A stretch of DNA of 64,000 nucleotides, taken from NCBI GenBank assembly GCA_036785375.1, contig JAWMAR010000255.1, positions 1,550,001-1,614,000 of the forward strand, written 5' to 3'. This DNA comes from Leucoraja ocellata (taxonomy: Eukaryota). How positions within the stretch are numbered: the first letter of the stretch is position 1; the number at the start of each line of letters is the position of its first letter. The notes beneath the pieces were generated by a model, which saw only the letters and a list, made by a program, of their open reading frames with translations, did no database searches and was not told the DNA's origin. Positions 1 to 64,000 of the stretch are shown here, piece after piece. The position numbers and the translations under genes were made by a program.

Positions 1-678
1 TAATTACAACTGGGATAAATATGGTAAGGCGGCTATTTACAGAATGGGTATCGTTGTTACAAAAATTAACAGCACGACTTTTTCACAATCTTCCAATAGT
101 ATTTCACAATTTAAACTTGCAAAGCACAAAACATCACAAGATAAAAACTCAGCTAACAGAAGAAATACATTCACAAGCAATTAATCGTGTTCTTTATGTG
201 TATTTGTGAACTGTAACTTGACTTTGGCACAGTTTCCATTCTATATGATTGGATGAAGATTTTACAATCGGTCTCCCTGGAAAGGGCGACAACTTTCAGC
301 ATTAAAATACAAGGAAATCATTCTCTCTGTACGTTTGTGCTTCCATTATGTCCAATTTGGGAAGCCTTGTCATCTCAAGGAAGAAATCACTAGCTGTGAA
401 AGAACACTCAGTCTCAAAGATCCCAAATCCAGTTCAGCAGACAGTCAAAGCTTCTTTTGCACAGAGTTGTAAAAGTGGCCTAAATATTTGTTCCGTGAGA
501 CATAAATAAAATTTGATCTTAATTTCTGCAAAATCACTGCAACTCGGTATTGCTGGTATGGGGGGTTTATTTCGTTCTCAGTTTTTCATTAACGCAGACT
601 GCAGATAAAGCTTTGATCTATTTTCAAGTTTAGAGACGGAGGTGACGATCTTCCACGTTTGGGGCCTTTGGTCTTTTT

Positions 679-864
679 TTACACATACCACTCATTGAAG
701 TTGGAAGAGATGCCGACGTTGGTATGCACGGCAGTAGAGGCGGGGGATAAATTATTGCTGTTTGGTGGTTCGGCAGACGGTGAGACCAAGACTGGTGGAG
801 TGGACGATTCATAGCCAGAGCTGGCTGCTGGTGAGGACTCAGAACCTTGAGATGCTTCATGGAC
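679..864 (-). CDS. ZIC2: Zic2 exon 3 (copy A), C-terminus [24 protein letters not shown]...SSNFNEWYV*
   Basis: Acceptor tgcAG at 865-866 and stop TAA at 679-681. [17 protein letters not shown] and the terminal NFNEWYV match Zic2. Confidence 0.96.
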
Positions 865-884
865 CTGCATGAGAGAAACAGTCA

Positions 885-1325
<441 letters not shown>

Positions 1326-3073
1326 TCATATTATCAATCATCATCATATTATGATCTGCCCTGACATTTTGTAATTGCAGGCAAGATATAACTAAAATAT
1401 TTCAAATGAAACATCCCCAATTGGAAAGACTGTGCGGAAATGTGCTTGACAAAAATGATTCGCCTTTGGGTTTGAATGATGTTATTATGCGGCCACTTGG
1501 TTTACATTGGCCGGGTTCATTTCTCGAAATGTGAAGCCACGATTAGAAGGTTCCCAGCTGATTGTAACGTTGGACCTCGCACTAACGCAGTGGCAGACTG
1601 GAGATAAATAATCTATTTGGACTTTCAGAATCAGCATGTGTATTAAATGCATCTACTCGAATGAATTTTTGAAATTAAATATACCAAATAAAATGGTCAG
1701 TGGTTTTATCAACCAATATATCCCTCCCCTCCAAGTCACCGCTGTGTAGAAACGTGTTTTTAATAAAGTCCTAACCCATTTGCTTATGTTTAAGGGGAAT
1801 ACACTTTCTTTTTTTTATAAATAGTCATTGCAACTAGGGATCGAAAATCACCCTTCTGAACTTTTGTTTATCGACAATTCCTGGGCGGCGGAACCAAGAG
1901 GTGTGAATCACTCAGAAGTATTGCTAAACGCGGAGGAACAATGCAACATTACATTTATTAGCATTTAAATGGTTTTCGAGAGATATGCAAACCGCCTTGA
2001 AATCGGAAGGATTGCTACTCCAAGGAAATAAATTTCCCAGTTGAAATCCAAGCTAAAGACACGTCTAGCACATATGATTAACCGTACACTTGAGCGAACA
2101 ATAGGCCCACATCCTTCCACCACTCTGGATCAAGTCATTATAGAGCATGTTTATTTTAAATAACTTATTAATTAATTACCGCTTTTGTTTATCTCTCTCT
2201 CCCTTTTGAAGAACCAGCGATTTAGAAAAATAAAAACATGATTGAAAATAATGAATGGCGCGCGATGGAGAATGGAAGAATTCCTCAGCTGCCTCGTTTC
2301 ACACACAACAACTTACTCTTTCTCTGTCCTTACATTGCATGTTGACCTATATTCAAAGTTTATGGTGCAAACACAGGCCACTACTGATGACATAATTCCA
2401 TACGCTGGAGAGAAATATTATGCAATGCGACATAATTTGCAAGTCATACATGCCGTCTCCAGAAGACTTTTCTGCTTCCTACCCGTTATATCTTTATGCA
2501 TTTTAAATCTGTGACCCAAGGCAAAAACCTTAATCTTAATCTTAAAATGTTTTCATGTGTTTTTTTATAGGCTAGGGACCTGTAATTCATTCGCTTTCTG
2601 GATGAAATGCACTGCCCAGAATTTGTGAAATGTTGTTTTCCTGAGAATCAGAACAGCAGGAATTTTACTCATGTTAGATTTTTTTAAACATAAGCGATTG
2701 AAGTGGTTTACTTTTAAAACGTGTCAGATATTTTACGTCGGTTATTATTTTACTGAACTTTCACAATTAAAAAAAAATCTGGAATTAAAACTATTGCTCG
2801 CATTGTTATAGGTTGCAGCAGCGAGATTTTTCAAATGGTTTAGAAAGTTCAAAAAATAATAATTTAAAATTTCGAAACGCTATCAATAAAAAAAGATATA
2901 TTTTTTGGTAACAGACACATTATGATAGTGATTCTGTGAGCGGTTGAAATATCCGCTGAGAAGAGAATAGCCTGACTGGTGGGTAGCGAGGGAGGGACTG
3001 TCTCCTCCCGCGTTAACGTGGAGCGCGGAGCCGGCGTTTGTGGTGGGAGAGAGACTGAAAGTTTGGAACTTAC

Positions 3074-4082
3074 CTGTGTGGGTGCGTTTGTGGATTTTTA
3101 AGTTCTCTGACCTGGCGAAAACTTTGCCGCAGCCGGGAAACGGGCAGGGGAACGGCTTCTCGCCGGTGTGAACCCTGATGTGATTCACCAATTTGTATTT
3201 GGCTTTGAAAGGCTTGCCTTCCCGGACGCACTCTTCCCAGAAGCAGATGTGGTTGGTCTGCTCCGGACCTCCGACATGCTCCACCGAAACGTGGGTGACC
3301 AACTCGTGCATAGTGCTGAAGGTTTTGTTGCAGGACTTTTTGGGGTTGGCCAGTTGCTCGGGATCGACCCACTTACAGATGAGTTCCTGCTTGATGGGTT
3401 GCCGCATGTATCGGAAGAAGGCTCCTGCACCGCGATGCGTTGCCATATTCATACCCATGTTCATATTCATCTGTCCATAATTGTGGTGGTGGTGGTGCAC
3501 CTGGGCAGCCGAGAAGGGGTCAGTCCTGGGACACTGGTCCGAGCGCCCGAATACTTCACCGGCCAGCCCCAAGCGCATTTGGCCGTTCAGGACGTGCGCG
3601 TTTGGAGACGGATGCGATGCTCCTTGTTCGTGGATGCCGGGGAACAGAATATGTGCCGAGGTGTCCGAATGTGGGTGATGTAAGCCCCCTGGGCTCGGTC
3701 CGAAGATACCGTGCTGGCCGGAGCCCGGGCTCGAGTCGGTGTAGCCGCGGCTGCGGAAGATAAAGTCCCGCGTGGAGTTGAAAGCGGCGCCCGAGTAGGA
3801 GCCGACATGAGCGGCGTGGGGAGCTAAAGCGGACGGGTATCCCGGGCCGGCCGCCGCTTGTGCGCTGAAAGCCGAGGTCTGGGCAGCGGACGGATCGTGG
3901 TGGACGCCGGCATTCAGCTTGAAGGCGCCCATGTGCGCCGAGTCGACAAAGGTGTTCTGAGACATGGCCAGATCCCGGTCGGACATGTCGGCGGTGGCGT
4001 GGTGGTGGTGGTGGTGGTGGTGGTGCCTCGCGAAGGTGCCCACCCCGAGGGTGGGGAACTGCGGTCCCGCATCCAGCAGCAT
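3074..4082 (-). CDS. ZIC2: Zic2 exon 1 (copy A): N-terminus, ZOC motif, ZF-NC and zinc fingers 1-3
   Basis: Starts [22 protein letters not shown] and contains [20 protein letters not shown] and [19 protein letters not shown]. Phase-1 donor G|GTAAG at 3073. Spliced CDS is 1359 nt (452 aa). Confidence 0.97.
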
Positions 4083-4619
4083 TCCCCTGAAAGCGGGGAG
4101 CAAACAAACAAATCTCTTACTCCACAACCCACCCCCAGCAAACACACACACACGCACACACACACGCACACACACACACACACGCACAGGTCAGTAGCAG
4201 CAGCAACTTCAGAGACGCCTTGATGTTGTCAGTGTTTACGGTGGTTTTCTAAAGGAATCAGAACGCACCAGTCCATGAATCACAAATCCAGCCCAACGAT
4301 TCGCCCCTTCCCAACTGCCTTCTTTTTTTTTTGGCAAGTAAAAAAAAGCGTCGAGAAAAACGATCGAGCCAAATTATCGCGTGCAACTTTTTTTGATGTC
4401 CTTGAAACAGTTTGTTTTTATTGCGATCACATTGAAGTTTGTTTTCTTCTGTGCTAAGAATTTCCCACGGAGAAAACGCATTTGAACGCTCTTGCTGTCT
4501 GTTTCTCTGTTTCTCTCTCTCTCTGTCTCTCTCTCCCTCTCTCTCTCTGTCGGCAGATGCGTTGTTGCCAGTGATAGCGATAATCAGAATGGCAGATAAA
4601 TAAGGAGTAGAGATAAGAG

Positions 4620-5070
4620 AATCCTGAGGATAAATGCGTGGGGAGGGGTTAGGGGGGGAGGGGGGCCTTAAGTTGGTTCCGTGCCTGTCATATGATGCAG
4701 AGATCGGCTGCTGGCTGGAGTGACGGCGCTTCTCCCAACACCCCTTTTAAACAGGACAGCGGCCACTCTATAATGGCTTTTCATTGGACAACTCCGCCTC
4801 ATCCATTCCAGGTAGCTTGCTCCAAACGCGTCGCCATTTTTCATTAATTACGCCTACTTTGATTTGTGTTTTCTCTCTCTCTCTCTCGCTCTCCGAGATC
4901 GGCCATTATTGCACCACTTCTGTCCCCCGCCAATACAACCGGTGAAGCACCAGCCTCGCGTTTTTCACTGCATAGCAATAAAAAGTTAATCGAAATCTGT
5001 TGTAATGACTTGTGAGCAAATTGTGGGAGTTGGGGCGGCGGGGAGAGGGCGTGGGGGCGAAACCAATGTC
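4620..5070 (-). promoter_or_regulatory. Probable Zic2 proximal promoter region
   Basis: CpG-rich, with G-runs, a TTTAAAA at about 4745-4751, CCAAT on the minus strand at about 4783-4787 and GC boxes at about 4925 and 5032. The transcription start is inferred only. Confidence 0.45.
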
Positions 5071-8000
5071 CACAGTATTATACGCGTTTCATACCCCCCT
5101 AGTGCATAACTGGTGCCTTTTACATGTAAATATGTAACATGTTATAAATCAGACAACTTTTTCAGGAACTTGTCGATTGAAAGGTTTTGGGGCATTACAA
5201 CAGCGAGACGGACAAATCCGCTTCTGATCAGATTCTAGTTGTGAGACTCGGCTTGTGAGCCAAGGCAACGGTCTAATCCGATTCGACACCTATTAAATTG
5301 CACACCATATTATTTTTTTTTCAGTGAAATACGTTCCACGATTTAAGTTCGATTTATTTTACGTTCGATTTTGGAGGGAGAGGGTTGTGAAATGAAATGG
5401 GAGCAGAAATGAAACTCCCCATCGATGCACGGGCAGTGTATTTACGTCTTGTCACGGGCGGAACACGCCATGATTTCTGTTTGGGAAATCGAGGCCAGTG
5501 TAGTGGAGGAAGATTCTGCATTCAAGGGCAAGTCTGGAATGAGAAAACGAAAACCAAAGCAACATAACGGAAACAGCCCCCACCACCCCCTCCTCTTTCA
5601 ACCCTGCTCCACCTCTCCTCTCGTCCCCCTAAACCACACAGAGTTAATTAAAAAAATCCAATGTTACGCTTTTTGCTGACCTTTTATTGTTCAGAAACGC
5701 CAATACTATAATATGCCATGAACAAATATATAAACTGATGCAACACCGGAAGGATTTTGGGGAAAAAATGAACACTGCAATGAATTTAATGAATGTGCAA
5801 ATAATGTATGGAGTTGAATGTTGGTTCGGCATCCTGCTTGTTTGCAACAGAGCTTCTTACAGCTTTTTTTTTAGTGGTCTGGGTTTTTTTTAACAAAGAA
5901 CTTTTGGTGTTGGTTTAATTCACTAATTCCTGTCTAAAGCGGCGCAGCTTCGTGCTCACCGCTATTCTTTCACTCCTCCAGGGCTGGACTCTGCAGGGAC
6001 TACAGGAGCCGATCCAAGTTCAAAGTCACGTTTGCCGACTTTATTATTTCTCTGCAAACCGCCCCTTCCACCCAAAAAAAAACCCTCTACCCTTGGTCAC
6101 TGAGGTTGCGAGAGAGAGAGAGAGAGAGAGATACAGACTGACAGAGAAAGAGACAGAGACAGAGACAGAGAGGGAAATGCAGAAATTCAATTGCATTTCG
6201 GTACCATGGTAGCAGAATGCAGACAGAAGCTGGAGGTGGACAGTGAGAAGGGCCAGCGGCGGCTAATTTATCAATTTAATGGTACTTCAACAGGTTTCAA
6301 TAGGTAAGCAATGAACTTACTATATGAGAGATGGTGCTGTAAGGCTACGGAGAATGTCTTTATCCACTTAGCCAAATCCAGAATCGGCTCTCGCCTTTAT
6401 AGCGACAGCACTTCTTTTGTTAGCGAGCAGGCTTGTTTTAATAACTGCCAACAGTGAAGCCCATACAATATCCTCTTTCATCCATATCAACCTTGTCACA
6501 TATTTCAATCTATTTTTGAATAAAGTTAGTGAAAGTGCGCCGGAGAACTCAACGCTGTATTCATGACAAGTAAATGTGATCGTTTTTTTTTGTTTGGGCG
6601 GGGGGGGGGGGGGGGGGGGGGCGATTAGGATCTGGGGTGGGATGTAGAGAGAACTTTTACAGCCATCAACGCTCGACAATGTTCCCGTTTCAGCTACTGC
6701 TTAGAGGATTCTGTACGGTCGTTTGTTTTGCGTTTTGTTAGTTATGAAAATCCCTTGAGCACAACAGAAATATCTTTTCTAAAAATATAGTTCTTCGACA
6801 GCATTTAAATGGTCGGCAAGACAGAACGCATTGGGATCGGGTGGGTGCGGGGAGAAATAGTCACCTTTCCTTCTTATTCATTGTTTTGAATAAACAATTA
6901 AACCTTCTAGGTTATTGGGTGCAGTGAATAACCGAATGACATACATTTTTTAAACCTTTATTTTGATTCCGGCGATTACGTTAGGGAATATATATATATA
7001 TATATATGTAATGCTATGGAATGATAATATATATATCATTCCATAGCCTTTATAAAACACCGAAAATGCAACAAATGTATATGTGCAAATTACACACGAC
7101 TATCCAAATTATTAGATGTCTAAGCATTATGGAATCATAAATATGATTATTTCGAGTCGAGTATAGATGTAATCGCTTTGACTCCTACATAAACATTGGT
7201 CGTGTTCGGGGCTATTTAACTTGAAGCAGTGATCTTTTTTAAAGTAAAATTGCACCTCGTCAAATAAATTCAGCTATATTGAATGTAAGGAATGTTAGAA
7301 ACTGCTGAAATCAAATTTTATATCAGGAAACTCCCCTCGCGATATTATCTGTCAATAACGCGATTGAGCTTTAATCCAATTGAGCTAATCAAGGGACTAT
7401 TACTTTTCAAATTGCAGTTGCTCTTGCTTACTTTCGCTGTGACCTGACGTAAAGCTTCAATGGTATATACATTCCTTCCTTGAAAGCAAAATATATTTTT
7501 TTTAAACATAGGAATTCAATGGAAATAGTTTATGAAAAAATGTATTTTGTTGAACACATGCAACCATTCATTGTCATTTGATTTAAGTTAGTTTTTGAGT
7601 ATTTCTTAACATAAATCAATTTTGTGTTCTGGCAATGTATGTCTCGCGAGATACAAATCGTGCAATGCATATATATTATTGTGCGAATTTGCTTGTGAGA
7701 CGGCAGGAGGAAGTGTGTGTGTTTTGCCTGCTGATATGGAACGGCGCAGACAACTTTGAACAAATGCAGTGTTGTTAATTTGATCTATACATCAAAGAGA
7801 GTAGAATTACAGTATGTATGGCTGTGTTAGTCGTGGGAACATTCTAGGAACACAGCTGAATGAGTCCACTTACTGGTTTGTGGAATACAGTTCCACACGT
7901 TAATATTAGTGACTGGGAACAGGAACTCGCTGAATTTGGATTGAGATTAATCATGTGTCCAGCTAAGGACTGAGAAGTTTTATGTACTTAAGCAACTAAC

Positions 8001-9236
8001 CAGAGAAAACCACGCATTCTAAGTATGTACTGTGCTTATAAAGGTTATTTTAGATGCCACAACCGTGAACAGCTAAGGCCTGTTGCTTTCAGTCAAGCCG
8101 CGCACATGCTAGGAAATGCATATGTACATTACAGACCTGCAATATTGGAGCTTCCTCGACCTTTAGCGAAGCTTCCAAAAACATTTTACGATAGCATATT
8201 AAAGAAAGACAAACCGAAGTGACATGTGTTATCAGTTTACGAGATGGCGACCTATGATTGTTATTCCATAAATTATATCTGCAGTTAACCCCTGTAAAGT
8301 CTGTCCTGTTTTAAAACACATTAGTGCTGTAATTTATATCGGAGGCAAGCTGTGGGTGTTCTGCACCTTCTTGTTATCAGTATCTCAATCACATTCACAT
8401 GAATCGTCCGACTACCGTGTGAAGGTAAAGGCTGCATGTGGCAAACGTGGGTCCTATTTTTTTTATTTGGAACAGCAGCTCACAAGTTCTTGCCATCAAT
8501 TGATCGTTATTCACGAATGGGGGAGAAAAAAAAAGAGGAAGAAACGCGACGGGCGAGCACGAGATTGAAAAAATATGGTGGGGTGACAAATAGCAGAAAA
8601 AAACCCCAATAAAATAATGGGTTTGTGAAAGGCATTTAAATCACCTGTACATTGACCTTAGTGATCATCGCGACAATAAGAGCAAATTGTTAATGTTTAC
8701 AAAAAATATATGGCGGATGAACAATGCAATATGCAGTGTTTAATCAAAACATAAATTAAGCTATAAGAAAGGCACAATGTTACATTTTGTCAATCCTTTG
8801 AAATAATCAATAAATTGCCAAGGAATCTCTTTCGCTAGAATTTGCTGAAATTTTTTTAGCATAAATTTTCATGGGCGAAAATGTCAAATTTGAAGGAAAA
8901 CGTAAAATTAATTCTCGCAAGGTCGGTTATATATATATTGCCATGTGCTTAAAGTAGTATAAGGTTTAGAGTACATGTTAATGTCTAAGGTTTAGAATTA
9001 ATATACGTGTACATGTCTAAGGTTTAGAATTCATGCCTTCGGCTTGCTACATCGATATCGCTGCTAACCTGTTTTTACCAAAGATTCCACTTTAAAAAAA
9101 AAAAACCCTTAAAGGTTTAACCAACATTTAAGCAAAATGAAAGCTGGCTCTACTGGCTGCTGTAGTAAGGTTAATTATGTCGTTTTCATCAGGGTAATAT
9201 GACAATAATCCTGAATGTTGTGATTAACATGATTTC

Positions 9237-9413
9237 NNNNNNNNNNNNNNNNNNNNNNNNNNNNNNNNNNNNNNNNNNNNNNNNNNNNNNNNNNNNNNNN
9301 NNNNNNNNNNNNNNNNNNNNNNNNNNNNNNNNNNNNNNNNNNNNNNNNNNNNNNNNNNNNNNNNNNNNNNNNNNNNNNNNNNNNNNNNNNNNNNNNNNNN
9401 NNNNNNNNNNNNN
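9237..9413. other. N run of 177 nt; the equivalent site in copy B is a 237-nt N run at 58784-59020
   Basis: Seen directly. Same flanks in both copies but different lengths, which suggests a masked or unresolved simple repeat. Confidence 0.9.
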
Positions 9414-12400
9414 ACGTGCACATGCTGACGGAAAACTTGAAAGTCCCATACTCACATCTGCATAACCTGTTTGGGTCTGTGACTATCCAAAAGATCACAA
9501 ACACAAGACCTCTCTCTATTCGCACTCTTTCATATTGGCCTGAATAAGTAGAAACACATTATAAACAACGTGTTAAACCGCTAGGAAGTGTTGAATCAAG
9601 TTTTACTGATAGTCTATTAATTACCCCATCCATTGAAAAGAAACATGTATCTGTTCAATAATTAAGGGCGTGCACTCAAGCGTGTGGGGATTTTATGTGA
9701 ATCCGGCCTTACAAGGCATGAGGTAATGGAGCGGCGGATTGCTATAAGGACATGGCTTGTATGATGTGGCAATTGACAGACAACATGGCTTTGTAGGCAA
9801 GTTGTTGTGGTTTACCACCAGCAAGTACTAGAAAGGGACGAAGAACAATACTAAACACACACGACAATGCTTTCAGAACGTTGCATTCGGCCTGGCTCCA
9901 CGCACCTGCATGTATCGTCTGCAGAGTAATATTATAGTTGCTTCTGAAACGACGAACTGCCTTTCAGTCTACCTTTGTTTCCTCCTCAGTCGTATATATC
10001 TGTGTCCTTCTGGAATTCAAAATCTCCTTTACCCACCCATCGAATATCTTGCATTTTCATTCGGTGTTCTGTGGAATCCAACACTTTGTTTCTAAAAGTT
10101 GGCATAATTTTGGCTGCCACACTTGCTCTCTTCAATAATTGACGAGTTAGCACGCTACCACTTCTGGATTGTTAAAATGTTATTATAATAATTCCTGTTT
10201 CCTTAATTTACACCCTCGCTTACTATCGTTTGTGTTACACAGGCTGCATTAATCACCACGTTATGATTCCACCAGATCACTTCGCTGTGTTACCTATACT
10301 CTTACAATGACCATTATTTAGTTACACTACCCTGCTTAATAATTCAAATCACTTTGAATAGTCACCGGCATTCTACCAAATATAATGAACAGCTAAAATT
10401 AGAATTTTGAACTGGAAGCATAATGATGCTTTAAGAGTAATAAGAGATAATAAAACACCGGGAAATCGGAAGCAATTTCCTTAAAAATAACTAAGCCTGG
10501 AAAAACAGAAACAGGAAACCAATTCATTGCAATTATAACACAAGCACAGTGTTTAATGAGTATTTAGCTTTATGCTTTAGACAGGAGGGAGAGGCGCAAC
10601 GTTGGGCTAAAGGAGCTCAGGAGGAGAAAATTAGTGCCAGATATTTGTTATATTTGAAATGTTTTTCACAATGATTGCGCTGTGAACACAACCCTAATTT
10701 ACAAGTATCACCAACTTCTAGTTAAGTTCTTATTTTGTTCTTTTGCATCGGTCGTAGTCCATTTAAAAAAAAAAACAATGCAAACATTTAGGTCATCAAA
10801 ATGTATAAATAGTTTGAATTTAGACGCATTCAACTTCTTGAATAAATAAGTGGAAATAAAATCGATTATTGAAGAAGGTGGACATTACGACATTAATCGA
10901 TGACAGATATCATTTTTGAGTTTGCTAGGATGTTACAAAGCGGAGCGCATACTATCTAATACCTCACCCCTGACAACCCAAATCCTAAAAAGCAATGTGT
11001 TTCCATAATCAATAATGATGGCAAACATTTTGAATGGAATAAAAGAAAACCTGGAGAGTGATTGTTTTTAATTGCAGGTAGCAAACACTCGTAACGGGAT
11101 GTTCCGAGGAAAGTTTGTGATACGTTGAAAAGTGTCCACATGAAAGGAAATTTAAGTAAATTATATTTCCCCGTTGTCTTTGAATTTCACACACCAATGT
11201 GAAAGTATTATCACACATTTCATAGCACACAGTCTTACCATGTTCCTTGTGGAAATTCTGAATCTCGCAGATGACGAAGGGACGAATAGCTTAAAGGTCA
11301 ATATCAGGTAGGAGTTCATGTACTCACTTTCATAAATACGGAAAGCTAAATTTGGACAATTCACAAATACATAGAATGGCCAACTAACGCGTTTATGTTA
11401 GATCATGAAATGAGCCATAACATTTTATGTTACATTACGTAATCAGGTATCACGCTTTATCCCACCTTATTTAGGCAAATGTCGCATTTTACATTAGAAA
11501 TCTATAAATTGAGTTGTGCGCAGGAGACTGATTATTGGTAAGCAGTCTTTGTGAACTAAAAGTCTATCAGTCGTTTCTACTTACCTGGGATATTGCTAGA
11601 CAGTTTAACTGCTTCACCAAAAAATATTAGGGAATCTCCTGGCAACTCCTTTGTAATGTGGTCAACTATTTTTTAGTAATATTTAACAAAGGTTCTGAAT
11701 CGTGCAGTGTATTTATTGTTATTATAAAGGGCAAGCTTGGACATCGTGTATATTTTCATCATAAGTCCCGGTGAAGTGTTGGGCGGGGAAAAAAACTGAT
11801 GAACGACAAGGATTTTTGAAGGACGTACGCGACGTTTGGCATGGATTGGAATATTAAAATCGGAAGTTATGAAGATGCTTCAGAAAGGTGGTTGAAAGTA
11901 AATTGCAATGAGTCTTGGGTAGACATGGACATACTACGTGCATAAAATATGTCTTATGTGCAAAATCAAAGAGGTTACGATGCGAAAATTATCAAACACA
12001 CAATTCTACAGTATTGATAAGAATTAGAGACGCGTTAACAAGAAATAGCACTTCGGCAGATGCCTACATATACCTGTAACGTTACATCGGTTGAGTTAAT
12101 AAAACAACCAGTCAAAAAGGTCTGAAGATATTGTGGCTTCCTAAGACCATACTGAGAAACCGAATTGATATAGAGAAGTCATACCGAGAAGTCAAAACTC
12201 GGGAAATAAATCTGGTTACATCAATCATTTCCAATATCGTGTTTCATACCCCTCTCGATTCTAATTCAATTTCAAAAAAATAACCTGAATGATTTGGGAA
12301 TAGTATTCATATAAAATGTACATGTACAGTATCTAAATATCTAACTTTGATAAAGTGCATCCTTAAACTTAACCAGTGATTTTGTATAATTACGACTTGG

Positions 12401-14049
12401 ATATGATCAATTTACTCAAATTCTAGTCATCGTTTTTTTTGGTAATTTTTATTTAACTCGGAATGACTTATTGGGTAGATTGTGTTACATTACGTGTCAC
12501 AGGTAGGAAGGTATACTAAATAAGAAAGCAGCGCATTATTGTGTCTGTATATATGTATATTTAGTGTGTATTTATTTTGCGCTAACTTATTTGCTTTCAT
12601 ATACCAGATCCCTCGTAAAAAATCAAATGAACCGTTTGACATTGAGAAGACAAACTAAATATAAGATTCCTCTCGTTTCTCTAAATGGAAACGTCATTTC
12701 TCAGCATTAGATTGAATAGATATTCATTTAGTATTGAACATTGTGTTATAATTCCTAAGCTTTTCAGAACAATTGAACAATAATATGAAATCCACTTTGT
12801 ATTATTACATTTGCGAATAATTTATGAATCTTAATAAACCTAAATTATCTGATACTTTTATTTTTCAATGTTAAGTTATATCTGCGTTAATCGGAGCCCA
12901 CAATACTCGTTTCGCTGTTAAAAATAAAACAGTCGTCAAAATGTATTGGCAAATGAAATTTGAATAAAATATGAAACAAATCAGAAGTGATACCAAACTG
13001 AGGATAGTAAACTCTATCGATGAGATGTAATGAGGTGCTGATGGCAATGAGACATTAGGCAGAACATATTATGATTCAAATGAGAATGTTGTCTCAGATA
13101 GGTTTAGCGAGATTCAAACTAATGGTTTTTACATAAGCCCCAATTAATAAAACCACAGCAATATTCCATGGAATGTTAGGTGTTATAATGTTATAAAGCT
13201 CCCTTTCATTCATCCTTTAAACCAAAATGAAAAAAAGAACATTCGCGCATTCCTCATTTATGACTTCCGCACAAAGCTTACATTTGTTAAATGCATTTGT
13301 AACCCAATGAAATTTCCTGCTCATCAGTATTAATAACGGTTGAAGATTGATTTTAAATGTGAATTATAAAAGGCGATGCCAAATTTGAAAAAAGTTGCAT
13401 TGAATTTTGCACGTTCCTTCTACAACTGATCCAAAATCTAGACTTTACTTGTAAAACCGTACATGTGTTACCGTCCTATTTTGCTGGTGTGTAAAGAATT
13501 CTATAAGGGTATCTCTAAATTGATTATTAGTAATTTGTAGTCAAAAGCACAAAGATATACAGTAGCGACGAGTTAAAGCTATATTTACATTCATGTCGAG
13601 TCATTATAGTTTTCCTAAGTTTGAATGTAAAATTAATACAGTGAAATATTTACATTGGAATTTTATAACCAGTTTGGGAATCAATTATTTAAAAATGCTC
13701 CAAGAAAACCACTATTGGTACATGTGATGTGTCATCAGTGCTCAGAGCTAAGAAGCGAATTTAAAAGGTACATGACCACAACCAGTATTTTACATAAACC
13801 CTCCGGAGAGGGGAGGGGGCGAGCTAATTGCAATCTTTAAAGGCCAGTTATGGAGTTTCCGTGCCATATGAGTTTGACTGAACGGGGGGAGGGGTTTGGA
13901 CGAAAGGGGAGGGGTGGTGGGACGAAGTTTACTTAAGTTTTGGAGTCCAAATGTGAGCAGAGCAACACTGTGTGAAGTGCAGGCGGGGAATTGCAGTCGG
14001 GGGTGGAGGGAGGGTGGAGGGTGGAGGGGGGGGGGGGGGGGGGGGAGGG

Positions 14050-14300
14050 GCGGGTCCCGCTGCGCTGATCGCCTGAAAACGGGCGAATTGCCTGAACGGC
14101 GCATCTGCCAATCACCCCCAAAGTCTCCAATCGCGGCAATGCCATCTCTGAACTATATTTCCCCACTGTGTCACCTAACTGTTCTATGATCTGCCAATCG
14201 CCTGAGAACAGTGTGAGAAAGGCAGACTTAAGAGTGCTTTATATGTATTTAAAAAAAAAGTACTTTAACTAGGCTCAATAATTTATTTTCGGGCTTTGTT
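14050..14300 (+). promoter_or_regulatory. Probable Zic5 core promoter
   Basis: Three CCAAT boxes (14108, 14127, 14194) and a TATA-like TATTTAAA at 14246-14253, upstream of the ATG at 14412. Confidence 0.55.
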
Positions 14301-14411
14301 TTTTAGTGGGGCGGGGTGGGTGGGGGAAGGGGAGGGGGAAGAGCGAAAGAGAGCGAGAGAGAAAAAAAACCTGTCCCACCAACAAGCGTGGATGGACTGA
14401 TTTGTGTAGCT

Positions 14412-15399
14412 ATGGAAGCCGCGCTAAGCAAGCGGTATCCGGGCCTGAGATTATCGGACTTGGCAGGGAATCAACAGCAGCCTCACCAGAACATGTCAAG
14501 CTTCCCGGGACTGGGCAGCCAGACACACACACACCCTGGGGAGATCAGCAGCGATCCCAGCGCGCCTCTCGCCCCATTCGGGCCCGAGCACATGGTTCAA
14601 GCCGGTGCTCTCAAACTCAGTCCATCTCAGCACATGGCTGCTCACCCCGAAGTCCAGACAGCGGCGATGTTCGGCTCTGCACAGAACTCGGCCAGTTACC
14701 CAGCGGGTCATTCCCATTCAGCCTACGCGAGCGGCAGGGACTACATTCTCAGGAGAGACCTTTCAGCATCTGCCATGCATGGACTGGGCGAACAACACTC
14801 ATCACCTTCCTCTCACCATCACCATCACCACCACGGCATGTTTCTCTCCACAGCGGGTAGCTACGGGCACTCGGAAGTATTCTCGGGTCTCCACGAGCAG
14901 TCTGCAGCAGGAACCCATCCAAATTTAAATGGGCAGATGCGCCTGGGGTTGCCGGGGGAGATCTATAGGCCGGAGCACTACCCGGCCTCTTCCCTGCACA
15001 GTTATAACTCCATGAACTTAAACGTTAACCTGGCAGCGGCTCATCACGGAGCCGGGGCATTCTTTAGGTACATGAGGCAACCCATCAAGCAAGAGCTGAT
15101 CTGCAAATGGATTGACCAAGACGACACTTCAAAGAAACCTTGCTCTAAAACTTTCAGCACGATGCATGAATTGGTAAATCATGTCACGGTGGAACACGTC
15201 GGCGGGCCCGAGCAGAGCGTTCACATTTGTTACTGGGAGGAATGCCCCAGAGAAGGCAAACCGTTCAAGGCGAAATACAAATTGGTAAACCATATCAGAG
15301 TTCACACAGGCGAGAAACCTTTCCCCTGCCCGTTCCCCGGCTGCGGGAAAGTATTTGCTCGCTCAGAAAACTTGAAGATTCATAAAAGGACGCATACAG
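14412..15399 (+). CDS. ZIC5: Zic5 exon 1: N-terminus, ZF-NC and zinc fingers 1-3
   Basis: [18 protein letters not shown] resembles Zic5 MEPPLSKRNPPALRLADLA. Contains [19 protein letters not shown]. Good Kozak context (gctATGG). Phase-1 donor G|GTTGGT at 15400. Lies head-to-head with Zic2. Confidence 0.95.
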
Positions 15400-15462
15400 G
15401 TTGGTGTCTAACACTCTTGACTGTTCTTAGAGCCTTCAACAAGTACACCTCGCTTCCTCCAA

Positions 15463-15606
15463 NNNNNNNNNNNNNNNNNNNNNNNNNNNNNNNNNNNNNN
15501 NNNNNNNNNNNNNNNNNNNNNNNNNNNNNNNNNNNNNNNNNNNNNNNNNNNNNNNNNNNNNNNNNNNNNNNNNNNNNNNNNNNNNNNNNNNNNNNNNNNN
15601 NNNNNN
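15463..15606. other. N run of about 144 nt in the Zic5 intron
   Basis: Seen directly. Confidence 0.9.
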
Positions 15607-17745
15607 TTTCTTTCTGGGCTGTGAATCTAACTAATTTGCCTTCTTTCTACCTCACTTGCGAGCTGTTTAACGATATAAACATTTCACAAAGTCTCGGATG
15701 TGAAATTGAAGCGTCTTCCGACTTCAATTGAATGGTGCCGAGGGCTTGAGCGTGTAAACAGGCAGGCAGCACTTTCGAAGGAGTTTACAATTGCGGCACC
15801 CTTTTGTTTCCTGTCCGGCACTTTGGAGCTAAAATGTCACAACTTTTATTTGAGGCGAACTAACGTGGTAACTCGACCTGCCCTCCAGTCTGCTTTTCGA
15901 AAGTCAAATCGCCAAATGAAAGGCAGACGTTTCAATCCATCGTAACAATTAAAAACAAATGATAGATAGGGGCGAATGGAAAAAGGCTGCTTTAAAAAAT
16001 TAGGATGACAAGAATTCAACTCAGTTTCAGGGGGCGATTCGGCAGCTTGTATGAGTCGGACAGAAAGGGCTGCACATTTGTTGTAGAAGTGCTATTTAAA
16101 AGTCGTTAAAAAAGAAACTATTATGCTCCTGCTCACAGACTACATGCCATTATTCGGCTCAGTAATTATGACGATGATGAATTTTGCGAGCCATCGTCAG
16201 AAAGTAGACCGCACCAATAATCTCTGTACCCTTATCCCCGAGGGTACTCGCTATCTAACCCGAACTAAGTTTACTAGGGATCTCCATCATAACGTTTTAA
16301 GTTGCTGGCGAAATAAACCAACCTGGTCAGAATTTATTGTTGCAGACAGATATTATCCCTTGGAGAATGTTTATTGACGTATGCTTTACTTAATTATTTC
16401 CATTGATTTATAGCGCGGCTGTCACAGGGCATAAACAGATAGTGTTACACCTATCCTTTTAATGCCGTCTTAATGTTTTGTTTAAATGTTAAAGCAAATG
16501 GCCCATGACTGCTTTGATTACAGATTTTATCTAAATAATATGTTACAGAGGTTTAAAGTAAAACATGGTTGGGTTTGTGTTGGGGTGGGGGTGGGGGCGA
16601 CGGGGGACGTGTGGAATGGGGAGCTGGGGACTTGCATTCCAGCCATGTTGGTAACAATCCAAATGGACCCGGATCCTCCAACTCCTCTCGGTACAAAAAT
16701 CTTTATCTCCAAACGTCAGGTTTAGCCAAATGAATGCGTGGCATTGTCCTAAGCCATTTTGGTTATCGAAAGCAGAGTTTACAAAAACAAGGCGGAGTGC
16801 AGCCAAGTGGACAGGCAAACACTCCGGCCATTTAAGGCCGTGTTTGGGCGGTGGTTGAACGAAATGTTTTTTTTAACAAGGTCATTTATTCATGTTTTAA
16901 AGAGTGTCGACGGGACCTAAAATAAAACATGGCATTGGGTAGGGAATGCTAACTTCTTTCCGAATGATCTGTAAACACGGTTATTACAGAGGGGGGCGGG
17001 GGGATAAAATACAATTAATTGGTCATTCGCACCACGTAGCATTGCAAGGACAACTTTCTTTGCTTTGGTTATGCTGGAAGCTGGTGAGGTTCATCTTGCT
17101 GCCAATCCCAGCACCCACGACCAGTGCAGCTAGAATTCTGTTAACGACCAGTCACGCTACCAAGTTCACAGCGAGCCGGGTCGCCGAAACTGATTTCGCC
17201 ATTGCATTTGAGAAACTGCTTTTGGACAAGGCAATAAATAGGCACGCATGTGTAACCCAGGACATAAACACGCACTGCAGTGATGATGTGCGTTCGAAAA
17301 GTTAATTGCCATAATAGTGTGATTTCTAAACGTGCTTCTGCCCGTTTGACAGAATATGTGTTGCCCTCCTAATTTTTCAGAAATTGAGTAGATCGAAAAG
17401 TTTATGGGCCTGGGGTTCAGAAGTTGTGTTACACCGGGGAATTGCTTGACGTTTCTGCCGTAGTTGGGAATTATATTAGAATTCGCTTGCGTTGTTCAAA
17501 GGTTATAAAGCTAAGTATTTTCACAAGGAAGTGTAGCTTTATCCCTATATTATATTGAATCGTATTTATGTGAAGTAGGTGGTCTGGTCAACTTTAACTT
17601 TAGCTGAATTGGCCTTTGGTTAGCTTTGGTTGTTTTTTAAGGTGCTTAACAAATAAAGTTATTATTATTATTATTTATATCACGGGAAAAGTGTAAACAG
17701 CAGATTGAACAGGTACATATTGTCAGAAGAATTGCTGGAGGGACA

Positions 17746-17867
17746 CTAGATGAACGATCCCGACTCGAAACGTCGACTGTCCATTTCCCTCCACAGATAC
17801 TGTCTGACTCTTCGAGTTCCTCCAGCAGCTCTCTTTTTAGTTGCTACAGATTCTAGCATCTGCAGTC
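17746..17867 (+). mobile_element. Degenerate Penelope-like hammerhead repeat in the Zic5 intron
   Basis: ctagatga...gaaacgtc...ccacagatactgtctgac...gagttcctccagca...agcatctgcagt matches the family seen at 28233 and 37308. Confidence 0.6.
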
Positions 17868-19488
17868 TCGCATGCCCCATATTGTCAGGAGTGTGCTGTC
17901 AAGTTCAAATGGGTGTTGTTTACTCGCCAAGACATGAATGAGGTTATGTTTGAGGGCGAAGTCATTTTTACCAATCAAGTGCTTTCTGGATCCGGGCTTT
18001 CACAAGAACGTCAGTAATTCTCGCCTAACATGTTGCTTACGGCCAGAAAGCAGACTAAGCGGCGGGCCAATCGAAGTGCCAGGTTAGGGCCAGCCTGTGG
18101 GATTCGAATACTACATCGAGCTGCTGTGGTTCATAAAGCTAAATATAAATATTTATGTGTACAAATAGAACCAACCTGTCAAAGTACCGAAGAGCGCCTC
18201 TGGCCTTTGCGTTGTTTCAATATTATCCCAAACACCGCGAAAAAAAAAATCATAAGACGCACCGAAATCAAGGACAGTTTTTAATTGAATGCCAGGTTGC
18301 AATCTGAGTTCCTCAGATTCAATCATATTATGATGAACAGGAAGATACATTTTTAATGACGAAAAGTGTGTCGTCCACGAAGATGGTCACAGATTCAGTC
18401 TTATTTTCATTCAATTCCACCAGTCCAGATAGCTCATCAAATCTTTTATCAGAATGCATCTCAAAATAAACAATAATGCATCTGATGAAAGTTCGAATTC
18501 TATTTAAGGCTTGATTGCTGAAATGATGGCGGAAGGGAAAAGGGTGGCGAGGTGGATTTGAGATATTGTCCCATTATTTGCTTCTGTTGGGGTGGTTGGG
18601 AAATGTCAACGAAACACAACTAACACTTAAATATTGTAGATCTGATTACGTTTTGCCGAAGTAACAGAAGTTCGGATACTCCATTTCAGAAAATGCAAGA
18701 AAGTGTGCGAGGGCAAGGCCCAGAGTTGATGATCAACTGCTTTAAAAAAATGTAAACTCCAGATGCTTGTAAACGTCGGAGGACATTATCACTGTCTTTG
18801 CAATTACATTGATTGTACAAAAAAAAATAAAAGTCGGAAGTTTAAAATAGGTGGATTGAAACTTCTAGCCAACAGTGTTTGACCATCACATCAGGGACTG
18901 GCAGAAAACGTGGGAGAGTCTCCTCTATGTTCCGCTGCAGACAGCTGTACATCTCGGGTTGCAAACAGAATCGAGATATTTTCAAGGAAATCAAAATATT
19001 TGATTTGAACGCTCTGTTGAGGTTCGTCAGAATTGGCGAGTAACTCAAATGCTTTTTCGAAAGTAAAAGTGGAGCTTTCATATGTCTTCGCAAATAAGAT
19101 TCAGTACGAGGGAGATCTTGAAACATCGCCTGCTGTAAGCCTTTAATGTTATATATGTGTGTGTAAAGACGTAAAATGTACACGAGAAAGAAAAATAGCC
19201 CCTGAGGGGGTTCAAGCCTTATGTGATGGTCAAGCCTTGCGTTTCTACAGCGCATTTCGGCAAGTCAAGAATCCGAAAGCTCTATAGTCAGCGAGACGCT
19301 TTTTGAAGTGTGCTCGCTCTTGTGATGCAGGAATTTACCCCTGTAACCGAGGCTAAAACTGTGACAATCAACGTTTGCATTTTTAACAAAAGCAACATGA
19401 TAGAAAAACGTTTTTTTCTTCTTATTTCTCTGTGCATACTGCTCCATTCTGGTTCTCTCATTGTTTTTTTTCCTCTTGTTATTTTCAG

Positions 19489-19922
19489 GAGAGAAGCCTT
19501 TTAAATGCGAGTTTGATGGCTGTGACCGGAAATTTGCCAATAGCAGCGACAGGAAGAAGCATTCTCACGTCCACACCAGTGATAAACCGTACAACTGTAA
19601 AGTAAGAGGCTGCGACAAGTCATACACTCACCCTAGTTCTCTTCGCAAACACATGAAAGTTCACTGCAAATCTCCTCCCCCTCCCGCTAGCTCAGGCTAC
19701 GAGCTTTCAAACACATCCCTGGGGATGGTGTCCCCAGCCGCAGAGACAGTCAGGGGCTGCACTGCCAGCGTTTCCTCGCAAGTAACTAACCTCAACGAAT
19801 GGTACGTCTGTCAGGGAAGCGGGGCGGCCAACAGCCTGCACGCACCTTCCAACAATGGCACCTCGTCCGACACCGAAGATGAGGAGGTTTACACGAACTC
19901 TGATCCCAGAACTATGCTCTGA
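19489..19922 (+). CDS. ZIC5: Zic5 exon 2: zinc fingers 4-5 and C-terminus
   Basis: Polypyrimidine tract with AG at 19487-19488. Reads [59 protein letters not shown] and NLNEWYVCQ, with TGA at 19920-19922. No intron in finger 5, as in Zic4/5. Total 473 aa. Confidence 0.96.
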
Positions 19923-21294
19923 CATAGGTGCGTTGGAGAAGTGTGCAAGTGGGCAAGAGTCAACGCAGGGTTAGTGGCAATGGAGCCCATCAACTAAAGG
20001 CAGCTAGGATGTCCAATGATGACCATCTCACACCAGCTAGATTCAAACCTCGTAGGAAAGGAATTTAAGGGCTAAGAATCGGTTCTTAGGCAACTTTTTG
20101 GCCTCCGTGTCAGTCAGAATTATTGTGTGTACTTCGAGGTAAAAGAGAATCGCTATCTCATTTACTTTCAGACTATAGATATTGATTTTCTGAAATCAGA
20201 CGTGACTTAAATAGATAAAACATATCATCAGACCCATTTCGGACTGGCAATAGAATATTCGACCCACGAGAAACACCTCGCTTCTTGGAAGTGAAACATA
20301 CATAGCCGATCTTTGCTTAACTCCCAAATCAGAGACCATTGTCCGAAAGAAGGGAAATTCTACAATTCTGTGAAATCTTCATGACTCCAATCCCTGGAGG
20401 GAATCAAAACGGCCATAGCCTTGTGTTCAGTGAAATGACACAGTGCCACCACGTTCGGTAACGAAGCACAAGCGACATTCTATTTACACATCCCTAACAT
20501 GCAAAGCTGAATTCGGACATTCCTGCTATATGTGAAAAGAGTATTCTATCAATAAGAGTGAAACTCACAAGGACTCTATTTGACCCTGAAATCAGAATCG
20601 ACAATATATCAACCCTTAAATCCAAGAGCTCTAGGATTCTTTTGTGTGATCGTCTATCCATCATGGTAAAGTCAAAATTCTCATATTTTACTCATAATTA
20701 TTCAGGCCTTCAGACAAACAAACTAAAGAGCACTAATATGTCCTTAGAGGCCAGAAGATGCAAAAATGACAGGCCTGTCCCTGTAGGATTTGTACATAAT
20801 TGTTGTGGGCTGCAAGTCGTTGATGTAATCGTTAGCTATCTTAAGATTTTGTCCAGAAATGCTCTTTTATTTGTAAACTATAATTTATTTGCTGATGTGT
20901 AATATCTTTCTGCGATAGTACAGACACACCAAAGAATTATATTATTACGTTTGGTGCGGTATTGTGGTGTTTGTGAATCTGTGGTTTCGTCAGGCCATTT
21001 AATTTCTGCTTACTTGAATGAAATGTAAAATGTGAAAAGTAAAATATGTGATTGTTTCTTTCTACTCAGTGGTGGTTAATTGTTGTAACTACAGTATCGG
21101 TCCATGTTATGATCATGATGCATGTTGCAGTCATTTTATATTTCCCTTGCATTGACAAACGCCACCCAGAAATCCTGATTGAAAAAAAATGCAAGGAAGA
21201 CATATCAGTTCCTTTATTGAAATGAATGGTCCACGTGTACTTTGTGTTTCAGTGAAAGAGGTTAAACCGTGTGACAGTGTATTTTCCAATTGTG

Positions 21295-21300
21295 AATAAA
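21295..21300 (+). terminator. Candidate Zic5 polyadenylation signal AATAAA
   Basis: Ends an AU/GU-rich stretch about 1.4 kb after the stop and is followed by T/GT-rich sequence. Confidence 0.5.
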
Positions 21301-23934
21301 GAGATATTGTTTTTCCTCTGTTTTAATAATCGTATTCTATATTAAATGTCTAAATCCTAACAAAATGTCAAAACGTGATTTTTTTGCGGGGTTTGCGGAT
21401 GTAGCAACACTCAACTCGATCTTCGATAGTGAAGAATCGAGTAATCTCAGCCAATGATGTAAATCCAGATGATTTCAGGCCCCGGGAGTGACTTTTATGT
21501 TTATGCGTTTATTGTTGCACAAGGATCTCTGCCTCTGTGCAAATATTTACCTGTTCAATGGCAGAATGGGAGACATGTAAGAGGCAGGTTGAAGAAGCTA
21601 CCTGGATACAATTGGCAGCCGGATGTAAAACAGTTCACAATATTATCTGTTATCGTGATTTGAAAACGACGTTTAAAAAGGCAATCAAAAAAGTCACATT
21701 TGCTTTCGGAAATCAAAATGTCCAAAATTGCAGGGAAACTGGGAGATATATTGATTGAGGCGAAATCAAGGTTTAACGAAGATTCCTGTTTTACAAATCC
21801 GGTCGCAGTACACGAATACACCGAACTGTTTTAATATCTCCACAGTTCAGTTGTAACCTCGCCCCACAAATGTTATATTTGGAACCAAAAATGCAGCATC
21901 AAAAACAATGCGGCATAATTACTTCGTTTCCGCAATTCAATTTCTGATTGTCACAGTTCTAGATATGATGACGTTTTTCAAAATTCATCATCTGTCTCAG
22001 AGGAACCGAATTTGTCTCTAGGATCACAATGGATATTTAAATTATTATCGTCGACTTTGTGTACATTATGGATTGCATATCCCATGTATCGCTGATCGCG
22101 CTTCAGGGTCACCTTGTGAAGGCGGATATCATACCACCTAAAAGCGAATGATAAAATGGTTCTAGGATCTCGGGAGATGCAGCCTACGACATGGGGTGGG
22201 GGTTACCCTATTTTAAGTACATTATGGTGATATAATGAACAGGAACCAGATTCCATTTTGGTCAAAGTGTCAGAGAACAGATGGAAATGAGAGACCCGGT
22301 ATACAGGAAAGCATTCGGAGAATGAGTGATATGTCTCCTAAATGAAATAGGTTGCTTTTTTCCCCTGTGAGATCTACAATTAAATGCATATGAAGCAGAA
22401 GAAGACTCATGTAAATGAAGGCGCCAATCAATGGTTTAAACTTATAGGACTCTAATGAAGTTTCTTGGTGAAAAGACGGGTTGTACAAAGGCATCGACAC
22501 ATGAATGCTTCATGGGAAAGATAAAAGATAACTAACAATAAGCAGATCGTTGTAAAGAATGTAAAAAAAAAACACACGCTCCCCCGGCATACTCTTCGCA
22601 TTTAAACACACAATCTCCTCCAAGTGTTCACTATCTTTCCTATACGGATAAAATGTGACCAGGGTCTGTCCTACGCCACTTCAAAGCAATTTACTCTGGA
22701 GCGGAAGACTTGGCGCTTGGACACTCTTCATGGTGTGTTACAATTTCTATGGCAATTGGCAGACCCCGAGCTTCACATTTGAATATATTTTCAATAAAGC
22801 CACTTATTAGGGTCTAAGCGGCACATGATTTGAACATTATATAGTATCCATCCTTCCCAGCCAACACCTCGGGTAACGGCGAGCACCTTGAGAGAAACAC
22901 ACTCTCACAGGAATATCTATCAACTTTCCATTTGTATAAAACCCAACAAAGTGTCCAACTCTCGCCCACATGTTCAGGCAAGCAGAAAAACGAATCCAAA
23001 GTCCCATCCACATAAACATATTTAACCAGCAAGTAAGTAGACTGAAGCAAACGTGTTTAGTAATGCTCCTCTGGTCAACATTATAAGACTTTCAATACAA
23101 ATATCACTAGGCATCACAGTGAATGGTTGGGCTCATACTTTCCCCAGGCTTATGATGACTACAATTGGACAAGATGTTTTAACAGGCTACTGGGAGATTG
23201 ATTTGCAAGCAGTATTGGAAACACCATATGTGCTGTGCAAACAATAGGGATTGCCGTCTTTTCAGTTTATAGCGTGTGCTTAGTTTGGGAGGGGTCGTGT
23301 TGCCCCTTTGCAGTTTGCACGTGGAAAGAATCGGATGCAGAGTACTTGAAGTAGATGAAGAAAAAAGGCTCGCTTTTAACACACAAGCCACGGCTTGCTT
23401 TCCCTATGTGGAATAGCCTGTCACTGACCAGTTTAGGGAAGCCAAACGTGCACAAGAAGGTGGAGGAAGCGCAACTCAAGTCAACAGCAATAACAAAAAG
23501 AGAGAAAAAAAGAAAAAAAAAGTGCAAGTGTCTAATCAGGCAGGGAGAAGTTCAAAGGCAGGGGCTTTGAAATTCAAACTACTGCTTTTACGGTACATCA
23601 ACATGGCGCGTTAAGATTGCTATGGCAATGAGCAATTCGAAAGCAGGCTGCATCCAAAGCAGTCTACCTCGATTCGCGACAGTCTATTAAGATACAGTTG
23701 CACTGACCTTTAGTTTCATGCTATGTTAGTTCAGTCAATTTTCACTGCATCAGAATCTTTCATATTTTGTCTTTTCCCCTCCGGGAGACTCCCTACCCCC
23801 CCCCCCCCCTCCCCCATATCTCACTTTCCCTCTTCCCTACCCCCCCCCCCCCCCCCCTCCTCAACCTTCCAAATATCGGCGACTTTTATTTTTTTCTCCT
23901 GGAGATGGGTCTTGAAGTGTTTACTCGGCTCTTT

Positions 23935-24134
23935 NNNNNNNNNNNNNNNNNNNNNNNNNNNNNNNNNNNNNNNNNNNNNNNNNNNNNNNNNNNNNNNNNN
24001 NNNNNNNNNNNNNNNNNNNNNNNNNNNNNNNNNNNNNNNNNNNNNNNNNNNNNNNNNNNNNNNNNNNNNNNNNNNNNNNNNNNNNNNNNNNNNNNNNNNN
24101 NNNNNNNNNNNNNNNNNNNNNNNNNNNNNNNNNN
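23935..24134. other. Exactly 200-N gap, probably a scaffolding join
   Basis: Round length. Sequence changes abruptly from unique CpG-containing Zic5 flank to CpG-poor LINE debris. Confidence 0.85.
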
Positions 24135-24510
24135 GTCATACCAACCGCCCGTCCATTATAACATGACGTCTCAAATCTTGTACTAAATGCCCTGACCCTT
24201 GAAGGAACGTGTGCCAATCGCCTTCTTCAAAACCTGTTCTACCAGTGTTGCCACTCTCAGGGAACTATGTACCTCTACCTATGGGTCTCTCTGCTCTACA
24301 ACACTCTCCAGGGCCCTGCCATTGCCATGCAAGTCCTGCCCCAGTTAAGTTACCAGGTAACACCTCCCATTTATCCTAGTTAAATTCCATCTGCCAATCT
24401 TTGGCTTGTTTGCCCAATTGATCAAGATCTCATGGCATTATTAGATAATATTCTTCACTGTTCACTATACCACCAATTTTGGTTTAGGCTGCAAACTAAC
24501 AAACCACTGA
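24135..24510 (-). mobile_element. Degenerate CR1-type LINE fragment
   Basis: Similar to the RT region of the CR1 fragment at about 26880-27160 (gccactctcaggg, aaattccatctgc, caatttt...ctgcaaac). Confidence 0.6.
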
Positions 24511-25180
24511 CACTCAATTCTTCTTCCCAATTGCTTCCACATCTTAGCTCAAAGCACCCAGTAGTTATGTTATCTTAGTGTGAGCGTGAGCAGAGATGCT
24601 CATTGCAATGTGTGATTAATTGGTTTGAGGAACAGATCAGCAGTAATCCAATTGAATGGTGGAATAATTGCCATTGGATGAAAGGTATTATTATATATAT
24701 AGCCTTTGTAGGCAGAGTTAATATTACTCTCTCTTTGTTCATTAACAAAGGGAATGAAAATAGTCATCCGTAATGCTATCTTCCAATGGGAGCAAATGGT
24801 AATCACAATCATCCCCAATTATGGAAGACAAAACAGAATGTTGGAAGAACTCAGTGGGTCCAGCTTCATCCGTGAATGCAAAAGATGTAAGTCGGCACTC
24901 TGGTTCAAGACCTGTTTTCATGACTGGGGGGAGAAATGGAGGCTGGTGGGTAATAAAGAGAGCCAAATAGGGAGGGAGCAATGGACAGATGGAACCCAGT
25001 GAACGGGGGAAGGGGGTGGGGAAGGGAAGGGAGGGGGGAGGAGAGAGGGGGGGAGGAGAGAGGAAGGGAGGGGGAGGAGAGTGGGGGAGGAGGGGACAGC
25101 ACAGAGACTGGGAGACAATGGAACCTGTTCAGGAAGGGGTATAGGAAAGATGAGGAAAGAGATAAATAAACTAGGTGGAC

Positions 25181-25266
25181 ACAAAATGCTGCAGTAATCA
25201 GCAGGGCAGGCAGCATCTCTGGGAAAAGGAATAGGTGACAGTTTGGGTTGAGACCCTTCTTCAGAC
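25181..25266 (-). mobile_element. Penelope-like hammerhead repeat fragment
   Basis: The minus strand reads CTGAAGAagggtctcaacccaaactgtcacctattcc...gatgctgcctg; the GAAA box is degenerate. Confidence 0.65.
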
Positions 25267-25279
25267 AGACAGGTGAATG

Positions 25280-25580
25280 TGTGTGGGAGAACATCAGGGG
25301 TGTGGATACCTGAATTTGGAAAATTCAACTGAGTCCCAAGTCCATAACTTTCTGAAAGTAGTAACACAAGTAGATGGAATGGTAAAGAGGGCTTGTGGTA
25401 TGCTTGCCTTCATAGGTCGGGGATTGTCTAAGAGTCAGGCAGTCATATCGCAGATTTATCGGACTTTGATTAGGCCACATTTGGATTATTGTGTATAGTT
25501 CTGATCAAAGGAGATTAGTTTAACGGCATCATGTTCGGCATGGAATTTGATCCGAAGGGCCTATTGCCATGTTCTGTACC
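25280..25580 (+). mobile_element. CR1 LINE fragment
   Basis: Translates to QVDGMVKRACGMLAFIGRG...YRTLIRPHLDYCV, followed by a CR1-like 3' UTR (gaagggcct). Confidence 0.75.
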
Positions 25581-25929
25581 ATTGGATTCTAAACCATCCA
25601 TACATTCCAACATCTGCAGCGTCTTCCCTAATTATGCCTTGAATTCACTCTATATGCCTAAAAGCTGTCTAAATGGCAGAATAAAAGTTATATGCATATG
25701 TTGATGAGAAATTGTGAACAAAAATCTTTCTGACCAGGATACACTTGCTAGATCATCTCTACTTAGAAGAATTAACTTGACTTGGAGAAATAAGGCATAT
25801 TTCTCTTGATCTTGGCTCAGTTAAGCATGTGTCATCACTAGAGAACTAGTGATGACACATGCATAAAGTAATTTGCATAAACTATGTGACTGAGTTGTGC
25901 AGGTCTGGAAAATTAAGTGTTTCAAGAAA

Positions 25930-27597
25930 AGTTAGAACAACATAACATAGGATCATGCTCAGCTCACAATGGATGTGCCAAACTTGATGCCAGGAATATC
26001 TAATTTCATCTGTCTGCACATGATTCATATCCCTCAAATCTTTGCATACACATGTGCCTATCAATAAGCCTCTTAAATGCCACAATCATAACTGCCTCCA
26101 GTACAACCCCAGATGGGCATTCCAGACACCCACCACCCTCTTTGTAAAATAATCTGCTACCCACATCTCCTTTAAAGTTTGCCCCACATGAAAGGAATAG
26201 ATCAGGTAGATGCACAGAGTCTCTTGCCCAGAGCAACATAAATCGAGAACCAAAGGACATAAGTTTAAAGTGAGGGGGGAAAGATTTAAATGGAACCCGA
26301 GGAGTAACTTTTTCCACACAAAGAGTGGTGGGTGTGGAATTAACTGCTGGAGGAGATAGTTGAGGCGGGTACTATTGCTATGTTTAAGAAACATTTAGAC
26401 GGTTTAGAGGGATATGGGCAAAATGCAGGCAGGTAGGACTATGGTAAATGGGACATGTTGGCTTGTGTGGGGAAGATGGGCCGAAGGGTCTGTTTCCATG
26501 CTAGACTCTATGACTCAACTTAAAGCTATGCTCTCTTGTCTTTGACATTTCCATCCAGGGAAAAAGGCTCTAACTGTCTACGTGTCTATGCCTCCCATAA
26601 TTTTATAATAATTCTATCACGTTCTTCTCCAATCTCTGGTGTGCCAGAGAAAACAATCAAAGTCTGTCCAACCTTTCCGTGTGGCTAATACCCCCTAATC
26701 CAAGCAGCATTCTGGTAAACCTTTTCTGCATCCTCTCTAAAGACACCACATGCTTTCAGTAATGGGGCAGCCAGAACTGCACACAACGTTTCAAATGCGC
26801 CTCAGCAAAGTCTTAAAAAGCTGCATCACGACTTCATGATTCTCAATGAGGCCAAGAATACCACAGGCCTTTTTTTAATCACAATGCCTACATGTATTGC
26901 CACTCTGGGGGCTATTGATTTGGACTCATAAATCGCTCTGAACCAATGTGGATAAGGGTCTTTCCATTAACTGTATACCTCCCCAGTACATTCCAACTCC
27001 CAAAGTGAAACACCTCACACTCGCTGTGATCAAACTCCATCTGCAATTCTCCACCCATTTCTGTAGCTGATCTATATCGAGGAGTATACGTTGAGACTTC
27101 TTCACTGTCTGCAATTACAACAACCTCGCTGTCATCTGCAAATTTACCAGCCAGCCCATCTACATTTATGGCCAAGTCATTTACATATATCACAAACAAC
27201 AGAGGTCCCAGCACAGTTCTCTGCAGTAGTCCAATAGTCAGACTGCCAGCCAGAATAGCATTCTTCCACTACAATCTTCTGCCTTTTATCATTAATCCAG
27301 TTCTCATTCCATTATGACTAAGTCTTGTTAATCCCGAGTATCTTAATCTTCTGGATAAGCCCACCATGGGTGACTTTATCAAATGTCTTACTAAAATCCA
27401 CATTGACTACATCCACTGCCTTACCCTCATCAATCACCTTCGTCACCTTCTCAAAAAACCTGATCAAGTTAGTAAGACACGACCTGCCATGTACAAAGCT
27501 ATGCTGACTATGCCTAATTAGCCCATTCTCTTCCAAATGGAAGTAAAACCTACCCCAAAGAATCCTCTCCGATAATTTCTCTACCAATGAGGTGAGG
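25930..27597 (-). mobile_element. Degenerate CR1 LINE (RT region to 3' end), with an opposite-strand CR1 3' fragment at about 26240-26520
   Basis: ORF pieces SQHSFVHGRSCLTNLIRFFEKVTKVIDEGKAVDVVNVDFSKTFDKVTH, LGPLLFVIYVNDL...KFADD and FTKRVVGVWN. Confidence 0.85.
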
Positions 27598-27988
27598 CTC
27601 CTCACCTCATTGGTAGAGAAATTATCGGAGGAGGATTCTTGGGTAGATTCTCTCTACTTCCTTTTGGAACGAGACACTGGCTAAATTAGTCTACGTCAGA
27701 CAAGCTTTATATTACAACTGTTCCAAAAATAAAACTGTCACTTGATCTTAAAGTACATCAAAAATGAGATGTCGAGAGGTTATGAAAACCCTAATATTTT
27801 TGATAGTAAAGAATAATCTCTGATAAACAAATAATTTTGAGGCTCCTTGACAGGATCATTTAAATTTCAGTGAAAAAACTGTTCCCTCCTTTGCACCACA
27901 AGCTTAAGCTCCCAAGCCTTATGTTTTCTAATGTCTACTCTTGTTTTACGTTATAAAAAAAAACCAGAAGTACAACCACTAATCAATT

Positions 27989-28126
27989 CTTCTTCTTGCG
28001 TATGGCGTGCACAGCCTAAAGTTGTAGGACAACTTGTTCTATTTGATCTTATTTGATTGTGCAAACCGGGTTGATTGCATTTGTCGAAACAGGGCTGACC
28101 ACGTGAAGGTTGCAATCTCCCACCCC
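27989..28126 (-). mobile_element. Short non-autonomous retroelement (Vingi/Ingi-type SINE or internally deleted derivative) with a 5' HDV-like ribozyme and a (GAA)n tail
   Basis: Flanked by the direct repeat (cc)actaatcaatt at 27976-27988 and 28125-28137. The 3' end reads ccatacgcaagaagaag. Confidence 0.8.
28073..28126 (-). ncRNA. Minimal HDV-like self-cleaving ribozyme fold
   Basis: GGGGUGG GA GAUUGCA ACC UUCACGU GGU CAGCCCU G UUUCGA C AAA UGCAAUC. P1 has 7 positions with a G1-U wobble and one G-A mismatch, P2 is a perfect 7 bp, P3 is ACC/GGU, L3 is 7 nt and J4/2 is CAAA. Confidence 0.75.
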
Positions 28127-28232
28127 ACTAATCAATTAAATAATATCCACAATTAAATTGAAACGGTGAACTTCAGAATAACTAATTTTGAGCTATATTG
28201 GCATTGGGAACACCCAGTTATTAAACTTTACA

Positions 28233-28436
28233 CAAAAATGCTGGAGAAACTCAGCTGGTGCAGCAGCATTTATGGAGTGAAGGAAATAGGCGACGTTTCG
28301 GGCCGAAACCCTTCTCTGGTTTCGGCCTGAAACGTCGCCTATTTCCTTCGCTCCATAGATGCTGCTGCACCCACTGAGTTTCTCCAGCATTTTTGTGTAC
28401 CTTCGATCTTCCAGCATCTGCAGTTCCTTCTTGAAC
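28233..28436 (+). mobile_element. Penelope-like inverted-repeat element with an unpaired 3' tail
   Basis: Inverted arms of about 85 bp meet at the hammerhead remnant, followed by a ~35-nt tail. 13-bp TSD attaaactttaca at 28220-28232 and 28437-28449. Confidence 0.8.
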
Positions 28437-29591
28437 ATTAAACTTTACATCACTGAATACTACAGAGTTGCCACAAAAACAAATAATTCATTGACATGTT
28501 ACTCTCTGTGCACTTACATTTGATTCCATTCTTCAAAAACATGATGTAATAGGAGATAGTTAATTGAAGACTTCATTGTTTTTAATTTGTCAATTTCCCC
28601 AACTATAAATAGATATCAACATGTGATTGTTCAATGTAACATTACAGATCAATGAATATACAACTCTGAAGAAAATCTAAAACTGAAATGGCAATTATCA
28701 TTTCAGAGATTAATAAATATTCTAAAGAGCTGACAGCATCAACCCTGTTTTCTCTGAATTTGTAAAAACTATTGTTCTGCACTATGTTCTGTTCTTTTTG
28801 CAGTACCTGTTATATTTGTGTACAGTTTAATTGTTGTCATGCTTGGTGTGATTTGCACATTAAAAAGGTTTTCACTGTATCTCAGTACACATGATAATAA
28901 TAAGCAGATACCAATGCCAGTAGTGAGGCATGACCAAAAACAACACATTTATTTTGGAAAATAATGGAAAAGCACTTTAAATTAACTCTGGACAGCACTA
29001 CTTTAGAACCATTAAGTACCAATGAAATGGAGTTGCCAATGTAACACTAGAAACACAGCAGCTAATTGGTCTGCAGCAAGATCCTATAAGCAGCAAGGTG
29101 ACACAATCAGATAACCAGTTTTCAGGGATTTAGGTTGAGCATTAACAATTAAGTCCAGGACACCAAGTCAAAATAGTACCATCAACATGCAAAGAGCAGA
29201 GGATTGCATCTAACAGCCAGCACGCTCCACCAGCATCACACTCTCTCTGCCATACCCCCCTCCTGCAGTGCGATATTCCCACAACATTGCCTGGGTCCAT
29301 TTAGTCCACCATGTTACTGCCCCTGCGTAGCTCCACTTTCCTCTCCCAATCCACAGAGTGCCACACTCCCTCAGTGCTGATTCTCTGCATTAACAATGTT
29401 ATGCCTGCATGGCCACACTCCATCAAGACCAAAGAGCTTAGAGCTTGTCCACTCCGACCCCCTCCCCTTTCCCCAAAATGCAATGGGTTTTCCAGGAAGA
29501 CACTCCTGCACTCCCACGCTATCACACGCAATGCAAAGTTCCAACGCCATTGTCACCCCGTGCAACCGCCTGATAGTACCATGATCGCTAG

Positions 29592-29848
29592 ATAGATAAA
29601 AATGCTGGAGAAACTCAGCGGGTGAGGCAGCATCTATGGAGCGAAGGAAATAGGTGGCGTTTCGGGTTGTGACCCTTCTTCAGGCTGATGTGAGGGTGGG
29701 AAGAAGGGAGGCGGAGACAGTGGGCTGTGAGAGAGCTCGACCCAAAACGTCACCTATTCCTTCGCTCCATAGATGCTGCCTCACCCGCTGAGTTTCTCCA
29801 GCATTTTTATCTACCTTCGATTTTTCCAGCATCTGCAGTTCCTTCTTA
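29592..29848. mobile_element. Penelope-like inverted-repeat element with a spacer and tail
   Basis: Inverted arms. The minus strand reads CTGAAGAagggtcacaacccGAAAcgcc (core at 29677-29683, cleavage triplet mutated). Same tail as the other copies. Confidence 0.75.
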
Positions 29849-30089
29849 CGTACCATCCCTCCTCGCTACCCATCCTGCAGGGGTCACCCAATGCCCCGCC
29901 AGCAGGGAACACCCCCTCCCCCTTGAAATGCTGTGGAGGGGAGGGATTGAAGGGTTTCGGCCCGAAACGTTGCCTACTTCCTTCGCTCCATAGATGCAGC
30001 ATTTGTGTGTACCACCGAGGGATACCTCATCTCCTGCAGTGCCAACCTCCCTGCTTGGCTCTCTCTATAGTGCCACACTCCTGCCTCGC

Positions 30090-30250
30090 TGACCCTTCTG
30101 AAATGCTGTTCCCACCCTAACCCTCTTGCAATGTCACACTCCTTCCCCTACCCCCTTCTGCAATGTCACACTCCCTCCCCTACCCCCTTCTGCAATGCCG
30201 AGCGCCCTCCAGTAACTCTCTGCAATCCCAAACTCCTTCCACTACCCATT
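30090..30250. repeat. Degenerate tandem repeat with a ~32-bp unit (ccccttctgcaatgtcacactccttcccctac)
   Basis: Two clear units at 30121-30198 and further degenerate units on both sides. Confidence 0.6.
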
Positions 30251-30538
30251 CTCTCCCCTCCCCTGCACTGTAAGCCTGGCTGCACACTCAGCCAAGTGCC
30301 GGCATGAGCAAGGATAATGAACTGAATTGTGAGGACGGAGGGCAATCTTGGTAGTGGTCACTGTTCACTGGACATTGACGAGAAGGTCATGGCCCTGGCT
30401 TGTCCACCCCTGCCACAGTTGGCACCACGTGTCCCGCTAAGGAGCCACAGACACCGGCTTATTTCCTCTGCATCACCGTTCGCCTGAGGTTTTAATGCTA
30501 ACGGCAACACGTCCGCGCCACTTTGTCCGGCCGCTCAC

Positions 30539-30598
30539 CTTCAGCGCCAAGATCGCGCGCCGGTAGGCGGCGTTGGCCCTGGCCCTGAGCGCCGCCAT
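30539..30598 (-). CDS. PCCA: Probable PCCA (propionyl-CoA carboxylase alpha) coding exon 1, start of the mitochondrial transit peptide, MAALRARANAAYRRAILALK
   Basis: Kozak gcaATGG. Arg/Ala/Leu-rich peptide with no acidic residues. Phase-0 donor AAG|GTGAGC. Sits in a CpG island downstream of Zic2 copy B and co-oriented with it, as in vertebrate ZIC5-ZIC2-PCCA synteny. The gene name rests on synteny and exon shape. Confidence 0.68.
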
Positions 30599-30710
30599 TG
30601 CTGCCGTCCGACGTCACACCGCGGGGTGAGGGGCGGCCGCGAGCCAATCAGCCCACGCCGCGTGACGTCCCTGCCCGGCCCAGGCCGCAGCCCCGCCCAC
30701 CCGCTGCAGG
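30599..30710 (-). promoter_or_regulatory. CpG-island housekeeping-type promoter of the putative PCCA exon 1
   Basis: CRE-like GACGTCA at 30610-30616 and TGACGTC at 30663-30669, GC box at 30630-30636 and CCAAT at 30644-30648. Confidence 0.65.
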
Positions 30711-30735
30711 TTGCAATCACATTTGGGGCTGTCAA

Positions 30736-30925
30736 AGGTAGACACAAATGCTGGAGAAACTCAGCGGGTGCAGCAGCATCTATAGAGCGATGCTCCATAG
30801 GGGATTAAAGGGTTGGACAGGCTAGATGCAGGAAGATTGTTCCCGATGTTGGGGAAGTCCAGAACAAGGGGGTCACAGTTTAAGGATAAAGGGATAAAGG
30901 ATAAAGAAATCCTTTAGGACCGAGG
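30736..30925. mobile_element. Truncated Penelope-like repeat arm (30736-30800) followed by a short CR1 fragment
   Basis: tgctggagaaactcagcgggtgcagcagcatc, then ggttggacaggctagatgcaggaagattgttcccgatg, which matches the CR1 copies. Confidence 0.7.
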
Positions 30926-31164
30926 TGAGTGCTTATTACAAAAAGTGTAACTACTTGAAAAAGTGGGAGTGTACATGAAGATGTGTGTGACATTAACTGA
31001 GAACATGAGAACGTGGATGAATCTGTGAGTATTAGAAAGTGTAACAGAGAGATATATGAAAGGGGAGACGTAAGCGATTGGATATGCTTGAATTGGAGCA
31101 ACTCGGGTCAAGCAGCATCTGATGGGTGAAAGGAATTATCAATGTTTCAGTCTGAAGTGGTTGT

Positions 31165-31862
31165 CATGGTACACCAGTCATTGAAAGTAGGCATGCAGGT
31201 GCAGCAGGAAGTGAAGAAAGTGAATGGTATGTTACCATTCATGGCAAAAAGGATTTGAGTATAGGAGCAGGAGGTTCTACTGCAGTTGTACAGGGTCTCG
31301 GTGAGGCCACACCTGGGTATTGCGTACAGTTTTGGTCTCCTAATCTGAGGAAGGACATTCTTGCCATAGAGGGAGTACAGAGAAGGTTCACCAGACTGAT
31401 TCCTGGGATGTCAGGACTTTCATATGAAGAAAGACTGGATAGACTCGGCTTGTACTCGCTAGAATTTAGAAGATTGAGGGGGGATCTTATAGAATTACCA
31501 AATTCTTAAAGGGTTGGACAGACTAGATGTGCGAAGGTTGTTCCCGCTGTTGGGGAAGTCCAGAACAAGGGGTCACTGTTTAAGGATAAGGGAGAGATCT
31601 TTTAAGACCGAGATGAGAAAAACATTTTTCACACAATGAGTGGTGAATCTCTGGAATTCTCTGCCACAGAAGGTAGTTGAGGCCAGTTCATTGGCTATAT
31701 TTAAGAGGGAGTTAGATGTGGCCCTTGTGGCTAAAGGGGTCAGGGAGTATGGAGAGAAGGCAGGTACAGGAGTTGGATGATCAGCCATGATCATATTGAA
31801 TGACGGTGCAGGCTCGAAGGGCCGAATGGCCTACTCCTGCATCTATTTGCTATGTTTCTATG
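31165..31862 (+). mobile_element. 5'-truncated CR1 LINE (HER1-like) with 3' UTR and tail
   Basis: [59 protein letters not shown]. Ends in ctatgtttctatg. Confidence 0.92.
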
Positions 31863-31974
31863 AAGGAAATAGGCTGTCAATACTGGTCGTGCAGAGATCT
31901 GCATTGCCAGAGCACCTCTCACATCCTCAGCAAGACGGACCGCGCTTCACACCCAACAAAATATTTTAACTCGG

Positions 31975-32770
31975 TCTGAAGTCTCAGGGCCACGACCTGA
32001 AAAACGTCACCCATTCCTTCTCTCCAGAGATGCTGCCTGACCCATTAAGTTACTCCAGCATTTTGTGTCTACCTTCGGTATATTACCAGCATCTGCAGTT
32101 CCCTCCTATTCATTCCTTCTCTCTGGAGATGCTGCCTCTCCTGCTAAATGATTCCAAATATATGTTGTGTCTAACATTGGTGTAAACCAGCATCTGCAGT
32201 TCCTTCCTAGGCAAAATAGTTTAAGGAGTCCTCAGGGTTATATTGTAGAAGGCTATGTTTGTACATAAAGTGCTGGAATAACTCGGGAGAATCCAACTTA
32301 GATGGATGAAACGTTGCCTATTTCCTTCGCTCCATAGATGCTGCTGCACCCGCTGAGTTTCTCCAGCATTTTTGTGTACCTTCGATTTTCCAGCATCTGC
32401 AGTTCCTTCATAAACACGAAGAAACTACAGATGCTGGTTTGTACCGAAGGTAGATGCAAAGTGCTAAACTCAGCTTTTCAGACAGCGTCTCCTGAGGAAT
32501 ATGAACAGATGATGTTTCGGGCTGCGACCTTTCTTAGTCTGATCATTCTGAAGAAGAGTCCAAATCCGAAATGTCACCTATCCTTTTTCTCCAGAGATGC
32601 TGCCTGACCCGCTGAGATACTCCAGCACTTTGTGTATATCTTCAGTTTCAACCAGCATCTGCAGTTCCTTCCTCCACTTATCCATGTTCTCCAGAGATGC
32701 CACCTAGCCCGCTGTGTATACCCCAGCACTTTGTGTCCATTTGGGTAAACCAGCATCTGCAGTTCCTTAT
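31975..32770. mobile_element. Cluster of at least six Penelope-like repeat units, tandem and inverted
   Basis: Repeated ctccagagatgctgcc...ctccagca...ccagcatctgcagttcc units ending near 32102, 32208, 32409, 32670 and 32768, with hammerhead remnants at about 31976 and 32548. Confidence 0.75.
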
Positions 32771-33362
32771 TTCTACTTCTATGTCTGTACATGTTAAGCA
32801 AAAAATTGCAGATGGTGAAAGCAACAAATAAAAGCAGAAAAAGCTGGAAATGTTATGCAGCATATGTGGAGAGATAAATAAAATAATTTGATCATTATAA
32901 GTCATCAAAACAGAGTGCTTGTTTTAAAAAAGATTTTTGTTTTATGAATATGTGAACTAAATTTGGAATAAAAGCTGTAAATGGCATATGAATACAGTGC
33001 ACAGTTAATTGCTAAGAAGATCGGAAGAAAACTGCAGATTGAAGGGACGAAATCTTTGATGAAATTTGATGCAACATTATCCAAAGGGATGTGTTTTGTG
33101 AATGAGGCTCAGCCTAAACCATTGACCATTAAATTTAAGTTTAGCGGGATATAGGCCAAACGTGAGCAAATGGGACTAGCTTAGATGGATCATGTTGGTC
33201 AGCATGGACAAGTTGGGTCCAAGGACCTGTTTATGTGCTGTATAATTCTATTACTTATAAACAGGTCCTTGGTTGTAAATGGTTGTAAATGTTAACTGAT
33301 TCTCTCAATGGATGCTGCCTGACTTGCTGAGTATTTCCAGCATTTTCCAGTTTTACTGTATT

Positions 33363-33986
33363 ACTAGACCAAGTGAGACCCGTTGGATCCCACTTGTCCC
33401 CCAATGGCCAATGGGAGGCCTTGTCCCCCAACACAACCCATTCCCCAACGCAATATTCCACCACTCACCCATAGCCCCCACGGGAGGCCTGGTCCCCCAA
33501 CAGAATCCATTCCCCAATGCAATATTCCAACACTCACCCATAGCCGACAACTGCACAGGGGCTGCTTATTTTGCCTTGTGCATCCTCCCTCATTTTTAAA
33601 CTTTAAAAAATTGCAATTGCACTTGCTCGCTAGCAGAACTCAGTGTACTGTGACTTTAAAAAAATGGATTTGCACTTGCTAGCTAGCAGAACTCAGTGTA
33701 CTTGGATAGCAATCATGTTGTGAGCAGGACTACAATCCCATTGTGACATCACAGCTGTATCACAGGGAATTAGCAGTTATTTTTTTCCAAGTTTCTTCAG
33801 ATATTGGAACATTTTGATTAATAACTCAAGAAATAATGCATTAATTTTTCAGATAAGGTATTTTTTGAGATTGGGATAAATTTCTACAGGAATATGTAAA
33901 CATTTTACCCGTTAGAGCATTGGTTTTTTGGGCAGTATGATTATACACCCACACACATCCAAGATCAGAGTTTTATGTATATAGAT
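33363..33986. mobile_element. Probable non-autonomous Helentron/Helitron2-type (HINE-like) element
   Basis: Starts ACTAGacc...cccg and ends ttttatgtatatagat. Contains a duplicated unit at about 33411-33545 and a ~33-bp duplication at 33617 and 33670. Confidence 0.5.
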
Positions 33987-34671
33987 TGATTGTATTATTT
34001 GACGACAACAAAATCACAAGGTCATAGCTGCCATTTATTTATCTGTTTATCTCTTAAATGGAAACACTGAAACAGGATTAGCTTGGTCAAATGTTCAATG
34101 GTTGTTCTTAACTCAAATTTCCTGCTCAGTCCCAATTATTCTTAAACCATAGATAAGAACAACACAGAAATTGGCCCTTAGGCCCACCAACCACCCCAAT
34201 GACTATCTATACTTATCCTATTTGCCTGCATTATGCAAAATTCCATCTCCTCCCTTTCTCTCCAATCTCTCCTTGTAACTACATCCCTCAATTCCATGCA
34301 ATATCCTGGTGAATCTCTTCGGCATTACATCAGGTCACTCATGTCGACCTTCTGGAGCAGCCTATCATGCAGGATCTTGTCAAAAGCCTTACCAAACTCC
34401 ATAAAGTTCACTACACTTCTGCCCTGACCTCATCAATCTCTTTGGTTACATCTTTAAAAAAACTCAATTAGATTTGTGAGACGCAATATCTTGGGCACAA
34501 AACTGTGTTACCTCCTCCAAATCAGTCCCTCAGATTATTCTCTAACAACTGCCAGCTCAGCCTTAATCATTAATCTTAATCAACACTTAATGATCAAACA
34601 TCCAATTAAATTGACCGAGGGGTCAGTATTGGCACCAGGAAAGGCAACCTACTCTTCGCTAAAAGACTGTT

Positions 34672-34935
34672 TTCAAGAGTCAAGAGAGTTTATTGTTATG
34701 TGTCCCAGATAGGACAATGAAATTCTTGCTTGCTGCAGCACAACAGAATATAGTAGGCATAAATACAGATCAGATCAGTGTGTCCATATACCATAGAATA
34801 TATATATACACATAAATAAACAGATAAAGTGCAATAGGCTGTTATAGTACAGAGTTTGTTTGAAATGTTTAATAGTCTGATGGCTGTAGGGAAGAAGCTG
34901 TTCCTGAACCTGGATGTTGCTACCTTCTACCTGAA
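34672..34935 (-). mobile_element. Rex1/Babar-type LINE 3' end, separated from its body by nested insertions
   Basis: Tail repeat tcaagag. The sequence (ttcaggaacagcttcttccc on the minus strand) continues across ctgaa into 38778. Confidence 0.7.
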
Positions 34936-35106
34936 CATAGATACATAGAAAATAGGTGCAGGAGTAGGCCATTCGAGCCTGCACCGCCATTCAATATGAT
35001 CATGGCTGATCATCCAACTCAGTACCCCGTACCTGCCTTCTCTCCATACCCCCTGATCCCTTTAGCCACAAGGGCCACATCTAACTCCCTCTTAAATATA
35101 GCCAAT
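34936..35106 (-). mobile_element. CR1 LINE 3' end (continues at 38285)
   Basis: Reverse complement of the CR1 3' UTR at 31690-31862, with tail ctatgtatctatg. Confidence 0.9.
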
Positions 35107-37307
35107 TCTTCTTCGAGTCCGTTGCAATCTCAGATGTCGTTCTGCCAGTATCTGATGCAGGTCACAGCTGGTCGGGTCGGTTCAGCCAGGTCCTGGGGGC
35201 TGCACTGGGGGGCATTGTCACACTCCAGTAGGTGGGACATTGTCTGTTCTGCTCCACAGCTGCATGTGTCTTATGCCTGGTAGTTCCATGCTTTCATAAG
35301 TGCTTTGCACCTCCCCTGCTCCACTCGTAATCAATCTGTTGAGGGTCTTCCAGGTTGGCCATGAGAGGTCGTGCCCGCTGGCGAGGCATTCAGTCAGAGT
35401 GATTCCTCTCTCCATCCAGTCGTGGGCTCGTGTGTTGAGCTGGTTCCATTCATCTTTCCAGATGTTGGTCCTTGCTGTTTCTTTGGTTGTCTGGAGAGGT
35501 GGGACTGTCTGCAAGAAACTGGCTCTAGATTTCAGTCGGGGTGGAGGTGCTGTGTGTCCGTGCAGGGGGTGCCTGGTATCGATCTCCTGTGCTCTCCGCT
35601 CGTCTTGGGCGACGATGGATCATCTGATATGGGGGGGGGGGGGGCAATACCAGCTAGGGCATAGAGGCATGGGACTGGCGTTGTCTTTATGCATCCCGTG
35701 ATAATGCGGCAGGTGTCGTTCAGGGCTGTGTCAACCAGTTTGGTGTGGTGGGAGCGGCTCCAGCTTGAGCACGCGTATTCAGCTGTGGAGAAGCACAGGG
35801 CTAGGGCAGTTGCACGGATGGTTGGTGGATCAGCGCCCCACTTTGAGTTTAACAGTTTGCGCAGGATGTTGTTGCGAGTGTTGACCTTGGCTTTGGTGTT
35901 CTGAAGGTGGGTTTTGAAAGAGAGTGTCCTGTCGAGTGTGACTCCGAGGTACACAGGGTGGAAGTGGTTGGAGAGTTTGTGGCCATCCCATGAGACGCTC
36001 AGTTGTTTTCCTGCATCTCGATTTTTAAGATGGAAGCTGCATAGTTGGGTTTTTGATGGGTTGGGTTTCAGGTGGTTGTTATTGTAGTAGGTTGTCATCT
36101 CTTGGAGGGCGTTTACCAGGACAGACTCGATCTTCTGGAAGTTCTCCTGTTGGGTGGTGATGCAGAGGTCATCAGCATAGATGAAGCGGCGGCATTGTGG
36201 GGGAAGTGGTTGGTTGTTGGTGTAGATGTTGAAGAGGAGGGGGGCCAGTACGCTGCCTTGTGGTAGGCCATTCTTTTGGGTTTTCCATTTGCTCTTCTTG
36301 TCGTTTAGTTGAACGAAGAAGCGCCTGTTGTTGAGAAGGCTTTTGATGACTTGGCACAGGTCGAGGTCACCAGTCATGTCAAAACGTTTCCTGATCATGG
36401 TGCGGTGCTGGACAGTGTCGTAGGCAGCGGTGAGATCTATGAAAGCTGCTCCGGTGATGAGTTTGCACTCAAAACCGTCCTCAATGTGTTGGGTGAGGTT
36501 CAGTAGCTGCCCAGCACAGGAGCGGCCAGGGCAGAAGCCAGCTTGATCTTTAGTAAGCTTGGAGTCTATAAGTGGCATAAGGCGTTGGAGTAGTAGCCTC
36601 TCGTAGAGCTTGTAGGTGATGCAGAGGAGGGAAATAGGTCTGTAGCTCTTTGGGGATGATGGGTCCTTTCCAGGTTTGGGAATTGCGCCAGTCTTGGCCT
36701 TTCTCCATGCAGGTGGGGTTGTTTTCTGTGCCATGCATGAGTTCAGCATGGCTAGGAACCAGGTCTTTGCTTTATGTCCAAGGTGCTGTATAATTTCCGT
36801 CAGTATATCATCGATTCCTGCTGCTTTCCCAGGTTTCAGCATGCTCATTGCAGCTTCCAGTTCTTCTAGGTCGAAGGGCTTGGTGAGGGCGCTGGCTGGT
36901 TGTAGGCGGTCTGTTACCGCTGTCCGGCGGTATTCTCCTGTGGGTCTGCACCGATTTTGGCTACGACCGTTTGCCACCAGCTGTGCTGCAACTGAGTTTG
37001 CTGTGACTGTTGTGAGCGTGGGCGGTGTGGTATGGTCTTCACCGAGGCGGTGGATTGTGGCCAATGCCTTCCTGCTGTTATTGGTCATGTTGGTGTTTTC
37101 TATCAACTCCTTCCAGACTTGCCATCGGTCCTCCCCGACTGTGTTTAACAGGATCTCTCCGAGTTCCATGGTGGTGGAGGAGAAAGGGTCCTCGTGATAT
37201 GCCCTGTGGTAGGCTATCAGTAGATCGCTGGATGTTTCCGACAGCCCGGGGATGTACTCGGTCTGGCATCCTCTTGGTATATGTCGCCTGGCTGATCTTT
37301 TCAGCAG

Positions 37308-37524
37308 GTACACAAAATTACTGGAGAAACTCAGCGGGTGCAGCAGCATCTATGGAGCGAAGGAAATAGGCAACGTTTCGGGCCGAAACCCTTCAGTCTG
37401 AAGAAGGGTTTCGGCCCGAAACGTCGCCTATTTTCTTCGCTCCATAGATGCTGCTGCACCCGCTGAGTTTCTCCAGTAATTTTGTGTACCTTCGATCTTC
37501 CAGCATCTGCAGTTCCTTCTTGAC
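37308..37524 (+). mobile_element. Penelope-like inverted-repeat element inserted into the Vingi ORF
   Basis: Arms at about 37307-37393 and 37402-37490, tail at 37491-37523. TSD cttttcagcag at 37297-37307 and 37525-37535. Confidence 0.85.
37396..37428 (+). ncRNA. Minimal type I hammerhead ribozyme motif
   Basis: gt CUGAAGA a GGG uuucgg CCC GAAA C GUC gc. Both core boxes are present, with a 3-bp stem II, a palindromic ACGU stem III and a GUC triplet ending at 37425. Confidence 0.65.
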
Positions 37525-38284
37525 CTTTTCAGCAGTTCTGTGAACATGGTATAGTTGTTGGGGTGTGATGGAATACTGGGGATGGAGTCTTCGATCTCCT
37601 GTTGGAATGACAGCTAGTCGGCCTTCCGCAGATTGAACCTTCTGCGGAAGAGGACAGTTGTTGTTTGGAGAGCGGATCGGATGGTTATGGTGATTGGCCG
37701 GTGTTGCGTATGGGGGATAGGGTCCAGGACCTCTTTCACAGCTCTGGATGATAGTCCGCTGCTCACATAAACAAGGTCTGGGTTATGTCCTCGTTTCCAT
37801 CTGGCATGTGGAAAGATTTTGGCAGTTTGGCGTCATGGATCAGGGTCAGGTGTTTCGACTCAAGCCAGGTTTTGACTTCATCTCCATCTTGATTGTTCAC
37901 TTCATAGCCCCACAATGAGCTATGGGCATTGAAGTCCCCAATGCTAATGTGGTATTTCCTCTTGCATCTGTCTGGCAGTTCAGAGTGGAGGAACGGACTT
38001 TGGGGGGGTTTATACACTGATGTGACAGAGATGTTTGGGAGGGCAACTGTGATGGTTTCCATTTGCCCTTCGGTGGTGTGGGTGCAGACCTCTTCGATCG
38101 CAAGGTTTGGTCTGCTGAATACAGCTGACCCATACTGTCTGTGTCGGATCTCGACCACCAGCTTCATTCCAGGGATGGCTGGTCGGTGTTGTGTAGGGCC
38201 GGTGTGGGTTTCCTGCATGCACACTATGTCGAAGCGTTTGGCCGCTGTCGCTAGTATGTCTGCCTTGCATCTGGATAAGCCTTC

Positions 38285-38777
38285 AATATAACCAATGAAC
38301 TGGCCTCAACTACCTTTTGTGGCAGAGAGTTCCAGAGATTCACCACTCTCTGTGTGAAAATTTTTTTTCTCATCTCGGTCTTAAAGGATTTCCCCTCTAT
38401 CCTTAAGCTGTGACCGCTTGTCCTGGACTTCCCCAACATCGGGAACAATCTTCCTGCATCTAGCCTGTCCAACCCCTTAAGAATTTTGTAAGTTTCTATA
38501 AGATCCCCCCTCAATCTCCTAAATTCTAGCGAGTACAAGCCGAGTCTATCCAGTCTTTCTTCATATGAAAGTCCTGACATCCCAGGAATCAGTCTGGTGA
38601 ACCTTCTCTGCACTCCCTCTATGGCAATAATGTCCATCCTCAGATTTGGAGACCAAAACTGTACGCAATACTCCAGGTGTGGTCTCACCAAGACCCTGTA
38701 CAACTGCAGTAGAACCTCCCTGCTCCTATACTCAAATCCTTTTGCTATGAATTCTAACATACCATTCACTTTCTTCA
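38285..38777 (-). mobile_element. CR1 LINE body (5'-truncated), contiguous with 34936-35106
   Basis: [22 protein letters not shown]...[13 protein letters not shown]...FTQRVVNLWNSLP. Confidence 0.92.
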
Positions 38778-40100
38778 CTGAAGGCAGCTGAGAGATGAGT
38801 GTGTGGCCAGGATGGTATGGGTCCTTGATGATGCTGGGGCAGTCTTTTTGACTGCGGTAGATCCCCTCGATGGTAGGGAGGTCAGAGCCAATGATGCAGT
38901 GTTTACAACTTTTTGCAGCCTTTTCCACTCCTGGACCCCCAGGTTGCCGTACCAAGCCACGATGCAGCCGGTCAGCATGCTCTCTACTGTGCACCTGTAG
39001 AAGTTTGAGCGAGTCCTCCTTGACATACCGACTCTCCGTAATCGTCTCAGGAAGTAGAGGCACTGATGTGCTTTCTTTATGATTGCATCAGTGTTCTGCG
39101 ACCAGGAGAGATCTTCGGAAATATGCACGCCCAGGAATTTGAAGTTCTTGACCCTTTCCACCATTCTACCCCTTCCAAAGTCCACAATAAGTGCCTTGGT
39201 TTTGCTGGTGTTGAGAGCCAGGTTATTGTGCTGACACTATTTGGTCAATCGGTCAATCTCATTTCTATACTCTGACTCATTCCCATCAGTGATATGTCCC
39301 ACAACAGTGTGTCGTCGGCGAACTTGATGATGGAGTCTGCACTATGTCTGGCTACGCAGTCATGAGTATAGAGTGAGTACAGCAGGGGGCTGAGCACGCA
39401 GCCTTGAGGTGCTCCCGTGCTGATTGTTATCGAGGATGACACATTTCCACCAATATGGACAGACTGTGGTCTGTGAATGAGGAAGTCGAGGATCCAATTG
39501 CAGAGGGATGCGCAGAGACCCAGATCTGAGAGCTTGGTAACCAGCTTGGAGGGGATGATGGTATTAAATGCCGAGCTGTAGTAATTGAATAACAGCCTGG
39601 TATATGAGGTTTTGATGTCCAAGTGGTCCAGAGCGGAGTGGAGAGCCAGTGAGATTGCATCCACCGTTGATTTGTTGTGGCGGTAAGTGGGTCCAGGTTT
39701 TGTTGAGGTATGAGTTGATTTGCACCATAATCAACCTCTCAAAGCACTTCATCACCACAGACATTAGTGCCACTGGTCGATAGTCATTGAGGCACGTCAC
39801 ATAGCTCTTCTTGGGCACAGGTATTGTTGATGCCCTTTTAAAGCAGGTGGGAACCTCAGACCTCAGAAGTGAGAGGTTGAAAATGTCTGTAAAAACTCCA
39901 GCCAGTTGGTCCAAACAGGGTTTTAAAACAAGCCCGGGTATACCATCAGGTCCAGGCGTTTTCCAAACGTTCACCCCTCTGAAGGATCCTATGACGTCGG
40001 CCTCTGTGAACGTAATACCATCACGGCGAATAGGAGCTTGGGAAGGCACACCAGTGTTCTCCCTATCAAAGCGTGCGTAAAATGCATTGAGCTCGTCAGG
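38778..40100 (-). mobile_element. Rex1/Babar-type LINE RT region, frameshifted and 5'-truncated
   Basis: [67 protein letters not shown] and FYRCTVESMLTGCI. Confidence 0.88.
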
Positions 40101-40459
40101 GAAATTTAGTCCCTCTTAGGGGCCAGACTAGGCAATTTTTCATCCAAAAAAATGTAAGTGCATTACATCTCAAATATAAAAGTCCTCGACCACCACTGAG
40201 AAAGATTAAGAAAATAATTGGAATATTGCAACAATTTTTGTTGATCTTGGTCTGCACTGGAATTAGTCATTGTGTATGTGTAAGACTCGGAACAAGTCTC
40301 AACATACTGAGCGAACACATGATACAACAAGGCTATGTCAACTTAACCTTATCGAAAGGAACATTACACGGCAATGCGCTGAAAGAAAGAAAATCCTGCT
40401 GCTGTTCTACAAGCCTTAGGACAATGGAGCAAAATATTCTATAAGCTATTGTCATCCTT

Positions 40460-40860
40460 AAGTTATAGGGTCATACAGCATGGAAGCGGGGCCCATCAGC
40501 GGAACTAGAACACGCCATTCAAGATGTCCTAACTACACTAGCCCCACCTAGCTTTTGGTAATATCTTTCTAATCCTTTCCTATACATGTACCTGTCCAAA
40601 TATCTTTTAAATGTTGTGATAGTACCTGCCTCAATCTTCTGGCAGATCATTCCATATTCCCTTTATGTGAAACGCCCCTCGGGTTCCTACTGGACCACCC
40701 CCACCTTCACCTTAACCCTATGGTTCTTGATTCCCTTACTCTGGATAAAATATTCTGTGCATTTACCTTATCTATTCTCTTCATGATCGAATACTCATCT
40801 ATAGGATCACCCCTCATCTTCCTGTGCTCCTAGGAATAGTGTCCTAGCCTGTTTAACCTC
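40460..40860 (-). mobile_element. Old CR1 3' fragment
   Basis: gtcatacagcatggaa tail, cctgtccaaatatcttttaaatg and cctagcctgtttaacctc, all typical of the CR1 reverse strand. Confidence 0.6.
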
Positions 40861-41769
40861 TAGCCTCAGCACCATCTACAAGATGCATTGTTACAACATG
40901 ACAATCCTCTCTGCACCACTTCTTTCAACTTTTTTCACTTGAAAGGACAACAGGTGCTGCTACCACCTGTAGGTTTGCCTCCTTGTCACACATTGTTCAG
41001 AATATGAAGTATATTGCATTCCTTCACTACTGCTGAGTCAAAATGAAAGCACTCCACATCTAACTGCATTGTGGGCTTTCCCTCGTCATGTGTGTTGCAA
41101 TGACTTACGGGTCAATTAGCATTAATCATTAATGAAACCTTGTTATTGGCACTCAAGCCCTGCAAATTAATAAAACCTTTTATTGACAGCTCAAGTGCAA
41201 ATCAGTTAACAATCATGTGTACAAACATATTGAAATACTGACATTAAAAAAAAAATCCAATCTTCATATCTCTTAATCCACTTTATATTTCCTTATCTAC
41301 CACTACCCATATATTTTGCCTTGACCACCATTCCTGATGACACATCATCTCATCTGCTCTCTGTAACACAGATGTTCCTTGCTTTATGCTTTTTTTAGCT
41401 TCCCTAAAATAAAATGGATTCTTATATTTTCTCCAATTGCAGTGACAGACCATCAACAATAATTAACTCTCTTTCTCCCTCCATATATGCTGATTGACGT
41501 TGAGTATTTCCTGAATTTTCTGATTTTCTTCCAATATTTTCTTCCAATACCATTATTGCATCGTATTGTGTTTGAACTAACATTGTTATGTAGCTGCACT
41601 TTTCAAACAACAGTGGTGATCTAGTTTAGACTTCAGCCACAAACCTTAACATATTTCATAATGCCACGTGAAATCCGAAAATAAATGCACCATTTTATCC
41701 AGGCCAAAAATCCATATCCATTTATACAAATTCTAGAATGCAGCATTAGTCTGTTGATGGGCATTCACA

Positions 41770-41970
41770 AAAGCTGGTGAGTATGTGGAACACTCTGCCA
41801 GAGGAAGTAGTTAGGGCAGGTACAAATACAACTTTTAAAAGACATTTGGACAGGGACATGGATAGAAAAAGTTCAGAGTGATATGGGCCAAGTGCAGGCA
41901 AATGGGATGAGCACGGACAAGTTGGACTGAAGGGCCTACCTCGGTGCTGTATTCCTTTGTGAATCCATGA
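41770..41970 (+). mobile_element. Old CR1 3' fragment
   Basis: tggaacactctgccagaggaagtag...tttaaaagacatttggacagg...gaagggcct. Confidence 0.65.
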
Positions 41971-43790
41971 CCAATGTGATACCCATCAAATTGTCAAACA
42001 GAAAATCTGTCTTTTTCTAGATGTCACACGTACAAATGTCTTCAAGAGGGCTAATAATTGCTATTTGTGCTGTCAATTTAAAGAAAGCAATCAATCACAT
42101 AAAGGAAATGTCTGGCACAGAAGAAGGCTATTCGGCCCAGATATTGCACGCTTGGATTCATTCTCCCCACAAGTCTCTTCTCATCTAAATTCAACTCGCC
42201 TTCTTCCTCCCTATTGTTGTTTTCGCTTCCCCCTAAATGTATTTGTGTTTTTGTCGCATGTTATTTGTTGCAGCGAGTTCTGGGTTTATCACAATCAATG
42301 ACCCGTAACTAAAAGTGCCAGTTATCCCTAATGTACTCGAGGAGGTAGAAGCACTACAACTGAACAAAACAACAACAACAAAACAGTCAATTCCTTAATG
42401 CGGCATGTTAGGGTTTTATGATAATAACTGATAATACTTAAGTGTTGAAAGCAGATTACGTAATAAACATAAAAGACGAATATTTTTAAATGCTGAATAT
42501 TTCTCTTGCAGCGCCTCCTTTGCCTTGGGGGTAAATACGATCTAAAAACTGCGGTGGGGATTGGAGAGAAGGCGAGCTCTTGAGCCAGCAAACCACGCCA
42601 GTCGTTTTTTATTTAATTTCCGTCAGTTTTGTTTTCCTTTTCGTGTCGTGTTGAGATCTGGATCCACGGAAGTCCCCGATGATTTCGGTGATCCCAGCTA
42701 TTCGGTTTGACCCGATGTGAAATAAAATTCGGTTTTACACTAAACTAGAAAGCAGCTTCATAATTAAAACGTAGTTCTATAGTCGAACAGTCTGCCGTGA
42801 AGTATTGAACGTCACACTCAATGGCAATTGTACAAAAGTACTGGATTGCAAATAATCTTATAGCTGCGCTGTGAATCACCCTTCTCGCGCTGCAAGCTGT
42901 ACAAATAGCAGGTTCTATTATGAAAACTCTTTTTACTGCTTAATACATTTGGTTTAAATCCCTGCACTGTTCTCTGAAGTTAAAAAAAAAAACAAGAAAA
43001 GAAAATAGAGAAAATGAGCTTGCGGTTAAGTATAGAATTGTTCTATTAATTCTCCAATATTGATTAAATGCGATAACATCAGCAATTCCTGTTTCGATAA
43101 TGTGGAATATATCTTCTTCAGTTTCGGCGTGGAAAATACATTATTTGCAGGAGTTATCGTAGGAGTTAGCTTTACAAATTCAAGTCCGACAATATGTTTC
43201 TAGATTAGAACTGGCATGGGAAAGAAAATTAGGAAGATGTGTATAATATGATTTACTGGGACCGATATGGTTCTCGTAACAAGCATGTATTTGAATGCGG
43301 CTTGGTCGTCTATTTGTGAAGAATGCGATCTCGTATATCCAGATTCAGACAAGCAAAGCAAGGCGAAAAGAATTAAACTCTCTTTTTCAAAAATCGACAC
43401 TGTGAGTTTGCCTGGTTACTGAAGCAAAGAAAAAAAGCGTTATGCCCACACCTTTCCAGTTTATTTCTGGCCCGGAGTTTTTCCAACACCAATCATCAAA
43501 TACAATGAAAGCTCGGCCGGAGAATGACCGAGACATTACTGGAAATAATAGCCATACAAAGCAACTGAGCGGGGGTTGCCGCTAAAGTCTGTCATCTGAA
43601 ATCGCAGTTCGGCAGTCCACTTAAATCCATGTGGACGTTTTGGCACACAAAAAAGAGGAACTCTCAAGAACAAAACAAAAAGAAAGTGCACATTATCAGA
43701 CAGATCATTAAAATAGTCTTCTTTCCTCGGCTAAATTTAGAAAACCATCTCACATTTCTTACATAGAAAGGATACCGTTCTAATATGTGT

Positions 43791-43913
43791 AAGAAGGAAC
43801 TGCATATGCTGACTTAAAACGAAGATAGACACAAAAAGCTGGAGTAACTCAGCGGTACAGTCAGCAACTCTGGAGAGATGAAATGGGTAACGTTTCGGAT
43901 CGAGACCCTTCTT
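43791..43913 (-). mobile_element. Single-arm Penelope-like repeat truncated at the hammerhead
   Basis: The minus strand reads agaagggtctcgatccgaaacgttaccc...gctgagttactccagc...agcatatgcagttccttctt. Confidence 0.75.
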
Positions 43914-46900
43914 ATAACAATTACTTTAAAAGCATGTATTTGGGCACCAAGATCGATGAACAGCATATTGCACGGATTTCCAATAAATATGTTAACCAGA
44001 GTAAAGTCCGGCGCGTGAGATAGTGCGTATTACAGATAAATAAATTGCATTAACGAGTTTGCTTGCTCTCCGGCATTTATTTGCAATACGTCTTTGTCTA
44101 AGGGGGTGTTTGATTCTTGTTTCGAACAGTCAAAGCCAGCCACACACATTGCCGCAACGGAACTTGTTGATTGTCATTTATTTCCCGCTTGTTTTCAAGA
44201 CTGACCATTGACCATCCCGCCCCATTCCGAAACAATAACAATTTTAGACAGTTTAACTGAACAAAAAACTATTTTAAAAAACCCAAAGGATTCGAAAGAT
44301 GGATTTACAGTGTCAAGAGATATGAGCAAATAATAAACACATTTTAGCAACTGCTACAGAGCCATTAGATGAAACTATATGCTCTTGTTAGTTATTGTCG
44401 ATTTGATTTCATTTCGAATAAAATATGACATCGTTCTTTAAATTCTCCTGGCAATATCTTTGTTGTGGAACGAGTTCATCATAAGACCGTTAATGTTCTA
44501 AACGTCGGAGATTTTCCAGTGAACTTTGTATGTATCCCGCGTTAAGGAAACTGGCCGTTTCACTTTACACTATGTTAAGGAGATCAGATAATATATTGTT
44601 GGAGAAAAGTAAGGTGATCCTCATTTTTTGCAAATGTGTCTATCGTGTTAAAATGTGAACCACAGCGTGGCCATCAGTGATAAACTCAGTTGTGCGCCTG
44701 AGAATAGTCTGAAGCATTAAAAACTCAATCGCCAGAATCCGTTCATGATTCTTGTGTTAGAATCATAGTCGGCAAACAATGGCATCCAAATTGTGATTCA
44801 GATTTCATTTAATTTCGCGTCGTCGCATTCACCAAATGAAAATGTCCCGTGGTCTGACAAATATAATCGGCAAACATAGTTTTCGCTTTGCAATGGAAAT
44901 TCGGGCATGGCGGGGTTCTCGCCTTGTCTATGCCAGTTCGCCGAGAGCAGACTGCGAGAAACTTCAGCCAGAAACTATGTAACCATCCTGACTAATTCAC
45001 CTTATTATGAAATGCTGGTGCACCGGAGTGCTTGCTCTCAGAGATCCAATGTCAAGTTAATTTGGAAGCGGAGCGATTTCCCACCGCCAGGCTTTGTAAC
45101 TTGAGTGAATCGCGGGAAATACTGTCTAGTAACCTGTACATTTGTTAATTGAATAACTGTACTTACGTCTGATTAAGAAAAACGCAATGTGCTGGTTATT
45201 CATAAAATATATTATCAACTACAAAATCTGTGTCAATTTCTGCTATTTACGCTGTCAATTTCACTCACTTAAAGGCACGAGCTCGAACGCTGCAAACATA
45301 ATTGCCGTCAAACTACAGATAATTGTAACCGAAACAGTGAATGTGCAACGTTTAAATCTATGAACAAAGTTCCTTACTGTCAAAACAGTGCGACATGGTC
45401 AGTGTAAGTAAACACCTTTGTTCAAAATGAAACGAAGCGCAGGATACGTCAAAGAAAAGCAATCTACCTGTTGCACAGGCAATTACTTTTTGTCATCGCT
45501 AAATATCTATCTATACCTTTATACGTGTAACAACTTATAACAAAATATAATCAAATGCCTGGATGGAACGAGAATTCCCAGACGGGTGTCGGGTTAGTGT
45601 TCTGTGCACCTGATACTTTGACTTGGGCGTCAAGTGTTGAACGATCCACGGATTTTTAAATATGTAGTTTACTGTATGATTTTCGAGAAAAAATAGTAGA
45701 AATCCGAGCCATCCTCCACAAAGGATTATTCTGGACTTAATATAATTGGATAATTAAATCTGCTCTGACATTAAAAATCATCAGAATCTCCTCAACCTCC
45801 GATCATATCGCCCTTTTTCTATCTTGTATCAATATCATAACAGCTTGTGTCAGGAGTGAGCAGATAGCTGGACACGGCGAGGGGTTGGCCTTTGACTCCT
45901 ACTGTAGTCGGCAGATCATCATCATCATCACTATTTACTCGATCAACATTATTCTGGCCGTTTTTCATCTTCATAATCATCCTTGTTTTTTTCCCGCATC
46001 TCCGGTGTCAACGGGAGTTTATTTTAAACCTCCTTCAACAATCGAAAGATTTTCTTAATTCACACCATCGACCCAGGGTAATACCTTTTTGCGACGAACC
46101 TTTGTCACATTTTAATTAACGAGTGGCGATTGCATAATAGAGTAGTCAAAGAGATTAATTTATTTTCCAAGGAAAATAATTTGTACGCTAACGAACACAA
46201 GATTGTGATCATTTTAATTGGTGGAACTTCAGTAACCAAATTGCTCCCACTCTCACACTTTGATCGACACAAGTGCACATAGTAAGCCATTAATGTAAAA
46301 CAGAATGAACCGTCGCTAATCCTGTAATAAATGCAGTCATTAGCTTATTATTAATTTTACTCGTGGGTAAATACGTGGAAAACTGGAAATATGAATGAGC
46401 AATATAATTTGAATATTGCCCTCTAAGCTTGCAGGAACGCTAGAATAGCTGAAATTAAAAGTTATATCCAGAGTTATAACATTACTCCACATCCTACCAA
46501 TACGACGTTATATTGATTCGTACCTAGTCAATCCCTAAAGAACAGTTAAATATAAGAGTGGGCGGTTTAATTTGGATTAATACTTGCAATTTACTTCCAA
46601 TATTAATACATAATACTTTGTAATTATATTTCCTCGTGTGCGTGTGAATAAGAGATATACAATGTCAATCTTTCCCATGTATATTATCGAGTTCTTCATT
46701 GTATGACTGGGCTGCTTTGCGCAGGTGATGAAAACTGTCGCGGTTGGCAATCTAGGGACATTCCAAATCACTACACGATTCCTTCCCTTTGCTGACCTTT
46801 TATATAACTTTATTATGCGAAATTATGCTTTACTACTCATTGGCCTCCCGTTTAACGAACATATAAAAAATATTGTATTGGATAACAAAACTTGATCGAT

Positions 46901-48901
46901 AGTCAGAAAATAACGCGCACATTGCGTTGATTGGCATTTGATAAGTACACCAATGTTAAAGATATTTTTTCAAAATATAGATTTGTTGAGCGTCTTTAGA
47001 ATGGCATCCTTTGAAATGCCCGTTTGGTGTATGTACCTCAAGCTGATTCATTGTCGAATGCAAATATATCTAACCGCATCTAAGATATAAACAAAGCCAC
47101 TTCAATCCACCTCATCAATTGTGGCTCTTAATGTAACGTTAACCCAATATGGTTAATCATTAATAGCAGGGTCAATTGAATTATTTCTTAAAATTGCCTT
47201 ATAACTTTGAAACGTACCATAAAATCTGCCGATTTGAGAGCCACAATTGAATGTTTATTAGGGTAGCTTTATAATTTATGAGCTGCCATTTCGATTGACA
47301 GGAACTCGCCATATCCCTCTGTAATTATCAATACAGCAGTCACTCTGCCCTCAGGTGGGTCTCTATCGGTAATTTATAGACCATTTAATGATCTCTTTAT
47401 AAGATTATATTGTAACGTTGTTTCAGCGTTATCATCACTGGTGATATTGGACTGTGAGAACCACACATTGTAGTTTCAGACACCTTGTTCCCTTGAAAGC
47501 GCCGATTATCCGATTTCAAATTCTATTCCCTTCCAAAATCTTTGTAACCTCTGCATATTTAAACAATAAAAGTTAGTTCACCGATAAGCATGTCACAGTT
47601 TAATAGCTTTCGCGTAATTGAAAACTATTGACATTTCCGCGTTATTCTGAGTTGTATCACATTTACAGTCGCTTTTAAGATTCAATTTTACGTCTCAATT
47701 TGTCTTCGTGTCGGTCCCAATATACATTTTGCCAATAAATAACGCGGTCAGGATTTCCGTCTGCGCTTTTAGCCAAATCCTGTCACTAGACATCGAAGCA
47801 AACCGAACAAAAAGGTACATAAATTTCCCAGCAAGTTGATCTTGGCATAAACTCTTGATATTTATTTGGTGGTGTAGGAAGGTGTGACGTGGAAGCATTT
47901 AGTGTGTAACGTTGCTACCTAACTAACCTGTAGTGGAGCCTCACCAGCCGCTTGCTAACGGAAATGCTCCAAACGCAACGTACATTGTACAGAAAATAGA
48001 GGAGCGGTGAGACGGAACAACTCTGTTTAAACGTGTGACATGCAGCTCCAAATGTAAACAATGAACGCGAATAGCCCCGAGTGAGGTAAAGTCAAGTTCA
48101 AGTGCCTCCGATCAAACCCTCGTTTGTCTTGGCTTGTGGTCTTGTTCACTCAAACAAGTCCTTGTTTATTTTCGCTCCCCAAATCTACCACATCAAGTTT
48201 CTGTGCTCTCAAAGAATTTAAAAAAAAAGGGGTTATTTGTTTTGTTCTGCTTTTCAGACTTACAGAAATGATTTTCAAACCTGACGTATAATATATTCTC
48301 TGCCCGTGGGCAATCCACATTGCTGGCTGCGAGGGGAGAAACTGCTTGCTGTGTGTTTTATGCGATTGTGCTCGTTTGAAGGACAGGGCGGAAGTTGGAC
48401 GTGTTTGAACTTACTTTCCTTCGGTCGTCGCCGTCAGTCTGAGAGCGTAAACAAGAATCCGCGAGGTTGGTTGTTTTGTTTCGCCGCCAAATGTGCGCCC
48501 GCGTAATTGAAAAAAGGGAAACGCGGGTAGCATTTCCACTTTTTAATATGTATCATAAACTGTTCCACAGCTCCTGCTCCTGATCGTTTTTTTTTTGTCC
48601 GAATTCGAAAGCGTATGGAAATAAATCCCACATTTTCCTCTCAGACTATGTAACAAGTAGCAGATGCGCCGTTTAATCGGATTTTATAGTGAATACATAA
48701 CCTCCCCCATGCCAGTAACCTAAACTCAAATCTCAGCCCATTCCTTGCCGTCAGCCAACATGGAAACGAAAACACTTCTTACACGTGTCTGGTTTTGTAA
48801 CTGGGCGATAATGAATTCCACCTCTATTTCCATCCATTCTTATGTTTTAACAATTCCATATGCAGGAACTAATTAACAGTGGCTGAATCCCGCCCCCGCG
48901 T

Positions 48902-48937
<36 letters not shown>

Positions 48938-49365
48938 GATTATAAACCAATCCCATCATTGTATACAATTTGACATTACTAACTTGTTTTCAAACCCATG
49001 TTTCAGACCAAAACAACCGTCCAAAATAAAACATCCGATAATTCATTAAATCGCCAATTCCCGCTGTGAAAGAAAATGTTTACTCGGGTGGGTAACAGGT
49101 AAATTAAATAAAAATGAAATAAATGAAATCTGCCTGAGGTGCTGAAGGTAAGTTGGTTCACCATTCTGTGTGTTTGCATGGACTTTAAGGAAACTGCTGA
49201 TAGTTCACACTGACAACTCCCCCCCAAATCTATTATAAATTATATGGAACAGCATTCAGAGAAGTGGCTGAGTAGAATTCCAGTAAATGGAACAGAGACC
49301 AAAAGCAGCGAGGAATTAAGAGGGCCTAAAATAATAACGATATCAGCGATTACACCTGAACACGT

Positions 49366-49371
49366 TTTATT
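49366..49371 (-). terminator. Candidate Zic2 polyadenylation signal (copy B)
   Basis: AATAAA on the minus strand about 870 nt after the stop, at the end of an AU-rich 3' UTR. Confidence 0.45.
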
Positions 49372-50236
49372 ATACCTTTGTATGCTGTTAATGATCTCAG
49401 GACATCACACAAGAAGAGGGAAACGTTGCTTTATCTAGAAATTAAAACGGGAACAATCTGAACAATCTGATGTTTACCTCACAATTGTACATATTTATAG
49501 TTAAGAAACATTCTTTATAAATATTGTTTCATCTGTAACAAGTTAATACCATAATTTAATTACAACTGGGATAAATATGGTAAGGCGGCTATTTACAGAA
49601 TGGGTATCGTTGTTACAAAAATTAACAGCACGACTTTTTCACAATCTTCCAATAGTATTTCACAATTTAAACTTGCAAAGCACAAAACATCACAAGATAA
49701 AAACTCAGCTAACAGAAGAAATACATTCACAAGCAATTAATCGTGTTCTTTATGTGTATTTGTGAACTGTAACTTGACTTTGGCACAGTTTCCATTCTAT
49801 ATGATTGGATGAAGATTTTACAATCGGTCTCCCTGCAAAGGGCGACAACTTTCAGCATTAAAATACAAGGAAATCATTCTCTCTGTACGTTTGTGCTTCC
49901 ATTATGTCCAATTTGGGAAGCCTTGTCATCTCAAGGAAGAAATCACTAGCTGTGAAAGAACACTCAGTCTCAAAGATCCCAAATCCAGTTCAGCAGACAG
50001 TCAAAGCTTCTTTTGCACAGAGTTGTAAAAGTGGCCTAAATATTTGTTCCGTGAGACATAAATAAAATTTGATCTTAATTTCTGCAAAATCACTGCAACT
50101 CGGTATTGCTGGTATGGGGGGTTTATTTCGTTCTCAGTTTTTCATTAACGCAGACTGCAGATAAAGCTGTTTGATCTATTTTCAAGTTTAGAGACGGAGG
50201 TGACGATCTTCCACGTTTGGGGCCTTTGGTCTTTTT

Positions 50237-50422
50237 TTACACATACCACTCATTGAAGTTGGAAGAGATGCCGACGTTGGTATGCACGGCAGTAGAGGCG
50301 GGGGATAAATTATTGCTGTTTGGTGGTTCGGCAGACGGTGAGACCAAGACTGGTGGAGTGGACGATTCATAGCCAGAGCTGGCTGCTGGTGAGGACTCAG
50401 AACCTTGAGATGCTTCATGGAC
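50237..50422 (-). CDS. ZIC2: Zic2 exon 3 (copy B)
   Basis: Same translation and splice site as 679-864. Confidence 0.95.
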
Positions 50423-50442
50423 CTGCATGAGAGAAACAGTCA

Positions 50443-50958
<516 letters not shown>

Positions 50959-52631
50959 TCAAATGAAACATCCCCAATTGGAAAGACTGTGCGGAAATGT
51001 GCTTGACAAAAATGATTCGCCTTTGGGTTTGAATGATGTTATTATGCGGCCACTTGGTTTACATTGGCCGGGTTCATTTCTCGAAATGTGAAGCCACGAT
51101 TAGAAGGTTCCCAGCTGATTGTAACGTTGGACCTCGCACTAACGCAGTGGCAGACTGGAGATAAATAATCTATTTGGACTTTCAGAATGAGCATGTGTAC
51201 TAAATGCATCTACTCGAATGAATTTTTGAAATTAAATATACCAAATAAAATGGTCAGTGGTTTTATCAACCAATATATCCCTCCCTTCTAAGTCACCGCT
51301 GTGTAGAAACGTGTTTTTAATAAAGTCCTAACCCATTTGCTTATGTTTAAGGGGAATACACTTTCTTTTTTTTTTAAATAGTCATTGCAACTAGGGATCG
51401 AAAATCACCCTTCTGAACTTTTGTTTATCGACAATTCCTGGGCGGCGGAACCAAGAGGTGTGAATCACTCAGAAGTATTGCTAAACGCGGAGGAACAATG
51501 CAACATTACATTTATTAGCATTTAAATGGTTTTCGAGAGATATGCAAACCGCCTTGAAATCGGAAGGATTGCTACTCCAAGGAAATAAATTTCCCAGTTG
51601 AAATCCAAGCTAAAGACACGTCTAGCACATATGATTAACCGTACACTTGAGCGAACAATAGGCCCACATCCTTCCACCACTCTGGATCAAGTCATTATAG
51701 AGCATGTTTATTTTAAATAACTTATTAATTAATTACCGCTTTTGTTTATCTCTCTCTCCCTTTTGAAGAACCAGCGATTTAGAAAAATAAAAACATGATT
51801 GAAAATAATGAATGGCGCGCGATGGAGAATGGAAGAATTCCTCAGCTGCCTCGTTTCACACACAACAACTTACTCTTTCTCTGTCCTTACATTGCATGTT
51901 GACCTATATTCAAAGTTTATGGTGCAAACACAGGCCACTACTGATGACATAATTCCATACGCTGGAGAGAAATATTATGCAATGCGACATAATTTGCAAG
52001 TCATACATGCCGTCTCCAGAAGACTTTTCTGCTTCCTACCCGTTATATCTTTATGCATTTTAAATCTGTGACCCAAGGCAAAAACCTTAATCTTAATCTT
52101 AAAATGTTTTCATGTGTTTTTTTTATAGGCTAGGGACCTGTAATTCATTCGCTTTCTGGATGAAATGCACTGCCCAGAATTTGTGAAATGTTGTTTTCCT
52201 GAGAATCAGAACAGCAGGAATTTTACTCATGTTAGATTTTTTTAAACATAAGCGATTGAAGTGGTTTACTTTTAAAACGTGTCAGATATTTTACGTCGGT
52301 TATTATTTTACTGAACTTTCACAATTAAAAAAAAATCTGGAATTAAAACTATTGCTCGCATTGTTATAGGTTGCAGCAGCGAGATTTTTCAAATGGTTTA
52401 GAAAGTTCAAAAAATAATAATTTAAAATTTCGAAACGCTATCAATAAAAAAATATATATTTTTCGGTAACAGACACATTATGGTAGTGATTCTGTGAGCG
52501 GTTGAAATATCCGCTGAGAAGAGAATAGCCTGACTGGTGGGTAGCGAGGGAGGGACTGTCTCCTCCCGCGTTAACGTGGAGCGCGGAGCCGGCGTTTGTG
52601 GTGGGAGAGAGACTGAAAGTTTGGAACTTAC

Positions 52632-53640
52632 CTGTGTGGGTGCGTTTGTGGATTTTTAAGTTCTCTGACCTGGCGAAAACTTTGCCGCAGCCGGGAAACG
52701 GGCAGGGGAACGGCTTCTCGCCGGTGTGAACCCTGATGTGATTCACCAATTTGTATTTGGCTTTGAAAGGCTTGCCTTCCCGGACGCACTCTTCCCAGAA
52801 GCAGATGTGGTTGGTCTGCTCCGGACCTCCGACATGCTCCACCGAAACGTGGGTGACCAACTCGTGCATAGTGCTGAAGGTTTTGTTGCAGGACTTTTTG
52901 GGGTTGGCCAGTTGCTCGGGATCGACCCACTTACAGATGAGTTCCTGCTTGATGGGTTGCCGCATGTATCGGAAGAAGGCTCCTGCACCGCGATGCGTTG
53001 CCATATTCATACCCATGTTCATATTCATCTGTCCATAATTGTGGTGGTGGTGGTGCACCTGGGCAGCCGAGAAGGGGTCAGTCCTGGGACACTGGTCCGA
53101 GCGCCCGAATACTTCACCGGCCAGCCCCAAGCGCATTTGGCCGTTCAGGACGTGCGCGTTTGGAGACGGATGCGATGCTCCTTGTTCGTGGATGCCGGGG
53201 AACAGAATATGTGCCGAGGTGTCCGAATGTGGGTGATGTAAGCCCCCTGGGCTCGGTCCGAAGATACCGTGCTGGCCGGAGCCCGGGCTCGAGTCGGTGT
53301 AGCCGCGGCTGCGGAAGATAAAGTCCCGCGTGGAGTTGAAAGCGGCGCCCGAGTAGGAGCCGACATGAGCGGCGTGGGGAGCTAAAGCGGACGGGTATCC
53401 CGGGCCGGCCGCCGCTTGTGCGCTGAAAGCCGAGGTCTGGGCAGCGGACGGGTCGTGGTGGACGCCGGCATTCAGCTTGAAGGCGCCCATGTGCGCCGAG
53501 TCGACAAAGGTGTTCTGAGACATGGCCAGATCCCGGTCGGACATGTCGGCGGTGGCGTGGTGGTGGTGGTGGTGGTGGTGGTGCCTCGCGAAGGTGCCCA
53601 CCCCGAGGGTGGGGAACTGCGGTCCCGCATCCAGCAGCAT
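52632..53640 (-). CDS. ZIC2: Zic2 exon 1 (copy B)
   Basis: Protein identical to copy A. One synonymous change seen (Asp GAT/GAC, about 3894 vs 53452). Confidence 0.95.
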
Positions 53641-56600
53641 TCCCCTGAAAGCGGGGAGCAAACAAACAAATCTCTTACTCCACAACCCACCCCTAGCAAA
53701 CACACACACAAACACACACAAACACACACACACGCACACACACGCACAGGTCAGTAGCAGCAGCAACTTCAGAGACGCCTTGATGTTGTCAGTGTTTACG
53801 GTGGTTTTCTAAAGGAATCAGAACGCACCAGTCCATGAATCACAAATCCAGCCCAACGATTCGCCCCTTCCCAACTGCCTTCTTTTTTTTTGGCAAGTAA
53901 AAAAAAGCTTCGAGAAAAACGATCGAGCCAAATTATCGCGTGCAACTTTTTTGATGTCCTTGAAACAGTTTGTTTTTATTGCGATCACATTGAAGTTTGT
54001 TTTCTTCTGTGCTAAGAATTTCCCACGGAGAAAACGCATTTGAACGCTCTTGCTGTCTGTTTCTCTGTTTCTCTCTCTCTCTGTCTCTCTCTCCCTCTCT
54101 CTCTCTGTCGGCAGATGCGTTGTTGCCAGTGATAGCGATAATCAGAATGGCAGATAAATAAGGAGTAGAGATAAGAGAATCCTGAGGATAAATGCGTGGG
54201 GAGGGGTTAGGGGGGGAGGGGGGCCTTAAGTTGGTTCCGTGCCTGTCATATGATGCAGAGATCGGCTGCTGGCTGGAGTGACGGCGCTTCTCCCAACACC
54301 CCTTTTAAACAGGACAGCGGCCACTCTATAATGGCTTTTCATTGGACAACTCCGCCTCATCCATTCCAGGTAGCTTGCTCCAAACGCGTCGCCATTTTTC
54401 ATTAATTACGCCTACTTTGATTTGTGTTTTCTCTCTCTCTCTCGCTCTCTCTCTCCGAGATCGGCCATTACTGCACCACTTCTGTCCCCCGCCAATACAA
54501 CCGGTGAAGCACCAGCCTCGCGTTTTTCACTGCATAGCAATAAAAAGTTAATCGAAATCTGTTGTAATGACTTGTGAGCAAATTGTGGGAGTTGGGGCGG
54601 CGGGGAGAGGGCGTGGGGGCGAAACCAATGTCCACAGTATTATACGCGTTTCATACCCCCCTAGTGCATAACTGGTGCCTTTTACATGTAAATATGTAAC
54701 ATGTTATAAATCAGACAACTTTTTCAGGAACTTGTCGATTGAAAGGTTTGGGGGCATTACAACAGCGAGACGGACAAATCCGCTTCTGATCAGATTCTAG
54801 TTGTGAGACTCGGCTTGTGAGCCAAGGCAACGGTCTAATCCGATTCGACACCTATTAAATTGCACACCATATTATTTTTTTTCAGTGAAATACGTTCCAC
54901 GATTTAAGTTCGATTTATTTTACGTTCGATTTTGGAGGGAGCGGATTGTGAAATGAAATGGGAGCAGAAATGAAACTCCCCATCGATGCACGGGCAGTGT
55001 ATTTACGTCTTGTCACGGGCGGAACACGCCATGATTTCTGTTTGGGAAATCGAGGCCAGTGTAGTGGAGGAAGACTCTGCATTCAAGGGCAAGTCTGGAA
55101 TGAGAAAACGAAAACCAAAGCAACATAACGGAAACAGCCCCCACCACCCCCTCCTCTTTCAACCCTGCTCCACCTCTCCTCTCGTCCCCCTAAACCACAC
55201 AGTTAATTAAAAAAAATCCAATGTTACGCTTTTTACTGACCTTTTATTGTTCAGAAACGCCAATACTATAATATGCCATGAACAAATATATAAACTGATG
55301 CAACACCGGAAGGATTTTGGGGAAAAAATGAATACTGCAATGAATTTAATGAATGTGCAAATAATGTATGGCATCCTGCTTGTTTGCAACAGAGCTTCTT
55401 ACAGCTTTTTTTTAGTGGTCTGGGTTTTTTTTTAACAAAGAACTTTTGGTGTTGGTTTAATTCACTAATTCCTGTCTAAAGCGGCGCAGCTTCGTGCTCA
55501 CCGCTATTCTTTCACTCCTCCAGGGCTGGACTCTGCAGGGACTACAGGAGCCGATCCAAGTTCAAAGTCACGTTTGCCGACTTTATTATTTCTCTGCAAA
55601 CCGCCCCTTCCACCCAAAAAAAACCCTCTACCCTTGGTCACTGAGGTTGCGAGAGAGAGAGAGAGAGAGAGAGAGATACAGACTGACAGAGAAAGAGACA
55701 GAGACAGAGACAGAGAGGGAAATGCAGAAATTCAATTGCATTTCGGTACCATGGTAGCAGAATGCAGACAGAAGCTGGAGGTGGACAGTGAGAAGGGCCA
55801 GCGGCGGCTAATTTATCAATTTAATGGTACTTCAACAGGTTTCAATAGGTAAGCAATGAACTTACTATATGAGAATGGTGCTGTAAGGCTACGGAGAATG
55901 TCTTTATCCACTTAGCCAAATCCAGAATCGGCTCTCGCCTTTATAGCGACAGCACTTCTTTTGTTACCGAGCAGGCTTGTTTTAATAACTGCCAACAGTG
56001 AAGCCCATACAATATCCTCTTTCATCCATATCAACCTTGTCACATATTTCAATCTATTTTTGAATAAAGTTAGTGAAAGTGCGCCGGAGAACTCAACGCT
56101 GTATTCATGACAAGTAAATGTGATCGTTTTTTTTTTGTTTGGGCGGGGGGAGGGGGGGGGGGGGGGGGGGGCGATTAGGATCTGGGTTGGGATGTAGAGA
56201 GAACTTTTACAGCAATCAACGCTCGACAATGTTCCCGTTTCAGCTACTGCTTAGAGGATTCTGTACGGTCGTTTGTTTTGCGTTTTGTTAGTTATGAAAA
56301 TCCCTTGAGCACAACAGAAATATATTTTCTAAAAATATAGTTCTTCGACAGCATTTAAATGGTCGGCAAGACAGAACGCATTGGGATCGGGTGGGTGCGG
56401 GGAGAAATAGTCACCTTTCCTTCTTATTCATTGTTTTGAATAAACAATTAAACCTTCTAGGTTATTGGGTGCAGTGAATAACCGAATGACATACATTTTT
56501 TTAAACCTTTATTTTGATTCCGGCGATTACGTTAGGGAATATATATATATATATGTAATGCTATGGAATGATAATATATATATCATTCCATAGCCTTTAT

Positions 56601-59600
56601 AAAACACCGAAAATGCATCAAATGTATATGTGCAAATTACACACGACTATCCAAATTATTAGATGTCTAAGCATTATGGAATCATAAATATGATTATTTC
56701 GAGTCGAGTATAGATGTAATCGCTTTGACTCCTACATAAACATTGGTCGTGTTCGGGGCTATTTAACTTGAAGCAGTGATCTTTTTTAAAATAAAATTGC
56801 ACCTCGTCAAATAAATTCAGCTATATTGAATGTAAGGAATGTTAGAAACTGCTGAAATCAAATTTTATATCAGGAAACTCCCCTCGCGATATTATCTGTC
56901 AATAACGCGATTGAGCTTTAATCCAATTGAGCTAATCAAGGGACTATTACTTTTCAAATTGCAGTTGCTCTTGCTTACTTTCGCTGTGACCTGACGTAAA
57001 GCTTCAATGGTATATACATTCCTTCCTTGAAAGCAAAATATATATTTTTTAAACATAGGAATTCAATGGAAATAGTTTATGAAAAAATGTATTTTGTTGA
57101 ACACATGCAACCCTTCATTGTCATTTGATTTAAGTTAGTTTTTGAGTATTTCTTAACATAAATCAATTTTGTGTTCTGGCAATTGTATGTCTCGCGAGAT
57201 ACAAATCGTGCAATGCATATATATTATTGTGCGAATTTGCTTGTGAGACGGCAGGAGGAAGTGTGTGTGTTTTGCCTGCTGATATGGAACGGCGCAGACA
57301 ACTTTGAACAAATGCAGTGTTGTTAATTTGATCTATACATCAAAGAGAGTAGATTACAGTATGTATGGCTGTGTTAGTCGTGGGAACATTCTAGGAACAC
57401 AGCTGAATGAACCCACTTACTGGTTTGTGGAATACAGTTCCACACGTTAATATTAGTGACTGGGAACAGGAACTCGCTGAATTTGGATTGAGATTAATCA
57501 TGTGTCCAGCTAAGGACTGAGAAGTTTTATGTACTTAAGCAACTAACCAGAGAAAACCACGCATTCTAAGTATGTACTGTGCTTATAAAGGTTATTTTAG
57601 ATGCCACAACCGTGAACAGCTAAGGCCTGTTGCTTTCAGTCAAGCCGCGCACATGCTAGGAAATGCATATGTACATTACAGAACTGCAATATTGGAGCTT
57701 CCTCGACCTTTAGCGAAGCTTCCAAAAACATTTTACGATAGCATATTAAAGAAAGACAAACCGAAGTGACATGTGTTATCAGTTTACGAGATGGCGACCT
57801 ATGATTGTTATTCCATAAATTATATCTGCAGTTAACCCCTGTAAAGTCTGTCCTGTTTTAAAACACATTAGTGCTGTAATTTATATCGGAGGCAAGCTGT
57901 GGGTGTTCTGCACCTTCTTGTTATCAGTATCTCAATCACATTCACATGAATCGTCCGACTACCGTGTGAAGGTAAAGGCTGCATGTGGCAAACGTGGGTC
58001 CTATTTTTTTTATTTGGAACAGCAGCTCACAAGTTCTTGCCATCAATTGATCGTTATTCACGAATGGGGGAGAAAAAAAAGAGGAAGAAACGCGACGGGC
58101 GAGCACGAGATTGAAAAAATATGGTGGGGTGACAAATAGCAGAAAAAAACCCCAATAAAATAATGGATTTGTGAAAGGCATTTAAATCACCTGTACATTG
58201 ACCTTAGTGATCATCGCGACAATAAGAGCAAATTGTTAATGTTTACAAAAAATATATGGCGGATGAACAATGCAATAATGCAGTGTTTAATCAAAACACA
58301 AATTAAGTTATAAGAAAGGCACAATGTTACATGTTGTCAATCCTTTGAAATAATCAATAAATTGCCAAGGAATCTCTTTCGCTATAATTTGCTGAAATTT
58401 TTTTAGCATAAATTTTCATGGGCGAAAATGTCAAATTTGAAGGGAAAACGTAAAATTAATTCTCGCAAGGTCGGTTATATATATATTGCCATGTGCTTAA
58501 AGTAGTATAAGGTTTAGAGTACATGTTAATGTCTAAGGTTTAGAATTAATGTACGTGTACATGTCTAAGGTTTAGAATTCATGCCTTCGGCTTGCTACAT
58601 CGATATCGCTGCTAACCTGTTTTTACCAAAGATTCCGCTTTTTAAAAAAAAAATCCTTAAAGGTTTAACCAACATTTAAGCAAAATGAAAGCTGGCTCTA
58701 CTGGCTGCTGTAGTAAGGTTAATTATGTCGTTTTCATCAGGGTAATATGACAATAATCCTGAATTTTGTGATTAACATGATTGNNNNNNNNNNNNNNNNN
58801 NNNNNNNNNNNNNNNNNNNNNNNNNNNNNNNNNNNNNNNNNNNNNNNNNNNNNNNNNNNNNNNNNNNNNNNNNNNNNNNNNNNNNNNNNNNNNNNNNNNN
58901 NNNNNNNNNNNNNNNNNNNNNNNNNNNNNNNNNNNNNNNNNNNNNNNNNNNNNNNNNNNNNNNNNNNNNNNNNNNNNNNNNNNNNNNNNNNNNNNNNNNN
59001 NNNNNNNNNNNNNNNNNNNNGCACATGCTGACGGAAAACTTGAAAGTCCCATACTCACATCTGCATAACCTGTTTGGGTCTGTGACTATCCAAAAGATCA
59101 CAAACACAAGACCTCTCTCTATTCGCACTCTTTCATATTGGCCTGAATAAGTAGAAACACATTATAAACAACGTGTTAAACCGCTAGGAAGTGTTGAATC
59201 AAGTTTTACTGATAGTCTATTAATTACCCCATCCATTGAAAAGAAACATGTATCTGTTCAATAATTAAGGGCGTGCACTCAAGCGTGTGGGGATTTTATG
59301 TGAATCCGGCCTTACAAGGCATGAGGTAATGGAGCGGCGGATTGCTATAAGGACATGGCTTGTATGATGTGGCAATTGACAGACAACATGGCTTTGTAGG
59401 CAAGTTGTTGTGGTTTACCACCAGCAAGTACTAGAAAGGGACGAAGAACAATACTAAACACACACGACAATGCTTTCAGAACGTTGCATTCGGCCTGGCT
59501 CCACGCACCTGCATTTATCGTCTGCAGAGTAATATTATAGTTGCTTCTGAAACGACGAACTACCTTTCAGTCTACCTTTGTTTTCTCCTCAGTCGTATAT

Positions 59601-62600
59601 ATCTGTGTCCTTCTGGAATGCAAAATCTCCTTTACCCACCCATCGAATATCTTGCATTTTCATTCGGTGTTCTGTGGAATCCAACACTTTGTTTCTAAAA
59701 GTTGGCATAATTTTGGCTGCCACTTGCTCTCTTCCATAATTGACGAGTTAGCACGCTACCACTTCTGGATTGTTAAAATGTTATTATAATAATTCCTGTT
59801 TCCTTAATTTACACCCTCGCTTACTATCGTTTGTGTTACACAGGCTGCATTAATCACCACGTTATGATTCCACCAGATCACTTCGCTGTGTTACCTATAC
59901 TCTTACAATGACCATTATTTAGTTACACTACCCTGCTTAATAATTCAAATCACTTTGAATAGTCACCGGCATTCTACCAAATATAATGAACAGCTAAAAT
60001 TAGAATTTTGAACTGGAAGCATAATGATGCTTTAAGAGTAATAAGAGATAATAAAACACCGGGAAATCGGAAGCAATTTCCTTAAAAATAACTAAGCCTG
60101 GAAAAACAGAAACAGGAAACCAATTCATTGCAATTATAACACAAGCACAGTGTTTAATGAGTATTTAGCTTTATGCTTTAGACAGGAGGGAGAGGCGCAA
60201 CGTTGGGCTAAAGGAGCTCAGGAGGAGAAAATTAGTGCCAGATATTTGTTATATTTGAAATGTTTTTCACAATGATTGCGCTGTGAACACAATCCTAATT
60301 TACAAGTATCACCAACTTCTAGTTAAGTTCTTATTTTGTTCTTTTGCATCGGTCGTAGTCCATTAAAAAAAAACAATGCAATCATTTAGGTCATCAAAAT
60401 GTATAAATAGTTTGAATTTAGACACATTCAACTTCTTGAATAAATAAGTGGAAATAAAATCGATTATTGAAGAAGGTGGACATTACGACATTAATCGATG
60501 ACAGATATCATTTTTGAGTTTGCTAGGATGTTACAAAGCGGAGCGCATACCATCTAATACCTCACCCCTGACAACCCAAATCCTAAAAAGCAATGTGTTT
60601 CTATAATCAATAATGATGGCAAACATTTTGAATGGAATAAAAGAAAACCTGGAGAGTGATTGTTTTTAATTGCAGGTAACAAACACTCGTAACGGGATGT
60701 TCCGAGGAAAGTTTGTGATACGTTGAAAAGTGTCCACATGAAAGGAAATTTAAGTAAATTATATTTCCCCGTTGTCTTTGAATTTCACACAGCAATGTGA
60801 AAGTATGATCACACATTTCATAGCACACGTTCTTACCATGTTCCTTGTGGAAATTCTGAATCTCGCAGATGACGAAGGGACGAATAGCTTAAAGGCCAAT
60901 ATCAGGTGGGAGTTCATGTACTCACTTTCATAAATACGGAAAGCTAAATTTGGACAATTCACAAATACATAGAATGGCCAACTAACGCGTTTATGTTAGA
61001 TCATGAAATGAGCCATAACATTTTATGTTACATTACGTAATCAGGTATCACGCTTTATCCCACCTTATTTAGGCAAATGTCGCATTTTACATTAGAAATC
61101 TATACATTGAGTTGTGCGCAGGAGACTGATTATTGGTAAGCAGTCTTTGTGAACTAAAAGTCTATCAGTCGTTTCTACTTACCTGGGATATTGCTAGACA
61201 ATTTAACTGCTTCACCAAAAAATATTAGGGAAACTCCTGGCAACTCCTTTGTAATGTGGTCAACTATTTTTTAGTAATATTTAGCAAAGGTTCTGAATCG
61301 TGCAGTGTATTTATTGTTATTATAAAGGGCAAGCTTGGACATCGTGTATATTTTCATCATAAGTCCCGGTGAAGTGTTGGGCGGGGAAAAAAACTGATGA
61401 ACGACAAGGATTTTTGAAGGACGTCCGCGACGTTTAGCATGGATTGGAATATTAAAATCGGAAGTTATGAAGATGCTTCAGAAAGGTGGTTGAAAGTAAA
61501 TTGCAATGAGTCTTGGGTAGACATGGACATACTACGTGCATAAAATATGTCTTATGTGCAAAATCAAAGAGGTTACGATGCGAAAATTATCAAACACACA
61601 ATTCTACAGTATTGATAAGAATTAGAGACGCGTTAACAAGAAATAGCACTTCGGCAGATGCCTACATATACCTGTAACGTTACATCGGTTGAGTTAATAA
61701 AACAACCAGTCAAAAAGGTCTGAAGATATTGTGGCTTCCTAAGACCATACTGAGAAACCGAATTGATATAGAGAAGTCATACCGAGAAGTCAAAACTCGG
61801 GAAATAAATCTGGTTACATCAATCATTTCCAATATCGTGTTTCATACCCCTCTCGATTCTAATTCAATTTCAAAAAAATAACCTGAATGATTTGGGAATA
61901 GTATTCATATAAAATGTACATGTACAGTATCTAAATATCTAACTTTGATAAAGTGCATCCTTAAACTTAACCAGTGATTTTGTATAATTACGACTTGGAT
62001 ATGATCAATTTACTCAAATTCTAGTCATCGTTTTTTTTGGTAATTTTATTTAACTCGGAATGACTTATTGGGTAGATTGTGTTACATTACGTGTCACAGG
62101 TAGGAAGGTATACTAAATAAGAAAGCAGCGCATTATTGTGTCTGTATATATGTATATTTAGTGTGTATTTATTTTGCGCTAACTTATTTGCTTTCATATA
62201 CCAGATCGCTCGTAAAAAAATCAAATGAACCGTTTGACATTGAGAAGACAAACTAAATATAAGAGAGATTCCTCTCGTTTCTCTAAATGGAAACGTCATT
62301 TCTCAGCATTAGATTGAATACATATTCATTTAGTATTGAACATTGTGTTATAATTCCTAAGCTTTTCAGAACAATTGAACAATAATATGAAATCCACTTT
62401 GTATTATTACATTTGAGAATAATTTATGAATCTTAATAAACCTAAATTATCTGATACTTATATTTTTCAATGTTAAGTTATATCTGCGTTAATCGGAGCC
62501 CACAATACTCGTTTCGCTGTTAAAAATAAAACAGTCGTCAAAATGTATTGGCAAATGAAATTTGAATAAAATATGAAAAAAATCAGAAGTGATACCAAAC

Positions 62601-63614
62601 TGAGGATAGTAATCTTTATCGAGGAGATGTAATGAGTTGCTGATGGCAATGAGACATTAGGCAGACATATTATGATTCAAATGAGAATGTTGTCTCAGAT
62701 AGGTTTAGCGAGATTCAAACTAATGGTTTTTACATAAGCCCCAATTAATAAAACCACAGCAATATTCCATGGAATGTTAGGTGTTATAATGTTATAAAGC
62801 TCCCTTTCATTCATCCTTTAAACCAAAATGAAAAAAAGAACATTCGCGCATTCCTCATTTATGACTTCCGCACAAAGCTTACATTTGTTAAATGCATTTG
62901 TAACCCAATGAAATTTCCTGCTCATCAGTATTAATAACGGTTGAAGATTGATTTTAAATGTGAATTATAAAAGGCGATGCCAAATTTGAAAAAAGTTGCA
63001 TTGAATTTTGCACGTTCCTTCTACAACTGATCCAAAATCTAGACTTTACTTGTAAAACCGTACATGTGTTACCGTCCTATTTTGCTGGTGTGTAAAGAAT
63101 TCTATTAGGGTATCTCTAAATTGATTATTAGTAATCTGTAGTCAAAAGCACAAAGATATACAGTAGCGACGAGTTAAAGCTATATTTACATTCATGTCGA
63201 GTCATTATAGTTTTCCTAAGTTTGAATGTAAAATTAATACAGTGAAATATTTACATTGGAATTTTATAACCAGTTTGGGAATCAATTATTTTAAAATGCT
63301 CCAAGAAAACCACTATTGGTACATGTGATGTGTCATCAGTGCTCAGAGCTAAGAAGCGAATTTAAAAGGTACATGACCACAACCAGTATTTTACATAAAC
63401 CCTCCGGAGAGGGGAGGGGGCGAGCTAATTGCAATCTTTAAAGGCCAGTTATGGAGTTTCCGTGCCATATGAGTTTGACTGAACGGGGGGAGGGGTTTGG
63501 ACGAAAGGGGAGGGGTGGTGGGACGAAGTTTACTTAAGTTTTGGAGTCCAAATATGAGCAGAGCAACACTGTGTGAAGTGCAGGCGGGGAATTGCAGTCG
63601 GGGGTGGAGGGAGG

Positions 63615-63652
<38 letters not shown>

Positions 63653-63654
63653 GG

Positions 63655-64000
63655 GCGGGTCCCGCTGCGCTGATCGCCTGAAAACGGGCGAATTGCCTGA
63701 ACGGCGCATCTGCCAATCACCCCCAAAGTCTCCAATCGCGGCAATGCCATCTCTGAACTATATTTCCCCACTGTGTCACCTAACTGTTCTATGATCTGCC
63801 AATCGCCTGAGAACAGTGTGAGAAAGGCAGACTTAAGAGTGCTTTATATGTATTTAAAAAAAAGTACTTTAACTAGGCTCAATAATTTATTTTCGGGCTT
63901 TGTTTTTTAGTGGGGCGGGGTGGGTGGGGGAAGGGGAGGGGGAAGAGCGAAAGAGAGCGAGAGAGAAAAAAAACCTGTCCCACCAACAAGCGTGGATGGA
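63655..64000 (+). promoter_or_regulatory. Zic5 promoter and 5' UTR (copy B); the window ends about 15 nt before the expected ATG
   Basis: Matches 14050-14396. Confidence 0.6.

Follow-up and report, generated by a model that had tools for sequence, protein, structure and literature searches.

A 138-nt bipartite derivative of a Vingi retrotransposon in Leucoraja ocellata with a predicted minimal HDV-like ribozyme at its 5′ end

Results and Discussion

The element and its surroundings

The stretch of DNA analysed here, referred to as the window, comprises 64,000 nucleotides of the forward strand of contig JAWMAR010000255.1 (positions 1,550,001 to 1,614,000) in the Leucoraja ocellata assembly GCA_036785375.1. 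It contains a short retroelement on the minus strand and, at some distance, a broken LINE. The features are as follows.

27989..28126, minus strand: whole bipartite non-autonomous Vingi element, 138 nt, a family copy flanked by target-site duplications
28050..28126, minus strand: first 77 nt, corresponding to the start of the parent Vingi family, whose decayed copies show 82-90% identity
28073..28126, minus strand: predicted minimal HDV-like ribozyme fold, 54 nt (P1, P2, P3, L3 and a one-pair P1.1, without a real P4)
28058..28067, minus strand: 5′ arm of a predicted 5′-3′ helix, one mismatch in the window copy
28033..28049, minus strand: 17-nt linker without a convincing match in six parent copies
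27989..28032, minus strand: last 44 nt, consisting of the end of the parent ORF, a very short 3′ UTR and the (GAA)n tail, 87-97% identity
28004-28013, minus strand: 3′ arm of the predicted 5′-3′ helix, within the last 44 nt
27976..27988, no strand: target-site duplication on the 3′ side of the element
28125..28137, no strand: target-site duplication on the 5′ side, overlapping the first G's of the element by 2 nt
35103..38290, minus strand: neighbouring Vingi-like LINE of another family, 5′-truncated and broken, with endonuclease and reverse transcriptase pieces

In an earlier reading of this DNA made from the sequence alone, a retroelement with an HDV-like ribozyme at its start was placed between direct repeats. 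The segments named for it along the minus strand from 28126 to 27989 read exactly as claimed, and the repeats were found as a 13-bp pair at 27976-27988 and 28125-28137. Because the last two G of the repeat overlap the first G of the element, the 5′ boundary of this single copy is ambiguous by 2 nt, whereas the alignment of the family sets it at G1. The G at 28126, before which cleavage had been predicted, thus coincides with the 5′ boundary as fixed by the ends of the family. Regarding the 17-nt linker, the highest-scoring local matches obtained in six parent copies did not exceed the reverse-strand controls. The folding of the 3′ part of the window copy was without significance (z = -1.6).

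Two long hairpin repeats flank the element at 28235-28392 and 27551-27645, with microRNA-model matches below threshold only; they are probably non-autonomous repeats of the DNA-transposon type. An Rfam search of the surroundings returned hairpin-type microRNA matches to other nearby repeats and nothing relevant. The sequence of the window also recurs in duplicate, the period being about 49-50 kb; the element has an identical copy 49,137 bases upstream (L002), owing either to recent duplication or to an assembly haplotype. Two C2H2 zinc-finger genes in head-to-head arrangement, which we take to be of the Zic type, are seen at 679-4190 and 50237-53808.

Predicted fold of the 5′ head

The first 54 nt of the window copy are predicted to form a minimal HDV-like ribozyme, with the cut site located 5′ of G 28126. 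The helices of the nested double pseudoknot are all present. P1 (28126-28120 with 28097-28091) is 7 bp long and opens with a G-U wobble at G1; the single P1 mismatch that had been reported for this copy is located at 28096, so that six of the seven positions pair here, compared with seven of seven in the commonest form of the family. P2 (28117-28111 with 28079-28073) pairs at all seven positions, and P3 (28110-28108 with 28100-28098) contributes 3 bp. The core is also that of an HDV-like ribozyme: L3 (28107-28101, 7 nt) carries the equivalents of U20, C22 and G25, a G follows P1, and the C at the catalytic position, 28083, is the first base of J4/2 and is followed by A. P1.1 has one canonical pair, the second being a non-canonical U-U. 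Only 7 nt separate P1 from the catalytic C, in the short element as in its parent, versus 20-45 nt in eight other heads described below, and the head is for this reason regarded as a minimal form without P4.

A structure descriptor, composed with the fold already in view, gave a single match on both strands of the window, namely the head of the element (score 16.2). Of 20 dinucleotide shuffles, 18 yielded no match and the remaining ones scored 12.0 and 13.9. The descriptor also failed to detect 11 of the 19 loci named for it. Comparison with curated HDV covariance models, suggested as a check in the sequence-only reading, did not bear the fold out, as no ribozyme family in Rfam was matched by the short element or by four intact copies. 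Minimal HDV-like ribozymes without P4 are reported to be active in vitro, and in the searches of the same source nearly 99% of them were confined to phages (PMC10879173). A non-canonical second P1.1 pair is described as allowing fast cleavage (PMC13635239). As far as the literature was checked, a 54-nt P4-less HDV-like head of this kind is new, the form being described mainly from phages in the available text.

Copies, 5′ ends and age of the short family

A DNA search of the genome returned 1,603 candidates, of which the 40 scored were 96-100% identical. The exact 38-nt 3′ stretch occurs at 2,190 places, one exact 54-nt head at 424 places and a 34-place core pattern at no fewer than 7,021 places, with 0 matches for the reversed-pattern control of each; the expectation of many copies throughout the genome is therefore confirmed. 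Since the core pattern is seen in 23 of 70 copies picked by the 3′ stretch, about 20,000 places in the assembly are suggested. The assembly carries duplicated haplotypes (10 of the 70 sampled copies were near-identical partners), so approximately 10^4 copies per genome is the safer reading. The pattern counts are also inflated by an older subfamily copy (L330, G000 C1:19261300-19268300), which is carried along passively within a roughly 2-kb tandem repeat.

The 5′ ends were analysed in 70 of the first 71 listed matches to the 3′ stretch, taken in genome order. Sixty-four of these copies, though picked by their 3′ end, align from positions 1-4, in agreement with the shared 5′ ends at G1 that had been anticipated, and the remaining 6 are truncated or rearranged. 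A duplication was detected in 50 of the 64 copies that reach the 5′ start and in none of the other 14; its end lies between -2 and +3 relative to G1 in 46 of these copies and farther off in 4. The short family has accordingly been amplified as a unit with target-site duplications. As a separate observation, T is enriched just before G1 (27 of 43 scored copies), similarly in reads and contigs, and is sometimes an extra base outside the duplication; it is perhaps a non-templated base that primes the second strand.

For the estimation of age, 54 copies were retained after removal of the 6 truncated and 10 duplicate copies. Their median divergence from the column mode over positions 1-86 is 5.8%, with changes clustered at CpG sites, and all 17 pairs together with the core bases are kept in 17 of the 54 independent copies. 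No covariation was found within these 54 copies, the variation being mostly decay of the CpG type. The divergence, the CpG decay and the proportion of intact copies indicate a family old enough for most copies to have been damaged. Most present copies, that in the window included, are probably dead or impaired.

Parent family and class of the element

A protein search with the endonuclease of the neighbouring LINE led to other families, and 2 of the 20 loci fetched (L106 and L107) end in the 3′ sequence of the short element. Thirty further loci of the family to which these two belong show its head. The head was found in 15 of 20 longer parent regions, and in 4 of the 20 both ends are present in the right order. 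In L210, L211 and L212, duplications surround a reverse-transcriptase-coding body, which is about 2.8 kb long in L211 and L212, themselves a duplicate pair. Sequence comparison resolves the short element into 77 nt from the very start of this parent, a 17-nt linker and 44 nt from the parent's very end. Behind G1 the P1 of the parent is fully Watson-Crick, and most short copies carry one U-G pair there. The parent family lies at a median of 5.7% from its mode (30 copies), compared with 5.8% for the short element, from which it appears that the two spread at the same time.

The element thus has both ends in common with an autonomous LINE and no coding middle, and its class is that of a bipartite non-autonomous LINE of the SIDE type rather than a SINE. 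The SINE label given in the sequence-only reading is not retained, because the head derives from the 5′ end of the parent LINE and not from tRNA, 5S or 7SL RNA. Neither an A nor a B box of polymerase III was found in the short element by simple pattern, and it gave no Rfam match to tRNA, 5S or 7SL. Regarding the clade, the best matches of both the parent and the neighbour are proteins of 1,010-1,050 aa with an endonuclease and a reverse transcriptase and without RNase H. One ORF with an apurinic endonuclease and a reverse transcriptase, no RNase H and a length of about 2.8-3.1 kb were found. Judged by protein match, both families fit Vingi as described in the relevant part of PMC13708176.

HDV-like heads across Vingi-like families

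Eight Vingi-like families of the genome and one metagenome element start with the same topology as the short element. In a hand parse of these nine and the short element, which was fitted to the structure, 163 of 170 cells of P1, P2 and P3 pair. In a MAFFT alignment of the first 37-38 nt, which keeps one row misaligned by one base, 96 of the 100 cells of P1 and P3 are paired and 24 double changes occur; none of 500 shuffles reached as high a value, and slid partners paired at 39-60%. The covariation asked for in the earlier reading was therefore found across Vingi families and not inside the short family, and at the level of sequence the fold is supported by it. As far as the literature was checked, these eight families with HDV-like heads and compensatory changes are new: no ribozyme was placed in Vingi in the available text on Vingi and ribozymes, whose earlier papers may already contain cases of the Vingi type.

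In 80 metagenome loci the descriptor gave three matches with C at the catalytic place, representing one element in three records, versus 4, 2 and 2 matches with U, G and A at that place. When 15 near-full-length metagenome loci were displayed, 6 HDV-like heads were recognized by eye, three of them with a 6-bp P1 (metagenome loci considered for HDV-like heads include L320, L306, L304 and L319); the remaining loci showed no 5′ end or no canonical fold. In general, Vingi-like families with an intact 5′ end mostly open with an HDV-like fold whose helices are specific to the family, as observed at L049/L051 (the neighbour's family), L091-L104, L109/L232, L233, L236/L241, L246/L248, L240 and L090.

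Two rearranged forms were also observed. In L233, L237, L245 and many small contigs, a truncated Vingi-like unit of about 1.7-1.8 kb, consisting of a ribozyme-like head, the endonuclease and the start of the reverse transcriptase, is arranged head to tail in the manner of a satellite. In L116, L120, L133, L135, L138, L380 and L433, a Vingi-like 5′ head is inverted beside a 3′ end, an arrangement that presumably resembles twin-priming inversions.

A predicted helix between the two ends

The sequence that immediately follows P2 is complementary to the sequence immediately preceding the tail. In the commonest short form, found in 20 of 54 copies, 10 perfect pairs join the two ends; the parent has 8 pairs, a second family 9 and the neighbour's family 7 + 5, the sequences being unrelated. 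The idea of an end-to-end helix was formed on the first three families, and the others were tested afterwards. With 30-nt windows and shuffles, four further families of the genome gave p values of 0.003, 0.028, 0.056, which is borderline, and 0.55, which fails, and two metagenome elements gave 0.001 and 0.039. When the ends of these six families were permuted, the cognate pairing ranked 2 of 720, and over all nine families none of 100,000 permutations was as good; in 3 of the 9 the arms of the helix were taken from different copies. An old family with CPEB3-like heads, described below, gave a mixed result, with p values of 0.013-0.45 over seven pairings and the arms mostly from different copies. 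On these grounds a helix joining the 5′ UTR to the 3′ UTR is predicted in most families, and such a helix is new as far as the literature was checked.

RNA evidence and proposed mechanism

No RNA run was among the sequencing runs listed for the sequence. The RNA data consist of one raw poly(A) run from the same study as the DNA sample, of which about 6% was read; three contig runs were analysed beside it. An intact copy was covered by 703 poly(A) reads in both orientations, and 263 of them continue upstream of the 5′ boundary into unrelated sequence, from which it follows that uncut read-through RNA exists. The family therefore sits inside longer transcripts, many of which are uncut at G1. The 703 reads show no pile-up of molecule starts; the library is of unestablished strandedness, most copies are damaged, and an excised RNA of 138 nt would be missed in such a run.

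The ends shared with a full-length parent, the target-site duplications, the thousands of copies, the starts at G1 and an age equal to that of the parent are features of an element that, in our judgement, is probably an internally deleted Vingi derivative, whose predicted minimal ribozyme likely cuts at base 1 and which the parent's protein likely copied. Internal deletion of a Vingi would have left only its two ends. The HDV-like head would then release the RNA from longer transcripts by cutting precisely at base 1, and the protein of the parent family would copy the excised RNA into new sites in trans by target-primed reverse transcription. The helix behind the ribozyme and before the tail would hold the two ends together and would offer a reason why both ends and little else were kept.

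Fixed 5′ ends would equally be expected from an internal promoter. The first 77 nt may combine an RNA polymerase II promoter with the ribozyme, so that the element would not be promoterless, a reading which we regard as a minority possibility of some weight. A double role as promoter and ribozyme is described for the initial 77 nt of L1Tc and NARTc, which belong to the sister clade (PMC3383444), polymerase II transcription of bipartite LINEs was expected by Kojima 2018 (PMC5786205), and the short element retains 23 nt of the parent 5′ UTR past the ribozyme. However, the predicted end-to-end helix accounts for 10 of these 23 nt, no more than 77 nt are available in all, and starts do not pile up at G1 in the one RNA run, although libraries of this type show starts poorly.

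The uncut read-through RNA, the reduction of P4 and the single canonical pair of P1.1 would also suit a vestige of the ancestral Vingi ribozyme that has lost the ability to cut and is left with the role of protecting the 5′ end or binding protein there; the fold itself is reported to protect the template RNA of R2 (PMC13708176). We find this improbable, more so than a promoter in the head, as all core positions and the three helices are kept in both parent and derivative, and the reported behaviour of P4-less ribozymes (PMC10879173) and of a non-canonical second P1.1 pair (PMC13635239) is compatible with cleavage.

The claim that Vingi proteins mobilise the element stands as regards dependence on a Vingi and falls as regards the neighbouring one as partner, since it is a different family that matches at both ends. 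That the element is a SINE moved by the neighbour's family is highly improbable: the neighbour does end in (GAA)n as stated in the sequence-only reading, a tail found on both, but neither end of the short element is similar to any of 29 loci of its family, the ages differ (1.4% versus 5.8%), and no A or B box was found by simple pattern. The neighbour, into which a repeat is inserted near 37330-37490, was likewise rejected as the parent on its 5′ head, 3′ end and age. The sequence that precedes its tail bears no relation to the short element, the head of full-length copies in its family is not the same, and the median divergence from the mode (29 copies) is about four times below that of the short element. 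The proposed comparison with the termini of full-length Vingi thus gave different ends for this family at the 29 loci.

Relation to known systems

The architecture of a ribozyme plus a tail is already known, and the element taken alone is an expected member of its class. The NARTc/RIME/SIDER elements of trypanosomatids likewise consist of 77 nt of the 5′ end and the 3′ end of an Ingi-group LINE, with an HDV-like ribozyme that cuts before base 1 and duplications of 11-12 nt (PMC3383444, PMC4035085). NARTc differs in its length of 263 nt, versus 138 nt here, and in the P4 helix of its ribozyme; its ribozyme activity and promoter function are demonstrated in these sources, whereas the present element is known from sequence and belongs to an animal host and the RNase H-less Vingi group. 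The R2 SIDEs of Drosophila, with proven ribozymes, follow the same plan, in which a ribozyme and a 3′ end are left by internal deletion, mobilisation occurs in trans and the middle is unrelated (PMC3414825). According to that source they are specific to an rDNA site, 529 nt long in the described case and low in copy number, in contrast to the dispersed, approximately 10^4 copies found here. The bipartite derivatives of hedgehog Vingi-1_EE agree with the present element in both class and clade (PMC5786205).

The minimal HDV-like and theta ribozymes likewise have no P4 domain and have the catalytic C first in J4/2, but they come from metagenomes, nearly 99% from phages next to tRNAs, while the fold here is placed at the head of an animal retroelement (PMC10879173). 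Such minimal forms are described in the available text of that paper without a determined origin and function; if the present interpretation is true, a natural P4-less HDV-like ribozyme would have a clear job in an animal. For Vingi, a clade that has come into use for RNA-based gene insertion, the element would furthermore provide a natural template of 138 nt. In the portion available of a 2026 review of gene-insertion platforms, ribozymes are mentioned for R2 only, at all 6 places (PMC13708176). Self-cleavage in the 5′ UTR and a helix between the ends could be tested directly as design rules for Vingi.

A possible link to the CPEB3 ribozyme

The mammalian CPEB3 ribozyme (RF00622) belongs to the same fold class as the head studied here. 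It is single-copy and intronic in mammals, and its model does not match the 54-nt head of the short element itself; two sister Vingi-like heads do exceed the cut-off of 35, with 61.2 bits (one of 6 scanned loci) and 55.6 bits (one of 12). Throughout the genome, 56 of 59 scored places were above the RF00622 cut-off. Most of the first 30 belong to one Vingi-like family with an ORF downstream, which agrees with the model consensus at 34 of 40 positions and shows compensatory changes. A metagenome element agrees at 35 of 37 CPEB3 consensus positions up to the end of P1. The closest heads, both matching RF00622, belong to the old Vingi-like family (L397, L398, L380, L381, L384 and L386, corresponding to G000 C104, C234, C128, C394, C725 and C220) and are located as follows.

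L397:3486-3556, minus strand: head of old CPEB3-like family, identical to the mammalian consensus at 55 of 62 positions counted by eye, both P4 strands included
L398:3479-3557, minus strand: head of old CPEB3-like family, identical to the mammalian CPEB3 consensus at 55 of 67 positions counted by eye

L398 and its duplicate are elements of about 250 nt with a decayed duplication, a C-terminal stretch of the Vingi type and a tail. Their 3′ end is common to copies that run upstream into reverse-transcriptase sequence, and 23 of 25 loci with it match Vingi-like proteins on the same strand. No full-length copy of this family was recovered, and the head is linked to the reverse transcriptase via the shared 3′ end. 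A pattern search for further heads gave 3 places, all already known.

In the available text of PMC8233481 the CPEB3 ribozyme is said not to be found outside mammals, and for this reason to lack outgroups; the words "origin" and "transpos" are absent from that text, and no source of the ribozyme is named in that of PMC10919898. Structure searches did find CPEB3-related sequences in non-mammals, and their spread by retrotransposition was proposed (PMC8256844). The same paper gives 21 of 27 core bases in common between R2 and HDV, which indicates that a shared core by itself need not reflect close descent. Agreement in P2 and P4 as well argues for a descent of CPEB3 from Vingi heads, and the old Vingi-like family is, as judged from its sequence, a possible source lineage. 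A human LINE, X12_LINE, has been classed as Vingi (PMC5753468). The widest interpretation, to which we assign an even chance, is that an HDV-like 5′ ribozyme and an end-clasping helix would characterize the Vingi clade, with the 138-nt element as the minimum, and that the mammalian CPEB3 ribozyme would be a domesticated Vingi 5′ end whose near relatives lie decayed in this genome. An old Vingi-like head matching the CPEB3 consensus at up to 55 of 62 positions, P4 included, is new as far as the literature was checked. Heads that match even in this freely variable stem make the origin of CPEB3 testable.

Two further families were observed beside these. L396 (G000 C70:2758061-2758162) and L394 represent a second family of short elements, about 160 nt long, in which a CPEB3-like start is combined with a (GAA)n tail and a duplication; it is likely another bipartite element. 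The other consists of 75-nt matches to the CPEB3 model with a short P4 (L355, L360, L364, L366, L388-L393 and L399), one copy of which precedes reverse-transcriptase-like sequence.

Follow-up and report, generated by a model that had tools for sequence, protein, structure and literature searches.

The hammerhead motif in the window, that is, the whole stretch of 64,000 nucleotides of Leucoraja ocellata DNA that was analysed, is very probably a minimal hammerhead ribozyme that starts the terminal repeat (pLTR) of a Penelope-like element (PLE), likely of the Neptune clade, and the palindrome that contains it is likely to be a dead-end insertion by the reverse transcriptase (RT) and GIY-YIG endonuclease (EN) of this element. 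A preliminary description had placed an intact minimal hammerhead motif at 37396..37428; its letters and pairings are as claimed (Table 1), and its likeness to the minimal type I hammerheads of PLEs is supported. The copy displays CUGANGA, GAAA and U16.1-H17, together with G10.1-C11.1, an extra nucleotide after A9 and palindromic 15.2-16.2, and a fourth pair, U37409.G37414, extends stem II to 4 bp (GGGU/GCCC) with a UUCG loop; the same pair is U-A in the tcacaa, tctcaa and tctcga variants. A loose motif pattern matched the window three times, against 0.51 matches expected by chance; the third match (43091-43121), which lies outside the family and is without UH, was rejected. Regarding the earlier statement that other copies keep GGG/CCC and vary the loop, the loop variants were indeed seen, but the tctcaa copy in the window has lost its GAAA, the core of the tcacaa copy, which reads GAAACGCC, is not intact, and among the 20 family arms in the window core and stem II are intact solely in the copy described here. 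The Rfam hammerhead models gave no match in the window at E ≤ 1, and the eight window matches of Rfam at this threshold are all miRNA or snoRNA look-alikes, with no ribozyme among them. The companion HDV SINE that had also been proposed was not recovered, since there was no Rfam HDV-type match at E ≤ 1 and a rough descriptor of our own, which is a weak test, returned 0.

Table 1. Features of the hammerhead motif, of the insertion that carries it and of related palindromes in the window
Feature	Position	Strand	Basis or remark
Minimal type I hammerhead motif, whole	37396..37427	+	sequence; pattern matches; agrees with the min-HHR of PMC4209133 as described there
Stem I, 2 bp	G37396-C37427 and U37397.G37426	+	sequence
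CUGAAGA box	37398-37404	+	sequence
Unpaired extra A	37405	+	sequence
Stem II GGG / CCC	37406-08 / 37415-17	+	sequence
GAAA box	37418-21	+	sequence
Palindromic ACGT	37421-24	+	sequence
GTC triplet	37423-25	+	predicted cut between 37425 and 37426
Left target-site duplication, 15 nt, 1 mismatch to right copy	37293..37307	.	last 2 nt common with arm end
Left inverted arm, short pLTR copy, tail-less, no CUGAAGA box	37306..37394	-	spans ~+7 to +96 (C of CUGA = 0)
TCAGTCT initiator-like site; junction of both arms (TC microhomology)	37393..37399	+	sequence; copy 5'-end pile-up
pLTR body 3' of hammerhead, common to both arms	37428..37491	+	arm comparison
Tail of ~32 nt, right arm only; long copies run on into the element's 5' body	37492..37523	+	
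Right target-site duplication	37521..37535	.	first 3 nt common with tail end
Host LINE fragment interrupted by the insertion	35532..38305	-	APE endonuclease 37763-38305, RT 35532-37349
Second head-to-head palindrome, same subfamily	28229..28439	.	one arm with tail, no intact core
Third palindrome, sister subfamily	29590..29850	.	left arm extends ~70 nt into PLE 3' UTR

The identity of the parent element can be read from longer copies elsewhere in the genome. At six TTTYGG loci that were translated or aligned, the motif lies 3' of a GIY-YIG frame ending in EFSQFC*, and the end of this frame, as read in same-subfamily copies among 30 motif-match loci, is ...CNRKKCNTC...LIYIGETKR...EFSQFC*. Upstream of GIY-YIG are an RT, marked by DKG and YIDD, and a CxxxxCxxC linker; the arrangement of EN+ PLEs, an RT followed by a C-terminal GIY-YIG in one ORF, is present, though in broken copies, and no intact parent ORF was found among the copies read, which contain frameshifts and stops. 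The Pfam matches of the parent frame are weak and below the cut-off (RVT_1, E 0.006; GIY-YIG, E 0.0008-0.003), and the nearest named proteins, at 56-60% identity, are shark proteins (whale shark, zebra shark, bamboo shark), with RT and GIY-YIG both present in those scanned, which points to a cartilaginous-fish host. A CX2-5CxxC zinc-finger linker between RT and EN, present here as CNRKKCNTC, is described as a mark of Neptune that is also found in Nematis (Craig 2021, PMC8557442). Judging by these motifs, the parent is likely to be a Neptune-clade PLE. Its start codon is likely to lie past the tail. Since the motif lies behind the EN frame and its sequence continues as the 5' body, it can be assigned to the pLTR of an EN+ PLE. 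The suggestion of a second ribozyme-based mobile RNA system, or of a retrozyme, is not supported; what the palindrome carries is the pLTR motif of an autonomous RT/GIY-YIG element.

Copies of greater length also display the arrangements of this pLTR. Locus L065 (contig C100) contains a near-full copy of ~4.07 kb with broken frames and a duplication of ~9-10 nt; the final 52 nt of its 3' tail recur at its 5' end. At locus L066 the 5' end bears a truncated copy in inverted orientation, and only this end has the tail. Of 30 loci selected through the 5' body, which include several duplicate pairs, 15 show a partial tandem in which UTR/EN precedes. Another eight begin between -9 and +2 (the C of CUGA being 0) and seven within the tail, whereas the cut site is the start of none.

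The window copy itself is 213 nt long and inserted head-to-head, and a target duplication of 15 nt flanks it. Its left and right arms (37306-37394 and 37403-37491, 89 nt each) show 98% complementarity. The left arm begins inside the hammerhead; the intact core is found on the right arm only. Folded as RNA, the whole palindromic unit is predicted to form one long hairpin (-179.5 kcal/mol) in which the motif is buried. Both the single core and this fold weigh against activity. An empty-site joint (37292>37521, 228 nt skipped) was observed in one DNA contig and three RNA reads, the source of which is probably other copies of the host LINE. This host LINE, which we take to be RTE-like, has RVT_1 (E 2.5e-35) and Exo_endo_phos_2 (E 1.1e-10) domains. 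The inverted arm provides an in-frame ATG (MLLHPLSFSSNFVY...) joined to the host LINE RT in a 605-aa open frame at 35532-37349 (-), which is probably a product of chance. The window also contains a direct duplication of ~14 kb (1-14.4 kb and 49.6-64 kb).

The family is extremely abundant. A tight motif pattern has at least 51,166 exact matches in the 3.44-Gb assembly (reversed control, 0), and a tail-only profile applied to 100 stretches of 10 kb at fixed offsets detected 382 arms (mean 3.82, SE 0.31; reversed control over the first 60 stretches, 0), from which a total of 1.1-1.5 million arms was extrapolated; both figures bear out the expectation of a very large hammerhead-bearing family. All 11 core letters are kept in 53 of 292 near-complete arms, and a structure descriptor found 21 cases in 600 kb (control, 0), corresponding to about 120,000 genome-wide. 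A search with a divergent stem II pattern returned 1,104 matches (control, 5), and nearly all of the 30 that were read are variants of the same PLE family; a separate count for a subfamily gave 9,535. Mirror-image locus pairs with 97-99% identity are found on one contig, C1 (for example L002/L030, L003/L029 and L007/L026), and further such pairs on contigs C10, C69, C294, C451 and C550. Both haplotypes may have been assembled, and because of such partial duplication of the assembly absolute counts are possibly inflated, with densities unaffected.

Two variants of the family stand somewhat apart. A pLTR palindrome with an A.A mismatch in stem II occurs at L160, L161, L163, L165, L169, L171-L177, L179-L181, L183 and L187; it sits inside another repeat, with common flanks, and has been amplified as cargo, for which reason it provides no test of selection. 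At L128:7673-8095 tail fragments are repeated every 66 nt in a short tandem array, possibly a nascent satellite.

The arrangement and the ends of the arms are informative about how the copies were made. Among 108 close arm pairs in 1 Mb sampled, the head-to-head orientation prevails (70), followed by tandem (26) and tail-to-tail (12). Head-to-head pairs place two hammerheads on opposite strands and give no dimer in cis, and neither copy ends nor RNA reads gave any sign of cleavage. The 66 palindromes scored comprise 43 with exactly one long arm, one with two and 22 with none, and a target duplication of at least 7 nt was detected in 11 of them by a strict search. As for the 5' ends of the arms, 83 of 291 map to -6 to -1, whereas the background per 6 nt is 20.7 within the motif and 4 in the upstream part. 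In this pooled peak, arms with a UTR type missing from the references would be placed at -6 to -1 artificially; h12, h96, h131 and h174, four reference rows that are not UTR-linked, were left out. In the young subfamily alone the peak is weaker (5/26), and 6/26 arms begin at +10. Its nested genome counts are 50,130 (from +4), 35,965 (from -2) and 14,551 (from -9), and the retention of 0.72 and then 0.40 indicates a steeper loss across TCAGT, with UTR variation also lowering the -9 count. TCAGTCT fits the initiator consensus YYANWYY, and a transcript start is predicted near 37395. Among the young arms at +10, several palindromes (L120, L127, L199 and L202) are centred on the GTTTCGG/CCGAAAC inverted repeat of the motif itself, which suggests fold-back of cDNA at this hairpin.

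The simplest mechanism that may be proposed for these copies is as follows. Transcripts would start at the initiator-like TCAGT just before CUGA, and two positions within the RNA, ~96-100 and 128-132 nt downstream, would serve for priming by the RT, in a manner comparable to Poseidon of Anolis. As such an RNA would start in the pLTR and be primed in the tail, the resulting cDNA would be only 100-135 nt long. The template would be uncut RNA, copied from the tail sites to the 5' end, and the mirror arm would arise from cDNA fold-back or from priming at a second nick. Any cleavage would require two RNAs paired through ACGU, probably together with the protein of the element, and would serve the read-through transcripts of the parent rather than the stumps, most copies of which are likely to be dead by-products.

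The same data bear on a rather different origin, in which the short units would constitute a non-autonomous family of their own, retrozyme- or SINE-like, excised by the hammerhead, possibly circularised and mobilised in trans by the PLE protein. An EN match lies within 500 nt of only 18 of 191 arms (three being set aside as neighbours), the 5' ends are clustered and a few short tandem arrays exist, such as that of L128 with its 66-nt steps, all of which would favour such a family, and animal retrozymes are derived from pLTRs according to a recent preprint (Li 2026, 10.64898/2026.07.22.740005). Cut monomers, however, would be expected to start at +28, and only 13 of the 291 5' ends fall around the cut site (+26 to +31), which is below background. 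Moreover, palindrome centres differ between copies, tandems are in the minority (26/108), and the sole amplified palindrome with common flanks is the A.A variant carried inside another repeat. A separate non-autonomous family is for these reasons very unlikely, and insertion by the machinery of the PLE itself is the preferred explanation.

This explanation is compatible with a motif that is catalytically idle here and kept as an internal promoter and RT-binding part of the RNA, since the two readings differ solely in catalysis; an idle motif is considered somewhat unlikely. When four to seven subfamily consensuses, grouped by tail sequence alone, are compared, the core varies at 1 of 11 positions and the tail at 21-23 of 66. 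The core is only marginally better conserved, a difference that is not significant (p 0.08-0.11) and is compatible with idleness; it neither confirms nor removes the objection, foreseen in the preliminary description, that the core might be no more conserved than its flanks. Mismatches per copy amount to 27/524 in the core and 231/2,853 in the tail, as raw counts. On the other hand, every core position fits the hammerhead consensus, and the two changes at paired positions between subfamilies, from U.G to U-A in stem I and in stem II, both keep the pairing, whereas the stem II loop is variable at 3-4 of its 4 positions. Both of these changes are one-sided, with no two-sided change between the consensuses. 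A metagenome scan for distant relatives returned 0.

Predicted folding favours the idle motif. The pair probability of stem II is at most 0.07 in the window arm (0.1-1.0 in other subfamilies), and the hammerhead dimer fold, at -13.3 kcal/mol, is about 11 kcal/mol above the MFE of -24.2 kcal/mol. A promoter role would also agree with the initiator and with ACGT near +27 to +30, the place of a downstream element, and with the internal promoter of D. virilis Penelope, which is described as containing RGACGTGY (PMC2377424). Insertion in vitro was reported to be unaffected by HHR mutants (PMC11167929), but homologous motifs do cleave in vitro in two reports (PMC4209133; PMC11167929), which speaks against an idle motif.

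In two RNA runs, 7,064 of 7,335,232 and 13,549 of 12,895,792 reads map to L131:900-2300; 91-95% of these reads continue into unlike sequence, and the two strands are about equally represented on the arm. No pile-up of read starts or ends was listed on L131:900-2300 or at the window locus. The libraries are of fragmented polyA RNA, in which small circles are not visible, and their source organisms may not be close relatives of the species studied here; given the fragmentation and the swamping by passenger copies, the lack of a pile-up weighs little. Among the sequencing runs listed as holding the sequence, none is on record as RNA. An intron ending at the polypyrimidine-CAG before the motif finds no support, with no splice joint there among the best-supported joints listed. 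In run X21, reads over L131:900-1360 and 1511-1604 are mostly biased 1.5-5-fold towards the first mate on the + strand, the bias being about even at 1135-1181 and absent on the arm; given a stranded library, it may reflect antisense RNA.

Taken together, a known PLE feature is extended to a cartilaginous-fish genome at an unusual scale, and the only fresh points are this scale and the statistics of the 5' ends. Owing to the high copy number, insertion ends become readable statistically, and they point to a template of uncut RNA starting just before the ribozyme, which fits the lone in vitro study and bears on the purpose of PLE hammerheads. No account of this PLE family in cartilaginous fish was found in the literature searched, and Repbase/Dfam probably hold the element. 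A much bolder proposal, which is regarded as quite improbable, is that the hammerhead load of this genome ranks among the densest in vertebrates, with 15-35 intact motifs per Mb (~50,000-120,000), that promoter and RT sites ~130 nt apart have produced short cDNAs by the million, and that, with the motif in ~0.1% of polyA reads, the protein of the element, when expressed, could license dimers in trans that cut many host transcripts. If passenger motifs did cut host RNAs, the family would be of greater importance.

The pLTR min-HHRs of metazoan PLEs, as described by Cervera and De la Pena (2014, PMC4209133), resemble the present motif in having no true helix III, a palindromic 15.2-16.2, an extra nucleotide between 9 and 10.1 and G10.1-C11.1, and also in occurring mostly as single truncated copies, with opposite-strand pairs 100-700 bp apart. 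Stems II and I have 4 and 2 bp here, compared with 7-8 and 4-5 bp in the schistosome motifs of that study, which gives ~4,000 minimal motifs for coelacanth and ~9,000 for X. tropicalis, against at least 51,166 here. EN+ PLE units, in the accounts of Arkhipova (2013, PMC3846280) and Craig (2021, PMC8557442), share with this family the partial tandems, the head-to-head inverted truncated copy, a tail of 30-40 bp on one end and the variable TSD, as well as an Inr-like pLTR site (PMC3846280) and the zinc-finger linker between RT and EN (PMC8557442); unlike those published units, the present one is cut down to two pLTR stumps. Against the ~1.1-1.5 million arms here, the Naiads with the highest copy numbers reach tens of thousands (PMC8557442), although the counting methods differ. 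In a study of the Anolis carolinensis element Poseidon (Frangieh 2024, PMC11167929), the tail was reported to be defined by two internal sites at which the RT starts, and uncleaved RNA to be the template, with no reads ending at the cut site, all of which is similar to the situation proposed here; Poseidon differs in belonging to another clade and in having its ORF start inside stem II, whereas here it likely lies past the tail. Non-LTR retrozymes (Cervera 2020, PMC7229834; 10.64898/2026.07.22.740005) are likewise described as pLTR-related carriers of type I hammerheads with very high copy numbers, reaching 126,247 canonical motifs in axolotl, and one chondrichthyan with retrozymes is included in the preprint (10.64898/2026.07.22.740005). 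In these sources, however, retrozymes form head-to-tail tandems of 170-400 nt with canonical hammerheads and circular RNAs. Head-to-tail units are not the rule here, where the window copy is head-to-head and tandems are 26 of the 108 close pairs; unlike retrozymes, this PLE family is dispersed, solo or head-to-head, and has a minimal core.
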